Positions 1-64,000 of a DNA stretch of 64,000 bases are shown here, in pieces. Numbering within the stretch: position 1 is the first letter of the stretch; the number at the start of each line of letters is the position of its first letter. This DNA is from an uncultured virus (IMG/VR IMGVR_UViG_2061766007_003888) (lineage: Duplodnaviria; Heunggongvirae; Uroviricota; Caudoviricetes). The DNA lies in the IMG/VR virus record IMGVR_UViG_2061766007_003888; one strand, written 5' to 3'. The translations under genes were made by a program, and so were the position numbers. Under the pieces are notes generated by a model. It was not told the DNA's origin, did not search any database, and worked only from the letters and a program-made list of their open reading frames with translations.

Positions 1-215
1 CTGGATATACTGGTACATACGGAATCGAACTATCATATGGCCTTCGACAATTACGGGATGGAATCCATGCTGTCCGCGTTATAGGGGTTTAAATCATGGT
101 AACATTTATTAAAGCGGCGCGGAAAATCGACGATACGGNNNNNNNNNNTAGAACCGCGTAACGTATATACCGTACTCGCGAACTGGGAAACCGAAACCGT
201 GTTAAAGGAACTGGA

Positions 216-683
216 ATGAAGACTTACGACGAATGTATCGCCGGAGGATTTACGCCGACACGGAAATACGGGTGGTTCGATTACAAGCGCGACTACGTGC
301 GGCATATCCGGAAACTTGCCAAACGGATGGGGTTTGTCCGTGTTTCCTCCCGGACCAGTGAGGCGATCGGGGTAATCTTTTACAAGTATGTCATCAGCAA
401 GACAAGGCATCTCGAAAAATGTTATTATTTCGCATTCTATGACTGCGCCGGGAATATATTGCCGGAAATGCGGCTATTCGCGAAGATGACTGATAAAAAA
501 TACAACATAGACCTGATATTGACGACTGGAAATTATGAGTCGGGGCCGTGTTCGGCGTTCAAGTATATCGGAGTACCGGAAGAACTCGTAGAAATGATGT
601 TTTCCAAATGTAATCATCCGCAACAATTCCGTATGTACCTGGAAAACTGGAAAAATCTAAATATACTCGACGGGCTGACATAG
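216..683 (+). CDS. small hypothetical protein, member 1 of C-terminal-motif array
   Basis: 155-aa ORF ending ...MYLENWKNLNILDGLT*. Confidence 0.75.
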   Translation: MKTYDECIAGGFTPTRKYGWFDYKRDYVRHIRKLAKRMGFVRVSSRTSEAIGVIFYKYVISKTRHLEKCYYFAFYDCAGNILPEMRLFAKMTDKKYNIDLILTTGNYESGPCSAFKYIGVPEELVEMMFSKCNHPQQFRMYLENWKNLNILDGLT

Positions 684-709
684 TCCAGTCTTTATGCTAT
701 ATTTACCGT

Positions 710-1054
710 ATGGGTCTGGAAGCGAAATTGCAGAGATTAAACGGCGTATTCGCCGATGCCGGCTATGTATTGGGTGATTCGATAGGCGAAAACCGCTTTT
801 ATCATAATGATGCGAAAGGCGCCTTTATAACTGCCCGGGTATTTCCTGATAGAATTGTACTCGCATATCATGACATAACCGCGACGAACGCAGATGATTT
901 TTACCTTATGTCTACGGGCAGTAACTGCTATCTATTCAAATATACGAATATTCCGGAAGATAAATTCCTGATGCTCGCCATAGGGTATGATACCAAGGAT
1001 ATAAGGATAACGTTGTCCAATTGGGAAATGGAGCATATACTCGATGAATTATGA
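710..1054 (+). CDS. small hypothetical protein, array member 2
   Basis: 114-aa ORF ending ...LSNWEMEHILDEL*; GCTATATT promoter-like motif 6 nt before the ATG. Confidence 0.75.
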   Translation: MGLEAKLQRLNGVFADAGYVLGDSIGENRFYHNDAKGAFITARVFPDRIVLAYHDITATNADDFYLMSTGSNCYLFKYTNIPEDKFLMLAIGYDTKDIRITLSNWEMEHILDEL

Positions 1055-1445
1055 TGCACCTTTTGATGCCATAAGGCGTGCCGGCTGTGCAGGCAGGCAA
1101 TTACCGATAAGCGCCATCAGGAATATATTGGTATCCGCCGGGTGGGAAGAAGCTATGCCTTTAGAAGAGAAGACGATATACAAAGACAAGCAGGTTGAAT
1201 TGAAAAAGGATAAATACCATGTAGTTGTCGCGAAGCAGTATATCCTGCTCATGGATGTAACTTATGGCGTAATTGACGCATGTGATTCGCATAATCGGTT
1301 TATCGCGACGACCGGCGATTTTCGCACGTACCGTAACAGGAAAATTCCAGTATATAAATTTTTGGATATACTGGTACATACGGAATCAAACTATCATATG
1401 GCGTTCGACAATTACGGGATGGAATCCATGCTGTCCGTGCTATAG
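1044..1445 (+). CDS. small hypothetical protein, array member 3
   Basis: 133-aa ORF overlapping the previous stop, ending ...FDNYGMESMLSVL*; 3' end duplicated at window start. Confidence 0.75.
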   Translation: MNYDAPFDAIRRAGCAGRQLPISAIRNILVSAGWEEAMPLEEKTIYKDKQVELKKDKYHVVVAKQYILLMDVTYGVIDACDSHNRFIATTGDFRTYRNRKIPVYKFLDILVHTESNYHMAFDNYGMESMLSVL

Positions 1446-1456
1446 GGGGTTAAATC

Positions 1457-1861
1457 ATGGTAACATTTATTAAAGCGGCGCGGAAAATCGACGATACGGT
1501 CAAGTCTTTCGAAATTCAGTCGATTATCGACTACGTAGATAATCTGGGATTCGAACTGGATCCGAACTATAATAACGACTACGGTATTCGCCTGTTGAAA
1601 AAATGCAAAGACGGAATATTCGAGCTTGACTGCTGTCGTGAGTTTAGAGGTGCATACGGAATAAACGCTTGGCTGTCCTGGTCTAGCGAGCAGACACATC
1701 TTACACATACGATTGTATCCGTATATAATTCGGCGTNNNNNNNNNNNNNNNNNNNNNNNNNNNNNNNNNNNNNNNNNNNNNNNNNNNNNNNNNNNNNNNN
1801 NNGGGATTTCAATATGTACCGCGACAACTGGTATAACGCTGCGATGCTGAATATATTATAA
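1457..1861 (+). CDS. small hypothetical protein, array member 4 (gapped)
   Basis: ORF across an N gap ending ...RDNWYNAAMLNIL*; variant 3' end repeated at ~1950-2089. Confidence 0.65.
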   Translation: MVTFIKAARKIDDTVKSFEIQSIIDYVDNLGFELDPNYNNDYGIRLLKKCKDGIFELDCCREFRGAYGINAWLSWSSEQTHLTHTIVSVYNSAXXXXXXXXXXXXXXXXXXXXXXXDFNMYRDNWYNAAMLNIL

Positions 1862-2101
1862 AGGATTATATCTATGAATAATCGATACGGGAATCGTCTG
1901 GAAGCCCTCGACGATGATGAATATTTCTGGGAAAGCCTTNNNNNNNNNNATGAAATTATAAATGTCGGCCTGGACGTATTCAAGGAAATGCTGCGTACGC
2001 TCGATATGATTGACGGAAAATGTCATCGTCCGGATTTCAATATGTACCGCGACAACTGGTATAACGCCGCGATGCTGAATGTATTATAAAGGATTATATC
2101 T

Positions 2102-2446
2102 ATGAATAATCGATACAGGAATCGTCTGGAAGCCCTCGACGATGATGAATATTTCTGGGAAAGCCTTCGGATTGACGACAGGTCGTTGAAGTACATAGAC
2201 CAGCTCTGTGTATCGATTGATATCAAACGGGATCGTGAATCCGGGCAGTTGGTCTATATATTGGTATTGACCTGCCCTAATTGCATGATCGGTTCATACG
2301 ACTATACGGAATACGAATATTACAAATCGTTGGAAAACTTCGACGCCGGTTATAAGGAATATAAGGAAAACCCCGAAAAGTGTCATAAGAGATACGTGGA
2401 ATTTATGAACAATTACCATACATGCTTGATGGAAGAAACGTTATGA
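2102..2446 (+). CDS. small hypothetical protein, array member 5
   Basis: 114-aa ORF, AAGGA upstream, ending ...MNNYHTCLMEETL*. Confidence 0.7.
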   Translation: MNNRYRNRLEALDDDEYFWESLRIDDRSLKYIDQLCVSIDIKRDRESGQLVYILVLTCPNCMIGSYDYTEYEYYKSLENFDAGYKEYKENPEKCHKRYVEFMNNYHTCLMEETL

Positions 2447-2727
2447 ACGAAGCAGCTACCGCTTTCTTAAAGGCTGAAACCGCTTTTAACAATACCGAGC
2501 CGAAATTGTTACAGGTATATTTTTTATCGGACGAAAGGTTGATGCGGATAATCCCGGCGAATCCGGATAATTTCATATGCGATAACGACGTGTTTATCTA
2601 CGAGTATACGGTACCCATGAGCGAATCCGCGCTGGACGAACTCGAAAATCTCCGTATCAACAAGAAGACCGTATATAAGTATTTTATGAACGCGTATTAC
2701 GAGAAACTTTTCGAGAGCCTGGAATAG
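2443..2727 (+). CDS. small hypothetical protein, array member 6
   Basis: ATGA overlap with previous gene; ends ...FMNAYYEKLFESLE*. Confidence 0.7.
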   Translation: MNEAATAFLKAETAFNNTEPKLLQVYFLSDERLMRIIPANPDNFICDNDVFIYEYTVPMSESALDELENLRINKKTVYKYFMNAYYEKLFESLE

Positions 2728-2729
2728 TT

Positions 2730-3206
2730 ATGAAATTGAGGAAAAAACAACAAGAAGATTACGACGAATTCAGGATTTTTATCGCCAGGACGGTTTCCCC
2801 GTATTCGCCGATATTCAAGGAGAGCGAAGATATTGAGCAATTCCCGTATTCGTTTTCCTATAAGTTTAAACTGTCGCATGACAAACCTGACTGGGTTTTT
2901 AATCCGTTTAAACCGGAATACTTAGAATATACGAGGGATTTCATATACGATACTATCGTATCGTTCCAGTTTTACTATATGGTAAGCGCGATAGATTTAA
3001 GTTCTAAATTCTATATGCGTATCAGTATATTCAGGTTTGAAGAGCGTACAAACATATTCTTATATGAAAACCTTGACCTGTTCAAGAAAGACTTTACCGA
3101 AATAATCGATATATTCAAGAATAATTTCAAGGCGAAATCCATAAAGGATATAGATATGGTAATCGGTAATTTCGAAAATTATTGCGCACTGGCCAAGCTC
3201 GAATAA
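2730..3206 (+). CDS. small hypothetical protein, array member 7
   Basis: 158-aa ORF ending ...IGNFENYCALAKLE*. Confidence 0.7.
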   Translation: MKLRKKQQEDYDEFRIFIARTVSPYSPIFKESEDIEQFPYSFSYKFKLSHDKPDWVFNPFKPEYLEYTRDFIYDTIVSFQFYYMVSAIDLSSKFYMRISIFRFEERTNIFLYENLDLFKKDFTEIIDIFKNNFKAKSIKDIDMVIGNFENYCALAKLE

Positions 3207-3210
3207 AAAA

Positions 3211-3234
3211 TAATCCTGGCAAACGCCAGGATTA
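3211..3234. terminator. intrinsic terminator hairpin between convergent genes
   Basis: TAATCCTGGC-AAAC-GCCAGGATTA perfect inverted repeat with A-rich flank. Confidence 0.7.
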
Positions 3235-3261
3235 AATAATATATAAAGGAATCAGAACAAA

Positions 3262-4316
3262 CTACTTCTTGCCGGCTTTGACGGCTTCCATCTTAATCTG
3301 CTTCTTAGCAGCTTCGATCTTCTGCCTAATCTTTGCCTTGACTGCAGTAAGAATATCAGATTCGAGTAAATCGTATCGAGAATTAATAATCTTACCCATC
3401 AAATAATCCGACTTCTCATTAAGCGGCTGACCCTTGCGGGCATAGAAATTGTACGCTTCGGACTTCGTCTCGTCGGCCGGAGCTTCTTCTTCCTCTTCGC
3501 CTTCGGAAGACTCTTCTCCGCCTTCACTTTCGCCTTCGGAAGAACCTTCCCCGCCCTCTTCCGAGGAACTTCCTTCGGAAGATTCGCCTTCGCCGGATTC
3601 ACCGCCTTCGGAACTTTCACCGCCTTCTTCGGAAGAACCCTCTTCGGAACTTCCCTCTTCGCCGCCGAAATCGTCCATGGACGCCTCTTCGGAACCGCCC
3701 TCTTCAGCAGCGGGTTCACCGGCAGGTTCGGCTTCAGGTTCTGCCTTTTCTTCACCGAGCTTCTCGACCTTGTCGGTCAGAGTCTGGATTGCGGTAGTCA
3801 GCGTAGAAAGGATATCCTTGAGTTCGGTCTGCGTCTCGGTTTCGTCCGGGGTGCCGTCGTCTTCCTTCTGTTCGCCTTCCTTGTCTTCGGAACCGAAATC
3901 TTCCATATTGTCCTTGTCCTCGGCATCGCCTTCGACAGGGGTGTCAGATTCGGCTCCGTCGTCCGTACCAGTATCTTCAGCCGGTTCTTCGGAAATATCG
4001 ACATCGTCCGTCGGTGCGTCTACAGTGACGTCGCCTTCGGGCTTGGTTTCTTCCTCACCAGTAGAATCNNNNNNNNNNTGGTGTCAGATTCGGCACCGTC
4101 ATCCGTACCGGTATCTTCAGCCGGCTCTTCGGAAATATCGACATCGTCCGTCGGCGCATCTACAGTGACGTCGCCTTCGGGCTTGGTTTCTTCCTCACCA
4201 GTAGAATCGTCGGCGGAAACGGTAGTTTCTTCGGTACCGTCCAAAAATTCCTCATCAAGCTTGTGTGCCTTCTTCCAGGCAGTAAACTTGGTATCTTCGT
4301 AATTCTGCTTTTTCAT
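3262..4316 (-). CDS. highly acidic Glu/Gly/Ser-rich late protein, possible prohead core/scaffold (gapped, internal duplication)
   Basis: MKKQNYED... start with AAGGA and upstream TATAAATA (~4341); EEGSS repeats; basic C-terminal helix. Confidence 0.55.
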
Positions 4317-4369
4317 ATATTTTCCTTTATATATTCTTATTATTTATAAACTTTTTGAAAACTCAATTT

Positions 4370-4783
4370 TTAGAGGGTGCTCTTGTATACCTGGTATTCC
4401 GGGGAATTGTAAAGTTCCATGAATTTCCTGTCCAGTTCCAGGCATCTCGTAAAGGACTTGACCGAGTTGCACGCCTGTGTCTTGTAGTCATAGAAGAACG
4501 TAGCGAACGTATCCTTGTAGTTCTTGGAAAGCTTAAACATATCCATGACCGTCACCGGCTTTACCATGTCGACGAGCACTTTGACGGCATCCTTCGACAG
4601 GTTGTCCTTGATAAACTTTTCCGTGGCCGTAATGGCGGCTTTCAGCTGTTCGTCCTTTTTCACGTCTTCGAGATCCGCGCCGTTGATTACGCGGGGGACG
4701 ATAAGCGTAAAGATTAACGGGTTATTTTCCATCTTGCTGAACTCGACGGATTCGGTCATGATATATTCTTTCAGTTTGGCCAT
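4370..4783 (-). CDS. hypothetical protein
   Basis: 137-aa ORF, N-terminus MAKLKEYIMTES. Confidence 0.7.
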   Translation of the reverse strand: MAKLKEYIMTESVEFSKMENNPLIFTLIVPRVINGADLEDVKKDEQLKAAITATEKFIKDNLSKDAVKVLVDMVKPVTVMDMFKLSKNYKDTFATFFYDYKTQACNSVKSFTRCLELDRKFMELYNSPEYQVYKSTL

Positions 4784-4785
4784 GA

Positions 4786-5109
4786 TTAACCTTTCTTTAA
4801 TTCCTTGAACGATTTGTACTGGGCGGCGATTTCCGCCATGGAAATCGCGATATGGTTCAATGTACCCTTTATTTCCTTAATATCTTCCTTGATGCCGTTA
4901 TTCTCTGCCATAAGATATTCAATATCCTTTTGTTTCAGGCTGCTGTCCTTCATAAGTACGTTTATCTCCTCCTGAAGTTTCTTGATGGAGTCATCGCGGT
5001 TTACTGCGGTGGTCTTACGCTGGAAAAACACGATTAGGTAGACTATCGCGCCAACAAGTATCGCAGTTGCATTGCCGGATTCAAACGCTGTCGAAAGTAT
5101 GTTTTCCAT
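4786..5109 (-). CDS. small membrane protein with coiled coil, possible holin
   Basis: single hydrophobic helix AILVGAIVYLIVFF followed by heptad-like segment; AAGGA upstream. Confidence 0.45.
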   Translation of the reverse strand: MENILSTAFESGNATAILVGAIVYLIVFFQRKTTAVNRDDSIKKLQEEINVLMKDSSLKQKDIEYLMAENNGIKEDIKEIKGTLNHIAISMAEIAAQYKSFKELKKG

Positions 5110-5160
5110 TTCTTGTATATCCTTTTGTAATTATTTATAAGATATTTTAATACACAACTT

Positions 5161-5929
5161 TTAACAATAGTAGAAACTCGTAGGATCTGCCATAGAATCT
5201 TGTTTAATCCGTTCAGGAGTAGACAGGATCCATTTCTCGCCACGCTCGTATATACCGAGACCGTCGGCGAGCAAGTCGACNNNNNNNNNNGACGATGTCC
5301 TTGCCGACACGGAGAGGCCTGTCAAGCGTACCGTCGCCGACAATCGTCATGTCGTGCGGGGAACGGTCACCGTAAAAATAGTCCTTCAGCGAGTCGGACC
5401 AAATCTTTATAGCGCCGTCGCCGGATGTACCGTCGGGATGTTCCCCGATATCGCAATACGCGGAAATCGCGCTGTAGTCGGCCTTGTTACCGAGTTCGTC
5501 GTACAAAGCGGAAATATTGTCGTAGATATTCGGAACATACGCAGCGGAATCCCATATGGCGGAATTCGCGGATAATGCATAATAACCTTCTGCGATTTCC
5601 TCGTAGTCATCCATTTCCTGGATACGGTCAAAAATAGCGGAGATCGCTGACGGGTCGAACGCGGTAAGACCGCTCAGTCCGGAATAACTGTTCCAGAGCG
5701 CCATATCGGCCGAAGTAACGCAAAGGCATTCGCTGTCGTCGGGATGACAGCAGTCGACAGGATAAGGTACCACGTGCGCAGGTTCGGAATCGTTCCACCT
5801 GTGCATACGGCCGTGCGGCCAGTCAGCATGCGGAGCATACGGCCATTCAGGATAATGCGGTATGTTATCCGGCGTCATATCCGGTCTCGGCGGATACGGA
5901 GGCCTCGGCGGAGGCGGAAATCTTTTTGG
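5161..5929 (-). CDS. Pro-rich putative virion protein (partial, gapped)
   Basis: open frame from the large N gap; IVGDGTLDRPLRV resembles motifs in tail proteins. Confidence 0.4.
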
Positions 5930-6941
5930 NNNNNNNNNNNNNNNNNNNNNNNNNNNNNNNNNNNNNNNNNNNNNNNNNNNNNNNNNNNNNNNNNNNNNNN
6001 NNNNNNNNNNNNNNNNNNNNNNNNNNNNNNNNNNNNNNNNNNNNNNNNNNNNNNNNNNNNNNNNNNNNNNNNNNNNNNNNNNNNNNNNNNNNNNNNNNNN
6101 NNNNNNNNNNNNNNNNNNNNNNNNNNNNNNNNNNNNNNNNNNNNNNNNNNNNNNNNNNNNNNNNNNNNNNNNNNNNNNNNNNNNNNNNNNNNNNNNNNNN
6201 NNNNNNNNNNNNNNNNNNNNNNNNNNNNNNNNNNNNNNNNNNNNNNNNNNNNNNNNNNNNNNNNNNNNNNNNNNNNNNNNNNNNNNNNNNNNNNNNNNNN
6301 NNNNNNNNNNNNNNNNNNNNNNNNNNNNNNNNNNNNNNNNNNNNNNNNNNNNNNNNNNNNNNNNNNNNNNNNNNNNNNNNNNNNNNNNNNNNNNNNNNNN
6401 NNNNNNNNNNNNNNNNNNNNNNNNNNNNNNNNNNNNNNNNNNNNNNNNNNNNNNNNNNNNNNNNNNNNNNNNNNNNNNNNNNNNNNNNNNNNNNNNNNNN
6501 NNNNNNNNNNNNNNNNNNNNNNNNNNNNNNNNNNNNNNNNNNNNNNNNNNNNNNNNNNNNNNNNNNNNNNNNNNNNNNNNNNNNNNNNNNNNNNNNNNNN
6601 NNNNNNNNNNNNNNNNNNTTGACCGTTTTCGTCGATTTTCAGGTTCTTGCTTATGTCGAGCGCGGTTAACGTGCTGGACTGCGTCCTTATGCCTTTTATG
6701 GCGTTCTTCAGAGCGTTATAGTCGTCGTTTACGAGCCTGTAGAACTTGGTACGGTTGAACTTGCCGGCCTTTATCTTGGAAAGCGANNNNNNNNNNCTTC
6801 GCGATTTCTACCTTGTCAGTAGGGAGATTGACGACATAGCCGTTCTGACGGGCAATTTCTTTCGCCTTGACGATATCTTGAACAGTCACTTCACTCATAG
6901 TGTTTCCTTTATTATTAAACATTGTTCTTATTATATATATG

Positions 6942-8435
6942 TTAAATTTTTAACTCACCGTAGCGTTTTACGGCATCGGTATTCTTCTTCCAGTTATTTA
7001 TAAATTCATGCAGCGAAATACATTCCAGCGAGAATTCCGAGTTCGGGTTATTGCGTATTTCGATGGCGGCCGACATCACAGGTATAATACTGTGTCCCTT
7101 GAACATGACGGTATTGTCGACGTTGCCCTGCATGACGACTTCTACCGGTTCTGTCTGTGCCGGGACCGGCAGCCAGTTACAGCCGTCCTTATACCATACC
7201 TGACCGTTTTCGTCGATTTTCAGATTCTTGCTTATGTCGAGCGCGGTTAACGTGCTGGACTGCGTCCTTATGCCCTTTATGGCATTCTTCAGAGCATTAT
7301 AGTCGTCATTTACGAGTCTGTAGAACTTGGTACGGTTGAACTTGCCGGCCTTTATCTTGGAAAGCGAGATATTGCCGTCGGCGTTCGTCGGCAACAACCA
7401 TTCGCTCAGGTTGACAGCGTTATTCGCTTTTCTGAGTTTTTCCGGATCGACACACATCTTGGACGCTCTCTCGATTTCGAGCTTGAGGTTCGTCAGCCTG
7501 TTCGCAGCGCCTTCGAGCCCGCCGTAAATCGAGTTACGGTATCCGACGGATATGTTGTAACCGTCGCCGTCCTTTTCCAGTTTCAGCTTGGACATAGCGT
7601 CCTGGTAGAAATTGGACGCGGTGGCAATCTCCGCACAGGAATCCTGCCCGTCGAAAACGCAAGTGAAGAAACTGAGAAGTTTCTCGAGCCAGTCGAGCAG
7701 ACCCCAGTCGATAAGCTGGTTGAGATAGCGTTCGATTTGCAGCCTGAGTTCCTTTATCTTGCGCTCGAGCCATTCAAGATACATCTCGATCTGGTCCCTG
7801 CACCAGTTAAGCAACTGCTTGATATAGGATATACCGAACTCGACGGTAAAACCGGCAGAACAGANNNNNNNNNNCTGTAGCCTGAGTTCCTTTATCTTGC
7901 GCTCGAGCCATTCGAGATACATCTCGATCTGGTCCCTGCACCAGTTGAGCAGCTGCTTGATATAGGATATACCGAACTCGACGGTAAAACCGGCAGAACA
8001 GACAATCCGCTGGAACTTGGAAAAATCGGAAACTATGTCCCTTATGCTGTTCAACAGGTTATCGACCTGGGCGTCGCGGATACACTGCTTGCTCCACCAT
8101 TCCTTGAGCTTCTTGAAGAGCCAGGAATCTGGATCTAGGAGTTCGTTGACGAGCGCGAGACATTTCCACAGCCTGTGGCACCAGAACGACTTGTCAGTAC
8201 CGAATATGGATTCGTACAACATGTCGAACAGTTCTTTTTCGTATACCTTTACCATGTTGACAATCGTCTTTATCGACACGTCTATGGTATAGCGGACAGT
8301 AGTCAACGCCGCCGCGGCAATCTTGTCGATGCCCTTGAGAATGTTCTTGGCGAGCCTGATATAGCCTTCTATAGTTCCCTTGATTAACGAAAGGGAACCG
8401 TAAAGGTATGTACAAATCATGCTTGCCGTTTTCAT
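6942..8435 (-). CDS. hypothetical late protein (internal duplication at gap)
   Basis: long ORF; TATAAATA at 8440-8447, 4 nt before ATG. Confidence 0.65.
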   Translation of the reverse strand: MKTASMICTYLYGSLSLIKGTIEGYIRLAKNILKGIDKIAAAALTTVRYTIDVSIKTIVNMVKVYEKELFDMLYESIFGTDKSFWCHRLWKCLALVNELLDPDSWLFKKLKEWWSKQCIRDAQVDNLLNSIRDIVSDFSKFQRIVCSAGFTVEFGISYIKQLLNWCRDQIEMYLEWLERKIKELRLQXXXXCSAGFTVEFGISYIKQLLNWCRDQIEMYLEWLERKIKELRLQIERYLNQLIDWGLLDWLEKLLSFFTCVFDGQDSCAEIATASNFYQDAMSKLKLEKDGDGYNISVGYRNSIYGGLEGAANRLTNLKLEIERASKMCVDPEKLRKANNAVNLSEWLLPTNADGNISLSKIKAGKFNRTKFYRLVNDDYNALKNAIKGIRTQSSTLTALDISKNLKIDENGQVWYKDGCNWLPVPAQTEPVEVVMQGNVDNTVMFKGHSIIPVMSAAIEIRNNPNSEFSLECISLHEFINNWKKNTDAVKRYGELKI

Positions 8436-8785
8436 GATATATTTATAACTGGCGAAATAGGCTTGGGTTCGCGATAATCGCCCTTGAAGAACTCGTAAAA
8501 CAGCATACCGCGATAATTTTCATATTCTATGGCGTATACTCCCTGTTCGGCAGTCGGGTATATATGGTGTATCTGCAGCTTGCCCTTGCCGTTTATCGAA
8601 TGGTGGCCGTGCTTACATTCCGGATGGAATATGAGCCTGTGATGTGTCGGGCAGTACGACAATACGACATTGCTGTTGAGCCTGTTGCCGAGTTCACGGG
8701 GTATTATATGATGGTATTCTATCTCGTCACGGTTTTCAGTCTGATAATCGCAGCCGGGCCAGTGACATGTATATTTGAGCTTCAC
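8432..8785 (-). CDS. small HNH endonuclease-like protein
   Basis: CHWPGC...EYHHIIPRELG...N...CPTHH zinc-binding HNH pattern; GTG start. Confidence 0.7.
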   Translation of the reverse strand: MKLKYTCHWPGCDYQTENRDEIEYHHIIPRELGNRLNSNVVLSYCPTHHRLIFHPECKHGHHSINGKGKLQIHHIYPTAEQGVYAIEYENYRGMLFYEFFKGDYREPKPISPVINIS

Positions 8786-8799
8786 GCTTTATATATAAG

Positions 8800-8832
8800 A
8801 AAAACCGAACGATTCCCGTTCGGTTTTCTTTT
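8800..8832. terminator. intrinsic terminator (second copy at ~8990-9022)
   Basis: AAAACCGAACG-5nt-CGTTCGGTTTT followed by T tract. Confidence 0.75.
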
Positions 8833-9037
8833 AATCTGTAGAACCGATTAGCGTTCGACTTCGATANNNNNNNNNNACCGAGTTCGCGGGGTATTATATG
8901 ATGGTATTCTATCTCGTCACGGTTTTCCGTCTGATAATCGCAGCCGGGCCAGTGACATATATATTTGAGCTTCACGCTTTATATATAAGAAAAACCGAAC
9001 GGGAATCGTTCGGTTTTCTTTTAATCTGTAGAACCGA

Positions 9038-10120
9038 TTAGCGTTCGACTTCGATACCCGTGGCTTCGAGTCCGGCAATAGCCTTTTCGATCTGGGCAGC
9101 TGTACCGGTAATGGTAACAGTGCTGGTGTCGAAATCAGATTCGTAGGTGACCTTGGAGTTGGAGTCAAGAATCATCTCAGCGGCGTCGACATCGTCGACC
9201 TTGACAGCGACGGAAGTCTTTTCGGAACGCGGAGCAGCGGCCGGACGGTCGAGCTTCGTCATTTCGATACCGCGCTTGCCGAGCATATCGGCGACGGCAG
9301 CAGCCTTGGACGGGGTAGCGATGAATTCGATGTTGCCAGCTTCGTCAGCGGTGGCGCCAGCAATACCGGCCTTGGAGAGGGCGATATTGACAAGCTTTTC
9401 CTTACCGGCCGGAACTTCGATGACATACTTGTCAGCGTTACGGGAAGCGCGAGAGCCGGCAGTGAGGTTGTTGATGGCGTTCTCGAGGGCGTTAAGTTCG
9501 ACTTCGTAAGCGTCGGCACCATCGAGTTCCCAAATCTGGGCGAGCTTGCCCTTCATGGATTCAATAGCGCGTTCGCCGCCGCCGGAACGGTAAGAGTTCT
9601 TGAGGCACTGGATGGCACGCTTGATGTTGCCAGTTTCGATGGCGGTATTGAAGTCAAGGCCGTCCTTGGCACCGTGGGTGGAGTTCGTGGTCTTGACGGC
9701 GTTGATGTCGTCATTGGCGATTGCTTCGGCATAGCCGCCGTCAATCATCATGTTGTAGACCTTGAGGTCGCCCGGATTGTAGTTTTCTTCGCCGTCGGCG
9801 CCCTGGCTTTCAATTTCAGCCTGGAGCTTTTCCCATGCATCGGCATACTTGGCATAGACCTTGTCACCGATGGAGGTATCCTTGGTCTTACCGGACTTGA
9901 AATTGGAACGCTTGGAGTCGATGGAGTTAATCAGGGAAAGACATGCGAGAGCGGCAGGACCTGCACCCTGGACCTTCTTGGACATTTCGTTCAGCATTTC
10001 CGGTTCAGGAATGCGTTCGACGATAGATTCAACAAGGCGGTCAAATTTTTCCCACTTCGGGTCTTCCTTAACCGTATAACCAACGGACTGAAGAAGTTTG
10101 GTAGCTTCGAAAAGATTCAT
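9038..10120 (-). CDS. hypothetical late protein, putative head-internal protein
   Basis: 360-aa ORF, AGGAG RBS, TATAAATA upstream, N-terminus MNLFEATKLLQSVGYTVKE. Confidence 0.7.
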   Translation of the reverse strand: MNLFEATKLLQSVGYTVKEDPKWEKFDRLVESIVERIPEPEMLNEMSKKVQGAGPAALACLSLINSIDSKRSNFKSGKTKDTSIGDKVYAKYADAWEKLQAEIESQGADGEENYNPGDLKVYNMMIDGGYAEAIANDDINAVKTTNSTHGAKDGLDFNTAIETGNIKRAIQCLKNSYRSGGGERAIESMKGKLAQIWELDGADAYEVELNALENAINNLTAGSRASRNADKYVIEVPAGKEKLVNIALSKAGIAGATADEAGNIEFIATPSKAAAVADMLGKRGIEMTKLDRPAAAPRSEKTSVAVKVDDVDAAEMILDSNSKVTYESDFDTSTVTITGTAAQIEKAIAGLEATGIEVER

Positions 10121-10220
10121 TTTAAATATTCTCCTATTTTAGTTTTATATTTTATTTATAAAAGTTTTTTCTGACAAATTTTAAGAATATTATAAATAAT
10201 AGAGAAATTTAGGAGAATTT

Positions 10221-11525
10221 ATGAAACTTAACGAAGCAGAAACCGAAAAATTGTTCAGTATCGACGATATTGACACTGATTACATGATGCTCGATTTGGC
10301 CGACGCACCGGTTTCCAAACCGGAAGCCGTAATATATTTCGGTAAGGACGGAAAGATTTCCGGATTAGATACGATACTCATGTCTGTCGCCGTTCCGCCT
10401 CCGGTACCCGGCAAGAAATGTTCAGTGACAATCCAGTATACGCCGAAAAGCTACGATACGGACGTTACTACCGACCAGTTTACTGACGGCGTCTTCGAAG
10501 CCGACGAGACCGATGACGGCCTGATTGTCACGACGGAAGACCTGGAAGCCCTCGGCAAGATTATTTCCGCGGAGTTCGAACGCGAAGTCGATTACCCGTT
10601 CGACAACGAAAGCGTGCACGATAACGTCAACAATACGCTCAACCGTCTCGATTTCGCCGATGCTATCGCCTGGTACGTCAAGGAAGGCGCCGCGAAAACT
10701 ACGGAATACAAGTCTCTCTATAATGAATATATTAAGGAAAAGGACAAGAAACAGTCCGCAATAAAGGCCCGCGGCGGAAAGTCCAATAACGAGCTCCTCG
10801 TAGACGGCTTGAAAAAGAACCCGTATGTTACCAGGGTCGAAGTCATCGACAAGCAGACGGCAAGGTTTACCAAGTTGATCCGCGTCTATACGAAGATTAA
10901 CAAGGTTTACGACATCCTCTGCAATAGCGCCGGTACGAACTATGTGGTCAAGACCCACGGCGATTTCGGTAATTCAGTGAATACTGGTTCGTTCATGCAG
11001 GTCATAAGCAATGTCGGCAAGCGTATTACCGGTTTCATCGAACGTGAAAAGATGAGCAAGATGTCTAACCGTGAACGTCACGAGTATAACCGCAAGAAGT
11101 TGCAGGCAAGTCGTGAAGATGACGATGCAATCGACAACGACTGGGGTTCCGATATGGACGCGGACGAAGAAGCAGCTCTCGGTATCAAGGAATCTACCCG
11201 TTTCGAAAAGGAAATGTCCCTTTCCGAAGCCATAAAGATTCTCGAGGACCAGGGCATCACACTTCACGAACTGAACGAATCGGAAGAAATGGCGACTATC
11301 AAGTTTTCCGTCTATCTGAACGGCGAAGACCAACCCGAAGAAAAGGTCACGTGTACGGTTCAACGCCCGCTCAGCATAGCCAACATGATTGCGGATAATG
11401 GTAATAACTATGACGAAAAAACCAGTGAAAAATTTACCGATAGCGTACCGGATATAGTGTATAACTTGACCGGTAAGCATTGCAGTTATCACTGGTGCTT
11501 CGACATGACTCCTGAATTGGTATAA
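10221..11525 (+). CDS. hypothetical late protein, putative head-internal protein
   Basis: 434-aa ORF, TATAAATA at 10191 and AGGAG RBS; internal MSLSEAIKILEDQG motif. Confidence 0.7.
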   Translation: MKLNEAETEKLFSIDDIDTDYMMLDLADAPVSKPEAVIYFGKDGKISGLDTILMSVAVPPPVPGKKCSVTIQYTPKSYDTDVTTDQFTDGVFEADETDDGLIVTTEDLEALGKIISAEFEREVDYPFDNESVHDNVNNTLNRLDFADAIAWYVKEGAAKTTEYKSLYNEYIKEKDKKQSAIKARGGKSNNELLVDGLKKNPYVTRVEVIDKQTARFTKLIRVYTKINKVYDILCNSAGTNYVVKTHGDFGNSVNTGSFMQVISNVGKRITGFIEREKMSKMSNRERHEYNRKKLQASREDDDAIDNDWGSDMDADEEAALGIKESTRFEKEMSLSEAIKILEDQGITLHELNESEEMATIKFSVYLNGEDQPEEKVTCTVQRPLSIANMIADNGNNYDEKTSEKFTDSVPDIVYNLTGKHCSYHWCFDMTPELV

Positions 11526-11540
11526 GAATAAATTCAAAAT

Positions 11541-11570
11541 AAAAACCGGTCATTTGACCGGTTTCTTTTT
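11541..11570. terminator. bidirectional intrinsic terminator
   Basis: AAACCGGTCA-TT-TGACCGGTTT with A/T tracts on both sides, between convergent genes. Confidence 0.75.
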
Positions 11571-12594
11571 ATATCAGGAATTCGTCCATCGGGTTTTCCT
11601 CGAGCATCAGGTGCTGCCCGATTTTAATCCATCCGTTAATTCTGTACATCGTCTCGAAAAGCTGGCAGAACGACTTTCTGAACATCGTCTCGTAGTCTAC
11701 CGTGAACATGTTGTTGAATTCGTCGGGCCAGGTTTCCAGGAACGCGACAAAGTTTACCGGTTGAACACCCGGCTTGCCTATTTCCTTGTACTTGAACTCG
11801 TTATTCGGCAGGACATAGATATATTTCATCTTCGTGTTATTGCCGATTGGCGTAAGCTTGAGTCGCTTTTTTGCCAGGATATAATTATATATCAATGCGG
11901 CTTTTGCGCCGAAAATAACGGAAGTGTTCTCGCCCTTGTCGAACTCGAGACCGTTCTTCACGTAATAGTCGATGTCGTTAGGTATATACTTCTTATAGTT
12001 CGTGATACCTATGACTGCGGAAATTTCGTCAATCGGCGTCTTGCAGTATTGTTCGTATACCTTCATTATTTCGCGGTCGCAATAATCCTTTTTCGCGCCT
12101 GCACATATTTCAAATGCGAGCTTTTCTGCAGCTTCCTTACAAAAGTTTGGCATAGTGCTCTTTTTTATGCCTACACCCATAATTTTATGTTTCGGTTTGC
12201 TGAATGGATATGGGTGCCCTTCCTTATCGATAATATTACCTATATAAAGTTTACGGGCAAAACAAAACATATTCTTGAATATGTTTTCGCGATTGAATTT
12301 AATTTTATTCGTCGTATTTGTTTTTTGCGCGCGAATTAATAAAATTTTATTGAAGAAAGTTTGAAATACATGTTCGGCTTTTTTATAAAAGTCACGATAT
12401 TCTTCTTCCGTTTCAATTTTGACACCGGATTCTATTAATTTGCGCTTAAGTTCATTGATAGAAAAATATACGGATATCTAGGAGTCTGTGTCGTTATGTA
12501 CGGCACAGACATCCCTCCCTTTTACTTTAAGCGGTTCATGATTTTTAAATGTAAAATTTTCGTGTTGAATATAATCAACTTTATAAAATTTCAT
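11569..12594 (-). CDS. family-B DNA polymerase, C-terminal half (motif C, thumb), with in-frame TAG at codon 39
   Basis: ATG at 12594: MKFYKVDY...VCAVHNDTDS*ISVYFSINEL...KFNRENIFKNMFCFARKLY...KIMGVGIKKS; one frame throughout, only interruption is TAG at 12480-12478. Confidence 0.85.
12472..12483 (-). other. candidate programmed translational bypass site (TCC-TAG-ATA-TCC)
   Basis: matched Ser codons around a stop; skipping 9 nt restores DTDSVYF. Confidence 0.6.
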
Positions 12595-12601
12595 AATTAT
12601 A

Positions 12602-12609
12602 AAATATAG
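12602..12609 (-). promoter_or_regulatory. CTATATTT promoter-like motif for the polymerase C-half
   Basis: same motif precedes genes at 710, 15923, 23881, 28467, 32617, 42808 and 51049. Confidence 0.5.
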
Positions 12610-12612
12610 TAA

Positions 12613-13581
12613 TTAATTGTTGTTGTTATGAATGTTTGAAATAATATTTAATATTTTATTCTTCTCGGCATCTTGATTATGCAACCAATCGTATTCTTTA
12701 ATACGAACCAATAAAATACCTTTATTTTCACATAATAAATCTTTTTTATGATCTTGTTCCCATATATCCTTTGCGGTAATACCGGAATGTATAATAGTAT
12801 CGGGTTCATAAAATCTCGGATCCGCATGCCAGTATTTACCGTCAAATTCGAAAGCCAAATTTAATTCCGGCAAATATATATCAAGCTCTTTCCCGTCGAG
12901 AATCTTACGATCATTTCTTATAACATTTACATTTGTATTTTCTGTAATAAAATTATAAAGACTATTTTCACCGTCAGATGTTATCCCGGATATATGATTA
13001 CAATTCGTACATAATGGTGTATGAAGTATTAGGCGTATTTTTAGCGCCTGGTTCATAATATAAAAATCTGTATTACATATATTACAATGGCACTTATATA
13101 ATAAATTATTATATTCAATTAATTCACAATTTTGTCGACGTATTTCTTCTTGATATTTTTTAAATACATATTCTGTATTTCTAATTCGATGTAATTCTTT
13201 TGATTCTTCGGTATTATACAGATAATCGTGCCCATGTTTTCTTATATAATTGTCACGAGTATCAGCCCTACTTGAAACACCATTAGGAAACCAATTACCA
13301 TTTTTGCGTCGAGAATCGACAATTTTTTGATTTCTATCAGATGAATGTGTAGAGCAATAATTTGAACAATATTGATTATAACCTGTTTTTAATTTATTCG
13401 AAAACTTGGTAGGATTTCCGCACGCTTTACATATACCTTCATCTGGCGTTTTTAAAAATTGATCATAATATTCTTTTGCCGATAATTTATGCAATTTCTG
13501 AAAATGAGTACAAAGTGCATTTAAATTCTTAAATGTTTTATGACATATTGCACAAGTTGGTTCTATATCTCTATTATTCAT
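12613..13581 (-). mobile_element. free-standing homing endonuclease (zinc-finger N-terminus + Vsr/EDxHD/DUF559-like nuclease) inserted in the polymerase gene
   Basis: CAIC..H..H / CKAC..YCSNYC N-terminus; ELDIYLPELNLAFEFDGKYWHAD...DHKKD...GILLVRIKE C-terminus; AT-rich; overlaps the N-half stop. Confidence 0.8.
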
Positions 13582-15923
13582 CAATTCCTAGCATATCCGT
13601 ACTTTCATTAAATTCACATGCGTCGATCGATATTTCTTCGCCGTTACGTAATACGGTAATTTTATCATTATAACCATATGTATATATTTTATTATTTACC
13701 GTTAAATTTATGGTAGAATATTCTTTTTCGACATCTTTTATCAATGATACCGATTCATAATATTCGTTAAGGTACTTGGTCAGCCAGTCACGAAGCGTAA
13801 CACGGGCAGAACGACAAATAACACGTGCGCAATCTGGATCGTACAGGTGAAATCCCGGTGCAAGGCTTACACCGTAAACGGAGTTAATAATAATCTTCTT
13901 TACGCCCTGTCTATTGTCGTAAAGGTTGGCAAGTTCCATATTTCCGGCGTTTTCTGCCTCTTCCTGTAGGTCCTTATAATGCTTGCGTTCATCGAAAACC
14001 TTCTTGACGACATTCGGNNNNNNNNNNACCCTGCCTGTTGTCGTAAAGGTTGGCAAGTTCCATATTTCCGGCATTTTCTGCCTCTTCCTGCAGGTCCTTA
14101 TAATGCTTGCGTTCATCGAAAACCTTCTTGACGACATTCGGAAGAATCGCGTCGTCTGTCCTCAAGAAACCAACCTCGTTGACATCCGTAAGTATGACCT
14201 TACCGGATTCAATATCGATTTTCTTCGGATGGATAACCTTTACTTCAGGCGATATATTGAACTGCATGATATGGTGCGGGTAGGAAGACGTAATATCGAA
14301 CGACATATCGTCGTCATGCCTACCTGGATAATCATAACAATAACCGGCCTTCACCTGGAATTCAGGGAACGGATGTGGCCATTTCTTAAACTGTGAGTAG
14401 CTCGCGTTAAACAGCTGCTTCGACGTCAGACGGACACCGCGAACGGTCTTCGGTTTCCAGAGCTGCTCTATTTTCGCGATATGCTCTTCTACCGGATGGC
14501 CAGTATATATGTCGTTCATTATCAGGTATTTTTCGAATTCCGGGTTATTGTCTTCCCATTCTGTATTCTGATAGTAAATCGAGCCGTCGGCCTGCGGAAT
14601 CATGTAGCATTTTTCTTTCGCCCACCAGTCGACATGAGTTTTCTTCTTGTCATTCAACACGCGGTTCGTTTTATGCAAGAACCTAAGAATATAACCTGTC
14701 GTCGTAGGTACCTTGTTATAGATCTTGTCGAGCGTAACAATACAGTCGAACGCGTATTCGATAATGAGTTCGAATAACTTGAGCTTGTCGAAAAGCTTTT
14801 CGAGAAGAATAACGTCCTTGATATTATAGCATACGAAATTATCCCAGTCTGTCTTATAGGCTTCGTTGATGGAACCCGTATATTTCAATTTCTGGTCGCC
14901 AAGAACAAGATTGGAAACGAAGTTCAACGAATACGACGGTAATGGGTCATGCTTACCGAATGTCTTGTAGAGTTCCATGAAGTCTATAGAATAAAGCCCC
15001 GGAATTTCGAACGTGGCGCCGAGATCAACACCCTCGAGTTTACGGTCGGTAATCTCGTGTTTTACTGGATCAAGATTCAATGGCGACATCGCACGTTCCC
15101 ACATTACGTTTTTACCCGTAATTTCGCGGAGTTTCGCACAACGGTTAATGATATACGGAATATCATACGATACAGAATTCCATCCGGATATGATATCGAA
15201 ATCCATCGAACGGAACCATTTGAGCCATTTCCGAATCAGGTCTATTTCAGAAGAGCACGCTATATATATCGTATTGTTCAGTTTATCCTTGTCACCGAGA
15301 TACGGCTTCAGACCGAACGTATAACGTGTCTTTGTCTTAGTAGAATAGCACGTAATGAGGTTTATCGGCCAGTCTGCTTTTTCGGGCGCCGGAAATTCAT
15401 ACGATACGTAACATGAATTCGCGAATTTTACCCAGCAATTCTGTTCAATGTCGAATACTTCAAATTCTTCTTTCGGATACTTCATGTCGAACATATACAA
15501 CTCGACCTTCTTGAAAATCTTCTTTTCAAGATTACGTATATCTATCTCGAAATTGTCATAAAATTTCGATGAACCGGCGACTTCAATATCGAACAGACAT
15601 ACATTCCAGTCGTTGATATCGACTTCGAGATTCTCGAAGTCATATCGTTCGTGCATGAACTTGACTTCAGGCCGGAGGTCAGATTCGGCAATTATACAAT
15701 TGGAACTATTGCGCAAAACATCCATATCGCGGTCGCGGTTATACGAATGTTTCTTGACAGGATTCTTGTATATATCCTTGATGTTCGATTTGCCCGTAGG
15801 ATCCGTTATATAGCACCACGGCTTGTAATCGTAGGTGACCCAGTCTGTCGAACCCTGTTCCTTGAGCAATATCTTTCTACGCGAACGATCATAATAACAA
15901 TTTTTAAAGCCTAATTTCGCCAT
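13574..15923 (-). CDS. family-B DNA polymerase, N-terminal half (exonuclease, motifs A and B); duplicated segment at gap ~14018
   Basis: FDIEV (ExoI), GWNSVSYDIPYI (ExoII), YNIKDV (ExoIII), FDITSSYP (motif A), KIIINSVYG (motif B); no DTDS before the stop. Confidence 0.92.
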
Positions 15924-16007
15924 ATCAAAATAACCTAAAATACATATTAAATATAGAAAAATGGCGCGACTTGAAAATCGCGCCAATTTTTATCTAATTT
16001 TTTAATA

Positions 16008-16217
16008 TTAGATATTGAGTGCCTTAACGAACTTGGTAATATCTTCCATAGCCTGGAGATAGCCGGCCTTAAAACTTGCCTTGTCGGCAGGAACGGCCGT
16101 CTTCTTCACTTCGTCGAGACGAGCAGGGATAAACTGCTTGATCGCACGAATTGCGTTGACGAGGATATCTTCAGAGTCGATAGCGTCGTTAAAGTTATTT
16201 CCGTTTTGTGTAACCAT
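16008..16217 (-). CDS. small hypothetical protein
   Basis: 69-aa ORF with AAGGA RBS. Confidence 0.6.
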   Translation of the reverse strand: MVTQNGNNFNDAIDSEDILVNAIRAIKQFIPARLDEVKKTAVPADKASFKAGYLQAMEDITKFVKALNI

Positions 16218-16246
16218 ATGTATTTTTCCTTATTTTAATGTTCAAA

Positions 16247-16477
16247 TCACTTTTTTGTTAACCAAATATTATATATCTTGTTATCTTCCTGACATTTCCT
16301 GATATTATCGGGTATAAGTTTCTGAAATTCTTCCGGTATATCCGACAAATCGGGCGCCTGTTCGTATTGTGACCATGCAGTCTGTTGCGCAATCTGCTGC
16401 GCGACTTCGGGCATGCCTTCCAACGCGTTTTCCCAGTCAATCGGACGATTTTTATCGTGTTTGTACTCTGGAATCAT
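16247..16477 (-). CDS. small hypothetical protein
   Basis: 76-aa ORF overlapping the IF-1 3' end. Confidence 0.5.
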
Positions 16478-16727
16478 TTTCTTTATACCTATATTTAATA
16501 ATACCCTTTGTCAGATCATATTCGGAAAGTCTTACCTGTACCCTGTCATCCGGCAAGACCTTTATGTATTTCATTCGCATCTTACCGCATATTGTACAAA
16601 GTACAACAAAATCATTATCCAGCTTTACGGTAAACATCGCATTTGGCCTTGCTTCGAGTACCGTACCGTCAACATAAATTCCGTCTTCTTCCTTGCCAGG
16701 ACCCCTGTTTTTCTTATTTTTCTTCAT
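16452..16727 (-). CDS. infA: translation initiation factor IF-1
   Basis: [18 protein letters not shown]...[37 protein letters not shown]. Confidence 0.92.
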
Positions 16728-16749
16728 TTATTTATTTTTNNNNNNNNNN

Positions 16750-17944
16750 TTCCTTCACGATTTCAACAGGCGGCTCAATAACGGGATCTTCAACAACTTC
16801 AAATTCTTCTTGCGGAACATCAGGTTCGCTTTCTTCAACGACAGGCTTGTTCGCATTCTGCTTCTTGTCAATCGCCTCCTGCATCAACATCGCGTTTGCC
16901 TTGACACGGCTTAGCGTATCGTTCTGCTTCTTGCTCTGTTCTTCGTCCTGCTGGATAAGGGCTGCGCTCAATATGTCAGAGTTTGCAGATTCATTCATCT
17001 TTATGAATGCGGAATTGAGCATTTCGTTTTCGTCGAGCTCCACATTATTTTCCGGTTCGATGATTTCAGGAGTTTCGACGACCGTATTTTCCTTAACAGG
17101 AGCCGGCTGAGGCCTGTAAACAGGCTTTTCGCGTATTACCGGCTTTTCGATATACTTGACGACTTCTTTCGGTTTCGGGTTGATAATGGCTTCGAAAATC
17201 CGTTCAAGATGCTTATTGATCTTCTCGAGACCAGACATACCGTACCTATAAAATGCATTCTCGATTTTCTGCTGCATCTCGTCCATCATCGTATATGCGC
17301 GAGAAAGCGCCGGATTGGTATCTACGCTTTCCTTAATATGACGCTTTCTCTGCGGTACAGCCGGTTCGTCATCGAACAAATCATCGTCGGGTTCCTGCGG
17401 AGGTTGATACGGTTTTACACGCTGCGGTCTTGGCGCCGGAGCGGGAGTGGCCGGTTTCGGCGGCTGGGGTATAGGCCTGGTAATCGGCCTGGAAGTATTC
17501 GGCCTGTACGGGACACGGGCGCCTTCCGTCAACTGTGTATCTTCGAACTCGTCAGCTTCGAAGTCTTCTTCCGGCGGCAGGGTTTCATTATAGAAGTCAT
17601 CGTCTTCGTTCTGGAAACGTTCCGCCATAAGCGCCTTCTGTTTCTTATGNNNNNNNNNNTGCGGGTGCGGCCGGCTTCGGCGGTTGGGGTATAGGCCTGG
17701 TAATCGGCCTGGAAGTATTCGGCCTGTACGGGACACGAGCGCCTTCCGTCAACTGCGTATCTTCGAACTCGTCAGCTTCGAAGTCTTCTTCCGGCGGCAA
17801 GGTTTCATTATAGAAATCGTCGTCTTCGTTCTGGAAACGTTCCGCCATAAGCGCCTTCTGTTTCTTATGAAGTTCAAGACGCTGTTCTTCAGTCATAGAA
17901 CGGCGTTCTTCTTCTTTCTTGTAATAATCCATGAAATCACTCAT
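16750..17944 (-). CDS. Pro/Glu-rich hypothetical protein (gapped, duplicated)
   Basis: MSDFMDYY... start with TATAAATA upstream; frame continues after gap. Confidence 0.55.
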
Positions 17945-17968
17945 AATTTACCGTCTATTATTTATAAT

Positions 17969-18379
17969 CTATTCGCCAGAAGTTTTGTATTTCACCTTTA
18001 TATAATACGTTTTCGCCAGATTATCCGGGGTCAATACGATAACATACGGAAGGTCAAGAATCTTTGTGGCGATACCCATGAATATATTTTGATAATTCAC
18101 CACGTTATAATATTTAATCTCGTCAGTTTTTCGTAATTCATACAGTTGTTCGATGCCGTCGGTACTCATAAAATATTCGGTAAAATCCGGATATTCGACA
18201 ATATTCATGGATTCGAGTATCGTCTCTTGTATCTGTACCATCGGGTCAGAATTCATAAATTCGACAATAGACGTCATGGGATCCGCTTTCTTCGCCATGG
18301 CCTTATCATGTAAAAACTTCAATATATTCTTAAGATTGGGTGCTTCTTGGTTCATCGACAGGTTCCTTTTCGAATTCAC
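17969..18379 (-). CDS. hypothetical protein
   Basis: ORF in co-directional run; start uncertain. Confidence 0.55.
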   Translation of the reverse strand: MNSKRNLSMNQEAPNLKNILKFLHDKAMAKKADPMTSIVEFMNSDPMVQIQETILESMNIVEYPDFTEYFMSTDGIEQLYELRKTDEIKYYNVVNYQNIFMGIATKILDLPYVIVLTPDNLAKTYYIKVKYKTSGE

Positions 18380-18626
18380 GAATAGCCTTGTTTACGATAA
18401 AATCATTTATCTTACCGAGGTATTCGTCGATATCTTTCATATCAGAATTCAGAATGGATACATAAAGCGTAGCAGAAAAATCCGGAGAAATTTCTATATA
18501 ATTATTATAGGCCATTTCGGCGATAAACAACGCATAATAATCTTGAAGGGTTCTCGACCCGAGACCGGCGAAAACCTCTTCAAGATTACTTTTTGCATCG
18601 ATTATATTATTAAATATTTCTTCCAT
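18330..18626 (-). CDS. hypothetical protein
   Basis: 98-aa ORF coupled to the clpP stop. Confidence 0.55.
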   Translation of the reverse strand: MEEIFNNIIDAKSNLEEVFAGLGSRTLQDYYALFIAEMAYNNYIEISPDFSATLYVSILNSDMKDIDEYLGKINDFIVNKAIREFEKEPVDEPRSTQS

Positions 18627-19490
18627 TAAATCATCTTCGCGGAAATTTTATCAATCAGGCCGAGCTTCTTCGCTTCGGACGCGGACATATAGTTATCGTA
18701 GGAAGTCAGCTTCTTGAGCTCGTCAAGACTCTTGCCCGTCTGCTTCTTGAAGATATGGTTCATGTTATCAGTCCATACCTGAAGTTCGTGCTGGATAATA
18801 TTGATATCGTTGAGCTTGCCGCCAGTTTCCGTAATTCCTGCCTGATGAATCATGATACGGGAACTCGGGAAAGCATAACGGTGACCGATAGTACCNNNNN
18901 NNNNNAGTCTGCTTCTTGAAGATATGGTTCATGTTATCGGTCCATACCTGAAGTTCGTGCTGGATGATATTGATATCGTTTAGCTTGCCGCCAGTTTCCG
19001 TAATTCCTGCCTGGTGAATCATGATACGGGAACTCGGGAAAGCATAACGGTGACCGATAGTACCGGATGCAAGAATGACCGAAGCCATCGAACTGCAGGA
19101 ACCGATACAAATCGTATTGACTTCGATATGCTTGGACTTGAGCTTATTGATACAGTCGATTATCGCGAAACCGACATCGCATTCGCCACCCGGTGAAGAC
19201 ATATAGATCGTTATCGGGTTTTTAGTACCGTCGTCATAAAAGCAAAGTTTTTGTATAATGTGTATACCGTTTTCCCAAGTAATAGGACCAATCATGAAAA
19301 TAACACGGTTCGCCTCGAAATAATTATTACGGACTACGTCGAAATAATTACCGAGTTCGCCGAGATTTATTTGTTGCGGCTGGTCATCTTCTTTCGGAGC
19401 GGGCTGTTCTGCCGGCATTTCCTGTGGCGGAACCGATTCAGTGGTTTCTTCTTTTTTCTGCTTAGCATCCAAAATGGCTTCTGTATACAT
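18626..19490 (-). CDS. clpP: ClpP protease subunit (duplicated segment at gap)
   Basis: ITIYMSSPGG, GSCSSMASVILASG (Ser), RIMIHQ (His), YDNYMSASEAKKLGLID (Asp). Confidence 0.92.
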
Positions 19491-19758
19491 CTATATACCT
19501 TTCATTATTCAAATTTATTTTGTACACCGCCGGTTGCTTCGGAGTATCTATTTCCGGATCTTCCGTAGGCACTATGGCAGCGCTTTTAAACAATATCTTC
19601 CCGTACTGTATAGCCGCTTCGACCCCGCAATACTTGATAATCTTGTATAGTCTCGGTGACTTATTAAACCGGAAAATACCGTAGTCCTTGTCGCGGGACA
19701 TCAATGTATATATGTTGCCCGCGCTATCCATATATATATGACCGATTTCAAAACTCAT
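19462..19758 (-). CDS. hypothetical protein
   Basis: 98-aa ORF in overlapping operon. Confidence 0.55.
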   Translation of the reverse strand: MSFEIGHIYMDSAGNIYTLMSRDKDYGIFRFNKSPRLYKIIKYCGVEAAIQYGKILFKSAAIVPTEDPEIDTPKQPAVYKINLNNERYIDVYRSHFGC

Positions 19759-19979
19759 ACAAGCTCATTCTTCCTAAGGAATGCGTTAATTTTCTTACTA
19801 AGGTCGTTGTTCTTGGAACTGATAACCTTTCGTTCTTCGTCGTTATATTCGTCATAGTTCTTGATATAGATTTTCGCGTATTCATCAAAATGTTCGAATA
19901 CATCTTCAATCACTGACGCATAGACTGACTTAACTGCATTAAGCGGGCTTACTGTTTTCTGATTCATTGTTATATTCAT
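19755..19979 (-). CDS. hypothetical protein
   Basis: 74-aa ORF, ATGA overlap. Confidence 0.5.
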   Translation of the reverse strand: MNITMNQKTVSPLNAVKSVYASVIEDVFEHFDEYAKIYIKNYDEYNDEERKVISSKNNDLSKKINAFLRKNELV

Positions 19980-20223
19980 ATGCCAGAGTTTCCAGTTTGT
20001 GAACGAATTCAGATTTCTTCTCGAATTCAGGCAACAGCCCGACGACGACCGAAAGCCATTCGCTCAGGGTTTTACATTGTTTAAACTTTTCAGAGATTCC
20101 TGCCGCCTTGTCGATTACATCGCGTAATGCCGCGAATTTCTTCGGGTCGTTCGCGATAGACAATAAATCCCTGTCGGACTTGAATAACGGCGGAATCTTG
20201 AATACCTTGTATTTCTTGGCCAA
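19939..20223 (-). CDS. hypothetical protein
   Basis: 94-aa ORF, TTG start. Confidence 0.5.
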   Translation of the reverse strand: MAKKYKVFKIPPLFKSDRDLLSIANDPKKFAALRDVIDKAAGISEKFKQCKTLSEWLSVVVGLLPEFEKKSEFVHKLETLAYEYNNESENSKPA

Positions 20224-20228
20224 CGGTA

Positions 20229-20657
20229 TTAGTCCTTAAAAGTCTTAGAAAACTGTTCAAGGCCGTAAATCGTCGTATCTATAATCTTCGGGTCAATCAC
20301 GCCGTTCTGCGTACTGATCATGATGATGAGCTCAAACATAGCGCGGACTTCGGCTACCGGATCCGTTTCGGTAACCTTGATCATCTTTTCGATGATATCT
20401 TCCGGAATCTTATGAATAAACGTAGAATCGTTATTGTAATCGATAAAGAACTTACGGAAATCATTGATATACCATAAAGCCTTCATGAGGTCTTTCTTGG
20501 GCGTACCCTTGTCACGGTATCTCATACAATATTTCCAGCAATTACCGAGGTCAAACTGTAACCAGCGCGTAATTTCAATAGCTTCTATACCGGATTCATG
20601 CGAGCGGTAATGCTTAGGTTCGTTAACTTCTTCTTCAAGACTCTGACCATTAATCAT
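20229..20657 (-). CDS. DUF3310-family protein
   Basis: VNEPKHY...IEAIE...FDLGNCWKY..RY..KG...DL.KA.WY signature. Confidence 0.8.
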   Translation of the reverse strand: MINGQSLEEEVNEPKHYRSHESGIEAIEITRWLQFDLGNCWKYCMRYRDKGTPKKDLMKALWYINDFRKFFIDYNNDSTFIHKIPEDIIEKMIKVTETDPVAEVRAMFELIIMISTQNGVIDPKIIDTTIYGLEQFSKTFKD

Positions 20658-21016
20658 AAGGTTTCCTCTTTGGTTAGCATTTCGAGAATTTTCTTCTGAG
20701 TTTCCTTCTCGTTATCCGAAAACTCCTGAAGTTTTTGATCATTGATTCGGTTTGTCATTATCTGACGGTTACGATCCTTCGCCTGTATAATCCTTACGGG
20801 TATAAAGACAATCAGGAAATAACCGAACAGTATGCCGACAACCGGTAAGATATTCTTGACAAAGTAAAGCACGCCGGTCTGGACGGTATCGCCGAAAACG
20901 CCGAAAACGCCAAGTACCATACTGTAAATGAGAGCACTTCCGATAATGAACGGAAGAACTGCTTTCAACATCGCCTTACTTTTATCTGATAATTTTAATT
21001 TATTAAATAGTTTCAT
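20654..21016 (-). CDS. two-TM membrane protein
   Basis: two hydrophobic helices followed by a charged tail. Confidence 0.6.
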   Translation of the reverse strand: MKLFNKLKLSDKSKAMLKAVLPFIIGSALIYSMVLGVFGVFGDTVQTGVLYFVKNILPVVGILFGYFLIVFIPVRIIQAKDRNRQIMTNRINDQKLQEFSDNEKETQKKILEMLTKEETL

Positions 21017-21577
21017 CGGATTCCAAATATGCGTCGATGTCAGTTTCCGGGATCATATAACATTTCTTGGTAACGGTAAGGCCGTTATCGGATTTCACCG
21101 GATACTTGAATTCCCTGTTATTTTCCTTGGCGTCGACATAGACTATGCGATCGCCGACCTTGGCACGTTCGACCTTGTCGCCCACCATAATTATTTCTGC
21201 CTCTACCATATGGCCTGTAGTATCGAGCTCGGGAATATAGATACCTGCAGAAGTAACCTTATCGGTGCTTGTCTTGGTGACAAGAACATGCTTATCCTTA
21301 ATTCTGGTAATTTTCATATTGTTCTCTTCGTGTTCGAATGTAAAATCTATCATGGTCGCTGGTACCTCGAGGAATTTCTCCTTGGCCAGCGTACCGTCTT
21401 CCTGCTTTACGGGCAATGTTAACTGGATAGCGCTCATTTCGGTAAAGGATACCTTATCGCCGATTTTGAAATCACCGGAAACGAACGTATTGTCTTCTGC
21501 ATTATACGTACCTGGACCCGTCATAATGACAGTGCCGGAAATATTGTCGACAGTACGCTTGAGCTGCGGCAATACGA
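21003..21577 (-). CDS. groES: GroES-like co-chaperonin, domains 2-3 fragment
   Basis: ...GTVIMTGPG...KIGDKV... then IKDKHVLV...TSAGIYIP...IIMVG...KVGDRIVY in one open frame. Confidence 0.8.
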
Positions 21578-22311
21578 NNNNNNNNNNGCTGAGAACCAGG
21601 TATACTTGAATAAGCTGTGGTTGACCCTGTCTACCGCGAAATATATCTACATGCAGATTAAGGACGTGGGTAAGAAGAACGAATCCGTATTTGACGATTC
21701 GAATTATACCCTGCTTACGGAAAGCATTATTTTCGAAGACTCGGATAACGGTAACCGTAAGAGGCACAGTGTCGAAATGGCGATGAATATCTATAACGAC
21801 AACCTCGCCAAGATTGACTTNNNNNNNNNNTGACCCGCAAGACAAGGACAATAAGGTATACAATACGCTCAAGGACTGCCAGAAACTTATGGACTATATC
21901 GTATACGGGCCGAAGTCAAAGGGACTTGCCGGTGACGACCGCGATATCTACCTGCTCGTCGGCTGTATGATTGGGTTCTGTAAGTCCCTCAAGAAGTTCA
22001 AGGGTGACGATACCGATTACAGGCCGCAGGGCATAAACAAGTCGGATATGACGGACCAGGGAGAACAGACTACCGCGGGTACNNNNNNNNNNAGACGATA
22101 CCGATTACAGGCCGCAGGGTATAAACAAGTCGGATATGACGGACCAGGGAGAACAGACTACCGCGGGTACTGAATCTGAAGCATGTATCCCAAATTATTC
22201 GAAAGACAGTCTGATTAACGANNNNNNNNNNCGAATCTGAAGCATGTATCCCAAATTATTCGAAAGACAGTCTGATTAACGAAATATATAAATATATAAA
22301 AGGATAACAAC

Positions 22312-23667
22312 ATGTTACAGGAAGATTTTGAAAAACTGGTTGAAAATATAGCGTCCATGGACAAGGACTATAAGATTGTGGTCGAAGACGTGGATGTCAG
22401 CGAAACCGAAAGCCAACCCGTACAGAAGGACGTACGTACTGAAATTCGCGAAGCGATTAAGCCGCAGGTCGATATCGTCGCGTCCCTGATTACGACTATC
22501 AAGGACGCTTTCGAAGACAACCTTGACCAGACTAAAAGGATGAATGACGCGATTGACCAGAATCAATCGTGGGAACAGACGATTCGCGGCGCTTGCGAGC
22601 AGGTCATCAAGACCGTTGAAGCAAAAGACGGCTCTGTCGACAGGCCCGAATCCATTACGCAGAACAGCAGCAAATGCTCGCCCAAGGCATTCAATAANNN
22701 NNNNNNNCCTGTAGTTTCCCTGGCCGAAATAATAGCGCTGCACGTAGCGGATCGCGTCCGCTATTATGTAGTTCAGCTGTTCATCCGAAATTTCCACACA
22801 GATTACCGGGGAACCGAGCATCATCTTGATATAGTTCCTCATCTGCGCCATGTTCTGGATACGCGTAGATTCGAGTATCGGGTCGCAGTTGGGCGACGGA
22901 GGAGGCGGTTCTACCGGTCTGGGTATAGGAGGACCCGGCGGGAACGGCATCGGGCCCGGAGGAGGCGGGAATGGCGTCGGACCCGGAGGAGGCGGNNNNN
23001 NNNNNACAAATCTTGTAATGGGTCTGGCCAGGAACAAGTTCCATTACGAGGTAGTCNNNNNNNNNNTGACGATACTGACGATAAGCCGGAAGATGCGGCA
23101 GAAGCAAAAAGTGAAGAACAGAGTGAATCCGATAACGGTAAACCCGGTAACCTGGATTGGATAAAGACCGGTGCGGGCAGCAAGCTCATCAACCTTTACA
23201 AGATTTTCAGCGAGAACCCACAAAAGGTCAGACCTGATATTTCCATGGTCAAGAGTATGGCTAAGGAAAAGAAACAGGGCGATATTCAGAAGAAGTTTAC
23301 CGAAATAACTCATAATCTCAGTAATACATTACAGAATATACAGATTAATCCTATTACTGATGGGTTGATCGCTTTCGATTATGCCTTCGGCGAAAACGCC
23401 GATGAAAGCAAGTTGGGTACACTGGCGCGTGCATTCAAACTCGAAGGATTTAAATCCAATAACAAGGATAAGAAGAAAGAGGAGAAAGAATCGGACAGTA
23501 TGTCAGCTGATACGTTGGCGGAAAAACGCGACGAACTTCTTAAGCTGATAGATAATAACAGCGCCATAATGAAGGAAGTTAAGTCGCTTAACGATTTCGT
23601 CAGATCCGCGGAAAACAATTCTTGGCTTGAAAAATATTCCGACAGGATTAAGGCCGCTGAAAATTAC
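22312..23667 (+). CDS. long hypothetical late protein, fragmented (other pieces at 21588-22281 and 29659-29922)
   Basis: TATAAATA and AAGGA before MLQEDFEKLVE; open frames at 22312-22697 and 23067-23667. Confidence 0.4.
22708..23056 (-). CDS. neck protein gp13-like, N-terminal fragments with poly-Pro segment (likely start ATG at 23764)
   Basis: MRNYIKMMLGSPVICVEISDEQLNYIIADAIRY matches the T4 gp13-type N-terminus. Confidence 0.7.
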
Positions 23668-23811
23668 NNNNNNNNNNNNNNNNNNNNNNNNNNNNNNNCG
23701 GGAACCCTACCGGATCCCTGCCTGGAAGTTGGTTTTCTTCGAATATCGTGTTATCTAAACCCATACATTATTTATAGTGGAAAAAATTCAAATAAAAGTC
23801 CGAAAGGTTAT

Positions 23812-23840
23812 TTTACAAGCGTCAAATAAATTGCTATATT
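23812..23840 (+). promoter_or_regulatory. sigma70-like early promoter
   Basis: TTTACA-17nt-TATATT with extended TG. Confidence 0.65.
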
Positions 23841-23880
23841 GTGGTATACAGTCAAGAGACTGTTATAAAAAGAGGTTAAT

Positions 23881-24174
23881 ATGAATAAGAAGATGAAAGC
23901 CGGTACCTATGTGATGAACAAGAAAACCGGAAAGACATACGTGGTCGCAACCGATACGTTGCAGTCCAAGAACCGCCGTCAGCTTACCGGTCTGGAAATT
24001 CGCCGTCCTGAATCTATTCAGGTTTGTGAATCCAGCCTCCGTATGCTTACCCGTGACGAAGCCAAGCTCTGCATGGAAGCCGAACGTCTCGTTCGTAGCG
24101 GCCACAAGCTTTCTGTCAAGGACAAGGCAATCCTTAAGGCATGGCGTTCTTTCCGTGCCGATATCATGGGATAA
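23881..24174 (+). CDS. basic hypothetical early protein
   Basis: 97-aa ORF, GAGG RBS. Confidence 0.7.
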   Translation: MNKKMKAGTYVMNKKTGKTYVVATDTLQSKNRRQLTGLEIRRPESIQVCESSLRMLTRDEAKLCMEAERLVRSGHKLSVKDKAILKAWRSFRADIMG

Positions 24175-24198
24175 CTGACCGCGGTCACGGCAGGAAAT

Positions 24199-24852
24199 AT
24201 GGATTGTTATTTTATCAATAATCTGGAATTACCGTTTAACGATCGTGTACGTAAAGGTGAACTTTACGACCGGTTTATAGACGAGTACTTTCTTCCTGCC
24301 GACAACGTTTGTATTGCTGGCGGTATATCGGAATTCGGCGATGTCTCCGCATCGTTCTTAATACGCCTCGCCCAAAAGTACAGGGGTGTATTTTTTGTTT
24401 ATGGTGGTTGTGATATGAAATCCGATATACCGCTCGATACAAAGTTTGAAAATATCAAGAACAAGTTCCGTTCGTTACAGAAAAACAAATGTATACCGAC
24501 TAGGCTCGACGGTACATCCGTAATTTCCAAGACCGGCTTGCATTTGGGCGGAGCGATGGGCTTCAGTACGCAAGAAAAAATTTCCACTTGGAAGTGGTGG
24601 ACCAAGAATAAAAAAGATATATTTACTGATGAACGGCTGCGACTGGAAACTGTTATTAATTCGCTGCCCAAGGTTATAATATCTTACTATACACCGGAAG
24701 ACATGGATTTATTCAATACTGCCGAACTTTGGCATTACGGGATGGGAAATTCCAAAAATATATCCGAAGTAGATGGGCACCTGTATATTACGAACAGCTG
24801 CCATGCGGATTCCGGGAAATTTACAAAACATGATTTTTTAATAAACTTATAG
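24199..24852 (+). CDS. calcineurin-like metallophosphoesterase fold, degenerate
   Basis: motif order retained (FINNLEL, CIAGGIS, FVYGGCD, ISYYTP, WHYG) but metal ligands replaced. Confidence 0.5.
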   Translation: MDCYFINNLELPFNDRVRKGELYDRFIDEYFLPADNVCIAGGISEFGDVSASFLIRLAQKYRGVFFVYGGCDMKSDIPLDTKFENIKNKFRSLQKNKCIPTRLDGTSVISKTGLHLGGAMGFSTQEKISTWKWWTKNKKDIFTDERLRLETVINSLPKVIISYYTPEDMDLFNTAELWHYGMGNSKNISEVDGHLYITNSCHADSGKFTKHDFLINL

Positions 24853-24862
24853 AGGTAACTTG

Positions 24863-25609
24863 ATGAAAGTTGTCGGTTTTGATATTCTTATCGAAGAAAA
24901 TAAATCTATTAACGAATTTATAAGTGGCGGACTCGTGTTACCCCAGATTGGCACGTTGCCTATGGCATATGGCAGGGTCGTACAGGTCGGCGACGGCAGG
25001 CTGAACAAGAAATTCAACGAACATATTCCAGTAAAGGTCAAGGTCGGCGAGCTCGTCATTTACAATCCGGGCGTAGCTAAACCGATTACTCTGAAAAATT
25101 CCGGCAAGACATACTTGAAGATGAAGCAGAACGAGGCTATCCTCGTGCTCAAGGAAGAAAATGGCGAAGTTGTCGGCGTAGACCGTATGTTACAGAACTA
25201 CGTGCTCGTCAAGCGCGACGAGAAAGATACTGTTTCCCTCGGCGGTATCGTATTGCCGCAGCTCAAGCGTACTGTCGACAANNNNNNNNNNCATCCTCGT
25301 GCTTAAGGAAGAAAACGGCGAAGTCGTCGGCGTAGACCGTATGTTACAGAACTATGTGCTCGTCAAGCGCGACGAGAAAGATACGGTTTCCCTCGGCGGT
25401 ATCGTATTGCCGCAGCTCAAGCGTACTGTCGACAATATTTCCGGCACTGTCGTTATGACGGGTCCCGGTACGTATAATGCGGAAGACAATACGTTCGTTT
25501 CCGGTAATTTCAAGATCGGCGACAAGGTATCCTTTACCGAAATGAGCGCTATCCAGTTGACATTGCCCGTAAAGCAGGAAGACGGTACGCTGGCCAAGGA
25601 GAAATTCCT
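24863..25609 (+). CDS. groES: GroES-like co-chaperonin, domains 1-2 fragment
   Basis: SGGLVLP...GRVVQVGDG...VKVGELVIY then YVLVKR...LGGIVLP...TGPG...KIGDKV. Confidence 0.8.
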
Positions 25610-25751
25610 NNNNNNNNNNGTTCATAAAGAACTATACTTCGAGAGATTACGGCGTATTGCAGCTTGCACAGGCGATTATGGTATTCTATAATTCGTTGGC
25701 TTAATAAATTGCCTGTTTTATACAATAAAAGGATGACATTCTGTCATCCTT

Positions 25752-26174
25752 TTATTTTTTAGATTCTACGAATTTTATATAGTCGGCCCATTTTTTCAAC
25801 AGGAATTCTTTCTGCTCGTTATTCAGGATATCGATATATCTCTTGGCTTCACGGTTAGTCAGCTTATATTCTTTCTTTACGGCTGTCATGAGATTATTAT
25901 CAGTTTTACAGGCCTTATAAGCGTCGTAGTTGAAATAATGTTTCGTCTTCTTCACCCACGTATACAATATCGTATAATGCTGTTGATCTGTCAGTTTCTG
26001 TATGGACAGTTCATTCGCAAGCGGGATAAGATATTCGTAACTGCTGATAAACCTGTTTATCATGAACTGGCTATAGTTTTTCTGACAGGTTTCGGGCAAG
26101 TCTTCCCACTTGTACTGCTTCGTACATATAAAATTCAATATATCGAATAACGGATTTGTTTTTCGTTCTGCCAT
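25752..26174 (-). CDS. clamp loader small subunit (T4 gp62-like)
   Basis: LFDILNFI...YSQFMINRFIS...LANEL...QHY...EAKRYIDIL pattern. Confidence 0.75.
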   Translation of the reverse strand: MAERKTNPLFDILNFICTKQYKWEDLPETCQKNYSQFMINRFISSYEYLIPLANELSIQKLTDQQHYTILYTWVKKTKHYFNYDAYKACKTDNNLMTAVKKEYKLTNREAKRYIDILNNEQKEFLLKKWADYIKFVESKK

Positions 26175-26202
26175 AATCAAAAGATAACAATATTTTTAAA
26201 GG

Positions 26203-27208
26203 TTATTCGTAAAATTTGCTTAATCTGGAAATAGGCCATTCACCATGAACTTTCTTATCCCATTTCTGGAAAAATACCTTGCGCAGCTGGTCGAAATTTT
26301 TCGGCGGACGGCCTTCGCTGTAATGCTTCACGCCGATATCGATAGTTGAAACCTTATATCCGCGTTCCAGCAACTGGAGACAAATATCGGTATCGTAGAA
26401 ATGATAATCCTTGAGGTTCTCGTCGAAGCGCAGACCTTCTTCGAATATATGCTTAGGGAAAAACATACAGCACCCATCTACTGTAGCCAGGTAGTCATAT
26501 ACTCCGGGATGATCCGCCATCGGATATTCCATAAGCGTGCATTCCTCTGTAAGACCGCCTTGTATAATGGCGCCTTCGGCATATGTCTGACGTCCACCGG
26601 CTTTAGGCACGCCGTTCCACCACGTACAGTTCCTGTCAAGCGCTATCGTACCGATAAGTCCGCATACGCCTATACGAGTATTCTCGAANNNNNNNNNNGT
26701 AATCCTTGAGGTTCTCGTCAAAACGCAGGCCCTCTTTAAATACATGCTTAGGGAAAAACATGCAGCACCCGTCTACTGTAGCCAGGTAATCATATACTCC
26801 TGGATGATCCGCCATCGGATATTCCATAAGCGTGCATTCCTCTGTAAGACCGCCTTGTATAATGGCACCTTCGGCATATGTCTGCCGTCCACCGGCTTTA
26901 GGTACGCCGTTCCACCACGTACAGTTCCTGTCGAGCGCTATCGTACCGATAAGTCCGCATACGCCTATACGAGTATTCTCGAATTTTTTTGCGAGCTTGT
27001 AATCGACGATATCGTACGGCGTACGGATATATGAATCCTTATGCCTAAAACAAATAATAGGATCTTCCTGCTTTAATACTATGTTTTCTATAGCGTAATT
27101 GTATTTTGTCGCGATACTGTTCGCTACTGTATTGTCTATATAAAAACGCTTGTCGGTATCGACATCGATATCTTCGAGGCGTTGTGCAACAGGAATTATT
27201 TCAATCAT
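26203..27208 (-). CDS. GT-A (family 2-like) glycosyltransferase (duplicated segment at gap)
   Basis: SIATKYN...HKD...GLIG...VDGCCMF...FDE...HFYDTDICLQ...GYKV. Confidence 0.75.
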
Positions 27209-27211
27209 CGT

Positions 27212-27886
27212 TTAACCCAGTATATCGCTGATATTCCGTATTTCGAGTTTCATGGCTTCGCCTTTGATCGCGGTAGCGTCAATGACGAGCTTCGTTGAAA
27301 GGTTAGAAAATATGTTCGACTTGCCATCCTTAAACAGGACTATCTTCGCAAACGGCATCTGGCCTTCAAAAAGATGTTCCTGCGATTCGAGCGGCAGATC
27401 CGGCGCGACGGAATCAACATCAATCGGCAATTCGTTATACTTTATGCTGACTGACATGATTTTCTTGCGGGTATCCGCATCTACCGTATTCGTAAACATA
27501 TAAAATGCCAAATTGCATTTTGTCTGTTCCTTCTTAAGTCTTTCCTGAATTTCATCAGCAGTAAGCGGTTTATCGCCGAATTCATTCAGGTCGGAAATAA
27601 TGGGTTCTAACTGCTTATCGAATAACTGACCCGCCTTGACATATTTCAGCTTGTTATCCTTGAAACATGCCGTAAGCGGTAAAACCGAACGTTCAAGTAT
27701 TTCTTCAAGCGCATTTTTCTCATGTTCGGTTGCTACTTCGACAAAATACAAATTGGCATTATTGATATAAGAAATGGATTCTTTATAATCTTCACAAATA
27801 TGACAGGCATCGTCGGTAAACACATAGATACCGTGCCTGTAGCCCGTCAAAAAAGATTCAAAAGATAATTTCTGAGAATCGAACAT
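27212..27886 (-). CDS. thioredoxin-fold protein
   Basis: VFTDDACHIC (CxxC) ... LP..ACFKD. Confidence 0.55.
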   Translation of the reverse strand: MFDSQKLSFESFLTGYRHGIYVFTDDACHICEDYKESISYINNANLYFVEVATEHEKNALEEILERSVLPLTACFKDNKLKYVKAGQLFDKQLEPIISDLNEFGDKPLTADEIQERLKKEQTKCNLAFYMFTNTVDADTRKKIMSVSIKYNELPIDVDSVAPDLPLESQEHLFEGQMPFAKIVLFKDGKSNIFSNLSTKLVIDATAIKGEAMKLEIRNISDILG

Positions 27887-27989
27887 ATTTTCGTATTTAT
27901 ATTAGACTACAATCTTCGGTTCGCTGAANNNNNNNNNNGAAAGATTCAAAAGATAATTTCTGAGAGTCGAACATATTTTCGTATTTATA

Positions 27990-28467
27990 TTAGACTACAA
28001 TCTTCGGTTCGCTGAATTCGGTATGATACGCGGCGACGTACTTCTTGCCGGTTTCGGTATCGGTTTCCTTACGTTTCACATAAAGAGCCAGGGCCTTGAT
28101 CATATCCTTGTCAGGATCGCAATTCAACGTAAAGACATATTCGGTAGTCCAGATTCCGTCCTTGCCTTCCTTACGGGTAAGGAGGATATTCACGAGCTTG
28201 GCTTCAAGTTCCAGCTCGCTGAACTGCAAGTCGTAGGTCAGGTTATAGTTTAATACCGGAATATTGAGCTTGTCCCATGCGTCACGGGTAGCGTTAGGGT
28301 CGATAGCGCCGTTAAAGTCGATATCGTTCTTGAACTGTTGCGTAATCGTNNNNNNNNNNGACACTGCTGCTTTCTACGGCTTTGAGCTGTAGCTGCCAGT
28401 ATACGTCTTCACCTTTACGGATAAGCTTAAAATTGGTCAATGTACTGTCGAATGAAACTGCACGCAT
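27990..28467 (-). CDS. hypothetical protein (gapped)
   Basis: AGGAG RBS and CTATATTT upstream of MRAVSFDS. Confidence 0.55.
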
Positions 28468-28554
28468 AATATTACTCCTTAAAATTTTATACAAATATAG
28501 CTAAAATGTATATAATGAAAAAACCTAAAAAATTAATTTTAGGTTTTCTCGTTT

Positions 28555-29277
28555 TTAAATGATATTCTGTTCTTTCGTATCAAACAGCATCAACATCTCG
28601 TTTATATGCTGGTCGGATTCGAGCCATAACGCGTTATTGTTGGCGAAATCGTATTGCCATTCCAATATTTCGTTATATTTGTCTTTCTTCGTAAGCGGCC
28701 AGAAAATATTGTCGATTTCCTCTACAGTCGATTTTTCCGTAAACTTGCACTGGTTGTTGATTTCACGGTACGGGCTGTCATCGTTCGTACTGAACACGTT
28801 ACCCAGGAATACGCAACCGGTAGCGCATGCTTCGGTAAACCTCAGCGAAGACTTCGCCTTGTTGAACGGGTTGTCGACAATAGAAGCTATACTGAAGTCT
28901 GCGTGGACTTCCATAAATTTTCTCGGGAACGTATGGGAGTCTGCCCACGGGATAAATTGGATTTTTTCCTTTATTTCTTCCCAGAAGAACGGCAGTGCGC
29001 CCATGACGTAAAAGTCAATCTTGTCTTCTTTGACGTTCTTTATCACCCATTCGCAGAGACCCGTATTCCAGTCGCCCCTGTCGCCCGGCTGTCCGGGATG
29101 GCCGTTGGGGAAACTAGGGTGCTGCCCCGGGGCGAGCTTCGGAATAGGCTGCTTGTAATGTGTAGGCGATCCGGAATAAATCACGCGCGGCTTCACGAGA
29201 TCTGCCTTGATACGTTCCTTACGCGGGAAACTCCAGAGAAATCTCGGGACCACGTTCTTGATAACCACGACATTGCC
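28555..29277 (-). CDS. GT-B glycosyltransferase, C-terminal part (N-terminus at 31771-32013; middle pieces at 29403-29648 and 31451-31696)
   Basis: DFSIASIVDNPFNKAKSSLRFTE; N-terminal DTSGCSHVRL...ILFQR. Confidence 0.7.
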   Translation of the reverse strand, partial: GNVVVIKNVVPRFLWSFPRKERIKADLVKPRVIYSGSPTHYKQPIPKLAPGQHPSFPNGHPGQPGDRGDWNTGLCEWVIKNVKEDKIDFYVMGALPFFWEEIKEKIQFIPWADSHTFPRKFMEVHADFSIASIVDNPFNKAKSSLRFTEACATGCVFLGNVFSTNDDSPYREINNQCKFTEKSTVEEIDNIFWPLTKKDKYNEILEWQYDFANNNALWLESDQHINEMLMLFDTKEQNII

Positions 29278-29932
29278 NNNNNNNNNNAACACTGCTGCTT
29301 TCTACAGCCTTGAGCTGTAGCTGCCAGTATACGTCTTCACCCTTACGGATAAGCTTAAAATTGGTCAATGTACTGTCGAATGAAACTGCACGNNNNNNNN
29401 NNCGCGTTATATACCTTCTCGAACATCTTCTTGAGGTACGGCGTAGAGACGCTTATCACGTCGAGCAACGGGATTATCTTACGCATACCGTCCATGATCA
29501 TGTCCATATTCTTGTGGACGTTATCATGGGCCGGATTATACGACGGGACACCGTCTTCATCCTTATTATCGATTTCGCCGGTTATGAACGTAAGGTCGTC
29601 GTATTCGGCGGCGAGCTTGTAACCGTATTTCGGCTGGAGTTCCTTGTANNNNNNNNNNGAGTTTCTGGCAGTCCTTGAGCGTACTGTATACCTTATTGTC
29701 CTTGTCCTGCGGGTCGCCGATAATTTCTTTCAATACAGTTTTCGGCAAGTTGCTATCGCCTGCCTTGGTACCGATATTGGTTTCGGCTATATGCTTTTCC
29801 GCATTATTGAACTCTTCGGCCTTCATAATATCGTATTTGGCGCTACCGAGATCCGGGTCGAGAATCTTCGAAAAGTCAATCTTGGCGAGGTTGTCGTTAT
29901 AGATATTCATCGCCATTTCGACNNNNNNNNNN

Positions 29933-30479
29933 CCAGGAACTCGAATCCGTCGTCGACTTCCAGACAGCGAACTGGATCGGCGATATCAACGAACTGTTTA
30001 CCCTGCCCCATAACGCTCTATACGACTCTGTCATGAGCATGAACAGCTCATCGATTTACAGGGGAGCCTGCTACGGCAACAGCGCCGGTTACGGCGACGT
30101 ATTGGGCTCCTGGAACGCCGCTTTGATGTGGCTTGAACAAGCCAAGGTCGATTTCGGCGAGAGCTACCAGGTGCGCTATAACGAGAAAGAAAAAGAACTG
30201 TCGATCTGGCCGACACCGAGACACCCGGTACGCGGTATCATGGAAGTCTACAAGAGGCAGAAATCCATAAAGATATTCAACGACATCATATACAGGAAAC
30301 TTGTCGTAGCAATGGCTGGAATGAAATGGTGCAATTTTCTAAGAAAATATACTATCACAATTGCTGGCGGCGGTCAATTAAACGCCGATTCACTATACAG
30401 CTCATATAAAGAAGATTATGACTGGTGTATCGAACAAATCAGGTTGGAATCTACACAAGGTGAGTTTTGGATGTCATAA
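29933..30479 (+). CDS. neck protein gp13-like, C-terminal fragment
   Basis: IFNDII...AMAGMKWCNFLRKY..TIAGGGQLNADSLY matches the gp13 C-terminus. Confidence 0.7.
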
Positions 30480-30571
30480 TAGCCGGTAGAGGCAATCCAA
30501 ACGCTATAAATAAGATACAAATGTAAATTTGTATCTTTATTTTTATATTTTTATAAAAAACGGTAATATAT

Positions 30572-31362
30572 ATGAAATGTGAAATTTGCGGCAACGAATA
30601 TGCCCATTTGGGCTTACATTTGAATTATAAACATAAAAATATAACGCAAAAAGAATATTACGATAAATATCTGAAATTACCAGAAGAAGGCTTTTGCTAT
30701 ACATGTAACAAGCCCCTTGAATATATAGATTTAAGTCACGGTTATAGGCATTATTGTAATGCAAAATGTGAATTGGCNNNNNNNNNNNNNNNNNNNNNNN
30801 NNNNNNNNNNNNNNNNNNNNNNNNNNNNNNNNNNNNNNNNNNNNNNNNNNNNNNNNNNNNNNNNNNNNNNNNNNNNNNNNNNNNNNNNNNNNNNNNNNNN
30901 NNNNNNNNNNNNNNNNNNNNNNNNAAATGGTACAAATGTAAAAGCCGCATATATGATATGTCATTCTACCGACGAAATGGAAAAACAACGGGTACAGACA
31001 CGTATCCAGAATAACGGCGGTAGTTATATGACGGAAGAACAAAAAAGAAAACTTCTTGAACTAACAAGCCAACCAGAAATAATTGAAAAACGTATACAAA
31101 GTAGGCGAGAACGATATGGCGATAAATATATGTCCGATACGGCATATAATAAACTAAAAAATAAACCGTATAATACATATTCCGATGTAAACATGGTGAA
31201 TTTTGTTCCACATGGAAACGGTTTATGCACATGTCATTGTGATATATGTGGCAAGGATTATGATATAGATTTAATGACGCTTCGTACACGTAGATATGCG
31301 AATCAAAATCCGTGTACTTATTGTAATCCGATAGGTAGTCATGTATTTTATTCTACGTCTGA
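30572..31362 (+). CDS. zinc-finger protein paralogous to the polymerase-splitting endonuclease; probable homing endonuclease (3' end lost in gap)
   Basis: CEIC..H..H..EYYDKYLK..EG.C..C..YCN..C and CHCDIC...CTYCN; AT-rich. Confidence 0.6.
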
Positions 31363-32023
31363 NNNNNNNNNNCCATTGCGATATATGCGACAAGGATTAT
31401 GATATAGATTTAATGACGCTTCGTACACGTAGATATGCGANNNNNNNNNNTGCGTTATATACCTTCTCGAACATTTTCTTGAGGTACGGCGTAGAAACGC
31501 TTATCACGTCGAGCAACGGGATTATCTTGCGCATACCGTCCATAATCATGTCCATGTTCTTGTGAACGTTATCATGGGCTGGATTATACGACGGGACACC
31601 GTCTTCGTCCTTATTGTCGATTTCGCCGGTTATGAACGTAAGATCATCGTATTCGGCGGCGAGCTTGTAACCGTATTTCGGCTGGAGTTCCTTGTANNNN
31701 NNNNNNAAAAATTTACAAAATTATTTTTCCGGATTTTCTTTATCGGAAGTGGGGAACTGANNNNNNNNNNCCGCTTGATAATATCGTAATCGTTCATGCT
31801 TTCAGGACGCTGAAACAGGATAGTCTTCGTACCGGCGAGCAGGTTAGGGTCGAATGTTATTCGCGGCAGGAGCACGGGAATGACACCCATGTCGTGCCCG
31901 TTGATATATTCAGTATTGTATCTCAGCCTTACATGGCTACATCCGGAAGTATCCTTCGGATATATGATAACCATTTCTTTGCCGTTGATATTTTTCGAAT
32001 TCGCATTAAGCATAGAATACTTC

Positions 32024-32617
32024 TTATTCCTCGCCGTACATATTATCTATCGTATTGAGATTCTCGTAAAACTCCAGGCCGCTTATTTCCTTATCGTTAT
32101 GCTCGTTCATCTCGTTAAGGTAAAGGTTTATGGCGTTTGTAATAAGCTGCGTCACGAACGCGAAAGCGCTGGAATTACGTGTCTCGTCATACCGGTTTAT
32201 ATACATGAAAAGTGTCATCATGCATTCCTGACGGATATCTGCGACGTCTTCGTATGCCGGTGTCTGTATGAGCTTGAACGAAATGATACGGCCGTTGATG
32301 ACTTTCAGGAACGCCTCGCATATTTCGGCCTTGAGCGCGTCGAATTCGATATTGAACTTGCGGCGCTCGTCGTCGGTAAATTCGGCATACTTGTTATGGA
32401 GCGCGGCGATTTCTTGGCGCTTGCGCTGGATAAAGCTCTTTGCGAGAATGTACTTGTCTTCCTCAATAGTACCTTTCGTCTTCTTGTTTTCCAGCTTACG
32501 CTCGTAGGCATTACACCATTCGCCGGTATCGTTGATATTCATTTTATTGAACTTAATTATGAGTTCCCTTAGATACTTATTCGATATGTATCCTTCATCG
32601 TTTTTATCCTGTTTCAT
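32024..32617 (-). CDS. late-transcription sigma factor (T4 gp55-like)
   Basis: YISNK...ICEAFLKV...YINRYD...SAFAFVTQ; consistent with TATAAATA promoters. Confidence 0.75.
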   Translation of the reverse strand: MKQDKNDEGYISNKYLRELIIKFNKMNINDTGEWCNAYERKLENKKTKGTIEEDKYILAKSFIQRKRQEIAALHNKYAEFTDDERRKFNIEFDALKAEICEAFLKVINGRIISFKLIQTPAYEDVADIRQECMMTLFMYINRYDETRNSSAFAFVTQLITNAINLYLNEMNEHNDKEISGLEFYENLNTIDNMYGEE

Positions 32618-32707
32618 GTTAAACCTTTTTAATAAATAGAAATCCAATATTAAATATAGAATAATTTTGTAAATTTTTATTTACAAAATTATTTTTCCGG
32701 ATTTTCT

Positions 32708-33918
32708 TTATCGGAAGTGGGGAACTGAAGGTACGCCGGACATGTGCGGCATGCTGCTGGCCTGGGACTTGGCCTTGTCCATTTCCTTCTTGTTGTACTC
32801 GTTCTCTTCCTTGATCATCTTCTTTATGATTTCATTCTCGATTTCGACCTCGATCCACGACCACTCGTTCGTAATCTGGAGATTGGAATACTTGCAGATC
32901 TTCGTGATAGTCTCGAGAATTTCCATTATGTTGACCGGGGAGAACAGGTTATTGTCGTTTATCTCAATCTTTACGGGATAGGCCTTGTGGCACTGCGGAC
33001 AGGATACGACAATATCGGTAATCACGCCGCACGAATTCCGTTCTACGGCTTCCTTGAACGTTATGTAGTCCATGGCCGACATTTCCTCCATGTACCTGCG
33101 TTTATCATCGAAACTCCCTATGCCGTTATCGAGATATAGAGCGAGCTCATCGAGGTCGTCTTCTGTCCTTATAATCGAATCTTTGTATTTCGGAATCGAA
33201 ATCTTGACTGTCTCGTCGTAATCCGGGAGGTATACGTACGGGTCGAAATCGTTGTCTAGGTACTTGAACTTCAACTCCTCTAGCTTTATCTCATGCTCGA
33301 TCTTATTGCCGCAAACGCTGCAGTGCGGTATGTTGACGGTATANNNNNNNNNNGGTCTCGTCGTAATCCGGAAGGTATACGTGCGGGTCGAAATCGTTGT
33401 CCAGGTACTTGAACTTCAACTCCTCTAGCTTTATCTCGTGCTCGATCTTATTGCCGCAAACGCTGCAGTGCGGTATGTTGACGGTATACCCGGTCTTCAT
33501 GCTGAAACTGTTTAGCCTTATCCAGAAAATGAGGTACAGGCGATCCGGCAACAGCAGGTCTTCGTATGTGAAGTTTTCGAGGATCGTGCATTTTTCAAGG
33601 AGTTCGTTACATACCTGGGTGGCTGTCTGCGGGAGCAGGGTCGCGAGAAACTTGACCTCGAGCACGGAAAGCGGACGGATCTTTATGCTGGCGTTTCCNN
33701 NNNNNNNNCGTGAAGTTTTCGAGGATCGTGCATTTTTCAAGGAGCTCGTTACATACCTGAGTGGCTGTCTGCGGGAGCAGGGTCGCGAGGAACTTGACCT
33801 CGAGCACGGAAAGCGGACGGATCTTTATGCTGGCGTTTCCCGGGTACAGCCTGCCACGGGACGGGAGTTCTTCAATCTCTATCTTCCAGTAATTGAATTT
33901 GTCGTAATCGTGGAACAT
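32708..33918 (-). CDS. baseplate hub protein (T4 gp26-like), gapped and duplicated
   Basis: ELPSRG...IRPLSV.EVK...LL.PDR.YLIFWIRLNS...CSVC...CPQC. Confidence 0.65.
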
Positions 33919-33919
33919 G

Positions 33920-34525
33920 CTACAGTTTCCTCAGGTTCAACATGGCTATGCCGGTAAACAGCCCGCCGGCGCAGGCGCCAGTAATCGGCGCGGAAAAAGT
34001 CATCGTGGCAGTCATCGCGTTCTTCAGGAATATCTCGAACTTGTCCCATATCTTGGCCGTCAGATCCGGTGTATCGGGTTCCAGCACCCGCAGCTGTTCG
34101 TAAAGGCTCGCGCCGTACTGTCTGAAATGCGACGTGACGAGCGCGCCCGTACATATACCGGTTACCGTCGGTTCGGCCGTCCACGTAGTGAGCTTGCCAG
34201 TTATCTTCAACCCGATATAGTTGAACAGGTTGGCGAGACCGTTATCCTTGACTGAAACGGCAAGCACGAGCTCCTTGGACTCCAGGCTGAACGGGGCTAT
34301 GACCGGGCGGCATACCATGAGTGGGCTCATCGGCGTGCCGAGCGGGGTAACCGTGCCGGCGGGCGACGTCACAGTACCGTATATGCCGCAGGTGAGTGTC
34401 GAGAAATACTGTCTGAGCCATTCGGTCAGGCCGCGGGCGAGGACGCCGCAAGTATCTGACTGCGCCGACTTCTCGTTCAGCGACGCGAACGCGGGCTGCA
34501 GGTAATACTTGTACAGGGTACCCAT
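33920..34525 (-). CDS. hypothetical protein, possibly baseplate-associated
   Basis: 201-aa ORF coupled to the terminase stop. Confidence 0.55.
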   Translation of the reverse strand: MGTLYKYYLQPAFASLNEKSAQSDTCGVLARGLTEWLRQYFSTLTCGIYGTVTSPAGTVTPLGTPMSPLMVCRPVIAPFSLESKELVLAVSVKDNGLANLFNYIGLKITGKLTTWTAEPTVTGICTGALVTSHFRQYGASLYEQLRVLEPDTPDLTAKIWDKFEIFLKNAMTATMTFSAPITGACAGGLFTGIAMLNLRKL

Positions 34526-35586
34526 TACTTGAAATCCGCCCAGAAATTGTTGTCGTTCAGTTCGTTCATGTCGGCCATCATGTCGACCGTGAGCTCGTCC
34601 TCGGTCTTGACGTTCTCGACATACCGTATGTTGTCCATGTCGATTTCCGGCTGCATCGTCGCGTATACAGCCCAGTAGAGCGCCGACACGGTATCGTCGT
34701 GGTTGCCCTTGGACGCCTTGAACACGTTCGGCGTGTTCTGTTCCTCGAACGTGGATATCTCCTTGATGGTGACGGCGTCGTGGATTTTCAGGAACCCGGC
34801 GTCCATGACACGCTTCAGCTCCATGCAGGCGTCGAGTTTCGATCTCTTGTCCGCCTTCGTACCGAGGCCATGACCGGCCTTCTCGGTATTGATCATGTTC
34901 GTGTTCTCCAGGGTATACCAGAGTTCCTCGGCGACTTGCTTGCCGACATCGTTGTTCTCGAGGATATAGTACGCGTTGTTGTACAGCTTGGAGATATAGT
35001 CGACGATTCTCGAGAACTCGCCTATCTTGACGGTGTTGGACCTGTAGACGGCGACCTGTTCCATGTCATTCTTAGAGCGTATCTCTATGACCTGCACGCA
35101 GGCGTAGTCGTTGCCGACGCCGGAGGCGCAGTCGACTCCCATCACGTAGAGCACGCCGGGTTTAGGCTTCGAGTAGACGTTCAGCGAGAGGTCGTCGAAG
35201 AGTGTCTCTACCGGCTCGGACTCTATGAGTTTTTCTATCGTATCGCCGGAAATGAGCGTCGGGGACGAACCGATGAACGAGCAGTTGTGGTTGATGAGCC
35301 CGTTGACCGTCCCGTAATAAGCGCCATCCACATTCACCGGCGTATATACGGTACGCATGCCGGTTTCCTCGACCGACACGACCGTGCTGGAACCGAGATC
35401 CGTATTCGATACGGCGTCGCCTGGCTTAAGGGAATCTGCCCTGACGCCCGTGCCGTCCGGACGGAGGAACACGTGGTCTGACGAACAATCAGTCTCGGCG
35501 TTGTCGAATACTATGTGAAGGCAGGCGGACAGGCGCTTGGCCATGCCGTCGAATTTTACGAAATGTCCGTCGTTCTTTATGAGCAT
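34525..35586 (-). CDS. terL: terminase large subunit C-terminal (nuclease) half fused to split-intein C-fragment; partial duplicate at 35769-36167
   Basis: HN|CSFIGSSPTLIS, YVMGVDCASGVGNDY, ILENN, GNHDDTVSA; T4 gp17-type nuclease domain, no ATPase domain. Confidence 0.88.
   Translation of the reverse strand: MLIKNDGHFVKFDGMAKRLSACLHIVFDNAETDCSSDHVFLRPDGTGVRADSLKPGDAVSNTDLGSSTVVSVEETGMRTVYTPVNVDGAYYGTVNGLINHNCSFIGSSPTLISGDTIEKLIESEPVETLFDDLSLNVYSKPKPGVLYVMGVDCASGVGNDYACVQVIEIRSKNDMEQVAVYRSNTVKIGEFSRIVDYISKLYNNAYYILENNDVGKQVAEELWYTLENTNMINTEKAGHGLGTKADKRSKLDACMELKRVMDAGFLKIHDAVTIKEISTFEEQNTPNVFKASKGNHDDTVSALYWAVYATMQPEIDMDNIRYVENVKTEDELTVDMMADMNELNDNNFWADFK
35284..35586 (-). mobile_element. 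atypical split intein, long C-fragment (101 aa)
   Basis: starts at Met without block A; CSSDH (block B), VYTPVNV (block F), NGLINHN|C (block G). Confidence 0.8.
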
Positions 35587-35590
35587 GATG

Positions 35591-36847
35591 TTACTGGCTT
35601 ACTAGGTTGTCCGTATGGAATTTCTTGACTTTCGTATATTCCGCGGCGTCCCTGTGCGGGACGATGTCTATGTGCATGTTGTGCGGCTCTATAATCGACG
35701 GGTCGGGAATATAGATCATGTTCCACTTGGCGAGCAGGAACGCTATCGAGTTGCGCCGNNNNNNNNNNGTGACCGGCCTTCTCGGTATTGATCATGTTCG
35801 TGTTCTCCAGGGTATACCATAGTTCCTCGGCGACCTGCTTGCCGACGTCGTTGTTCTCGAGGATATAGTACGCGTTGTTGTACAGCTTGGAGATATAATC
35901 GACGATTCTCGAGAACTCACCGATCTTGACGGTGTTGGACCTGTAGACTGCGACCTGTTCCATGTCGTTCTTGGAGCGTATCTCTATGACCTGCACGCAG
36001 GCGTAGTCGTTGCCGACGCCGGAGGCGCAGTCGACTCCCATCACGTAGAGTACGCCGGGTTTAGGCTTCGAGTAGACGTTCAGCGAGAGATCGTCGAAGA
36101 GTGTCTCTACCGGCTCTGACTCTATGAGTTTTTCTATCGTATCGCCGGAAATGAGCGTCGGGGACGANNNNNNNNNNNNNNNNNNNNNNNNNNNNNNNNN
36201 NNNNNNNNNNNNNNNNNNNNNNNNNNNNNNNNNNNNNNNNNNNNNNNNNNNNNNNNNNNNNNNNNNNNNNNNNNNNNNNNNNNNNNNNNNNNNNNNNNNN
36301 NNNNNNNNNNNNNNNNNNNNNNNNNNNNNNNNNNNNNNNNNNNNNNNNNNNNNNNNNNNNNNNNNNNNNNNNNNNNNNNNNNNNNNNNNNNNNNNNNNNN
36401 NNNNNNNNNNNNNNNNNNNNNNNNNNNNNNNNNNNNNNNNNNNNNNNNNNNNNNNNNNNNNNNNNNNNNNNNNNNNNNNNNNNNNNNNNNNNNNNNAGCG
36501 TCCCTGTGCGGGACGATATCTATGTGCATGTTGTGCGGCTCTATGATCGACGGGTCTGGGATATAGATCATGTTCCACTTGGCGAGCAGGAACGCTATCG
36601 AGTTGCGCCGTTCCAGGTCTTCCATGCTGACGTTGCCGAAACCGTGGTAACCGGTCTTGCTCGTCGCCATGGTGAACAGCTGCTTGAAGTGCGCGAGGTA
36701 GTACACGTCGAACTGCTTGTAGAGATGGCACGACTGGTATATAATCTTCTTCTGCCTGTCGACGATACCGATCCTGGAAAGGGTCTCGGTGATGATGTTC
36801 TCGTTGACCAGCAGCTTCACCTCGAGTAGCCTGTTAGTCGGGAACAT
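35591..36847 (-). CDS. regA: translational repressor RegA (5' part 36497-36847; 3' end 35591-35758)
   Basis: ETLSRIGI...YQSCHL...YYLAHFKQLF...EDLERRNSIAFLL.KW; ends ...KFHTDNLVSQ*. Confidence 0.88.
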
Positions 36848-36848
36848 G

Positions 36849-37271
36849 TCAGTATTCCTCCGGTTTCCAGTCGAAATCCTTCGGTTCGGCCGCGAACAGG
36901 GATTCGGCGGTTTCCGCCGGGTCGAGCTCGTCGGACGTGCACGCCGAGAAACAGCGCATCAGCACGTTCTTCGATTTCGTGTAGCGGACCAGTTCCGCCT
37001 CGTCGAGCTTGGCGAAACCGTAGCCGGAATAACCCCTCGTGCCGTAAAGCGTCCCGATCTCGGAAACGAGGGCTGTCAGGTCGAGATACTTGCCGGAATA
37101 TATCGCGTATTTCCTGCCGCCGACTATCCTGGCCGTCCATACGGAGGGGTTCGCCTTGGCGAGTTCCTCGTATATGTCCGTACTGCCGGTATCACGTACC
37201 GGCGCGGTTCTGGCCATCTCGTCGGTGGTCTTGCTAACCTCCTCCTGGAGATATTCTTTAAAATTCAACAT
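36849..37271 (-). CDS. hypothetical late protein
   Basis: TATAAATA upstream; N-terminus MLNFKEYLQEE. Confidence 0.65.
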   Translation of the reverse strand: MLNFKEYLQEEVSKTTDEMARTAPVRDTGSTDIYEELAKANPSVWTARIVGGRKYAIYSGKYLDLTALVSEIGTLYGTRGYSGYGFAKLDEAELVRYTKSKNVLMRCFSACTSDELDPAETAESLFAAEPKDFDWKPEEY

Positions 37272-37317
37272 AGCTGTATTATTTATATGCCCGGGGGTAC
37301 CGGGCGCATAACGGGTA

Positions 37318-38109
37318 TTACTTGATCTTCGGGAGGAAGAAGGACGGGGAGAGCGGTACGGGCAGTTCCACGGCGCCGCCGCAGTGCGGGCACTCGAAGA
37401 CGGCGACCGGGTTCGAGATGAACATGTAGTCGCCTACGAGGTTCGTGAACTTGCTGAAGGACATGCCGTCGAGCTCGCACACGTACTCGTACGCGGTCAT
37501 GAGGGACACTTCCTTGCCGTTAATCTTGTAGATGTAGCTCGAGAAGTCGAGGAATCCCGGATCGATGTCGATGACGAGCTGCGGGTCGTTCTTGAGCTTC
37601 TCGACGGCCGCCTCGGTGCTGATCGTCGGGAACCTTACGGAAATCTTGTCTCCGTTGATCTCGAAATATTCCGGGAGCTCGTTCTCGTAATAGGTGATGT
37701 TGAGGTCCTTGAGGACGAAGTCGAAACTGCCGATCGTGCCGCATCCCTCGCACTTGCCGCGGAGCTTGTACGGGAGATCGTTGAAGGTATAGGCCCTGAG
37801 GTAGAAGATGAGCCAAAGCTTGTCGGCGACGAGGATCTTGTCAGTGTCTATACCCCACAGGCAGGACTTGATGGTGCTGTTTATGATGAACGTGGAGTTC
37901 TGTTCCGTGATCGTCGCGAGCTTCTTGATGTTCAGCGAAGACAGTTTCTTGACATAAATCTGTTCCGGGTATAGTTTCCCTTTGCTGGGCAGCAAAGACT
38001 TATCCAAGAGGATCGAATTTTTCGGTGGCTGGTTCTCGAACTCGGCGATAATATCCTTCAGGTTGTCCGACTTCGGGGAGTTGTTAACGTCAATTTTTTC
38101 AGATTTCAT
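37318..38109 (-). CDS. second baseplate hub gp26-like paralogue
   Basis: LPSKGKLYP...ILVADKLWLIFYLRAYT...CEGC...VRFPT...CPHC. Confidence 0.65.
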   Translation of the reverse strand: MKSEKIDVNNSPKSDNLKDIIAEFENQPPKNSILLDKSLLPSKGKLYPEQIYVKKLSSLNIKKLATITEQNSTFIINSTIKSCLWGIDTDKILVADKLWLIFYLRAYTFNDLPYKLRGKCEGCGTIGSFDFVLKDLNITYYENELPEYFEINGDKISVRFPTISTEAAVEKLKNDPQLVIDIDPGFLDFSSYIYKINGKEVSLMTAYEYVCELDGMSFSKFTNLVGDYMFISNPVAVFECPHCGGAVELPVPLSPSFFLPKIK

Positions 38110-38174
38110 ATTTTCACCCTGTAGTTTTAACAATATATTTATAAAGCTCGATAGTTAATGAACTTGAATATCTC

Positions 38175-38523
38175 TTTTTGACAATGCGAGCGGGAGAGAT
38201 CAGAGCCTAGACAGGAACATAATCTAGACTTCTCTCGACTTTCCTTTTTGCATAAAGCTTCGCGGTGTCGATCTTACGGGCCTTACGTAACGGCTTACGG
38301 GGCGGTCATCCTGTACTCCGGCTATATCCGATACTGCCATGGCGGCTGTACGTACGGCGTGCCCGCCGTACTTCGCTGGTACTTTCATTAACAGTGATCG
38401 TACGTATACGATATGCCTGCTCATTTCTGGAAAACCCGTACCCGGTTTTCAATGGCTCACCCTCTACCGATAGCGCCATTGGGTTGTGCTTCGTTCCGAG
38501 GAATAAGTCTTCAATGTCGAAAA
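38175..38523 (-). ncRNA. candidate ~350-nt structured non-coding RNA
   Basis: no convincing ORF; end-to-end closing helix, several hairpins, CTATATTT promoter motif immediately upstream. Confidence 0.55.
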
Positions 38524-38572
38524 TCAAATATAGGTAAATAAAAATTTTCGTAAACTTATTTTTGAAAAACTT

Positions 38573-40712
38573 CTAGAAATCTTTCTTTTTCTTGACTTCC
38601 ATGACACGGAACTTGACCTCGCGGGAACGGATCATGTCGTCAGTTATGGCGCTGTACGTGACCGTTGAGCGCTGTCCCTGGCTGATTCCCTCGCTGTCTA
38701 CGGTCACGACGTGGCCGTGTTTCAAGGATTCTGCCGTAAATTTACCCCTGTTTTCTCCAGAAACGCTATCCAGGTCAATCGAAACGACGAGGGTGGTATC
38801 TTTATCGAGTTTTCTGTTCTGGAGCTCCTGGAGGTCCGAAATGGAGTTAATCTGAATATCCAGAATTTTGGCCTGGCCCTTGCCGGTCGCGTTAATCTGG
38901 CGCACCATCTCGTCGGACACGTAGTCCTTACCGGAAGAGACACCGGTAAGCCTCTTGTCCAATTCCAGTTTTTTCGAAAGTTCAGTAGAGGTGTACGCCG
39001 CGCACCAGCCGTTCGATTTCGTATTCCTGAAGGTATTCTGGTCGATTTCCTTGTTCTTGTCGTAGTTTTCAGCGCTGAACGGGTTTCCCGACGACTTATA
39101 CTGCGTAGTCCTGCCGGTATACTTGAGCGATTCCATCTCGTTCTCGAGCTGCATTTTCTGCTTGAGCAGGTGGGCGATGTCGCCGATATTCTCGGTTTCG
39201 AAAACGTTGTTCTGCGTCTCGTTGCGTAATTTCCGGAATTCCGTACCGTCTATGCCGTCGGTCGCGTCGACGCCGAACTTGTACTTGATTATGAGCATGT
39301 CGCGTTCTTCTTCCGTCATGTCGTTGTACATGCGGTTGAATTCCTCGTGAGCCTCGCGTTTCGCGTAGAGGTCCGAAGAGTTGTCGGTATATTCGTTCAC
39401 CCATGCTTTACGGGCTTCGTTTATATATTCCTCACGGTTGAGGTCTATGGACTTCTTGAAACCGGAATATACGAGTTCGTTATTNNNNNNNNNNTCGTAC
39501 CGTCTATGCCGTCGGTCGCATCGACGCCGAACTTGTATTTGATTATGAGCATGTCGCGTTCTTCTTCCGTCATGTCGTTGTACATGCGGTCGAATTCCTC
39601 GTGCGCCTCGCGTTTCGCGTAGAGGTCTGAAGAGTTGTCGGTATATTCGTTCACCCATGCCTTACGGGCCTCGTTTATGTATTCTTCGCGGTTGAGGTCT
39701 ATGGACTTCTTGAAACCGGAATATACGAGTTCGTTATTGGTGTTGTCGATTTCCTCGATTTTCTTCGAAATCTGTTCGCGTTTCGCGTTGANNNNNNNNN
39801 NCGTTGTCGATTTCCTCGATTTTCTTCGAAATCTGTTCGCGTTTCGCGTTGACCTTGTCGTTCTGGGCGAACCATGCGCGTTCCGTCGGCGTAGCGTGTT
39901 CGAATTCCCATTTTTCCGCCGTGTCAATCTCCTTCTTGAAGTTTTTCTCGGAATACGACACGACACGCTCGCGCTTACCCTCGGAGACCTTGAATTCGGA
40001 AATTTCTTGTTCCTCTTCGTAGACGTATTCGATATAGAACGTAGCCGTAAGGTCTACAGGGTGACCGTAGTCGTTGTTGTTGAAAGACGGCGTGTCGTAT
40101 GCTTTCAGGAAGCCTACGTATACCTTGTTGTCGACGATATTCCGCATCGATTCATCAAACTGCGTTATCTCGATATTCAGGAGAGGGTTCTTTCCCGGAT
40201 TGTTGAACGCATACGGCCCGAGCTGGGACACGATGAACTTGTACACGTCCATGTTGTCCGTTTCCTCGAACGTTATAGTCATTTCTGTATCGCTGAACTT
40301 GAATACGGGTACCAGATACTGGGTATTCCCGAAATACTGGCGGTTCGCCATGTCGAGCTTGAAGACCGGTTGAGATATTTTCTTGACCGCGAACGTCAGG
40401 TAGTCCGTCTCGGAACGGTTTCTGTCGTACGGCCAGATNNNNNNNNNNTACGTCCATATTGTCCGTTTCCTCGAACGTTATAGTCATTTCTGTATCGCCG
40501 AACTTGAATACGGGTACTAGATACTGGGTATTCCCGAAATGCTGACGGTTCGCAGTGTCGAGTTTGAAGACCGGTTGGGATATTTTCTTGACAGCGAACG
40601 TCAGGTAGTCCGTCTCGGAACGGTTTCTGTCGTACGGCCAGATTTCGCACTGGAACCTGTACGTCACGTGCGGCTTTATGCTGTATATCTGGTATACGTT
40701 CATTAGCGACAT
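38573..40712 (-). CDS. tail-tube/baseplate-initiator-like N-domain with C-terminal CHAP/NlpC-like domain (fragmented)
   Basis: YRFQC...VKKISQP...MTITFEET (gp19/gp54-like); GWCAAYTS...HGHVV Cys/His pair. Confidence 0.5.
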
Positions 40713-40890
40713 TGTTACCAGCCTCCGAATGGATCGTAGTAATCCGGATTTTCTTCTTTAACCTCGTCGTCCTTGTAGACGACATTCGTCTTCACATTGT
40801 CCGTGGGTTCCACCTTCTTCGGGTCGGGTTTCGGCATCTCGTCGATNNNNNNNNNNTTGTATACCTGGTATACGTTCATCAGCGACATTG

Positions 40891-41775
40891 TTACCAGCCT
40901 CCGAACGGATCGTAATAATCCGGATTTTCTTCTTTAACCTCGTCGTCCTTGTAGACGACGTTCATCTTCACGTTGTCCGTGGGTTCCACCTTCTTCGGGT
41001 CGGGTTTCGGCATCTCGTCGATATCCGTATCCTTTTTCAGGTCCTCGTTGATGGAAAGCATGTCCTTTTCAGGCGATACCGTACTGGTGGGCAGATCCTT
41101 CTCGTCCTCGTGCAGGTCGAGGTTGAACGTCTCGCCGAGCTGGTTGTATTCCCTGAAGTCTTCCATCTTGTCAGGGTTGACGTTCATCTCGTCGACATTG
41201 TCCGTGTTGTTGTGCCAGATTCTGAGAATGAACTGGTACGTTATAGGTACGGTTAGGAACGACGAGTCTTCAGCGAACTGCTTCACGTTCACTATTTCGT
41301 AATACGTATCCGAATATTCTATATAGACTATGTCACCGATACGCGGTTCGATAGGCTCGTATATGTCCTGTAGGTCGGGATAGCTGAGCTGACTCGCGTC
41401 ATAGAACTGCTGCACCGTGCACTGGCACGTGATAAGTTCCGTGTAGTTCATGCCCTGCAGGTCGTAAGATTTCTGCATCTGCGGTATGTTCTCAGTATAC
41501 ATCTTAAGAATGAACCTGCGGAGCACGTTTGGAATCGTATCTTCGCCGAAAAGCACGTCTTTTTTCGTGCTCATGTCGCGGACGTAATACTGTACCTGGA
41601 AACCGAAATTACCGTAAGCCTCGCTGGCGAGGGAACTCTGCAGCGCGGCTTCCGCCTTGTAACAGTCGTTGTTCTGCCCGTCGAAGAATTTCGGCGCGTT
41701 CCAGTCCTTGTTCTGGACAGAGCATCCAGCCCCGTTGAACAACTTGTTGAATTCCGCTGCGTAATTGGTTGCCAT
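40891..41775 (-). CDS. neck protein (T4 gp14-like)
   Basis: FGFQVQYYVR...DVLFGED...EPRIGDIVY...YEIVNV. Confidence 0.75.
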   Translation of the reverse strand: MATNYAAEFNKLFNGAGCSVQNKDWNAPKFFDGQNNDCYKAEAALQSSLASEAYGNFGFQVQYYVRDMSTKKDVLFGEDTIPNVLRRFILKMYTENIPQMQKSYDLQGMNYTELITCQCTVQQFYDASQLSYPDLQDIYEPIEPRIGDIVYIEYSDTYYEIVNVKQFAEDSSFLTVPITYQFILRIWHNNTDNVDEMNVNPDKMEDFREYNQLGETFNLDLHEDEKDLPTSTVSPEKDMLSINEDLKKDTDIDEMPKPDPKKVEPTDNVKMNVVYKDDEVKEENPDYYDPFGGW

Positions 41776-41783
41776 AGCTAAAT

Positions 41784-41795
41784 TATTTATAAATA
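41784..41795. promoter_or_regulatory. overlapping divergent T4-type late promoters
   Basis: palindrome TATTTATAAATA gives TATAAATA on both strands between divergent genes. Confidence 0.7.
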
Positions 41796-41801
41796 ATAAA
41801 A

Positions 41802-42299
41802 ATGACGGAGAATCCGATGAAACTTGACGAAGCTATAGAAATACTCGAAGATTCCGGGTACGAGGTAATCAACGAAGGGAAGATTACCAGATTTATCGCG
41901 GGGCTGGCGCTTGCCGCCGGTCTCCTGTCCACGGCGCAGGCCAAGGACTTCAACGCGAGGGCGAACTCGAATTACACGAGCAAGGCCACGACTTCTGTTT
42001 TCGCGAAGGATATACAGAAGAGTTACAACATGGGTTCCGATATAAACATCACTGCCAACATGGTCCAGGCGATTGCCGACCAAGCTTCCAAGAAACTGAC
42101 GGACAAGATGGTCGCCATCAACAGTTACGACGAGGAAGACATGTTGAAGCTCGACGAGTTCAAGCAAATTGTCGAATTCTACAAGCAGCTCAAGCAGGCA
42201 GATGAGAGCCTCGCGAATATGTTCTCCCGCAGGCTCGATAAGTCGTTGACGAAGTCGCTGAGCATTGCGCCAAACATACAGAGGTACGCTGAGGCGTAA
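41802..42299 (+). CDS. hypothetical late protein with internal signal-peptide-like segment
   Basis: MKLDEAIEILEDSGYEVINE then GKITRFIAGLALAAGLLSTAQA-KD. Confidence 0.7.
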   Translation: MTENPMKLDEAIEILEDSGYEVINEGKITRFIAGLALAAGLLSTAQAKDFNARANSNYTSKATTSVFAKDIQKSYNMGSDINITANMVQAIADQASKKLTDKMVAINSYDEEDMLKLDEFKQIVEFYKQLKQADESLANMFSRRLDKSLTKSLSIAPNIQRYAEA

Positions 42300-42331
42300 A
42301 ATAAAAACCCGGTTAAGACCGGGTTTAATTT

Positions 42332-42808
42332 TTAATATTTTCCGATAAGTTCGAGCAGTGACTCTTTGGCCTGTTGTGGCGAGTCGTACTTTACGGCCTG
42401 TCCTCCGCCCTCGATGAAGGCTTCGCAGTTTTTCTTGTAGTCGTCGACAAGCACGGCGGTCTGGTCCGCGTAGTACGCCTTTTCGACTCCCTTGTTGACA
42501 ATCAGCAGGTGGTGCTTGTCGAGACCGACGTTCTTCTTTAACCAGTTCATGCGGCCGATTTTGCCGTCGGTACTCTGCACGGCCGTGAGGATGTACAGGT
42601 CGATGTTTTCCTCGTTACACAGCTTCTTGACCCATTCGAGGAATTCCTTGCCCTCGGGAAGCCATTCGATTTCTTCCCACCACTTGGAACCGTTCTGGTG
42701 GATGACGTCCCAGTTGACTTTCGTTCCGTCGATACACTTGTACTTTTCGCACTGCCCGCGAAAGTCCGTAAGTATACCGTCAGAGTCTATGTATAAGGTA
42801 TTGACCAT
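42332..42808 (-). CDS. HAD-family 5'(3')-deoxyribonucleotidase-like protein
   Basis: LYIDSDGILTDF, ILTA, K...VLVDD. Confidence 0.8.
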   Translation of the reverse strand: MVNTLYIDSDGILTDFRGQCEKYKCIDGTKVNWDVIHQNGSKWWEEIEWLPEGKEFLEWVKKLCNEENIDLYILTAVQSTDGKIGRMNWLKKNVGLDKHHLLIVNKGVEKAYYADQTAVLVDDYKKNCEAFIEGGGQAVKYDSPQQAKESLLELIGKY

Positions 42809-42892
42809 TTCAAGATTTCCTATTATTCAAAATTAAATATAGTATATTTCGGGACCAGATAGTAGTTTTCGGATAAAATCCGGTTTTCTTAA

Positions 42893-43567
42893 TTATTTAT
42901 AGATAAAGTCGGAATTGATAAGGCCAGTTGGGTGTTCTTTCGTCTTCGTAAGGAAGCATTCCTGTATATATTTTTCCTGTTCTTCCATTTTTTCGAGGTT
43001 ATTGCGTATCTTGAGTTCCTTCCTGAGGAATTCGCAGATGGCGAACGCATCGATAATGTCGGAAGTCGGCGAGTTGCCGGCCTTGCCGTTCGTTACCGCG
43101 GGCAAATCGACCAGATCCGGTTTTTTGCCTGGCCATTTCTCGAAAGCCTGCATCATGCCGATTTTGTCGGCGGAGCCGTACCCAGCGAAGAACTTCTTGT
43201 TCTGGTTCGGCGTATAGAACCTGAGCCTGCAGCCGCGCCTGAAAAGTTCCATCTTTATATTCCCCTCGAATTCGGCCAGGCTGAATATCATGCCTGATGC
43301 GCCGGACATGGAATATGCGTAGTCCTCAACGGCGACATATTCGCACCCGTCGCAGAATTTGACTATGTTGTCGCAGAAGAACTGGTACCGTTCGTAGTCG
43401 TTCTTGAAATTCGCTACCTTGTAGTATATTATGTTCTCGAAAGCATTTTTCAACACTTTCGTGAAGCCGTATCTTTGGACGTTGGTTATTTCCAGGTTAT
43501 CGTCGAGTTCCTCGACAATGACGCCCGAGCTGGATATAGATAAATCGAGTCCTGCAATCTTCATCAT
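42893..43567 (-). CDS. RuvC-like Holliday junction resolvase
   Basis: GLDLSISSSG, VAVEDYAY, KKFFAGYGSADK, SDIIDAFAI. Confidence 0.8.
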   Translation of the reverse strand: MMKIAGLDLSISSSGVIVEELDDNLEITNVQRYGFTKVLKNAFENIIYYKVANFKNDYERYQFFCDNIVKFCDGCEYVAVEDYAYSMSGASGMIFSLAEFEGNIKMELFRRGCRLRFYTPNQNKKFFAGYGSADKIGMMQAFEKWPGKKPDLVDLPAVTNGKAGNSPTSDIIDAFAICEFLRKELKIRNNLEKMEEQEKYIQECFLTKTKEHPTGLINSDFIYK

Positions 43568-43579
43568 AAATATATTTAT

Positions 43580-44776
43580 ATGGCACAGAACCTAACTTAT
43601 ACGATAGACAACGACAATACCAGTTATTGGGCCAGGAAATACGCGCATAATGACGGCGTTTCAACTGTTCCCGAAGGAGACCAGGCGGGTGCTGTCAACG
43701 CCGACCAGTCGCTTGACGATTTTATAAAGTCCGGTTTTTGGGTTACCCCAATGGAATACTACACGAAGGCCTCGACAATAAACTTGGACGGTTATGTAAC
43801 GTATAACGATACGAAGCTTGAATATAAGTATTTCTGGATTGAGGATTTGAAGAACTGGGGAACGTATACGTACGACAGTCTTGGCGACGATTATTCGAAT
43901 AAGTTTTATCTTTGCCTATGGAACGGCCGCGATAACTGGATCCCGTTCAATAGCGATATGAATGTCAATATAGATAAGGATAAGTACGGTATCAGGAATT
44001 TTCAGAATAACTTGATAGCGAAATTGAAAGACGATGATAAAAATATAATTATGCAACAGCGTGGTCATGCGCTCGAACTGAATGCAGCATTGTCAAAACG
44101 CAATGCACCGGTATATGAGCCCAAGGAATCTGAATGGTTGCAGGTAGTACATGCATTCAGGTTGCAGAAAGCTACAAAATATGTCATAAACGATAGTAAT
44201 GATTTCCAAACGATCTCACACCAGACCCAGTATATTAATGTAGAATTTCCGGCAGATGCTGCATCGTTCGCGCAGACTAATTTTAGGGTAGGCGTAGTGT
44301 TAGGTTGTCCATGTATATGGAGGCTTCCTACGGGTGAACTTGCCCTGTGTACGATACTTCAGTGGAATTCTGATTGCGGTATTTCGTATTATTATAAGAA
44401 GATTGATAAATATGGTTTCAAGGCTGTTATGGATCCTTTCGTGACAAAAACTGGTCTTGCGTATAACAAGTTTATGTTGGGTACGGGAGTTGCTGACGTA
44501 ACGTCGTATCTTAATGGTGTCTGTGCGCAGTTTTTCGGTAAGGGGGAAACCAAGACGATTGAGTCAGACTGGCTGAGGGATTACAGGTTCGATATAAGTC
44601 TTGACGAATACAAGATGGCGTCTAAGGACAATTATAAGAGTATGTTGAATTCAGAATTGATGTTCGAACAGCACAATATAAATAAAGAGAATTCGTTAAA
44701 GTGCGGTTTCGAAATTAATCGTCCCGTACTGACTACCACGGAAAAGACGAACAAAGACTATATAAAGAAATGGTAA
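43580..44776 (+). CDS. hypothetical structural protein
   Basis: 398-aa ORF heading a late operon. Confidence 0.65.
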   Translation: MAQNLTYTIDNDNTSYWARKYAHNDGVSTVPEGDQAGAVNADQSLDDFIKSGFWVTPMEYYTKASTINLDGYVTYNDTKLEYKYFWIEDLKNWGTYTYDSLGDDYSNKFYLCLWNGRDNWIPFNSDMNVNIDKDKYGIRNFQNNLIAKLKDDDKNIIMQQRGHALELNAALSKRNAPVYEPKESEWLQVVHAFRLQKATKYVINDSNDFQTISHQTQYINVEFPADAASFAQTNFRVGVVLGCPCIWRLPTGELALCTILQWNSDCGISYYYKKIDKYGFKAVMDPFVTKTGLAYNKFMLGTGVADVTSYLNGVCAQFFGKGETKTIESDWLRDYRFDISLDEYKMASKDNYKSMLNSELMFEQHNINKENSLKCGFEINRPVLTTTEKTNKDYIKKW

Positions 44777-44779
44777 TTC

Positions 44780-47700
44780 ATGGATTCATTTGTATTTAAC
44801 AGCTTCAAGGATAGGTTTATAAAAGGCGACGTCGCGTTGAATGACGACTGGAACGTATATCCAGTAAATAGCAAGTTCGAGAAATATACCGGTTCTGCGG
44901 AATATTTCCGTACGTCGGCGGATTTCATAATGGGTGATACTGCGAATATCTATACCGATGCGAATTCCGAACAGGAAATGTTCGATACGTGGTATGATTA
45001 TTATGGCACCAAGATGATTGCCCAGAATTACAATTATTCCATAATGGAAAATGTCGATACGGCAATCGAACCGCAACTTGTTACGTCGGCGAACTGGGAT
45101 ACGTTTATTAATACAGCGGGACATGAATATGAAATAAATTTGTCCGCTATATTTTTTGATCCGAATGGCAAGTTCTATAGGAAGTTACCTGGGGTAACTG
45201 ATATAGACGGTAATCCAATTGCTCGCGGTTTCTATTACGTGAATACAAAGGAAGAACTGTTGTGGTGTGCCAATAAGGTAAACGGAAATGTATACGATAA
45301 TGCGATAAATATTGTTCTTGGTGATAATATAGAATTTAGTGGTACATCTACCGATATTAATTTCAGTATCGGTTCGAATCCGGCGCAGCCGTTCGAAGGT
45401 ATTTTATACGGTAACGGATATATGTTCGTCGACCTGCTGTTCCATTGTAATAACGATGTAAACGGTATAGTCGGTTATCTTGGCACGAGCGGTGTAATTT
45501 ATAACGTAGCGGCTATTGACTGTAGCGCCGTCTGCGAAAAGCCGATTTCACTGGAACATTTGACGACTGACGGTTCCGATGTCGTATTCGGCGCTATCTG
45601 CGGAAAGAACAACGGTACTATTTCTCATGTGAAAGTGCATAATATGACACTTTCCGGTTTCGTACCGAGGATGTACAGTGTTGGAAACAAGACCGACGTG
45701 AATACGGACATTAATGCGTTCGGTAACCCAAACAAGAACGTTTTTTATCCAGATTATATGTGCTACAATTCGCTCGGTAACATTATTCCGTATATCGGAT
45801 ACTTCAATGAGGGCGTATTCGCTACGTATTCGGGATATGATAAGGCGACGCAGACTAACTATACGTACTGGAATACTCAATATTTCCAGAACGGTTTTCC
45901 TGAAATAGAGGTGAAAAGAGGTAAGACTACGTTGACGCCGAGAGAATGGTATTACTGGTTCGGCTGCGCAGATAACTCCGGTAGATATATCATGTCGTAT
46001 ACGGCGCCGGCGAATATGAAGCGCGTATTGTGGTATGATGCGAGTGTTATTTCTGAAACCTATGCCCTGATGGATGCTAACTCTGATGATGTCGGTATGG
46101 CAGGTGATCGAGCTCACGGTCTTCTATTATATCAACCGGACACGGTAGATGAATATGCGCAGAATTTCTCTACGATGGAATATGCGCCGTATTTTAATAA
46201 GTCCATGAGGCTTAACCAACAGAACCGCGCGGCATATTATGTTTCGCCGCTTGTCGGTATGAACAATGGAAAGATAAATGACGCATATGTTGGTGGTACG
46301 ATAAATACCTGCGGTACGTTCGTCGGATTTATAGGAGGTCTGGCAGGAAAACAAGCGACCGGTACGCTTAAGAACTGTAATGTTAGTTTTTCCGCGGCTG
46401 ACGTATTTGGCGAAGACGGTATTTCTCCTATACGAAATATGATTGTAACTGAAGACAGTATAACTGAAACAGATCGAACCAGGTCGCAGTATTCGTTCAT
46501 GAAGAAAAGTATCAAGAATATCGGCGGTGCATTCGGTTCCTGTGTCATAGGTAATGCGAATTCACTTGAACTCGACGGTGTACATGTCTATTTCAATAAT
46601 CAGAATGATATTATGATGTATGCTGGTGGGGACTGTAATTATTATGATTACCATTTTATGAACAGGTTCGGCGGTATCGCGTCTGTAGTCGAGTATAATT
46701 CTTGTAATATATCTGATATGTGGCTTTATAATAGCGATATTGATTATGCAGATCCACAGTTGGAGATTAGGCCAGAGCTGGACGTCAATAGTATTGACGG
46801 GTATCGTTCCGTAATTGTGCGTAATTCTGATTTCAGCTATGAGGAATCGTTACCGGATGCGCATAAAGGTATGGTAGACAATTATTCATTCAAGACATTG
46901 AACAATTATATTCGTGAGAAATCCGTATTGAATGATATGTACGGCGTATCTTCGCCATTGTTTGCAGAGATTAAACCGACCTATCTGTCTGTACCGTCGA
47001 TTATAACGACGCCGTGTTATAATACTACGGAAGTATATAATTTGGCTCCTGCAATTGGATGGCAAAGCTGGGTTCAAGGAAATCCATTTACAGGTATTAA
47101 TCCAGGCAATACGCAAAAAGCCACTATTGACCAGGCAGGTAATGTATTTTTAACGTCACAGCATACGGTAAATGAATTTGCTTTGCCAATACCGTCTACG
47201 ATTAACGGAATCCCATACAATGATCTTGGGTATTTCGGGTTACATTATACGCAACTTTATACTACTGAAGATAACCAGGGATTGCATTATTTAGGCTATA
47301 CGGCCCGTGAGCAACTGAATGATACGCTTATGGGCGTAGGGTTGTTTACTATTGATCAACAGATTGCCGCACCGTTGTCTGACCCTAATTATTGGTGTAT
47401 AGATGCGGAGGTTGACTTGCCGGGTGTATCCAACGGATGGAATATACCTAGTTGGAAAAATAGGGGTTATGCCGGCGGCGTGATTGATTTTCTTAACGCG
47501 CCGTCTGCGAAGAATTTCAGCACGGATATCCGTTCTATCGCGACGAAGCTTGTAAGATGGGACAATACGAGTATATACTATACGGTCGGCAATAATATGA
47601 ATCCAGATATATTCACAACTGTAAAGGTTCCTGGAAATGCGATAATCGTCCCGAGCCGTACGGAGCCCGTATCGTATAAACCCAGTGCAGTAACTGGCTA

Positions 47701-49630
47701 TGTAAGTGACTATGTCATTGGTGAATCTACATATATAGATGCGGTAAATAACGGACATAACAAGGAATTCGGCTATACCGAAGTAGACAGCGAGACGATA
47801 ATAAGTAATCGTGCCGTACCGGGATCATATGAAGGTAATAAGAAGTTGACGACATATCCGTATTTCGGTTCCGACATAGAGATAATACCGACGATATCTA
47901 CACAAGAGAATAGCCCGTTCATGTCCGGTTATTCTGCGGTTATAATCGAGTATAGTGCTGTACCGTATTATGGAGAATTATTGGATGTGAATCAGGAGAA
48001 GCAGCTTGAAGCGGTTGTCGACAAGGTAGAGATAACGATGCAGGCTGAGGCCTTCGACTATGCACCGTTTACGACAGTTACCGCCACGAAGGAAATCATA
48101 GATAGGGATTATAAGCTCAGGGTACATGTTGCCAAGGGTCGTAGGGATGCCGGCTGGTACGATATGTGGAATATCGCTGGAATTGGCGGCGGCGATGTGA
48201 ACGGCGGTTTGACTGAATTGTCACATATATTCGAAGAAGAAGACCGTCCGCAAGTATTGAAGTTTTTTGATGAGGTATCGTTTGGTGAACGATACGGATG
48301 GGCATTCTATACTAACTATACGGATGAGGATGATCCGTATGCAAAGTCGAAGTATGTATTCTGCTATATTCCGTTCGATTACAACAAACCGTATAACATC
48401 GCTACGACAGAGGGACTTTCACCCCCGAATTTCCCGTTTGTGATTGGATATATGGTAGGTACTAACAGAACGGATCGTTATCACGGTATGGATCCTGAAG
48501 AAATCGCCACGTGGTGGCGTAAACCGAAAGCCCTGAAGGAAAGTACGATCAATATTATACCGTATATTGAGTATTATAGGGGTAAGACAGTCGATGGCGA
48601 AGCGATATATGAGTTGGAGAAACCGACATTGTCATATTCGTCGATGTCTGCGTATAAGTGGGATTTGGATACTACGGATCAGACATATAAATTCCTTGAT
48701 GCGAATGATAACTTTACGCTCGATCCGGCCCAGGCAGCGACGGCATATAAGGTAAGTGACGAAAAACTCGGTATTACCATCGCCGGATATGAAATGTATA
48801 TAACTGGTACTAATGTCAATAATGCATTGAGGACTTATTGGGAAAATCTCATAAACGATACGACGACTAATACGAACCAATCAGATTTGCGTAGTGAATC
48901 AGAATACCGTTTCGATATAAATGATTTAAGTCAAAATAGGCCATATGAAAATATAGCTAATTTGGATAATTTGCCGTATGATCCTAATATGGGTAAATTC
49001 AGGAATTGGCTCGAGCCGTCATATACAGATATTGTTACCGGTATCAATGTAGGTACTGGAAATAATAAAGGTTCTGATATTATATATGAATATACAGATG
49101 AGAAATATTTGGATGCAGGTTTTGATTCTGAATGTTTTCATAAATTTAAATGGGCATCTACTAATATAGCTGGTACAGAAAAATTGGTAAAGGCTACTTT
49201 GTTCAAATATACGTATACAAAGACGATCGCTTCTGGCGATTATGAGGTACCGCCTATACATGTAGATTTTGACTATATGAAGGGTAAAGCCGGATTCTGG
49301 TATACAAATGAATTCGTCGATAACGATGACGCGTATTATAACGATAATATTAAATATAATTCTAATATTTACAATATCGGCATCACACCGAATGAAAACT
49401 GTATATTACGTAAATTAATAGATAAGCGTTCTGGTTTTACAGTATCTGGATTTTCCGCAGATGATTTTGCCGGTCTATATATAACTGACAGCAAGAACTT
49501 GCCGGTAATGTACATAGATACGAGTCTCGGTAAATGCGAGGACGGTACGTCATGGTCGTATTCCGGAATACCAGCCACATCGGCAAATACAAAATATGGT
49601 TTATTCCTGGAGGTGAATTCCGATGAGTAG
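44780..49630 (+). CDS. large virion/tail protein with GLUG-like beta repeats
   Basis: 1616 aa; GIVGYLG..G.I.NV, GAICGKNNGTI, IGGLAG, IGGAFG repeats. Confidence 0.6.
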   Translation: MDSFVFNSFKDRFIKGDVALNDDWNVYPVNSKFEKYTGSAEYFRTSADFIMGDTANIYTDANSEQEMFDTWYDYYGTKMIAQNYNYSIMENVDTAIEPQLVTSANWDTFINTAGHEYEINLSAIFFDPNGKFYRKLPGVTDIDGNPIARGFYYVNTKEELLWCANKVNGNVYDNAINIVLGDNIEFSGTSTDINFSIGSNPAQPFEGILYGNGYMFVDLLFHCNNDVNGIVGYLGTSGVIYNVAAIDCSAVCEKPISLEHLTTDGSDVVFGAICGKNNGTISHVKVHNMTLSGFVPRMYSVGNKTDVNTDINAFGNPNKNVFYPDYMCYNSLGNIIPYIGYFNEGVFATYSGYDKATQTNYTYWNTQYFQNGFPEIEVKRGKTTLTPREWYYWFGCADNSGRYIMSYTAPANMKRVLWYDASVISETYALMDANSDDVGMAGDRAHGLLLYQPDTVDEYAQNFSTMEYAPYFNKSMRLNQQNRAAYYVSPLVGMNNGKINDAYVGGTINTCGTFVGFIGGLAGKQATGTLKNCNVSFSAADVFGEDGISPIRNMIVTEDSITETDRTRSQYSFMKKSIKNIGGAFGSCVIGNANSLELDGVHVYFNNQNDIMMYAGGDCNYYDYHFMNRFGGIASVVEYNSCNISDMWLYNSDIDYADPQLEIRPELDVNSIDGYRSVIVRNSDFSYEESLPDAHKGMVDNYSFKTLNNYIREKSVLNDMYGVSSPLFAEIKPTYLSVPSIITTPCYNTTEVYNLAPAIGWQSWVQGNPFTGINPGNTQKATIDQAGNVFLTSQHTVNEFALPIPSTINGIPYNDLGYFGLHYTQLYTTEDNQGLHYLGYTAREQLNDTLMGVGLFTIDQQIAAPLSDPNYWCIDAEVDLPGVSNGWNIPSWKNRGYAGGVIDFLNAPSAKNFSTDIRSIATKLVRWDNTSIYYTVGNNMNPDIFTTVKVPGNAIIVPSRTEPVSYKPSAVTGYVSDYVIGESTYIDAVNNGHNKEFGYTEVDSETIISNRAVPGSYEGNKKLTTYPYFGSDIEIIPTISTQENSPFMSGYSAVIIEYSAVPYYGELLDVNQEKQLEAVVDKVEITMQAEAFDYAPFTTVTATKEIIDRDYKLRVHVAKGRRDAGWYDMWNIAGIGGGDVNGGLTELSHIFEEEDRPQVLKFFDEVSFGERYGWAFYTNYTDEDDPYAKSKYVFCYIPFDYNKPYNIATTEGLSPPNFPFVIGYMVGTNRTDRYHGMDPEEIATWWRKPKALKESTINIIPYIEYYRGKTVDGEAIYELEKPTLSYSSMSAYKWDLDTTDQTYKFLDANDNFTLDPAQAATAYKVSDEKLGITIAGYEMYITGTNVNNALRTYWENLINDTTTNTNQSDLRSESEYRFDINDLSQNRPYENIANLDNLPYDPNMGKFRNWLEPSYTDIVTGINVGTGNNKGSDIIYEYTDEKYLDAGFDSECFHKFKWASTNIAGTEKLVKATLFKYTYTKTIASGDYEVPPIHVDFDYMKGKAGFWYTNEFVDNDDAYYNDNIKYNSNIYNIGITPNENCILRKLIDKRSGFTVSGFSADDFAGLYITDSKNLPVMYIDTSLGKCEDGTSWSYSGIPATSANTKYGLFLEVNSDE

Positions 49631-50462
49631 CCTTGTATTCAATTCATATCTAAAGCAGCTGAATTCGTGCACAGGCGATTTCTATAATCCGAACTATTTT
49701 GATGTATGGCTGTATACGAAGACGGAATCGTTCAAGGGTAAGAACAGACCGGATCTTACGGTCGCCGATCCGGTATTCGAGAAAGATTACATGGTATACC
49801 TGGGCAATCTCGGTAATATGGCCGTACAGAGTGTCGACGATGCCGGGATGTATTCGGTGTCATCGTACCAGTCGTTATTCGATATACCGGTATCCGCGTA
49901 TCTTTTTTCAAAGCAGGATTGCCCTCAGGCTTCGTACCTGAAGAACGACATAGAGTATTCTTCGTACGATTATTCTGTGACGGCACGTCGGATGACGAAG
50001 CCGTCGGACGGCTGCTATATACCAACGGCTACCCCAGGTATAGGGGCCGACTGGGCAGAACGTTCCGCGTATTTCGTGTCCGAATATAATTTTTCCGATA
50101 GTTACACCGGTAACGAGTACAACGTATTCGACGGCCCGAAGGAACGGCTTGTCGAGAAGAACATAGCGATGAATACGGATAACGTATCGCTTAGCGGTAA
50201 TATTCATAACAATATTGCCGGGTCGTTGTTGATAACGAGGTATGTTGGTCAGAGAATTTATGATATATCGGCCGATAGGCTCCGTTCCGACCCGTCGGCC
50301 TGGCAGATGTGTTCGGCCGAATATATAGCCACGTCGGCTACCCCGTTGAATCCGGGTGAAAGTATCCCGTGTATGTACATGGAACTCCCGATGACGTACA
50401 AGCTCAGCAACGCCGTCGTAAATATACAGTGGTCCGAGAACGGGTTATTTACGTTTAGATAA
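49623..50462 (+). CDS. hypothetical structural protein
   Basis: 279 aa; N-terminus MSSLVFNSY resembles MDSFVFNSF of the upstream gene. Confidence 0.6.
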   Translation: MSSLVFNSYLKQLNSCTGDFYNPNYFDVWLYTKTESFKGKNRPDLTVADPVFEKDYMVYLGNLGNMAVQSVDDAGMYSVSSYQSLFDIPVSAYLFSKQDCPQASYLKNDIEYSSYDYSVTARRMTKPSDGCYIPTATPGIGADWAERSAYFVSEYNFSDSYTGNEYNVFDGPKERLVEKNIAMNTDNVSLSGNIHNNIAGSLLITRYVGQRIYDISADRLRSDPSAWQMCSAEYIATSATPLNPGESIPCMYMELPMTYKLSNAVVNIQWSENGLFTFR

Positions 50463-50465
50463 GTT

Positions 50466-51008
50466 ATGTCTATATATTCGAAGAAATATACGCAGGGTTA
50501 TTTCGTGCCCAAGCATCCGGAGAAGTGCGTGAATCTTCATCCGGAAAAATCGCAGTACGACATAGTTAAAGAGATAAAGTCGACGGATACCTGTACGTAT
50601 CGTAGTAGTTGGGAACTGAAATTCATGCGGTTTTGCGACAAGTACGATTCGGTGTTGGAATGGGGTTCAGAAGTTCTGGAAATTCCGTATATAAGCGAGG
50701 TAGACGGCAAGCAACACAAGTACGTTACGGATTTTTATTTCGTATGCCGTGACAAGAACAAGAGTATCGTGAAGTATATCCTCGAGGTAAAGCCGAAATG
50801 CCAGATTGCCGTTCTTAACGAGCATAATGAGATTGTTTATCCGGATCCTCCGAAAAACCGTACACAGAAATCTATCAGGAACTGGCAGGAACGTTGCAAT
50901 GTCCTGCGTATAAATAATTCCAAATGGACATATGCCAGGAAATGGTGTAAGGACCACGGTTATATATTCAAGGTGCTTTCCGAAGAAGAAATCGGAATAT
51001 ATCAATAA
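50466..51008 (+). CDS. head completion nuclease (T4 gp4-like)
   Basis: YRSSWELKFMRFCD...WGSE..IPY...HKY..DF...EVKP...N.SKW..A..WC. Confidence 0.85.
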   Translation: MSIYSKKYTQGYFVPKHPEKCVNLHPEKSQYDIVKEIKSTDTCTYRSSWELKFMRFCDKYDSVLEWGSEVLEIPYISEVDGKQHKYVTDFYFVCRDKNKSIVKYILEVKPKCQIAVLNEHNEIVYPDPPKNRTQKSIRNWQERCNVLRINNSKWTYARKWCKDHGYIFKVLSEEEIGIYQ

Positions 51009-51048
51009 TATATAATAATGTTAAAAAATTTTTGCTATATTTAAATGT

Positions 51049-51594
51049 ATGGATACGTTTAAAAGTTTGAAAGATGAGTTCAACCTTGACGAAGTCGAAG
51101 AGAAGGCCAAAGAGAGTATAGCGAAGGCCGATGAAAAGGTTGAGGAGGTCCGCGAAGGTATAAAGACTCAGAAATATACACTCGAGGACAAGGAATACAT
51201 TATCTCGGAATTGCAGGATCTTATAGCTTCAGACAGGGAAGTCATGGAGTCGTTGAAGGACATGATTGTCAACGGTGCCGGCAATCCGGGCATATATGCC
51301 GTGTACGCGACCCTTTCTAAGTCCGTGCGAGAGAACGTTGCCAAGCTGAGCGATGTCGAGAAGGAAATCACGGATTACCAGGTTACCGAGTCCAACGAGG
51401 AATACCGTGAGCGCGTATTCGCGTCGAAGGAACGTCTTGCTGAGAAGAAGCTTACGACGAAGAATCCGACAGTTCCTGGACAGTTGACACAGAACAATAC
51501 CTATATATTCAACCCGAAAGAACAGTTTGAGATTATGAAGAATACAAAAATTGAACCTATCGCGGTAGAACCGCCTTCTTTTGATTTATCGTAA
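51049..51594 (+). CDS. probable terminase small subunit
   Basis: helical EYII..LQDLI...PGIYAVYATL...QNNTYIF, gp16-like pattern. Confidence 0.5.
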   Translation: MDTFKSLKDEFNLDEVEEKAKESIAKADEKVEEVREGIKTQKYTLEDKEYIISELQDLIASDREVMESLKDMIVNGAGNPGIYAVYATLSKSVRENVAKLSDVEKEITDYQVTESNEEYRERVFASKERLAEKKLTTKNPTVPGQLTQNNTYIFNPKEQFEIMKNTKIEPIAVEPPSFDLS

Positions 51595-51605
51595 GGGAAT
51601 TGGCG

Positions 51606-51905
51606 ATGTTGTTTTCGATTTACTACAAGATTGAACACAGGAACGAATTCCTGGAAAAGTATTTTGACAAGGTACTTAAACAGTTTGACGATATGGAACG
51701 TGTCAATTCGGTCGAACGTCTGACGGATTTGATGGAATTGATGGTAAAAATGCTTATAAACCAGGATAAATACGGTTTATATAACCTATTGACGAAGAAA
51801 AACTCGAAGAATGTACGGCTTTTCTTCAATTATTTGACGTGCTCTAATATACGTAGTATAAATAAAGAGATAGTAAAGTCAAGAATAAAAGAAATTTTTA
51901 ATTAG
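51606..51905 (+). CDS. hypothetical protein
   Basis: ~99-aa ORF in operon. Confidence 0.55.
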   Translation: MLFSIYYKIEHRNEFLEKYFDKVLKQFDDMERVNSVERLTDLMELMVKMLINQDKYGLYNLLTKKNSKNVRLFFNYLTCSNIRSINKEIVKSRIKEIFN

Positions 51906-51915
51906 AGGTAAGTTA

Positions 51916-52865
51916 ATGAAGAACCTTAAAGACATGCTCGACAGTGCGGTCGAACCGATAAATCTGAGTATCGGTCAGAGTTTCGACAACTTTTTGACCG
52001 AAGACGCGGATTACGAGCCTGTTACCGTTATCAGCGAGGCGGACGATCCGTTTGGTGGTGACGATACGGCCGGCGGCGGCGATGATGCCGGTGGCGGAGA
52101 TGATCTCGGCGGCGGTGACGACGCGGGTGGAGACGATCCGTTCGGCGGTGATGCCGGTGGCGGAGACGACCCGTTCGGCGGTCCCGGCGGCGGCNNNNNN
52201 NNNNNNNNNNNNNNNNNNNNNNNNNNNNNNNNNNNNNNNNNNNNNNNNNNNNNNNNNNNNNNNNNNNNNNNNNNNNNNNNNNNNNNNNNNNNNNNNNNNN
52301 NNNNNNNNNNNNNNNNNNNNNNNNNNNNNNNNNNNNNNNNNNNNNNNNNNNNNNNNNNNNNNNNNNNNNNNNNNNNNNNNNNNNNNNNNNNNNNNNNNAC
52401 GGTGACGGTACCGCGCCTGGTGCGGTTGACCTGGATTCCCACGAGGACGATCCTGAATTCAACCAGGGTGTAAGCGATCCGTCCGATATTACGTTGTCCG
52501 ACGTACCGGGTGCGAAGTCAATGTTCGATATCGACAAGATAATGAAGACTGTTGCGTCCGTTATCCAGACGCTTAGCGAAGATCAGCTTCTCGAAATAGA
52601 AAAGGTCAAGGCCTGTATAGAACTGATTTTTAACGGCAAGCTGTTGAATCCGGAAGATCTCGAGTTCAACAATATCAAGAACGCGATTTTCCTCGTGAAG
52701 AAGATTGCCGCGAAGCTCGATACGAAGGCCAAGGCGTATTTCAACAGGAAACTGAAGGAACCGCTTATCAAGAAACGTGACCAGATTAAACAGGATATCG
52801 CTACCAAGAAGGGAGACCTGAACGATACGCGAGACCTGCTTACGAAACTGGATACGGAAGTTTAA
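51916..52865 (+). CDS. acidic Gly/Asp-repeat late protein (gapped)
   Basis: GAGG RBS; DDPFGG/GGGDD repeats, then helical C-domain. Confidence 0.6.
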
Positions 52866-52869
52866 AATA

Positions 52870-52899
52870 AAAAACCGGCGATTCGCCGGTTTTATTTTT
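52870..52899. terminator. bidirectional intrinsic terminator
   Basis: AAAACCGGCGA-T-TCGCCGGTTTT inverted repeat with A/T tracts. Confidence 0.75.
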
Positions 52900-52912
52900 A
52901 TATCAGGTAGAA

Positions 52913-53314
52913 CTAGACGGTTTCCGTTTCTTCGGGAACCGTTTCTTCTACGGATTCCTGTACCTGTTCCGGTTCAGCATCGGCGACCAGTTCTTCCTGT
53001 ACTTCGGCCGGTGCCTGTTCGGCTTTCGCCTTGTTCGCCTTCAACATATTGATGAATTCCAGATATTCGCGCTCGAACGCGTCATTGTTGAAAACCGGCT
53101 TTTTCGCTCCGCCGCCGCGGCCGATTCGCTTACCGAAGCGCTTCTCGATCCTGTTGTTGATAATCGGTTCAGGAATTTCCGGCTTGATGAGCTTGAGGTG
53201 CTCGCGGTCCTGTTCCGTATACTGTATACTTTCGTTATGCTTGTAGCGGTCGACGAAGCGGCGTTGCAGGTTGCGTTTGAACATCTGGTAATTTGAATTG
53301 ACTTGTCTTGCCAT
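52913..53314 (-). CDS. hypothetical protein
   Basis: 133-aa ORF, AAGGA RBS, TATAAATA upstream. Confidence 0.65.
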   Translation of the reverse strand: MARQVNSNYQMFKRNLQRRFVDRYKHNESIQYTEQDREHLKLIKPEIPEPIINNRIEKRFGKRIGRGGGAKKPVFNNDAFEREYLEFINMLKANKAKAEQAPAEVQEELVADAEPEQVQESVEETVPEETETV

Positions 53315-53334
53315 AATTTATATCCTTTTAAGTT

Positions 53335-53724
53335 TTAATTATTTATAGTGGCGCTGTCCTTTATGTGGCACAGTGACGATTCAGGCACGTTGTATACGAT
53401 ATATCCCGCCGGGTTCGACTTGTCGCCTCTTTCGATACGTAGGGTATACAGGTTTACGCCGTTTATCGGGTCGACCTGCTCCATTATCTTGTAGAGACAC
53501 CTGTCGTTTGGGATATTGCTCATTACCGTTTCTCCGACGGTATACGGCTTGTATACCGGGTCGGCCTCGTAAGTGGGTTCGTCCTGTGTGTCGCCGCTGA
53601 CGGATTTGGCCTGCTTCACGCCGTTGGTGAGTTTTCGTATGACCCATTCGGGACACGTTTTCGCCTTGACGATATCGCGGATTGTTTCCATCAAGATATT
53701 TAACTGTTGTGTTTTTACGTCCAT
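53335..53724 (-). CDS. hypothetical protein
   Basis: 129-aa ORF. Confidence 0.6.
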   Translation of the reverse strand: MDVKTQQLNILMETIRDIVKAKTCPEWVIRKLTNGVKQAKSVSGDTQDEPTYEADPVYKPYTVGETVMSNIPNDRCLYKIMEQVDPINGVNLYTLRIERGDKSNPAGYIVYNVPESSLCHIKDSATINN

Positions 53725-53727
53725 GGG

Positions 53728-54003
53728 TTATTTGCGTTTTTTCTTTTTCTTGCGTTTCCTGATTTGGCGTAGCCAGTATTCCGGGTGGTGCGCGTCGGGT
53801 ACGCCCTTGTAGTTCGGGTTCCTGGAATACGGCGAGCGCGTGAAGAGCGGGCCGAGCCTTGCGGGAGCCACGCCTATGCAGTCGCCCCCGTGGGGAATAC
53901 CCTGGTCTGCGCCGCACGGAGCGCCTACGCCGATGCTGAAGTCCTCGTCTAGGACCGTATAGCCGCTTTCTTCAAGTATTTCGAGTGCTTCGTCTAGTGT
54001 CAT
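53728..54003 (-). CDS. small protein with shared N-terminal peptide and poly-Lys/Arg tail
   Basis: MTLDEALEILEESGYTVLDE...RQIRKRKKKKKRK*. Confidence 0.65.
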   Translation of the reverse strand: MTLDEALEILEESGYTVLDEDFSIGVGAPCGADQGIPHGGDCIGVAPARLGPLFTRSPYSRNPNYKGVPDAHHPEYWLRQIRKRKKKKKRK

Positions 54004-54017
54004 GATATAAATCTGTG

Positions 54018-54287
54018 TTAGTACGCGTCGTATTCGCGCCAGGAAGACTTGTAGAATTCTTCTCTCGTCTTCGTGAATTTCTTGCCGTTTATCTCCATGG
54101 TGACCATGTTACCGACGGCTTCTGTTACTGTGACCTTGACCGGGCAGCATTCCTTTATCTCCTTTATGTGCGTCCAGTATTTGGCGCCCGTGACTATGTT
54201 GAACCCGTACTTTTCGTATTCGCGCAAGTTTCTTTTTTCGCATTCGGGGCAGTAGGGATAAGGAGGCGGAGGAGGGTACATGTACAT
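54018..54287 (-). CDS. small hypothetical protein
   Basis: GAGG RBS then MYMYPPPPPYPYCPEC. Confidence 0.55.
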   Translation of the reverse strand: MYMYPPPPPYPYCPECEKRNLREYEKYGFNIVTGAKYWTHIKEIKECCPVKVTVTEAVGNMVTMEINGKKFTKTREEFYKSSWREYDAY

Positions 54288-54289
54288 GG

Positions 54290-54826
54290 TTATTTCCTCA
54301 GGATTTGGTCCAGTTCGCTGTTGAGTCTGCGTATGATGTACTGCTTGGACAGCATCTGCGTGTTCGTAAGGCAGTTCTGGAGCCGTATGTTGTTGAATAT
54401 ACCGTTGAGCCAGTTTACCGACATGAGACACGACATACGCGGCTTGAGCCATTCCCTGAGCTTGAACATCAGTAGGTCGAGATTGGAGATGGCCTCGTTT
54501 TCTATTTTCGTTTTCGGGTTCCTGATGAGCTTGCCGTTCTGGTTTATCAGACCGAGCTTGTAGGCCTTCGTCTTGGTCGGGATAGTCGTGATGCTTTTCA
54601 GGAATATGTATACGAGGATATTGTCAATCGTACGGTCGTGTGTAGAAAAGTCGATTTTCTTATGCTTGATTTTCAGCTCGCTGATTTTTTCCCTGGATTC
54701 CGTCAGGATGCCTCCGGCTTCCATATAGTCGGAGATCGTCTCGGCGTTGTTGACCAGTCTGCGCAGGCCATTTACCGGGTTCTCGTCGTCGAGCGAGCCG
54801 AAAAATCTTTCCCACAGTTTTTCCAT
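54290..54826 (-). CDS. conserved T4-like hypothetical protein
   Basis: YIFLKSITT.PTKTKAYKLGLIN..GK pattern recalled from T4-like phages. Confidence 0.6.
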   Translation of the reverse strand: MEKLWERFFGSLDDENPVNGLRRLVNNAETISDYMEAGGILTESREKISELKIKHKKIDFSTHDRTIDNILVYIFLKSITTIPTKTKAYKLGLINQNGKLIRNPKTKIENEAISNLDLLMFKLREWLKPRMSCLMSVNWLNGIFNNIRLQNCLTNTQMLSKQYIIRRLNSELDQILRK

Positions 54827-54855
54827 ACATTATTTATAACTACCATAAATATGGT

Positions 54856-56116
54856 ATGACTTACACATGCAGGATATGCGGGTTTTCTACCGATGACCCG
54901 AACGAGATAGCACAGCACATAAAGAAGCTGCACAATATGGCATTGCAGGACTATTACGACAGGTTCGTGAAGAAACCCGGCGAAGGGCAGTGCAAGGTAT
55001 GCGGCAAGCCGACGACGTACAGGTCCATCGTGCAGGGTTACGCGGAATACTGCTCGCCGAGCTGTGCGAAAAAGGCGACGTACTGGAAAAACGACCCGGT
55101 CGAATTGACATGCGCCATTTGTGGTGCGGTCCTCAAGGGTACGAATAATGCGCATGTTTCCGCGGTAATGAGGAANNNNNNNNNNCGGAGCGGTCCTCAA
55201 GGGTACGAATAATGCGCATGTTTCCGCGGTAATGAGGAAACACCTGAAACGCGAGCACAAGATATACGAGCCGCGCATATATTACGACCGTTTCGTAAAG
55301 AAGGAAAACGAGGGTAAATGCCCGGTATGTGGGAAGGAAACGAAGTTCAACGGACTCATGTCCGGGTATGAACCGTATTGCAGCTCGTCATGTTACCAGA
55401 AGCAACTGAAGACGGATAAGTCCGCACCTAATANNNNNNNNNNNNNNNNNNNNNNNNNNNNNNNNNNNNNNNNNNNNNNNNNNNNNNNNNNNNNNNNNNN
55501 NNNNNNNNNNNNNNNNNNNNNNNNNNNNNNNNNNNNNNNNNNNNNNNNNNNNNNNNNNNNNNNNNNNNNNNNNNNNNNNNNNNNNNNNNNNNNNNGACCG
55601 TAGAAACGGTAGACGGCGACAAGGTCGAGGTAAAGACGGAAATTTCNNNNNNNNNNTCCGGTATGTGGGAAGGAAACGAAGTTCAACGGACTCATGTCCG
55701 GATACGAACCGTATTGCAGCTCGACATGTTACCAGAAGCAACTGAAGACGGATAAGTCCGCGCCCAATACGAAGCTGCACATGCTGATGAAATTCAAGGA
55801 AAAGGCGAAAGAGACCGTCGAGAAGATAATGGAAAAGTACGTAAATTTCCTTAAGAACGACAAGCGGATCGGCTGGTCCGACAACAGGACGGATCCGGTA
55901 ACGCATGTAAATTACAAGGATACGAGAACCGTAGAAACGGTAGACGGCGACAAGGTCGAGGTAAAGACGGAAATTTCGTGTTCTACGCAACGTGATCCGT
56001 GGACTGGAAACCAGGTAAGCTACAGGCCGAAGTACGAGGAATGCCGACAGAATGTACGGTTCGACGAGATAATAGAGGACGATACGTCGCTCGATGAAAC
56101 CGAGTGGTGTCGGTAA
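54856..56116 (+). CDS. double zinc-finger protein related to the endonuclease N-terminus, no nuclease domain (gapped, duplicated)
   Basis: two CxxC..H..H..YYDRFVKK..EG.C..CGK.T...GY..YCS..C units. Confidence 0.6.
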
Positions 56117-56152
56117 CGTTATAAATAATATAAAAATAAGGTTTTTGACTAT

Positions 56153-59137
56153 ATGGCTGAAGAAAAGATAGAATCGAAGTTTATATTCACAGATGAGGGC
56201 CGTAGACATTTGGTTTCGCAGGAAGGCGGCGTAAGGTTCGCGGTCCTCGGCGGCGTGCTTGTCCAGGGCCTGAAGCAGGTTGACAAGGATTCTGTCTGGG
56301 AAACATACAGGAATTTCACGTATGACGACCTTGTCGCCGGTAGTTTCAACGGTAACAGTTTCGTCGTCGGCATGAGGGGTGTTTCCTATACCACGCTTGA
56401 ATCCGGCAACGGGGCGACTGAACCGGCCGATTCTGACAAGTACGAAGCCGCGCTCGCCGATATCACGAACCACCTGTACGGCACTTTCTATATGCCGAAC
56501 CGCCAGTTGACTTCCGATACCGGTTCCAGCTACGGTACGTACGAGTTTTCTTATGACAAGACCCAGTTTAACTGGGATATGAACAGCGATGTCTCGTTCG
56601 GCTTTATCGTCTTGCTGGGTAAGCAGTACGCGGAGACCGATGACGCGGTATTCAACGTGAGCGAGACTCAGAAACCAGTCGTCGTGGGTATATGCCAGCT
56701 GAGCGGCGTGAAGGACGAGGATACCGGTGTATTCGAAGGCGGTATCATGTTCCTTAAAGACCAGGTGAAGCATACGGTCTGTACGTTGCAGATACGTTTT
56801 ACCGTGACCGATACCGACAATGACGCGACGGAAGTCGTCGCCGATCCGGAATTTATCGACGCCAGCAAGAAATTTTCTATAGTCAACGACGGGTTGAAGA
56901 CCGATGACGGGCAGGCCGTAAGCAAGGGCATATTTACCAATGCCGGTTTCAAGTTCGTCGACAGCGAGAACCCGGAAGAAGTAGCGAACGCGGTAGAGAA
57001 CACTCTGGGATTCGAGGTAAACGGAATACCCGGTTCTATCGCGACACAGAGGACAGTTATGGTAGCAGATCCGTATAATGCGGCGACCCCGATTGAAAAC
57101 CAGTGGAACGCCGCCGCGCAAGTCCATATTATCAACAAGAAAGACAACAGTTCCGACGACGTGAAGTACAAGGAACAGATTGTATTGACATCGCTCGAGG
57201 AACCGGAAACCGGAAGTTACGAGGACGGTGAGCTCAAGGGCTATTGTGCCGGTATGATGCTTCGCGGTACGGGCGATACGACAGAAAACGGTGTAGAGGC
57301 TCCGATATTTAGGCTCGACGCCGTTCCCGAATACGATAGTTATGTCGTTGATATTTACGGTACGGAAAATAGCGCATATGATGTAGGTAACGCTGATAAG
57401 TTCTTGTTCTCCCAGAGAAATGCTTCGGTTTCCCCGAACAATATAATGAAACACGGTTATAACGTTCTTATCAATTCCAATGACAATGGACTTAGTGCCG
57501 GTAACGCGAATAATACGTTGATAAAGTCTAACGATAATATATTAAACGCCAGTGTTAAGGGTAATCTCCTGGTCGGTGCCTCGAATAACAGGATAGTCGG
57601 CTATTCCTATAACAATATGCTATTTGCGACATCTGATAACCTGTGCGGCAATACGACAACGAACAATATAATAATCGGCGGTCACGGTAATTTCGCCGCC
57701 GCGGACGGTTCTTCCGGTTGTATGTATATCGGCGGTATCGGTCTTAAGGGCGGTTATACCGACCAGGTCGTATTCGGCAAGTATAACGCAAGGAATGACG
57801 AGGCTGCCATCATAGTGGGTGCCGGCGACGACAACGAACACCGTCGTAATGCGCTCGAGTTCTATACGCAGAACAACGCGCTTATTATAAACGACAATAA
57901 CAATGACCCGTCTGTTATCCTTAACAATACCGGTATAGAAGCCAATCGAATTAACGGTACGATGGTAAACGCGACAGGTAGGGTAGTGCTTCGTGACAAT
58001 ACGTCGCCGCAGTCGACCAAAGTATTCGGCGAGTTGTATTTCCGGGATGCCGATACGCCGACATTGCTCGTCAGTAATAACGGCAGTACGACAACTATCG
58101 AACCCGGTAAGGTCGTTACTGACAAGACTATAATGTATAGTTTGAGTAAGGATCAGACTGAAATTGAAAATGGTACGGCAGTATTCCGTAAGGTAGATGA
58201 AAACGGTGATACTCTTACACATAATGATATATTTGTCAGTTGCAAACTTGAAGATAATGAGACGATTAGCGATGCAGCTGTAATTCCCAATCCCGGTGAA
58301 TTGAACTTAATGTATTATTATGTAAATACTACAAGTGAATTAGACCATAACGGTAAGAAGCTCAATGTAGGTGTCAATGGCCTAACATGGTATGATTATG
58401 TATCCGATACGGCTAGGAATCCTGATCATAAACTGATATGGGATGAAGCTGCGACGCTTACTCCTGAAAAAATAAAGAAGTATGACCAGTTTATCGGTGG
58501 TAATGCTGGCGGGAATAAGGTAAGGGCTGATATAATAATTGGAAGAAGAAATTCTTATGCCGATAGTTGGGAAACTGATATAGATTATTTTGAAGGTACG
58601 CAAGAACAGGAAAATTGGTTTAGAGCAATATTTGAAACAACTCCGCCGTTTATGTTTATCGTGCAAGGTCAATATTATAAGGTCAGTAATTGGGGTACAG
58701 TTCCTGAAGGTAGTAGTTATATTGAAGATTTTACATATGCAGAAACAACACATGATGCATATTGTACGTTAATTCCTGAAAGTTTGGGTATTTCTGAAAT
58801 CGAGTTAAATATATTCATACCACTAAATGATGACGGAGCTGATTTCGATTTTATATGGATACCAATGGCAGAAACTGCAAATTGTAGACCAAAAATAAAT
58901 TTGAATTTTTACATTAATAAAAATACGCAAGAAGATACAAAAAGAATGTATTATTATAAAAATTTCGCCGGAGATCTTAATTTAGGTGATATAACAGTAC
59001 ACAATAATACGGTAAAATATGATAATAATACAATAACTACGTTTAAAATTAATGAGTTTACTTGCATACCAGCAGTTGGTACGCTTGCCGGACCAACAAG
59101 AACGACAAAACGATGGGGTTGGTACCAAGTTAAATAA
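56153..59137 (+). CDS. tail fibre / receptor-binding-like protein
   Basis: 994 aa; Asn-rich beta-helix-like repeats, QVVFGKYN..IVGAG..RRNALE motif; TATAAATA upstream. Confidence 0.6.
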   Translation: MAEEKIESKFIFTDEGRRHLVSQEGGVRFAVLGGVLVQGLKQVDKDSVWETYRNFTYDDLVAGSFNGNSFVVGMRGVSYTTLESGNGATEPADSDKYEAALADITNHLYGTFYMPNRQLTSDTGSSYGTYEFSYDKTQFNWDMNSDVSFGFIVLLGKQYAETDDAVFNVSETQKPVVVGICQLSGVKDEDTGVFEGGIMFLKDQVKHTVCTLQIRFTVTDTDNDATEVVADPEFIDASKKFSIVNDGLKTDDGQAVSKGIFTNAGFKFVDSENPEEVANAVENTLGFEVNGIPGSIATQRTVMVADPYNAATPIENQWNAAAQVHIINKKDNSSDDVKYKEQIVLTSLEEPETGSYEDGELKGYCAGMMLRGTGDTTENGVEAPIFRLDAVPEYDSYVVDIYGTENSAYDVGNADKFLFSQRNASVSPNNIMKHGYNVLINSNDNGLSAGNANNTLIKSNDNILNASVKGNLLVGASNNRIVGYSYNNMLFATSDNLCGNTTTNNIIIGGHGNFAAADGSSGCMYIGGIGLKGGYTDQVVFGKYNARNDEAAIIVGAGDDNEHRRNALEFYTQNNALIINDNNNDPSVILNNTGIEANRINGTMVNATGRVVLRDNTSPQSTKVFGELYFRDADTPTLLVSNNGSTTTIEPGKVVTDKTIMYSLSKDQTEIENGTAVFRKVDENGDTLTHNDIFVSCKLEDNETISDAAVIPNPGELNLMYYYVNTTSELDHNGKKLNVGVNGLTWYDYVSDTARNPDHKLIWDEAATLTPEKIKKYDQFIGGNAGGNKVRADIIIGRRNSYADSWETDIDYFEGTQEQENWFRAIFETTPPFMFIVQGQYYKVSNWGTVPEGSSYIEDFTYAETTHDAYCTLIPESLGISEIELNIFIPLNDDGADFDFIWIPMAETANCRPKINLNFYINKNTQEDTKRMYYYKNFAGDLNLGDITVHNNTVKYDNNTITTFKINEFTCIPAVGTLAGPTRTTKRWGWYQVK

Positions 59138-59138
59138 A

Positions 59139-59173
59139 ATAAAACCGGTATTTAATACCGGTTTTATTTTTTT
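59139..59173. terminator. bidirectional intrinsic terminator
   Basis: AAAACCGGTATT-T-AATACCGGTTTT with A/T tracts. Confidence 0.75.
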
Positions 59174-59187
59174 ATCATGTAAAATAC

Positions 59188-62107
59188 CTAGTTTTGCGAA
59201 TAGCGGACGTTTATCTTGTTCTGTAAACAAGCGCGTTCCATATCCGTACTGAAATTGGTTATATTATTGTTATTGTCGAGTATCGAGTCACAGATACCGG
59301 GCTTTACCTTGGCATAGATGTCCATGATAAGGTTTGTCGCGCATTGCCAGGTATTGCTGTCGATATCTGTTGCAATCGCGGTATCGTCCGTATATTTCGT
59401 TATGTTATAGTAGGACAGTATCTTGGGGACGAAGAAGTTCCAGAACGAGTTCTCGGAAAGGGTTTTCTCATCCTGCTGGATCAAGTGGCCTTTACGCATG
59501 ATTTCTTCGTCTCGTGTGATTTCGTCGACGGTCTTGACCGTATACGGCAGGTTGATTGCTCTTGCTGCGTCATTTGTACCGTAAAGTCCCTCTTTTAACC
59601 ATTCATTAAGATCATTCTGGATACTGATGATTGTATCGGTCGGGAGACCGTATTCTTCGACCTTGTATATGGAGAAGTTGGTCGAGGAATAGAAATCGTT
59701 GGTAGTCGGCAGCTTGATGGTAAACGATATGATGCCGTTCTTGACAGAGGTTCCGTCAGGAATCAACGCGGGATTGTAGTCGACTCGGCTTTCCATATAA
59801 CGGAAGAATGCATCGGTCGCATGTTGCGGCAGCATACCGACGGAACCTTCAGGCTGCAGCGCTATCGGGCAGAGACTGATATAGTTATCGTCAGAAGATA
59901 CGTCGCATGTGAATTCGTATGTCTCCGTGTTTTCCGAAAAGTAGCTGGACGACGGGTCATTGGCCTTGTCGAGGAACGTAATCTCGATGGTTATATTACG
60001 GTTCTCGAACATCCCCGGGCTGAGGATGTTGCCGTTTTGGTCGAGTTTCGGAATCCTGATTTCGTTCCACCAGCCGAGACCGTAAGCGTTGCCAATTCCC
60101 TCGTCGGGATCGTAATAGAGCGCGGCGGTCTTTATGTACGACTCAAGCGACTTGTTCTGTATCATTTCGAAGTCGGAAAGCTTGCTCGCGGACAGGACAT
60201 ATTTCTGGACCGGCGACTGCACAATATCGGAAATCTTGAAATCGATGTCGGTAGATACCGTGGCCGGGTGCTCGTTGTACAGCTTGATAATTTCAGATTT
60301 ATAGATCTTCTTATGTTTCGGTACGCGTTCGTCGAGATACTGGTATACCTTGTTCTTCATCTCGTTCGTGTAGGCTTCGATATCGGTAAGCGGCTTGACA
60401 TAGACCGTACCTACAGCGTCGAAATACTGTACGTACGGAGGCAGGGACATCAACACGGAGTTGATCTCCGTGTTATGGGCGCAGTTCAGGTTGATAAGCC
60501 TGATATTCTTGAGCCACTGTTCGTCGGCTTCCTTTATGTACTGCTTGTTGTAATAGCTTTCGTATGAATACAGCATCTTTACGTAGTCGCACAGGTGGTC
60601 GAGGTACTTGTCGCCGTAGAGCGAGAAGGTATCCGTAGTACCCGAATCGAGTTCCGTGAGGACGTTTCTTATGGTCCAGTTGCCTTTCGGGTTCTTGACG
60701 TACAGGTGACCCATGAGGCAGTAGAAGATGTTGTTCTGGCAGAGCGGGTGAAGGACGTTTATGGTATCTTCGATATCGTGCTGCCCGAATACCATGGCCG
60801 TCTGCACGGTCATCGGACTCGTGAGGCCGCGGAAGTACGACATGAAGTCNNNNNNNNNNAGTCTGCACGGTCATCGGACTCGTGAGGCCGCGGAAGTACG
60901 ACATGAAGTCGTCCCTGGTAATCAGCTTGCCGCGGGACGAGAAATACGCTGGGGCGTTGATCTTCATGCTGGCCTGACTTTCGAAATCCTCGCCGCCGTA
61001 AATATCGGAATTGACGATGAACTGGATGTTGTTCGTGAGGCTGACCACGCTTCCGTCGACACATGCGTTTATCTGGTTATTGTGCGACATAACGGCACCC
61101 TTAACGCCGGTGGTGTTACATTCCTTGCCCTTTGTCGTAAGGTACTTTATGTAGAGGTTATCCTTGTACGTCTTGAGACCGATGTCGGCGATGTTCGGTT
61201 CTGAACTGAATGTCACGCGTACGGTCTTGTCGGGGTTAGTGTCGACAAGGCAAATCTTGAACGGTTCATCAGGCGTCCTGCCGGCGAGATTGACGATATC
61301 GTCGTTGAGGTAGATGGACTGGGTCTCGATAGTATAGAGGTTCTCGTCATTCATCGCGGTTTCTTCGTCGGGTCCGATACCTACCTTACACCAGCTGATT
61401 TCAGGCATGTAGACATTTTCCTGATAGGCGTACGGGTCGCGTTTACCGTACCAGTTCGAGAAGTTTATATCGTCCACGTCGTAGAACTGACACGGTTCGC
61501 CGATTTTTCTGAGGTTCGCCGTACCGAGGATTTCTACAGTTTTCTGTTCCGCCTGGAAGCACTTGATAGGGGTTGTTTCCGTCGTATTGTAATAGCTCAT
61601 GCCTGCGAGCGGGCTGTATTCGGCGGCTTCCTGCGGCACGGCGAAAGAAAGATCCTTGTACCAGTCTGACGATTCGCCGTTGGCAATATCTTCCGCCGTG
61701 AACACGTAGCTGTATCCCGTATCGAGAATGTACGGGTTTCCGTTGAACGTAAGCTTCGTAGTGTCGCGGTTGAAGAACACTTCGGTGCCCGCCTTTATCT
61801 CTTTCGGGAGGGGTCCCTTTATGCGGATAACGAGTTCGCACCTCGCGGGAACCGGACGGCGCGGGTTATATCCGAGATTTTTACAATGCTTTATTATGCT
61901 CGAGTCGAGACGGGCCGTACTTATAAAGCCTTCTTCGGCGGTTCTCTGGATATAGAAGTTAGTCATATCCGTAACGGCCGCAATCATTTCCATGAACATG
62001 CCGTAAATCGTCGACGAGCCTATGTTCTTGAAGCGTTCGTCGGATGCGAGTCTGGCTTTGAAGTCCTGGAGCAGTTGATTGTATGTAACGTTTAGATAGT
62101 TAAGCAT
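59188..62107 (-). CDS. baseplate wedge protein (T4 gp6-like); duplicated segment at gap ~60850
   Basis: EGFISTARLDSSI..HCKNLGYNP; GGEDFES..SMKINAP..FSS...LITRDDF. Confidence 0.85.
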
Positions 62108-62222
62108 TCAAGACCTTTTCAATTTTTATATTATTTATAATTTTTGCGACTATGCATGTCCGTAAAACGAAAGGCCCCGTATTGATATTATAAATAATGA
62201 AAGAAAATATAGGACAATATAC

Positions 62223-63792
62223 GTGAATCTTAATTATTTAAATCCATTCAGTTCAGATTTTCTGAAGGCACCGCCCGACCATAGCGATGTAAGGGCGCAC
62301 GAGGCGGCGCGTAATACATACGGGAAGATTGAAGATACCATAGACTGGAATGCGTTCTACAACGCATACGGTTATGACGATCCGGCTTCGCCGTACGATG
62401 CCACGCATATCGCGTTCGACCAGATATTCGTGAACAAGTACCAGAAGATAAGCTGGTACAGGTCGATGAGTATGTACAGTTTGGTTGCGAAGGCGATTAA
62501 CATCATCACGGACGAGGCTGTCTGCCCGGATCACCAGGGCAACGTGGCGATGTTCGACATCGAGGAACCGTACAAGTCGAAATTCACTTCGACGGAATTC
62601 TCCACGTTGAAGATGGAATTCGACTATATTATTACTTGTGTTTTCGGCAAGGAAAAGATTTGGGATTTGTTCGCTAAGTGGCTTGTCGACGCCGAGTTGT
62701 TCATGGAAATCGCATTGAACGATAACGGTGACAAGGTTGTCGGTCTCAATACGCTCGCCCCGTACGCGATGCTTGTAATTTATGATAAGGATTCTGATAA
62801 TATCAATGGGTTTATCGAGAATATCAATTACTTGCAGCAGGCGCAGGTTCAGGATAAGAATACGGCTATCAAGCGTTTCCTGCCAAGTCAGATTGCCTAT
62901 ATACGTTATCCGTTGACATGGAATAACCGTAATGACGTTCGCGGGCATCTCGAACGTTCGATACGCCCGTTGAACCAGTTGAGAAATATCGAAGACGCTT
63001 TGACCGTTTACCGTATTACCCGTGCGACTGAACACCGCGTATTCAATATCTATACAGGTCGTCGTCCGCCTGACAAGGCCGCGGCGTATGTTCAGGAAAT
63101 ACGTAATAAGTACCGTAAGAATTTGACTATTGATAATGCGACCGGCATGATTAACGCCGTCAAGAATACGCAGGCTATGACAGAAGACTTCTTCTTCGCG
63201 AAGGATGACTCCGGTAACTCGTCTACGATTGATACGTTCGCTTCCGGTTCTACGTTTGACGGGCAGATACAGGATATTTACATGTTCCAGAAACAGGTCA
63301 TGGACGGTATGCTTATTCCGCAGGCCCGTTGGAAGGCAGACGAAATCGGTTCCGCAAATTATAATCAGGGTGTTGATTCTGCAAATCTCGAAGAAGTCGC
63401 GTTCCAGCGTTGCTGTCGCCGTCTTCGCCGCCGTTTTGCCGATCTTATAAAGCAGGTGTTCCTTGTTCATTTACGTGTCCGCGGGTATAAGGAAAAGTTC
63501 CTCGATTCCGCTATATACAATATCGACTTGCATCCGGCAACTGACTTCGAACGTATGCGTGACTTGGCGCTTGCTGAAAAACGCGGTTCTGTTCTTTCCA
63601 TGCTTTCGCAGTTCTTGCCGACCACGACGAATATCAAGCCGGGAAGCGAAGAACTCGCTCCGTTGTTCTCCAAGCAGTATTTCATGGAAAAGATTCTCGG
63701 TTTGTCCACGCAGGATGTCTTGTTGAATAACAAGATGCTTGAGCAGGAAATCAAGCAGATGAATGAGGAGGCTGAAGCCGCGGCCGCCGCTG
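62223..63792 (+). CDS. portal protein (T4 gp20-like), 3' end in gap
   Basis: YRSMS, LNQLRNIEDALTVYRITRA.EHRVFNI, MTEDFFF, DI.MFQK. Confidence 0.93.
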
Positions 63793-63819
63793 GNNNNNNN
63801 NNNTTCTAAGATATAAAAT

Positions 63820-63851
63820 AAAACCCGGTTCAAAACCGGGTTTTTATTTTT
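63820..63851. terminator. intrinsic terminator
   Basis: AAAACCCGGTT-CAA-AACCGGGTTTT. Confidence 0.7.
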
Positions 63852-64000
63852 AAGAACGATATATTAGAATGTCGCTTTTACGAAATACCACAGGTCTTTG
63901 TACGAGACGTCGAAATACGAAATTTTTTCGTCCATTCTGTTTTCGTAATCGGAATACATGTTACGGATAAGCGAGTATATAACTTCGTCGTCGGCATGTT

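Follow-up and report, generated by a model that had tools for sequence, protein, structure and literature searches.

A phage DNA polymerase gene split around a Vsr-like endonuclease gene, with a candidate short translational hop behind motif C

Main finding

In a large phage from the gut of cattle and sheep, a family-B DNA polymerase gene is present as two halves around a gene for a Vsr-like homing endonuclease, all on the minus strand (Table 1). The locus lies in the window, which is the whole stretch of 64,000 nucleotides of an uncultured virus (IMGVR_UViG_2061766007_003888) that was analysed. Within the C-half, the reading frame is broken at the catalytic motif C (DTDS) by a short gap that begins at a stop codon, with serine codons at its two edges. 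Comparison of four interrupted alleles suggests that this gap is probably crossed by a short programmed translational hop, which would travel with the endonuclease as one mobile cassette; this is the reading that best accommodates the evidence set out below.

Table 1. Features of the split polymerase locus (positions counted from the first letter of the window).
Feature	Position	Strand	Details
Polymerase N-half	13574..15923	-	ATG 15923, TAA 13576-13574; PF03104 E 4e-15, phrog_262 E 1e-76
Homing endonuclease, 322 aa	12613..13581	-	ATG 13581, TAA 12615-12613; phrog_3339 E 4.5e-26
Spacer, endonuclease stop to C-half ATG	12595..12612	-	contains CTATATTT at 12609-12602
C-half, first 38 codons, through motif C (DTDS)	12481..12594	-	ends in proposed take-off TCC 12483-12481
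Predicted RNA hairpin, 16 pairs	12480..12515	-	3' arm ends in take-off codon UCC
9-nt coding gap	12472..12480	-	TAG 12480-12478, ATA, proposed landing TCC 12474-12472
Remaining polymerase C-half (palm after motif C and thumb)	11569..12471	-	phrog_262 E 3e-31, profile positions 581-839
Terminator-like hairpin directly 3' of the polymerase stop codon	11541..11566	-	
AT-rich tract	12150..13800	.	GC 0.25-0.34

Organization of the locus

The N-half contains the exonuclease domain and motifs A and B. In profile searches it matches the family-B exonuclease domain PF03104 and a polymerase domain with motif B, while PF00136 and PF20286 match its tail piece. The exonuclease together with motifs B (KxxxNSxYG) and C, and the match of phrog_262 to both halves, place the enzyme in the T4 gp43 type of family B; phrog_2062 and phrog_1918, the PHROG families of split gp43 halves, match it as well. 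At its C-terminus the N-half carries an extra tail of about 42 aa, defined against the unsplit relatives, in which it is absent. The C-half opens with an N-terminal tail of about 16 aa, followed by polymerase sequence up to motif C.

An earlier reading made from the sequence alone (the sequence-only reading) had described this layout, and its description holds. The N-half ends at 13574 and overlaps the start of the endonuclease gene by 8 nt; the C-half restarts downstream of the endonuclease, 18 nt past its stop, with an ATG and a motif of its own; the sequence from 11569 to 14017 is free of assembly gaps; and the proposed AT-rich segment, flanking polymerase codons included, is evident in a GC scan of the window, with values of 0.25-0.34 from about 13800 to about 12150 and of 0.40-0.46 on either side. 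Within this tract lie the tails, the endonuclease gene and the beginning of the C-half, and it extends about 200 nt past the coding gap. Further upstream, inside the N-half, a run of 10 N at 14018-14027 is flanked by an overlap of about 107 nt that is repeated with a few SNPs, and looks like a scaffold join. The motif in the spacer, CTATATTT, has 13 copies in the window where 3.7 would be expected (none of 100 shuffles gets to 13) and is enriched upstream of ORF starts; the copy at 12609-12602 is a candidate promoter.

The endonuclease

The product of the intervening gene combines a C2H2 zinc finger at its N-terminus with a Vsr-like nuclease domain at its C-terminus. The ORF matches phrog_3339, annotated as 'homing endonuclease'; sequence-level family matches fall below the curated cut-offs, and the assignment to the Vsr fold comes from a structure model. 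In a Foldseek search with the AlphaFold2 model (pLDDT 88), ranks 1-4 are taken by Vsr of E. coli (1cw0, 1vsr) and I-Bth0305I (3r3p), all with a probability of 1.00, E values of 4e-3 to 2e-2 and a TM score of 0.74-0.79 on 3r3p. Residues E232, D234, E245, H252 and K280 are invariant among 37 homologues. The model thus indicates a free-standing endonuclease of the Vsr-like/EDxHD type between the polymerase halves, as had been read from the sequence. Between the window and L001, a strain carrying another interrupted allele, its dN/dS is 0.033.

Two other arrangements that could place such a gene between two halves were considered and rejected. A split intein, as in 'fractured genes', finds no Hint or intein match in Pfam at E 0.1 or better on either side of the break, and the tails (about 42 and 16 aa, about 58 aa in total) are without intein-type termini. 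As for a group I or group II intron around the endonuclease, scanning 11400-14100 with Rfam (E 1 or better) returned four weak, unrelated matches and no intron.

The coding gap and its variants

At the end of DTDS the window reads TCC, TAG, ATA, TCC, GTA. Four interrupted alleles could be compared as DNA: TCC|TAG ATA TCC|GTA in the window (9 nt), TCC|TAG A TCC|GTA in L001 (7 nt), TCC|TAG AAA TCT|TGT in L016 (9 nt) and TCT|TGA AG TCT|GTC in L130 (8 nt). All four gaps open with a stop codon, TAG in three and TGA in one, and all four are bracketed by TCY serine codons that are read by one tRNA (TCC/TCC in the window and L001, TCC/TCT in L016, TCT/TCT in L130). When the gap is deleted in silico, DTDSVYFS or DTDSCYL is restored, as in the uninterrupted relatives; no residue is inserted after DTDS in any of 31 uninterrupted contigs. 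The insert had been described as one of 9 nt, which is correct for the window, while among alleles the length is not fixed and may be 7, 8 or 9 nt. The frame is therefore not kept and simple read-through is ruled out; this variability is the best argument for a hop.

Both the 7-nt and the 9-nt forms are real. When contigs of four sequencing runs were compared with the window, those of three runs, from three different studies, spanned the gap and carried the 7-nt form TCC TAG A TCC on the backbone of the window, with 0, 0 and 4 other differences over 451 nt. Among the runs listed as containing the stretch there was no RNA run. In the protein collection, a shifted-frame N-terminus (MSVPYITTQTPRSVYF or MPYITTQTPRSVYF), obtainable from a gap of 3n+1 only, is found in 6 distinct sequences from 14 contigs, and the 233-aa protein expected of the 9-nt allele in 2 sequences from 7 contigs. 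Of 18 protein-level clusters of the mini-ORF, 10 stop immediately behind DTDS and 7 continue out of frame via a Leu or Arg codon. Two observations count against a hop: one cluster member (P0048, 1 contig) has Thr in place of the landing Ser, and L016-type alleles contain a second frame break further downstream, at AAA AGG C GGA, so that frame breaks are tolerated in this polymerase gene and the route across them is not necessarily hopping.

Recoded TAG is known in large gut phages, and the gap of the window is in frame and starts with TAG, so that reassignment of this codon to an amino acid would give a continuous gene with three extra residues. Yet TAG serves this phage as a normal stop: among 26 hand-picked long ORFs of the window, 4 terminate with it, one of them a 1616-aa gene with a stop that overlaps the start of the following gene, and no tRNA gene, suppressor or other, was found within the window. 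Reassignment is already contradicted by the 7-nt and 8-nt alleles, since the former is out of frame and the latter (L130) uses TGA, and we give it almost no credence.

The variation in length also bears on a mixed form of recoding, in which 9-nt gaps would be read through and 7- and 8-nt gaps would be passed by +1 or +2 frameshifting at a shifty stop, leaving two to three extra residues after DTDS. Gaps of 9 nt are indeed in frame, and a stop behind a slippery codon is a classic context of +1 frameshifting (prfB). L016-type alleles moreover need a +1 shift at the downstream AAA AGG C, and therefore frameshifting may be common in this gene. Nevertheless, three mechanisms would be needed where one is enough; 7 or 9 nt are interchangeable on the same backbone; re-pairing from UCC to CCU would be poor; residues would be added directly behind the catalytic aspartates, a position at which all 31 uninterrupted contigs are free of insertions; and the repeated Ser codon is not predicted. 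We regard mixed recoding as quite improbable.

Translation of the polymerase part behind the gap

Behind the gap, coding resumes at GTA 12471, and the first canonical start in that frame is ATG 12270, 68 codons on. Window and L001 differ there by 79 synonymous and 4 non-synonymous changes in 301 codons, a dN/dS of 0.008. Within the 68 codons that precede ATG 12270, the counts are 21 synonymous against 2 non-synonymous in the polymerase frame, and 2/18 and 0/16 in the other two frames. The C-parts of L016 and L130 are constrained as well (pN 0.10-0.19, with pS saturated). By this substitution pattern, the polymerase part behind the gap is translated and under strong purifying selection.

These values weigh heavily against the view that the interrupted alleles are broken genes, damaged by the endonuclease or produced by assembly, in a phage replicated by another polymerase. 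It is true that several kinds of frame break cluster in the polymerase gene of endonuclease-bearing alleles, and that metagenome assembly can fix minority variants. Against this stand the dN/dS of 0.008 between two strains about 10% apart in DNA, the conservation of the endonuclease, and the recurrence of the same gap in independent assemblies (14 studies with the stretch, and the three of four compared runs that span the gap); nor do the ORF lists of the window contain a second PolB relative. A broken gene is thus very hard to believe.

A more serious competitor is a polymerase made in three pieces. The stop after DTDS would release a 38-aa peptide with motif C, the remainder would be started separately by re-initiation or at an internal start, and the tails would aid assembly. 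Some alleles do offer separate starts for the C-part, which count against a hop: in L130 a TTG overlaps the TGA, and the 7-nt allele (L001) has an ATG in the C-part frame 12 codons upstream, right behind GGGAGGG. In the protein collection, P0008 (MSSVYFS...) and P0027 (MYVQSIGDTDS...) likewise begin at or near the junction. Working two-piece polymerases are also known, namely gp43 of T4-like phages (cited in Dassa 2009, PMC2677866). The window and L016, however, have no ATG, GTG or TTG close to the gap in the frame of the C-part, and in the window a first start 68 codons on would leave untranslated precisely those codons that are under purifying selection. In the 9-nt allele, which shares the backbone of the 7-nt allele, the ATG of the latter falls out of frame, and GGGAGGG abuts this ATG with a spacing of about 1 nt. 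Separate starts would also leave unexplained why the same type of Ser codon recurs at both edges of the gap. Assembly from three pieces is, in our view, unlikely.

The proposed hop

Under the hop that we favour, a stop codon in the A site would make the ribosome pause while peptidyl-tRNA-Ser sits on UCC or UCU. This tRNA would release, the mRNA would slide by 7-9 nt, and the same tRNA would re-pair at the next UCC or UCU, where decoding would go on. The junction of the product would be DTDS-VYFS, the same as in uninterrupted relatives. Spontaneous short hops studied in E. coli, which are laboratory constructs or mutants, are inefficient, and this counts against a hop in a replicative polymerase.

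The forward movement might be driven by the hairpin that is predicted immediately upstream. The take-off UCC in its 3' arm pairs with an upstream GGA, and the hairpin would re-form behind the ribosome, pulling the mRNA forward. Folding z-scores are -2.85 (window), -4.13, -4.86 and -1.64 in the four interrupted alleles, and the hairpin is absent from both uninterrupted relatives that were folded (z +0.70 and +0.14). In the alignment, 89% of cells are paired against at most 45% in controls with the 3' partners slid. Compensatory changes affect 2 of the 16 pairs and are statistically weak, 62 of 500 shuffles reaching the same covariation score. Over the 66 nt leading to the gap, window and L001 are identical save for a 2-nt indel, and over the first 114 nt of the C-half they differ by only 2 substitutions, against flanks that differ by about 10%. 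The hairpin sits within conserved coding sequence and could have another purpose. What the sequences show is the layout of the locus, the joint occurrence of gap and endonuclease, the variable length of the gap, its matched codons, selection behind it, the predicted hairpin and the borders of the cassette; from these we infer the hop and how efficient it would be, what the hairpin does, the endonuclease target and the immunity.

Distribution of the gap among relatives and borders of the cassette

The gap is present in all four endonuclease-bearing alleles (the contig of L130 covers only the last 72 aa of the endonuclease) and in none of 31 endonuclease-less IMG/VR contigs, 8 split and 23 unsplit. 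It was also not found in 7 further endonuclease-less metagenome loci, at least one of which duplicates an IMG/VR contig. Across these relatives, insert and endonuclease therefore occur together, as the sequence-only reading had proposed. The same reading had made the endonuclease the cause of the split, and on this point it is not sustained: eight contigs from two clades are split at the same polymerase position with neither endonuclease nor insert, so that the split may predate the endonuclease, unless these contigs have lost it.

The borders of the cassette emerge from local identities. Over the 69 nt before the gap, the window shares 90% with L130, 84% with L016 and 62% with L002, and L130 shares 54% with L017; over the 69 nt after it, the window shares 55% with L130 and 67% with L002, and L130 shares 70% with L017. 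In their C-parts, L016 and L130 share 82-86% identity with the unsplit L017 and L046. Judged by these values, affiliation switches exactly at the insert, the upstream side belonging to the cassette and the downstream side to the host backbone. The cassette would then comprise the endonuclease gene with both tails, together with the gap and the 22 codons that lead up to DTDS. It appears to have invaded two or more lineages of the polymerase, including one that is otherwise unsplit. The claim that insert and endonuclease travel together is in this way upheld, and comparison with unsplit relatives puts the 3' edge at the insert. It should be noted that the four interrupted alleles compared as DNA come from two lineages only, and the matched codons and the hairpin are therefore partly shared by descent.

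The gap most likely would disrupt a recognition site of the endonuclease in the conserved DNA coding for DTDS, leaving the carrier allele uncut; the insert would in that case protect its carrier from the endonuclease, as the sequence-only reading had supposed. For homing, with site-specific cleavage of alleles that lack the element, the patchy distribution and the cassette borders are indirect evidence.

Comparison with known systems

The closest parallel, already drawn from the sequence, is the mobA/gene 60 locus of phage T4, which likewise has a split gene with tails, an endonuclease and, behind a stop, a gap between matched codons, and the parallel stands. According to Manning & Atkins (2022, 10.1101/2022.08.31.505936), the hallmarks of gene 60 cassettes are matched or wobble-matched codons, a 5' stem-loop and added tails, with UAG, UGA or a rare AGG codon after the take-off site; their loss series ends in split genes without endonuclease or bypass. 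In that account, MobA elements are found exclusively in Topo2L, and some metagenomic gene 60 cassettes have Vsr-type endonucleases in place of MobA. T4 gene 60/MobA and the window have in common an essential replication gene that is split, short tails and a free-standing endonuclease in the break, as well as a gap early in the downstream ORF that starts with UAG or UGA between codons of one tRNA, an upstream stem-loop, a cassette in several host lineages, and relatives that kept the split and lost endonuclease and gap. For the hairpin of the window we propose the role that has been suggested for the 5' stem-loop of gene 60 in T4.

The differences are also considerable. The host gene is PolB in the window, whereas it is a topoisomerase gene for the T4 gene 60 cassette, and the gap lies directly behind catalytic residues, unlike that of T4 gene 60. 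Gaps of 7-9 nt, compared with 20-50 nt in gene 60 cassettes, are too short to hold a take-off stem-loop or a mini Shine-Dalgarno placed 5-7 nt ahead of the landing site. Take-off would be from a Ser codon, UCY, within the 3' arm of the upstream hairpin, and in gene 60 it is from a Gly or Asp codon in the 5' arm of the take-off stem-loop. Beyond the hallmarks there is no likeness to gene 60 cassettes in their published features, a distinction based on descriptions and not on sequence comparison. We think it fairly probable that the cassette of the window is an independent and much shorter analogue of T4 mobA/gene 60.

In length, the candidate hop resembles the first described hops, of 9 nt specifying one amino acid, and the short hops of E. 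coli (6-9 nt), in which, as summarized in the same paper, peptidyl-tRNA leaves a codon followed by a stop and re-pairs at a matching codon a few nucleotides on, in any frame. It differs from the E. coli hops in being natural, conserved across diverged strains, placed in an essential gene, and associated with a hairpin and a mobile element. The mitochondrial 'byp' elements of Magnusiomyces capitatus, by the same account, are likewise natural: short and mobile, they are bypassed efficiently, and their codons for take-off and landing match; these are longer (27-55 nt), have no link to an endonuclease, and present an undecodable sense codon instead of a stop.

Split polymerases and endonucleases between gene halves have also been described in other phages. 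T4-related Aeromonas phages have a split gp43, in one case interrupted by a GIY-YIG endonuclease gene (work of Petrov, Karam and colleagues, cited in Dassa 2009, PMC2677866), and share with the window a T4-type PolB encoded as two genes with an endonuclease gene between; the endonuclease belongs to another family, and that account mentions neither a coding gap nor recoding. The Vsr-like fractured genes of Dassa 2009 and I-Bth0305I (3r3p) have the same nuclease fold between halves of phage replication genes. Most fractured genes, as described there, use split inteins, unlike the locus in the window; an SbcD-like fractured gene without intein has short inserted tails at the fracture point, as in the window.

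Concluding remarks

On balance, we lean slightly towards regarding the locus as a second, independently evolved natural programmed bypass in phages, in which peptidyl-tRNA-Ser would hop 7-9 nt over a stop codon, driven by a hairpin, in a mobile cassette with a Vsr-like endonuclease. If this is true, such a cassette can convert an unsplit polymerase gene into a split and hop-dependent one, and 'endonuclease plus bypass' would be a recurrent strategy of selfish elements and no oddity of T4.

Organization of the split polymerase locus

The polymerase of the window, a T4-type family-B DNA polymerase, is encoded in two halves on either side of an endonuclease gene. The sequence-only reading had described an N-half whose stop overlaps the start of the endonuclease, a C-half that restarts with its own CTATATTT motif and ATG, and an AT-rich tract across the junction; these observations were right in all details checked in the window, with overlap and restart at the places listed in the table and a GC content of 0.25–0.34 from ~13800 to 12150 against 0.40–0.46 outside. 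The C-half has 38 codons ending in HNDTDS (motif C is DTDS) and then reads TCC TAG ATA TCC GTA. Behind this short insert, or gap, the frame is open down to 11569 and homologous to polymerases, and its earliest ATG, GTG or TTG is at 12270, 68 codons downstream of the gap.

Features of the polymerase locus in the window and gaps of the four interrupted alleles
Feature	Position or sequence	Strand	Remarks
Polymerase N-half	ATG 15923 to TAA 13576–13574	minus	Exonuclease domain PF03104, E 4e-15; polymerase domain with motif B
Endonuclease ORF, 322 aa	13581 to 12615–12613	minus	Start overlaps N-half stop by 8 nt
Polymerase C-half	ATG 12594	minus	18 nt past endonuclease stop, behind CTATATTT motif
Gap, window	TCC / TAG ATA TCC / GTA		9 nt
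Gap, L001	TCC / TAG A TCC / GTA		7 nt
Gap, L016	TCC / TAG AAA TCT / TGT		9 nt
Gap, L130	TCT / TGA AG TCT / GTC		8 nt

A run of 10 N at 14018–14027 in the N-half, flanked by a ~107-nt overlap repeated with a few SNPs, is a scaffold join and leaves the region of interest untouched. Short N runs also lie near 16730–16745 and 17640–17655, each flanked by one sequence repeated with a few SNPs, and the HKKQKALMAERFQNEDDDFYNETL... stretch is present in both ORFs 16732–17736 and 17645–17944; the window is thus a scaffold in which overlapping contigs of strains that differ slightly were joined, and ORFs across the joins are artificially duplicated. The window has 13 copies of the motif CTATATTT where 3.7 are expected, and none of 100 shuffles reaches 13 (697–704, 12602–12609, 15949–15956, 28493–28500, 32652–32659, 42835–42842, 51035–51042, 62205–62212 and five more); it lies mostly a few to ~30 nt upstream of a same-strand ORF start and could be a promoter of the phage or a start-region motif. 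Elsewhere, a 361-aa ORF (38573–39658, minus) stops at TAG, and the 89 further open codons in frame (38306–38575) could be a small in-frame neighbour gene or a read-through extension. The GC content reaches 0.54–0.58 at 9000–9900 and 17250–17700 within a ~40% GC genome, the latter stretch coding for a proline-rich low-complexity segment.

The endonuclease

The endonuclease matches the PHROGs homing endonuclease family phrog_3339 (E 4.5e-26) and has a C2H2 zinc finger at its N-terminus. In sequence searches, matches to Vsr, DUF559 and MTES_1575 fell below curated thresholds, and the PDB yielded zinc-finger matches and a non-significant match to 3r3p only. The fold search points to a Vsr-like enzyme, as the sequence-only reading had suggested with its label Vsr/EDxHD-like. 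For an AlphaFold2 model built on a profile of 37 homologues (pLDDT 88), Foldseek ranks 1–4 were E. coli Vsr (1cw0, 1vsr) and the catalytic domain of I-Bth0305I (3r3p), with probability 1.00, E 4e-3 to 2e-2 and TM 0.74–0.79 on 3r3p. The modelled fold agrees with membership in the Vsr-like family that Dassa et al. (2009, PMC2677866) describe between the halves of fractured phage genes. Between the window and L001, a strain 90% identical to it, the endonuclease gene has 87 synonymous and 20 non-synonymous changes (dN/dS 0.033), so the gene is maintained.

Translation behind the gap

Although ~10% of bases differ across the locus between the window and L001, of the changes in the 301 codons past the gap, 79 are synonymous and 4 non-synonymous (dN/dS 0.008). 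For the 68 codons ahead of the first canonical start, the counts are 21 synonymous and 2 non-synonymous, against 2/18 and 0/16 in the other two frames. The C-parts of L016 and L130 are constrained as well in comparison with the unsplit polymerase L017 (pN 0.10–0.19, pS saturated). The part behind the gap is thus, by all signs of selection, translated, and these selection and frame data contradict both the reading of the locus as a pseudogene and the reading of TAG as a reassigned sense codon. As to the latter, TAG closes 4 of 26 hand-picked long ORFs, no tRNA genes are present in the window, the 7-nt and 8-nt gaps shift the frame, and the stop in L130 is TGA. Rfam returned no intron and Pfam no intein, and a group I intron and a split intein were rejected.

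The contig behind L016 and L175 has a second frame break in its C-part (L016:3330–3350), where ATT AAA AGG C GGA GAT stands in place of the ATT AAR AGR GGN/AGY GAT of relatives, so that a +1 shift at AAA-AGG-C is needed. Truncated proteins of this type, of 202 aa or 188 aa, recur (P0054 on 4 contigs, P0055 on 3, P0056 on 3, P0057 on 2, and others), and the part past the second break is still constrained against L017 (pN 0.19, pS 0.69). Another C-part protein, P0027, starts MYVQSIGDTDS, in which MYVQSI is the +1-frame reading of DVCAVH; its allele appears to be disrupted by 1 nt immediately ahead of DTDS, with which CAT AGG T would agree, a different break at the same motif. The 90% cluster of P0027 includes an unsplit 998-aa polymerase, P0050.

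Structure and variation of the gap

When the gap is removed, all four alleles read DTDSVYFS or DTDSCYL, identical to the coding of uninterrupted relatives. In each of them a stop codon opens the gap and a TCY serine codon closes it, matching the serine codon before the gap; take-off and landing codons are therefore readable by one tRNA-Ser. The lengths of 7, 8 and 9 nt disregard the reading frame. Both forms, of 7 nt and of 9 nt, are real: over 451 nt, contigs of three other studies show 0, 0 and 4 differences from the window besides the 2 nt that they lack in the gap. Contigs of a further run, presumed to be RNA, do not span the gap. For alleles known as proteins alone, gaps were deduced from the reading-frame overlap. 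Six sequences of the protein collection, on 14 contigs, begin with MSVPYITTQTPRSVYF or, with a GTG start, MPYITTQTPRSVYF, an N-terminus that only a 3n+1 gap explains and that supports the 7-nt form; two sequences, on 7 contigs, have the 233-aa form that the 9-nt allele should yield.

A query with the 42-aa upstream ORF of L130 retrieved 18 mini-ORF clusters of this kind, and contigs of 300–375 kb carry some of them. Ten stop directly after DTDS and one is an uninterrupted allele; the other seven, known from protein only, continue out of frame via a Leu or Arg codon and are compatible with 8-nt gaps that lack a stop, by analogy with the 'hungry codon' variants of gene 60.

Decoding of the gap and its alternatives

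The reading judged the most probable, though by no means certain, is a hop of the peptidyl-tRNA-Ser, a single mechanism that covers all four alleles. With the stop in the A site, the peptidyl-tRNA-Ser would quit UCY and re-pair at the next UCY 7–9 nt on, and the 7-nt and 9-nt forms alike would give the junction peptide ...HNDTDSVYFSINELK. Its main rival, an enzyme in three pieces whose C-part has a start of its own, is unlikely; a TTG that overlaps the stop in L130, an upstream in-frame ATG in the 7-nt allele, and two relatives' proteins that begin near the junction (P0008, P0027) speak for it, but neither the window nor L016 offers a start, and no fixed-frame solution can serve both the 7-nt and the 9-nt form, which occur on one backbone. 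A mix of read-through and frameshifts is less probable still, as it requires three mechanisms and would add residues beside the catalytic aspartates. Against the hop itself stand the number of interrupted alleles with DNA (n=4, from two lineages), weak covariation statistics for the hairpin described below, a Thr at the landing position of P0048 (1 contig), and the second frame break of L016-type alleles. In E. coli such hops are inefficient, which also counts against it.

RNA folding of ~100 nt around the site predicted a hairpin in all four interrupted alleles, with its 3' arm ending in the take-off codon (z-scores -2.85, -4.13, -4.86 and -1.64, against +0.70 and +0.14 in two uninterrupted relatives). 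In the four-sequence alignment, its 16 pairs are 89% formed, compared with at most 45% when the 3' partners are slid by 1–3 columns. Two pairs changed on both sides, one from G:C to A:U in L016 and the other, which joins the take-off codon's third base to an Arg codon upstream, from G:C to A:U in L130; with four sequences this covariation is weak, 62 of 500 shuffles equalling it. The 66 nt before the gap are identical in the window and L001, whose sole difference there is the 2-nt indel, and the whole 114-nt mini-ORF has 2 substitutions against ~11 expected from the flanks. During the proposed hop, when UCC occupies the P site, the mRNA channel would hold the 3' arm but not the 5' arm, so that the hairpin, on re-folding, would draw the mRNA forward by about one gap length. 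The same role is proposed for the 5' stem-loop of gene 60 in two preprints (10.1101/2022.08.31.505936; Wills et al. 2024).

A mobile cassette and its history

The polymerase occurs in three states. It is unsplit in 23 IMG/VR contigs, with 246 nt from motif B to DTDS, and split at the break point of the window, without an endonuclease, in 8 contigs of two clades, where the halves adjoin or share a few bases and carry tails of the window's kind (~42 aa on the N-half, ~16 aa on the C-half). The third state, split with an endonuclease, is that of the window, L001, L016 and L130. In the split alleles L002 (5880–5900), L008 and relatives, the ends of the two halves meet or share up to 17 nt, read in different frames, e.g. 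...GVEDEICKS-stop over ATGAAATTTGTA. The endonuclease ATG of the window lies at the place of the C-half ATG in the endonuclease-less split alleles.

That insert and endonuclease travel as one cassette, as the sequence-only reading had proposed, is upheld by their distribution and by sequence identity. An insert between DTDS and the next polymerase codon is present in 4 of 4 alleles with the endonuclease and in 0 of 31 contigs without it, although the four represent two lineages and the count overstates independence. Over the 69 nt before the gap, interrupted alleles are 84–100% identical to each other (window–L130 90%, window–L016 84%) and 54–64% identical to their nearest uninterrupted relatives (window–L002 62%, L130–L017 54%), whereas over the 69 nt after it the affiliation flips (window–L130 55%, window–L016 48%, window–L002 67%, L130–L017 70%, L016–L017 68%). 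The 22 residues before the gap in L016 and L130 are 91–95% identical to the window and 59–64% to L017, while their C-part proteins are 82–86% identical to the unsplit L017 and L046 and 62–63% to the window. Tails, endonuclease, the stretch to DTDS and the gap were thus put into an otherwise L017-like, unsplit backbone, and the gap is, as judged from these identities, the 3' border of the cassette. In view of the gene 60 precedent, the conserved DTDS-coding DNA and this border, the gap may shield the carrier allele from the endonuclease.

The two cassette endonucleases are barely alike (22% identity, E 0.004) and recall the endonuclease replacements noted for gene 60 cassettes in a 2022 survey (10.1101/2022.08.31.505936). 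That text also has a loss series for gene 60, in which the endonuclease and then the bypass are lost and the split and tails are kept, and the split-only polymerase alleles would fit such a series; alternatively, the polymerase split may be older and endonuclease-independent.

Source lineage

Among cultured-phage records there was no DNA match, and protein identity to T4-like and cyanophage gp43 was below 30%. Relatives were found in IMG/VR, where a single-protein query gave 12 loci and an alignment of 21 C-parts gave 33 contigs, and in metagenomes, where a degenerate VHNDTDS pattern covering 22 of 64 parts gave at least 118 stretches and at least 9 relatives, with one new interrupted allele among the matches listed. 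Searches for DTDS followed by TGA/TAA in IMG/VR or by TRR in GTDB genomes gave 8 loci, none homologous to the polymerase. Some relatives lie on contigs of 411–424 kb (L005, L172 and L174 on 415,750, 411,059 and 424,163 nt), so the lineage includes very large phages. The stretch is present in twenty runs of 14 studies, labelled bovine, sheep or plain gut metagenome, with no RNA run among those listed; the source lineage is one of large ruminant-gut phages.

Comparison with gene 60 and implications

The polymerase cassette appears to work in the same way as T4 gene 60/mobA. However, it sits in another host gene, shows no evident relatedness to the gene 60 cassette, and has a gap far shorter than the 50 nt of gene 60, with neither take-off stem-loop nor mini-SD; it is not a member of the gene 60/mobA family. 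The system joins three known things, a split PolB with an endonuclease, Vsr-like free-standing endonucleases in fractured genes, and short stop hops, in a combination that is new as far as the literature search shows: the full-text search returned no report of it or of bypassing in a polymerase gene. The 2022 survey confines gene 60-type bypassing to topoisomerase genes and calls the cassette unique (10.1101/2022.08.31.505936).

So far, programmed bypassing is known from yeast mitochondria and from a single phage system, that of gene 60 with its homologues, each of them in a topoisomerase gene. If the hop is true, inserts that are hopped over would be a general way for homing endonucleases to shield the carrier allele in highly conserved coding DNA, and a gap of 7–9 nt with one hairpin would be a far simpler model than the gene 60 gap for ribosome release and re-pairing. 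The 'broken' polymerase genes of large gut phages may then be intact as protein, which would be a warning to annotators.

Follow-up and report, generated by a model that had tools for sequence, protein, structure and literature searches.

A putative coding gap within polymerase motif C

The stretch of DNA analysed here, 64,000 nt from an uncultured rumen phage (hereafter, the window), carries 9 nt at the catalytic motif C (DTDS) of a family-B DNA polymerase gene, in its downstream piece 43B, and we consider these 9 nt to be probably a micro coding gap that is hopped over by translating ribosomes. Comparison with related loci points to a miniature of the phage T4 gene 60 bypass, one that would have arrived together with a selfish endonuclease gene.

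On the minus strand, the 43B frame opens at ATG (12594-12592) and, after 37 codons ending in CAT AAC GAC ACA GAC, reaches TCC (12483-12481), which encodes Ser38, the S of the DTDS motif, and is the putative take-off codon. Directly following this are TAG (12480-12478), a filler ATA (12477-12475), and a second TCC (12474-12472) as the putative landing codon, such that the gap as a whole spans 12472..12480, with GTA TAT TTT coming next. Translated as it stands, this stretch gives MKFYKVDYIQHENFTFKNHEPLKVKGRDVCAVHNDTDS*ISVYF, and the frame then remains open for 301 codons beyond TAG ATA TCC, up to a TAA at 11569-11571. Both the TCC-TAG-ATA-TCC arrangement and the long open frame behind it had been pointed out in the original prediction and are confirmed. 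Moreover, as also noted there, the ORF track misses the gene, with table-11 calling yielding only an ORF of 38 aa (12478..12594) and a motif-less one of 233 aa (11569..12270).

A 13,893-nt Logan contig from run X1, possibly the window's own sample, covers positions 12100-13000 with five other letters and no gap relative to the window, and so carries the same 9 nt. Its word depth of 23.6 makes the gap carrier the main form in that run. Contigs from two other studies (X3 and X4) have five and seven other letters, respectively, in 901 nt, and both omit 2 nt at 12474, which leaves TCC TAG A TCC, a 7-nt gap. Besides the window, run X1 is the sole source of the 9-nt form, and the two may represent a single sample; in the window's lineage, the 7-nt form is the commoner one. 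The gap is not fixed at 9 nt, contrary to what had been assumed. Because only 5-7 differences in 901 nt accompany the change from 9 to 7 nt, the frame of the gap appears not to matter. A gap-free version of the same strain was not seen among the contigs of the three runs, all of which have the gap, though contigs lose rare variants. None of the sequencing runs listed is recorded as RNA, and run X20 (guessed to be RNA) has no coverage of 12385-12519. All sequences with the gap are metagenome assemblies. A megablast search of phage records found no close annotated relatives, and tblastn against the same records returned only gp43 genes of less than 30% identity; neither search gave a cultured phage with the same arrangement.

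Gap variants in related loci

We found HNDTDS-VYF without any insert in 15 related loci, and seven distinct gap variants of 7, 8, or 9 nt, all of them placed after the same Ser codon. These are TCC-TAGATA-TCC (window), TCC-TAGA-TCC (L016, L023, and L030), TCC-TAAG-TCT (L029), TCC-TAAA-TCT (L034), TCT-TGAAG-TCT (L027), TCC-CGGAG-TCT (L028), and TCC-TAGAAA-TCT (L037). Every variant ends in a second Ser codon (TCC or TCT), and collinearity with the relatives resumes right after it. The original prediction had likened the matched codons and the UAG behind the take-off site to T4 gene 60, and this likeness extends to the relatives, in that take-off and landing codons are matched in 7/7 variants (TCC/TCC or TCY/TCT), where one tRNA could read both, and a stop (TAG, TAA, or TGA) lies directly 3' of take-off in six of the seven, with CGG instead in L028. 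Judging from the TCC/TCT pairs, the two codons need only share one tRNA. The landing codon is in each case the first UCN triplet 3' of take-off (six variants were scanned, and L037 was inspected by eye). With the gap removed, the variants read DTDS-VY(F/L), or DTDS-CYL in L037, and the same motif is present in the 15 gapless loci and in unsplit relatives. As far as the sequences tell, DTDSVY (DTDS-CYL in L037) is regained throughout the variants by nothing but a Ser-to-Ser hop that is independent of frame, and the recurrence of the insert at one site in seven variants, each with a second TCY, exceeds chance. In L037, there is an extra 1-nt frame break about 310 nt downstream, attributable either to faulty assembly or to decay.

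We also considered whether the CGG of L028 might act as a 'hungry' codon, and rejected this, as CGG is not rare at 5.3 per 1000 codons in the window ORFs; this frequency comes from the window and not from the host of L028 itself. Across all variants, the 36 nt 5' of take-off contain only five variable positions, although the associated endonucleases (see below) are only 26-39% identical. In trees of the downstream coding sequence, the gap label required at least two changes in 200 of 200 bootstrap replicates. Wider pattern scans yielded one new variant (L037) and five unrelated chance matches, the rest being the known L016 contig, while a relaxed C-x-V-HNDTDS pattern gave no new viral contig and, in prokaryote genomes, only chance matches in Myroides.

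The polymerase pieces and selection on the resumed frame

The upstream piece 43A (13574..15986, minus strand; Pfam DNA_pol_B_exo1, E=5.8e-15, and DNA_pol_B) comprises the exonuclease together with motifs A and B and ends in an additional C-terminal tail. A 10-N scaffold gap (14018-14027) with duplicated flanks interrupts the piece, and 38 residues are shared by the ORFs that flank the N run, 13989..15986 and 13574..14137. From comparison with relatives, the 43B leader (codons 1-37; 12484..12594, minus strand) begins with about 16 residues peculiar to the split forms; the remainder, up to its terminal HNDTD, is homologous to unsplit polymerases. The resumed 43B frame (VYFSINEL... to the stop; 11569..12471, minus strand) supplies the rest of the palm and the thumb, as assigned by tblastn and profile. 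With tblastn, residues 22-322 of 43B match gp43 of T4-like phages. A search of solved structures with the single sequence gave no match, but a profile of seven gapless relatives matched RB69 gp43 over residues 613-792 (E=7e-7), where RDVCAVHNDTDSVY aligns to GEAFVLYGDTDSIY from residue 613 with no insertion after DTDS. Other than the 43A/43B gene, the window has no second polymerase by its ORF list and a Pfam search.

An intein had been suspected from VHN|DTDS and strand-like motifs at the split. Here, the HN before DTDS is native to the clade, with the unsplit L004-L007 reading ...ACIIHNDTDSCYM, and there is no match to a Hint family even at E up to 10, for which reasons the intein was rejected; the +1 residue is Asp. 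At the junction, the split forms are longer than L004-L007 by about 57 residues, and between L034 and the gapless L018 homology is lost at the end of 43A and returns 37 nt before the gap. Leaders with and without the gap show no residue that clearly sets them apart, such as might mark a nascent-peptide signal of the gene 60 kind.

In the landing frame, the window and L030 differ by 79 synonymous (Sd) and 4 non-synonymous (Nd) changes, giving a dN/dS of 0.008, and the values after the gap are 0.027 for L029-L034 and 0.09 for L027-L028. These counts indicate strong purifying selection on the codons that follow the landing site. Synonymous change is low in the 43B leader (pS of 0.049 versus 0.454 downstream; Fisher p=2e-4), though not significantly so for L029-L034 (p=0.22), and could also stem from recent gene conversion.

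A putative VSR-like endonuclease gene accompanies the gap

Between 43A and 43B is a putative free-standing homing-endonuclease gene of 323 aa (12613..13584, minus strand; phrog_3339 'homing endonuclease', E=4e-26), whose product combines a zinc finger of the C2H2 type at its N-terminus with a VSR/DUF559-like nuclease motif (EFDGxxWH) at its C-terminus. The Pfam matches are both below threshold, with MTES_1575 at 20.3 bits (cut-off of 38.2) and DUF559 at 14.6 bits (cut-off of 20.6). Further endonuclease-like copies, broken by N runs, are present in the window. Homologues of 26-39% identity occur in all other gap-bearing loci (the L027 contig holds only the last 116 aa), matching phrog_3339 and phrog_22677 and conserving an EFxGxxxH motif. 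Endonuclease type C used as a single query found no relative among viral contigs.

It had been suggested to check whether insert and endonuclease co-occur, and they do. All seven gap variants lie behind a VSR-like endonuclease gene between 43A and 43B, while every gapless locus that could be resolved is without one. Among the 14 gapless loci with enough flank, 43A abuts 43B at +1, -11, or -20 nt in 13, with L025 as the one locus where the junction was not resolved. On the tree, the presence and absence of the endonuclease among near-identical polymerases needs at least two events. The endonuclease has a pN/pS of 0.053 relative to the L030 copy, and its pS (0.48) is close to that of the polymerase (0.45), from which it follows that cassette and gap persisted through this divergence.

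By analogy with MobA and gene 60, we infer that the endonuclease gene, the replacement 43B leader, and the gap may together form a mobile cassette. The insert would disrupt the predicted target site of the endonuclease, and carrier genomes would in this way be spared self-cleavage, with gapless relatives being cut and then copying the cassette.

Proposed hop and rival explanations

In the proposed mechanism, peptidyl-tRNA-Ser would sit on UCC (codon 38) in the P site with a slow-to-decode UAG in the A site. The anticodon would then release the mRNA, which would slide by 9 nt (7 or 8 nt in relatives) until the anticodon re-pairs with the next UCY triplet. Decoding would restart at GUA to give ...HNDTDS-VYF..., leaving motif C uninterrupted, and the expected junction peptide is DVCAVHNDTDSVYFSINELK. 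A hairpin predicted by RNAfold (12481..12514, minus strand) has a 3' arm that ends in the take-off codon, with a GUCUGUG/CACAGAC stem and the UCC paired to an upstream GGA, and its refolding may help to pull the mRNA forward. Predicted energies are -12.4 to -17.1 kcal/mol in the seven gap variants versus -6.4 to -12.3 kcal/mol in gapless relatives, some of which (-11 to -12.3 kcal/mol) fold almost as well. In the hairpin alignment, 96% of cells are paired and two pairs change on both sides, but with only four distinct sequences this covariation is not significant (86 of 500 shuffles reach the observed value).

Matched Ser codons at 7, 8, and 9 nt, along with the occurrence of 7 and 9 nt in near-identical strains, fit a hop and, insofar as sequence patterns can, rule out that all variants are served by readthrough, by a suppressor tRNA, or by one frameshift. 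The original prediction of a 9-nt hop thus gains support from the relatives as far as the hop is concerned, though its length varies. Readthrough or a suppressor tRNA, which had been named as outcomes that would speak against it, are instead themselves argued against by the out-of-frame gaps of the relatives. TAG reassignment was likewise rejected. As had been claimed, TAG is an ordinary stop in the window, where it ends 14 of 67 ORFs of at least 100 aa and where ARAGORN finds no tRNA gene; moreover, the 7- and 8-nt gaps are out of frame, and TAA, TGA, or CGG replaces TAG in relatives. One point against the hop is that an essential polymerase needs a usable yield, yet the hops on synthetic constructs described in PMC5009743 were low-level.

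We regard it as unlikely, though deserving of some weight, that another form of recoding translates part of the gap and gives a polymerase with two or three extra residues after DTDS, e.g., DTDS-(K/R/E/I)-S-VYF. Frameshifting at stops and slow codons is well known, as described in the consulted part of PMC5009743, and a Lys or Arg codon (AGA, AAG, AAA, AAG, and AAA) precedes the landing Ser in the landing frame of five of the seven variants, the other two having GAG and ATA, a bias that could mean a translated codon. Nonetheless, three different mechanisms would be required at one site, namely a +1 frameshift at the stop for 7 nt, a +2 or -1 shift for 8 nt, and readthrough or skipping of the stop for 9 nt, with a switch between strains that differ at 5-7 of 901 positions. 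Slippage of the P-site tRNA-Ser onto an overlapping codon would also find no cognate partner, the +1 triplet being CCU or CUU, and the second TCY codon in 7/7 variants would be left without a reason. Nor is there an insertion after DTDS in RB69 gp43 or any of the 15 gapless loci, and in 12 variants of the glycosyltransferase family described below, the matched codons are separated by a TGA or TAA only, with one gap measuring just 5 nt in this family. That the gene simply ends at TAG, with the remainder made by internal initiation (a three-piece polymerase) or not made at all (a defective copy), seems improbable to us. A polymerase already in two pieces might conceivably be split further, and the landing frame of the 7-nt variants does include an ATG, with GGGAGG before it, 12 codons upstream, just as L027 has a TTG overlapping its TGA; the second frame break of L037 points the same way. 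Yet that upstream ATG arises from conserved Asp-Val codons, is also found in gapless relatives, and is out of frame in the 9-nt form, while in the window and L028 the first 69 codons of the landing frame are free of ATG, GTG, and TTG, even though these start-less codons before the first in-frame ATG have an Sd of 21 and an Nd of 2. Any internally initiated product would, in addition, be without the catalytic DTD. The decaying copy that had been raised as an alternative is contradicted by the dN/dS of 0.008-0.09 downstream of the gap, while the endonuclease diverged equally, and by the gap carrier being the main form in run X1.

Removal of the extra bases from the RNA by excision or editing, or their absence from part of the DNA population, is very improbable. 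No mechanism is known in bacteria or phages for excising 5-12 nt of such varied sequence, and a stop right after take-off together with matched codons are features of decoding, not of splicing; as for a mixed population, the contigs of three runs all carry the gap. Finally, the scaffold that makes up the window is heavily gapped, containing 49 N runs and duplications at gap edges, which might suggest an assembly or sequencing artefact, but the site lies within an unbroken stretch (8877-14017), and the insert recurs as seven variants in independent assemblies from several studies, such that we give this explanation almost no credence.

Comparison with known bypassing systems

The closest parallel to the putative hop is the bypass of T4 gene 60 in its MobA element (Manning & Atkins, bioRxiv 10.1101/2022.08.31.505936), compared here on the basis of part of that account. 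There, too, the gene is in two pieces with a tail added to the upstream piece, a free-standing endonuclease gene lies between them, and the downstream piece is made of a new leader and a homologous stretch. Likewise, the gap comes about 40 codons in, one tRNA reads take-off and landing codons, a stop (another codon in some members) directly follows take-off, gaps may shift the frame, different endonuclease families are found at one site, and relatives keep the split without endonuclease and gap. In contrast, the target here is motif C of a DNA polymerase rather than the Toprim domain of a topoisomerase (large-subunit gene), the endonuclease is VSR-like with a zinc finger rather than the HNH MobA, and the codons are Ser UCY rather than Gly or Asp. 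The gap is 7-9 nt as opposed to 50 nt in gene 60 (20 nt being the shortest reported), which is too short to accommodate the take-off stem-loop of gene 60 or its mini Shine-Dalgarno, located 5-7 nt ahead of the landing codon, and the only predicted hairpin lies 5' of take-off and not inside the gap. No sequence homology with T4 gene 60/MobA was detected, and so our system may function similarly but does not belong to that family.

Synthetic 'stop-hops' or tRNA hopping in Escherichia coli, i.e., low-level hopping on engineered constructs (Atkins et al., 2016; PMC5009743, in the part consulted), are similar in having a stop between matched codons, in the re-pairing of the peptidyl-tRNA a few bases further on, and in that the whole stretch specifies one amino acid. 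Here, by comparison, the putative hop is natural, spans 7-9 nt (5-12 nt in the glycosyltransferase), and affects an essential gene under selection. The same part of that source states that natural in-frame stop hopping has long been expected, but that 'no occurrences are known'. In the literature covered, which included few subscription journals, there was no report of a coding gap in a phage DNA polymerase or of a natural stop-hop. A published short coding gap in a phage gene also involves a slow-to-decode A-site codon, and its junction peptide was obtained by mass spectrometry after E. coli expression, but the trigger is a rare UUA codon, the proposed role is regulatory, and the main text is without the word 'homing'. 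In the mitochondrial 'byp' elements of Magnusiomyces capitatus (81 sites, with relaxed wobble and often imperfectly matched codons), short blocks in protein genes are similarly made harmless by translational jumping; these differ in being mitochondrial, and the consulted part of PMC5009743 does not mention an endonuclease for them.

If the hop does supply an essential polymerase, bypassing over a short range can be efficient even when the elaborate signals of gene 60, which extend over 50 nt, are missing. This would revise the view of how little a ribosome requires to release its mRNA and pair again, and bypass as endonuclease immunity would widen from one gene and nuclease family to a general strategy. 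A 10-12-nt unit specifying a single amino acid would also be handy for mechanistic and synthetic work. Since genes of this kind are split or cut short by gene callers, phage polymerases, and other enzymes too, may be misannotated as broken.

Short gaps in a second phage gene

A glycosyltransferase gene located behind related endonucleases is built alike. Its gaps, of which 19 are distinct, measure 5-12 nt, and in every one of them the take-off codon is immediately followed by a stop. The codons for take-off and landing encode Gly/Gly or Ser/Ser and co-vary, one pair being GGT/GGA, and gapless relatives have a single residue there. The endonuclease is present in 10/10 gap-bearing versus 5/38 gapless glycosyltransferase sequences (p=5e-7), these five being loci with the endonuclease but without the gap, which, like the GGT/GGA pair, count against the hop reading. 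Taking both genes together, we lean slightly towards natural, efficient, and frame-independent stop-hopping over 5-12 nt being a general trick of VSR-like phage homing endonucleases, as read from these sequence patterns. If so, the nuclease would shield its own genome by a tiny stop-containing insert in its target site, even within the DTDS motif of an essential polymerase, and the ribosome would erase this insert. Apart from that, a hairpin with its end at the take-off codon may suffice as a signal, and this would be the smallest portable bypass element known. The polymerase locus and its relatives, along with the glycosyltransferase, offer 7 + 19 natural variants for testing stop-hops. In fact, all 26 take-off codons in the two genes end in C or T, which suggests that tRNAs with G at the wobble position may hop especially well.

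Gap site in the split polymerase gene

The family-B DNA polymerase gene lies on the minus strand in two pieces, 43A (15986-13574), which covers the exonuclease and N-terminal polymerase domains, and 43B (starting at 12594), which by tblastn shares 25-30% identity with gp43 of T4-like phages. Here, an original prediction from the sequence had placed a 9-nt ribosomal bypass within the DTDS motif, and its reading of the strand was exact: from the ATG at 12594, 37 codons lead to TCC (12483-12481), followed by TAG (12480-12478), ATA, a second TCC (12474-12472), and GTA TAT TTT. Conceptual translation of 43B across the site thus gives ...RDVCAVHNDTDS*ISVYF.... The roughly 300 codons said to stay open past the TAG amount to 301 after the landing site (to 11569), and the gene is indeed missed by standard calling, which yields a 38-aa ORF and a 233-aa ORF from 12270 and thereby orphans the catalytic motif. 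Moreover, TAG does serve as an ordinary stop in the window, where it terminates 14 of the 67 ORFs of at least 100 aa and where no tRNA genes were found. Although 49 N runs interrupt the window, which is a scaffold, the gap site is inside an unbroken 5.1-kb stretch. Elsewhere, 43A is crossed by an assembly seam, a 10-N run (14018-14027) whose flanks encode the same 38 polymerase residues (PNVVKKVFDERKHYKDLQEEAENAGNMELANLYDNRQG) twice within 13900-14137; this is an unmerged scaffold overlap and no true duplication. Among 50,697 phage records, no close relatives of the window were found.

Gap variants and selection

To collect related polymerase loci from metagenome assemblies (among L001-L052), we used a 43B protein search and the degenerate patterns VCAVHNDTDS and HNDTDS-plus-stop. 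In 15 of the 22 first-pattern loci, VYF directly follows HNDTDS, and an insert at exactly this point is found in the other seven, the window, and L037. Written as take-off codon, intervening bases, and landing codon, the seven distinct variants are TCC-TAGATA-TCC (window), TCC-TAGA-TCC (L016, L023, and L030), TCC-TAAG-TCT (L029), TCC-TAAA-TCT (L034), TCT-TGAAG-TCT (L027), TCC-CGGAG-TCT (L028), and TCC-TAGAAA-TCT (L037). The predicted 9 nt therefore hold for the window but not as a fixed length, the variants being 7, 8, or 9 nt when, by the gene 60 convention, the landing codon is counted. Directly 3′ of take-off, six variants have a stop (TAG, TAA, or TGA) and L028 has CGG, which is not rare in the window's ORFs (5.3 per 1000 codons). 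In all seven, the final three gap bases form a Ser codon readable by the tRNA of the take-off codon, this landing codon is the first UCN triplet 3′ of take-off (for L037, from its sequence), and removal of the gap gives back the sequence of gapless relatives. A profile of the latter aligned RDVCAVHNDTDSVY to GEAFVLYGDTDSIY of RB69 gp43 without insertions (E=7e-7).

The 301 post-landing codons of the window (9 nt) and of L030 (7 nt) differ by 79 synonymous and 4 non-synonymous changes (ratio 0.008); the same ratio is 0.027 for L029-L034 and 0.09 for L027-L028. The 69 codons from the landing site to the first in-frame ATG are equally constrained (Sd 21, Nd 2), and hence translation must enter the landing frame at the gap. 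Also constrained is the endonuclease gene lying between 43A and 43B (pN/pS 0.053), and since endonuclease and polymerase have matching pS values (0.48 and 0.45), the cassette and gap were carried through the whole divergence. Such substitution patterns argue that the gap-bearing polymerase is no recently broken gene.

Two further features were seen at these loci. A second frame break occurs in L037, where one base is added some 310 nt past the gap (position about 2330-2345; AAA AGG C GGA GAT versus AAG CGC GGT GAC in L028); it may reflect faulty assembly, gene decay, or a +1 site at AGG/CGG codons. In L027, L028, and L029, the native Thr-Asp-Ser-Val codons (ACAGAC-TCT-GT) form a near-palindrome at the take-off region, lengthened by the L028 insert into a perfect inverted repeat, ACAGACTCC C GGAGTCTGT; it may be an endonuclease target site or a footprint of the insert's origin.

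Probable bypass and alternative readings

Sequencing runs that contain the window stretch come from 13 metagenome studies of the bovine and sheep gut. A 13.9-kb Logan contig from run X1 carries the 9-nt form (5 differences over 901 nt, zero indels), though X1 is possibly the window's own sample, and this form is thus known from perhaps one sample. In two further studies, contigs of runs X3 and X4 show 5 and 7 differences and lack 2 nt at 12474, which is the 7-nt form. Near-identical strains thereby differ in gap length by a non-multiple of three, so that readthrough or a suppressor tRNA fits the 9-nt gap only and a +1 shift the 7-nt gap only, while a hop between the two Ser codons would accommodate all lengths. 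Given the variant lengths, the matched Ser codons, and the purifying selection past the landing site, bypass of the gap by ribosomes, as originally predicted, is the best-supported reading, and we regard it as likely. Some other recoding, which would leave two or three additional residues after DTDS, seems improbable. All gap-bearing forms are from metagenome sequences and none is from a cultured phage.

An intein end was also suspected, from the VHN immediately 5′ of DTDS. This was dropped, as no Hint family matched and the unsplit relatives L004-L007 (56% identical) have one continuous gene reading ...ACIIHNDTDSCYM, whereby HN is native to this clade.

Nucleotide signals upstream of take-off

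The 36 nt 5′ of take-off have five variable positions across the seven variants, whereas gapless relatives vary freely at synonymous sites. Synonymous change is likewise depressed over the 38-codon leader, the 43B codons upstream of the gap (pS 0.049 versus 0.454, p=2e-4; in a further comparison, 0.32 versus 0.70, p=6e-4), though not significantly for L029-L034 (0.19 versus 0.35, p=0.22). A hairpin with its 3′ arm ending at the take-off codon is predicted for all variants (-12.4 to -17.1 kcal/mol), with G-C exchanged for A-U in the L037 stem, and recalls the forward-driving 5′ stem-loops proposed for gene 60 (bioRxiv 10.1101/2024.12.09.627546). Because its covariation, from only four distinct sequences, was not significant (equalled in 86 of 500 shuffles) and some gapless relatives fold nearly as well, we treat this predicted hairpin as a lead rather than a result.

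Endonuclease and cassette

The intervening ORF (13584-12613, minus strand; 323 aa) has a C2H2-type zinc finger and a VSR/DUF559-like nuclease motif, and matched a PHROG 'homing endonuclease' (E=4e-26), with Pfam matches below threshold. Co-occurrence of insert and endonuclease, a point raised by the prediction, was found in every gap-bearing locus (in L027, the contig covers the last 116 residues only), with a 43A-43B spacer of 979-1242 nt containing the gene. In contrast, 43A and 43B abut or overlap (+1, -11, or -20 nt) in 13 of the 14 gapless loci with enough flank, L025 being not resolved. The endonucleases are of three types that align only partially (26-39% identity), though the zinc finger and an EFxGxxxH nuclease motif are common to all. 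In the tree of the downstream coding sequence, two gap carriers fall beside gapless loci, L034 with L018 and L031, and L029 with L019 and L025, and 0 of 200 bootstrap trees could be explained by one gain or loss of the gap. Homology of L034 and L018 ends with 43A and restarts 37 nt before the gap, from where they are 97.9% identical over 2 kb, with the 7 nt as the sole indel and substitutions dense until about 25 nt beyond the landing codon. It follows that the cassette comprises the endonuclease gene, the gap, and a new leader for 43B. In runs X1 and X3, where the gap-bearing phage occurs, short contigs with loose ends at window 12481 and 12513 come from a relative (L015 type) with neither gap nor endonuclease, so that potential homing targets are present in the same habitat.

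Copies of the N-terminal zinc-finger module (35-46% identical over 50-70 residues) occur at 30572-31402 and 54856-56116, in stretches interrupted by N runs. L002, L003, and L008-L012 have no endonuclease, yet their polymerase is split at the same point; their junction has about 57 extra residues, absent from the continuous gene of L004-L007, and 43A overlaps or abuts 43B. Such a split may be a relic of an earlier insertion that was then lost, as described for MobA. Relatives of the polymerase are also on contigs of 415,750 nt (L005) and 411,059 nt (L022), and so the lineage probably includes jumbo phages.

Comparison with known systems

As described in bioRxiv 10.1101/2022.08.31.505936, the T4 MobA/gene 60 element consists of an ORF1 tail, an endonuclease, and an ORF2 leader with a homologous stretch and gap; its take-off and landing codons match by wobble, and take-off is followed by a stop or a rare codon; some relatives kept the split and lost nuclease and gap; the site hosts other nuclease families, VSR included; and the shortest gap of this type reported there is 20 nt. 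The polymerase case shares this architecture, the wobble-matched codons, and, in six of seven variants, the stop after take-off. However, it differs in gene, nuclease family, codons, and gap size, and its gap is too short to contain signals, so that it would function like such an element without being a member. Hops between matched codons around a stop have been demonstrated in synthetic constructs, and according to a 2016 review (PMC5009743) they are not known to occur naturally. Our literature search turned up no paper describing a natural stop-hop or a phage polymerase gene with a gap. The polymerase site would be an endonuclease-linked translational bypass shrunk to 7-9 nt and lying within the catalytic motif of a polymerase that is essential.

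A second gene with similar gaps

The polymerase gap seems to belong to a wider class. An endonuclease profile retrieved 80 loci, which were screened mechanically for a codon, a stop, a matching codon 4-12 nt on, and a long open frame. The 48 matches were evidently mostly chance, but recovered the polymerase site and a recurrent one after 26-28 codons of a glycosyltransferase gene (phrog_7162) that starts just past the endonuclease gene. With 80 more loci retrieved by the glycosyltransferase itself, there were 61 distinct sequences, 42 of them gapless and reading ...SGV-G-KFRS with a single Gly (Ser in two). The other 19 have gaps of 5-12 nt (6 nt in twelve; 5, 7, 8, 9, 10, 11, and 12 nt once each), about 80 nt after the VSR-like endonuclease gene and at codon 27-29, with a stop directly 3′ of take-off in every case. 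Take-off and landing codons co-vary as GGY/GGY or AGY/AGY, the single exception being GGT/GGA. For pairs of unequal gap length, pN/pS is 0.2-0.44 with pS saturated. In the set found via the glycosyltransferase, excluding three loci with too little upstream flank, the endonuclease is present in 10 of 10 gap-bearing versus 5 of 38 gapless sequences (p=5e-7), and the codons around the site differ in these five.

The gap-bearing loci are L079, L082, L083, L093, L096, L104, L112, L115, L128, L129, L131, L134, L159, L185, L194, L197, L209, L213, and L214. Over both genes, take-off codons end in C or T in 26 of 26 cases (TCY, GGY, AGY). At the take-off position, 27 of the 42 gapless glycosyltransferase sequences have GGA or GGG, and it may be that good hopping requires a tRNA with a wobble-position G.

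What the first reader, a model, noticed from the sequence alone, without database searches (positions are those of the whole stretch)
38175..38533. Unannotated ~350-nt structured ncRNA candidate with its own promoter
Seen: this is the only long intergenic stretch in a dense genome. On the minus strand CTATATTT (38533-38526) directly precedes TTTTCGACATTG, which can pair with CATTGTCAAAAA at 38186-38175. GACTTATTCCT near the 5' end can pair with AGGAAAGTC near the 3' end. Internal hairpins include CAATGGC/GCCATTG, GAAAACC/GGTTTTC, ATCGTA-TACG-TACGAT (UNCG-type loop), GTACGGCG-GGCA-CGCCGTAC and GAGAGA-AGTCTAGA/TCTAGGCT-TCTCTC, whose G.U pair works only on this strand. CGTAAG occurs three times. 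It does not look like tRNA or tmRNA. Inference: a possibly new large phage RNA class.
Basis: partly seen in the sequence, partly recalled or inferred. Interest (0 to 1): 0.72.

Follow-up and report, generated by a model that had tools for sequence, protein, structure and literature searches.

The report
Enlarged cow-rumen-2 phage RNA gene
The gap before the baseplate-hub gene of this T4-like rumen phage holds a real gene for a folded, knotted RNA of about 355 bases that codes for no protein; its middle third is the catalogued but unexplained 'cow-rumen-2' motif, so it is a larger form of a known RNA whose job is still unknown.

Summary
The 463-nt gap (38110-38572) holds a minus-strand structured RNA of about 356 nt (about 38520-38165). 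It is not a new class. Its centre (38377-38274) matches Rfam RF02947, cow-rumen-2, at 95.6 bits against a cut-off of 66. That model covers only 104 nt.

- **Linked domains.** A conserved 5' domain, a two-hairpin middle domain and a 3' domain go with the core. All 59 viral loci found by a 5'-domain pattern have the core. All 61 real core hits have the 5' domain.
- **Structure.** My 76-pair model, with four pseudoknot or tertiary contacts, is 85.4% paired across 42 distinct relatives, against 68.3% in shuffles (0 of 500 reach it) and 35-44% when slid.
- **Transcription unit.** A Bacteroidota-type promoter box lies upstream. A T4-type late promoter, TATAAATA, separates the RNA from the hub gene.
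- **Copy number.** Complete 411-424 kb phages carry 3-4 copies.
Three of them (the terminal helix, CAATGGC/GCCATTG, GACTTATTCCT/AGGAAAGTC) are not kept in relatives.
- **Function.** It is unknown. Most likely this is a stand-alone RNA acting in trans through its invariant knotted core.

This scan already reported the same enlarged RNA on other DNA at least six times.

The parts
38525..38555 (-). Promoter of the RNA: GTTTAC (38555-38550) and TATATTTG (38532-38525)
   Evidence: The consensus scan finds TTTACG-16-TATATT on the minus strand. Both elements are conserved in register in relatives. TAnnTTTG is the sigma-A -7 box of Bacteroidota, at -12 to -5 (passage of PMC9723704). That places the start near 38520.
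38165..38520 (-). The RNA, about 356 nt. The 5' end is inferred from the promoter; the 3' end is approximate, where conservation ends.
   Evidence: Conservation profile over 78 non-redundant sequences. Model of 91 pairs. Non-coding: the median longest ORF in relatives is 44 aa, and indel lengths are mostly not multiples of 3.
38456..38507 (-). 5' domain (not in Rfam): helices 38506-38503/38457-38460, 38501-38498/38461-38464, 38493-38491/38468-38470
   Evidence: helix 1: all 8 pairs show changes on both sides, and 90.6% of cells are paired. Helix 2 is nearly invariant. This domain always accompanies the core.
38386..38454 (-). Middle domain (not in Rfam): enclosing helix 38454-38451/38386-38389, hairpin 38450-38430, hairpin 38421-38390 with a lineage-specific insert hairpin 38412-38397
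   Evidence: helices 3, 4 and 6 are 93.9%, 93.6% and 96.8% paired, with 3 of 4, 7 of 7 and 3 of 5 pairs changed on both sides. One search gives the mutual-information scores.
38378..38442 (-). Pseudoknot 1: hairpin loop GGUAC (38442-38438) pairs with GUACC (38382-38378)
   Evidence: helix 5: 5 of 5 pairs changed on both sides, 79.9% paired. In one search, pair 38441-38379 shows five pair types.
38274..38377 (-). Core = Rfam cow-rumen-2 (RF02947). It has hairpin 38371-38352, long helix 38338-38328/38279-38293 and inner helix 38320-38316/38298-38301. Its tertiary contacts are 38376-38374/38302-38304, 38341-38339/38307-38309 and 38362-38361/38321-38322.
   Evidence: 95.6 bits, model positions 1-106. 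helices 7-13. The contact 38340-38308 covaries (A-U, U-A, C-G) in core variants found through the 5' domain.
38180..38269 (-). 3' domain (not in Rfam): base helix 38269-38257/38180-38191, stem GAGAGA/UCUCUC 38236-38231/38194-38199, hairpin 38230-38223/38204-38211 with a UCCU-containing loop
   Evidence: Relatives form the hairpin with many different stems, all ending in AUAGGC. The base helix is preferred over the 5'-end pairing. The MAFFT alignment is poor here, so helices 14-15 are only 43-52% paired.
38136..38143 (-). TATAAATA, T4-type late promoter of the hub gene
   Evidence: It occurs 26 times in the window against 5.25 expected, and 0 of 100 shuffles reach that. In 50 of 61 related loci it lies 91-234 nt after the end of the core. 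That TATAAATA is the T4 late-promoter consensus is recalled knowledge.
37318..38109 (-). Downstream gene: baseplate hub protein
   Evidence: PF12322 at E 1.5e-9. phrog_150 baseplate hub.
38573..39658 (-). Upstream gene: 361-aa protein of no known family
   Evidence: No Pfam or PHROG match. The upstream gene differs among related loci.

Best explanation
This is an independent gene for a folded non-coding RNA of about 356 nt, carried by a T4-like phage of the ruminant gut. A host-type promoter (TATATTTG box) starts it near 38520. It folds into four parts in series.
- A 5' domain.
- A two-hairpin middle domain, tied to the linker by a pseudoknot.
- The cow-rumen-2 core, whose hairpin loop is pinned by two nested pseudoknots and a loop contact.
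- A closed 3' domain that carries a conserved UCCU/AUAGGC hairpin.

The gene, its limits, its strand and most helices are shown. The mode of action is inferred. The RNA most likely acts in trans as a folded molecule. Its invariant, multiply knotted core would form a specific binding surface or pocket for a protein or small ligand of the phage or host, while the outer domains brace that core. It does not seem to act by long antisense pairing or as a leader of the next gene.
For: - **Known core.** RF02947 scores 95.6 bits against a gathering score of 66.
- **Larger unit.** All 59 viral loci found by a 5'-domain pattern have the core downstream on the same strand. All 61 real core hits have the 5' domain.
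- **Structure.** My 76-pair model is 85.4% paired on 42 distinct sequences, against 68.3% in shuffles (0 of 500 reach it) and 35-44% when slid. 57 pairs change on both sides.
- **Strand.** The Rfam hit and the promoter are on the minus strand. Many G-U pairs would be A-C on the other strand.
- **Not coding**.
- **Own transcription unit.**
  - The promoter is conserved in register.
  - A late promoter lies between the RNA and the next gene in 50 of 61 loci.
  - In the L024 group the RNA lies between a divergent uvsY-like gene and a convergent gene, with a two-way terminator hairpin, so no leader role is possible there.
- **No fixed neighbour.**
  - Neighbours include hub, tail tube, uvsY, a CCA-adding enzyme and an SbcC-like gene.
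  - Of 9 hub relatives, only the near-identical one has the RNA upstream.
- **Copy number.** Three complete or near-complete (98-100%) genomes of 411-424 kb hold 4, 4 and 3 copies.
- **Phage-specific.** Only 3 of 120 pattern hits in cellular genome collections are real, and all three lie in MAG bins.
- **RNA libraries.** Short contigs (103-387 nt) from sheep and bovine RNA libraries of two studies match the conserved 5' domain and core of relatives. This is a weak hint only.
Against: - No experiment or transcript end is available.
- The RNA-library evidence consists of contigs of relatives. One contig includes the promoter box, so DNA carry-over or read-through cannot be excluded.
- Folding energy is not better than that of shuffles.
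- No partner protein or ligand is identified, and no gene co-occurs next to the RNA.
- AGCCGCCA and ACAGGATGACC are invariant partly by construction, because two of my three collection scans required them. Only the 59 loci are free of this bias.
- The 3' domain is heterogeneous and poorly aligned (helices 14-15). The 3' end is not defined in the window, where no terminator is found.
- Most copies are co-oriented with a late structural gene, which keeps a cis role possible.
Confidence: 0.6

Rival explanations
1. The RNA is a ribozyme or a self-assembling 'ornate' RNA. On this reading, the knotted invariant core is a catalytic centre (self-cleavage or another reaction), or the RNA builds homo-oligomers as ROOL and GOLLD do.
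For: Several nested pseudoknots surround invariant unpaired bases. Peripheral domains vary while the core stays fixed. The RNA is phage-borne and present in several copies, like other large RNAs of unknown function. ROOL is described as a cage-forming RNA from cow rumen in a passage of PMC13622246. The GC/GC loop contact is self-complementary, so it could equally form between two molecules.
Against: No known ribozyme family matches. The only ribozyme hit is the Hairpin ribozyme at E 3.7, 15.8 bits against 65. Nothing matches in 14 homologous loci. No cleavage site or reaction can be named. The contigs laid cannot show RNA ends.
Confidence: 0.17
2. The RNA is a cis-acting element of the downstream late gene. 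It would be a long structured leader or insulator that blocks, processes or stabilises early read-through transcripts entering late structural genes.
For: In 50 of 61 loci the RNA is followed within 91-234 nt of the core by TATAAATA and a co-oriented gene: hub in 22, a tail-tube-like gene in 10, a 156-162-aa gene in 14. No terminator is found in the window.
Against: The L024 group (8 of the 61 loci; one paralogue lineage) has no co-oriented downstream gene and has its own terminator. Other lineages have strong terminators after the RNA. The downstream gene has its own promoter. The invariant knotted core is far more elaborate than a block or processing site needs. Hub genes of related phages do without it.
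Confidence: 0.1
3. The RNA marks a replication origin. The early transcript would stay hybridised as an R-loop and prime leading-strand synthesis, as at T4 oriF and oriG. Its 3' end might also load the sliding clamp next to the late promoter.
For: [quoted passage not shown] Here there are 3-4 copies per large genome and a host-type promoter. One paralogue lies beside uvsY. In the 415-kb genome, the copies at 113 kb and 359 kb lie at switches of gene strand and GC skew. The RNA's 3' end abuts a late promoter in 50 of 61 loci.
Against: The other two copies (51 kb, 273 kb) do not lie at a switch. T4 origins need no conserved RNA fold, whereas this fold is kept by compensatory changes, including tertiary contacts. 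Eleven of 61 loci lack the late promoter. GC skew follows gene strand, so it cannot tell origins apart here.
Confidence: 0.05

Closest known systems
cow-rumen-2 RNA motif (Rfam RF02947, 106 positions, typed 'Gene; sRNA')
   Same: Window 38377-38274 is a full-length match at 95.6 bits. All 14 homologous loci tested also pass the cut-off. The family's helices covary in my alignment (helices 7-13). No function is recorded. In the paper library it is named only in the Rfam 15 paper, in a table of R-scape improvements.
   Different: The Rfam model covers about 29% of the conserved RNA. A 5' domain, a middle domain, a 3' domain and a pseudoknot to the linker are always attached. No Rfam model covers them. 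I recall that the motif came from Weinberg et al. 2017. Its main text does not name the motif, and the supplement could not be read. I therefore cannot say what its authors noted about flanks or phage origin.
ROOL and GOLLD RNAs (large ornate RNAs of phages and prophages)
   Same: They are large, complex-folded, multi-pseudoknot RNAs of unknown biochemical role, found in phage DNA. ROOL was first found in cow rumen data (passage of PMC5737381).
   Different: There is no sequence or model match. This RNA is shorter: about 356 nt against an average of 581 nt for ROOL. No tRNA genes lie in this window. Whether it forms oligomers is untested.
T4 origin transcripts (oriF/oriG R-loop RNAs; oriE early-promoter dependence)
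   Same: Several loci per T4-type genome, a promoter read without phage factors, and one copy beside uvsY.
   Different: T4 origin RNAs have no conserved fold. Only 2 of 4 copies in a complete genome lie at strand or skew switches.

Membership tests
cow-rumen-2 (RF02947) | Covariance-model score at or above the curated gathering score, over the whole model | tested here: met
   95.6 bits against 66, model positions 1-106, E 5.2e-17
cow-rumen-2 (RF02947) | The family's helices are kept by compensatory changes in relatives | tested here: met
   helices 8 and 11-13: 20 of 22 pairs change on both sides. Helices 11-13 are 97-100% paired; helix 8 is 73% paired because of register slips.
cow-rumen-2 (RF02947) | The family model describes the whole conserved RNA | tested here: not met
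   Conserved, covarying domains extend from about 38520 to about 38165. No Rfam model covers them.
Group I intron (RF00028) | Model match; interrupts a gene | tested here: not met
   No match at E up to 10 in 37900-38800. The element is intergenic and has its own promoter.
Bacterial RNase P RNA | Model match; long-range P4-type helix between the 5' region and the 3' GGCU element | tested here: not met
   No match. The candidate pairing 38511-38507/38203-38207 is canonical in only 43-71 of 75-78 sequences per pair, with no compensation.
tRNA / tmRNA | Detected by ARAGORN | tested here: not met
   0 genes in the window
Cis-regulatory leader or riboswitch | Always directly upstream of a co-oriented gene, in one transcription unit | tested here: not met
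   A late promoter intervenes in 50 of 61 loci. The L024 group has its own terminator and a convergent neighbour.
T4-type R-loop origin | Promoter plus unwinding element; position at strand or skew switches; RNA-DNA hybrid | tested here: inconclusive
   2 of 4 copies in the 415-kb genome lie at switches. A hybrid cannot be tested here.

The most novel reading that the evidence does not exclude
The enlarged cow-rumen-2 RNA is an origin and enhancer RNA of giant T4-like phages. It would be made early by the host polymerase and fold so that its 3' part stays hybridised to the DNA. This would give a primer-template junction that primes leading-strand synthesis and loads the sliding clamp just upstream of a late promoter. 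Replication and late transcription would thus be coupled at 3-4 fixed places per genome.
Probability: 0.05. Interest if true: 0.85.

Novelty: new variant of a known kind. Interest (0 to 1): 0.55.

Why it matters
The catalogue lists cow-rumen-2 as a 106-nt small RNA with no context. These data show it is the core of a multiply knotted RNA of about 300-390 nt, carried by T4-like phages of the ruminant gut. The RNA has its own promoter, and complete genomes of more than 400 kb hold up to four diverged copies. Large RNAs with this many tertiary contacts and invariant unpaired bases are rare, and those studied so far have turned out to be ribozymes, RNP cores or self-assembling cages. Correct limits and a correct fold are the precondition for structure work, for binding or cleavage assays, and for an improved Rfam model. 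The regular position just upstream of late promoters of baseplate and tail genes is a new, testable lead.

Tried and rejected
- **Folding energy.** z = -0.82 and -1.73, so it is not informative.
- **GenBank phages.** blastn found no match. No whole genome is held for the window.
- **Weinberg 2017.** The supplement could not be read, so what its authors wrote about this motif is unknown to me.
- **mafft-qinsi.** Not installed, so I used L-INS-i.
- **RNase-P-like P4 pairing (5' AAGNC with GGCUN) and AGCC/GGCU pairing.** No compensation, and many mismatches.
- **Group I resemblance.** A resemblance of part of the core to a group I element, recalled from memory, was not pursued. The Rfam group I model gives no match.
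- **Antisense targets of the invariant core loop in the window.** 16 matches with up to 2 mismatches against 11.25 expected, and 11 of 100 shuffles reach that. This is not enriched.
- **Second copy in the window.** None found by domain profiles.
- **Metagenome scan.** 92 of 121 pattern hits were chance.
- **Genome scan.** 117 of 120 hits were chance.
- **Reads.**
  - The four runs laid were contigs only.
  - They cover 38278-38383 and 38451-38514, plus one 35-nt piece at 37898-37932. X1 also covers 38302-38465.
  - The lack of cover on the flanking genes and on the variable parts says nothing, because these are relatives at 85-95% likeness.
- **Origin idea.** GC skew and gene strand in the 415-kb genome are inconclusive.
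- **Terminators.** The conserved 3' hairpin plus UUAUUGU looks terminator-like in 12 of the 76 non-redundant sequences scanned (20 of 76 carry any terminator-like hit). It does not in the window, and conservation continues beyond it.
- **RNAalifold on the 3' sub-family alignment.** It gave no structure, because the alignment is too poor.
- **Earlier notes.** Look-ups by sequence, by place and by further words gave nothing more.

Full report
**What is there.** The finding lies in the 463-nt gap between the stop of ORF 38573-39658(-) and the ATG at 38109 of ORF 37318-38109(-).
- The upstream ORF encodes a 361-aa protein with no Pfam or PHROG match.
- The downstream ORF is a baseplate hub protein (PF12322 at E 1.5e-9; phrog_150).
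- Nearby genes include a regA-type translational repressor, terminase pieces and a T4 neck protein.
- TATAAATA, which I recall as the T4 late-promoter consensus, occurs 26 times in the window against 5.25 expected (0 of 100 shuffles reach that).
- The window is therefore part of a T4-like phage. No whole genome is held for it, and GenBank phages hold nothing similar to the gap.

**Checking the observation.**
- The gap is long, but it is not the only gene-poor stretch in the window.
- Folding energy does not stand out: z = -0.82 on the minus strand and -1.73 on the plus strand.
- The decisive first result is Rfam. At gathering thresholds the whole 64-kb window has one match, cow-rumen-2 (RF02947), at 38274-38377 on the minus strand. 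It scores 95.6 bits against 66 and covers model positions 1-106.
- A permissive search of 37900-38800 adds only chance-level hits, at E 2.9-5.8 and far below their cut-offs.
- The centre of the candidate is therefore a catalogued family.
- In the paper library that family is named only in the Rfam 15 paper, in a table of R-scape improvements.
- The main text of Weinberg et al. 2017, which I recall as its source, does not name it. Its supplement could not be read.

**The RNA is much larger than the family model.**
- A scan of IMG/VR for two invariant core words gave 63 loci, of which 61 are real.
- Their alignment shows conservation from a promoter upstream, through about 150 nt 5' of the Rfam match, to about 110 nt 3' of it.
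- A second scan used only 5'-domain words and gave 59 loci. All 59 have the core downstream on the same strand at a constant distance. Conversely, all 61 real core hits have the 5' domain.
- In the metagenome collection 29 of 121 pattern hits are real.
- In 120 hits from cellular genomes only 3 are real, and all three lie in MAG bins.
- Rfam finds only RF02947 in 14 diverse homologous loci.

**The region does not code.** In 78 non-redundant sequences the longest ATG ORF has a median of 44 aa and lies on either strand. Indel runs are mostly not multiples of three: 880 and 338 against 253.

**Structure.**
- RNAalifold on 46 sequences gave 44 pairs, of which 32 show compensatory changes.
- A structure-blind mutual-information scan over 78 sequences recovered the Rfam helices. 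It also found new long-range pairs.
- I wrote a 76-pair model and counted it on the MAFFT alignment.
  - 85.4% of cells are paired, against 68.3% in shuffles (0 of 500 reach it) and 35-44% when partners are slid by 1-3 columns.
  - 57 pairs change on both sides.
- Elements outside Rfam that are supported:
  - the 5'-domain helix: 8 of 8 pairs compensated;
  - an enclosing helix, 38454-38451/38386-38389;
  - hairpin 38450-38430: 7 of 7 pairs compensated;
  - hairpin 38421-38390;
  - a pseudoknot between the loop of the first hairpin (38442-38438) and 38382-38378: 5 of 5 pairs compensated.
- Contacts inside the core:
  - 38376-38374 with 38302-38304;
  - 38362-38361 with 38321-38322;
  - 38341-38339 with 38307-38309. 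This last one is invariant in the pattern-selected set. It covaries (A-U, U-A, C-G) in the core variants found through the 5' domain.
- The 3' domain aligns badly (helices 14-15).
  - Folding each sequence on its own shows the same hairpin, with many different stems ending in AUAGGC and a loop holding UCCU.
  - In the window's sub-family the 3' segment CGCAUUGUC pairs with an internal segment rather than with the 5' end. The energies in the window are -13.2 against -6.3 kcal/mol, and the internal partner is better in 9 of 10 comparable relatives.
- The resulting window model has 356 nt and 91 pairs.
The other hairpins stand.

**Transcription unit.**
- GTTTAC (38555-38550) and TATATTTG (38532-38525) are conserved in register.
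- TAnnTTTG is the sigma-A -7 box of Bacteroidota, at -12 to -5 (passage of PMC9723704). The start is therefore near 38520, and the host is probably a member of that phylum. This is an inference.
- Downstream, TATAAATA at 38143-38136 precedes the hub ATG.
- In 50 of 61 related loci TATAAATA lies 91-234 nt after the end of the core.
- The co-oriented gene that follows is a hub gene in 22 loci, a tail-tube-like gene in 10, and a 156-162-aa gene of unknown family in 14.
- In the L024 group the RNA lies between a divergent uvsY-like gene and a convergent gene, with a two-way terminator hairpin. Other lineages have strong terminators after the RNA.
- Upstream genes vary: a uvsY-like gene, a CCA-adding enzyme, an SbcC-like nuclease, a head-tail adaptor.
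- Of 9 relatives of the hub protein, only the near-identical one has the RNA upstream.
- The RNA is therefore a free-standing cassette with several old paralogous positions. Three complete or near-complete (98-100%) genomes of 411-424 kb hold 4, 4 and 3 copies above the Rfam cut-off. The window holds one.

**Expression.**
- One search for sequencing runs found RNA libraries with small shares of the words.
- Four were laid. All are kept as contigs.
- Short contigs (103-387 nt) from sheep and bovine metatranscriptomes of two studies match the conserved 5' domain and core at 85-95% likeness, so they come from relatives.
- One 387-nt contig spans both parts but also includes the promoter box.
- This is a weak hint that such RNAs are present in RNA preparations. 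It is not proof of a discrete transcript.

**How it most likely works.**
- Shown: an independent, conserved, non-coding, multiply knotted RNA gene with a host-type promoter.
- Inferred: it acts in trans as a folded molecule whose invariant core is a binding surface or pocket.
- I tested three more specific ideas.
  - An RNase-P-like long-range helix has no support.
  - Antisense targets of the core loop are not enriched in the window.
  - The origin reading is inconclusive, for the following reasons.
    - T4 has several origins. oriF lies at uvsY, oriE depends on an early promoter, and R-loop RNAs act as primers (passages of PMC3016281).
    - In the complete 415-kb genome the copies at 113 kb and 359 kb lie at switches of gene strand and GC skew.
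    - The copies at 51 kb and 273 kb do not lie at a switch.
- A ribozyme or a self-assembling RNA remains possible and untested.

**Earlier work of this scan.** The same enlarged cow-rumen-2 RNA was reported before on other DNA, in e1-5482295, e1-5892729, e1-5854587, e1-5797485, e1-5642370 and, in a longer diverged form, e1-5759366. I reached the same reading from my own calls before seeing them. Here I add:
- the strict linkage counts;
- the covariation of the third core contact;
- the rejection of three proposed pairings;
- the free-standing L024 context;
- the regular late-promoter adjacency.

**Verdict.** This is a real feature, a new and larger variant of a known family, with function unknown. 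Interest is moderate to high for RNA biologists, lowered because the core is catalogued and the scan has seen it repeatedly.

Noticed in passing
window 34525-36847 (-): Two adjacent ORFs both match the terminase nuclease domain PF17289. ORF 35577-36731 matches profile positions 1-78 only, and ORF 34525-35586 matches 1-152. The first ORF overlaps a regA-like gene (36134-36847). The large terminase gene may be split, interrupted or partly duplicated.
   Followed up: no
window, whole: TATAAATA occurs 26 times against 5.25 expected. Many copies sit just upstream of ORF starts, for example 8440-8447, 10153-10160, 10191-10198, 22287-22294, 43573-43580, 56120-56127 and 62189-62196. This fits T4-type late promoters.
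   Followed up: partly
window 42300 (-): The only other match in the window to the RNA's promoter pattern (TTTAC, 16-22 nt, TAnnTTTG) lies upstream of ORF 41787-42167(-) and the neck-protein gene.
   Followed up: no
window 15987-16368, 12340-12612, 23830-24198, 19569-20228: These are other stretches without an ORF of 90-100 aa or more. No Rfam family reaches its cut-off there, and no tRNA is found.
   Followed up: no
L289, L315 (genome contigs): Two goat-gut MAGs labelled Methanobrevibacter hold contigs of 173-191 kb with full-length copies of this RNA. The genome behind L289 holds three copies. These are probably giant-phage contigs placed in the wrong bin.
   Followed up: partly
L001-L063, upstream of the hub-adjacent copies: Among phages that keep the RNA before the hub gene, the gene upstream of the RNA ends in quite different sequences. 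It looks like a variable gene beside a conserved RNA.
   Followed up: no
window 38398, 38391 against L014: The few differences from the closest relative fall in helices and keep pairing: G-U becomes G-C at 38420/38391, and U-A becomes U-G at 38411/38398.
   Followed up: partly
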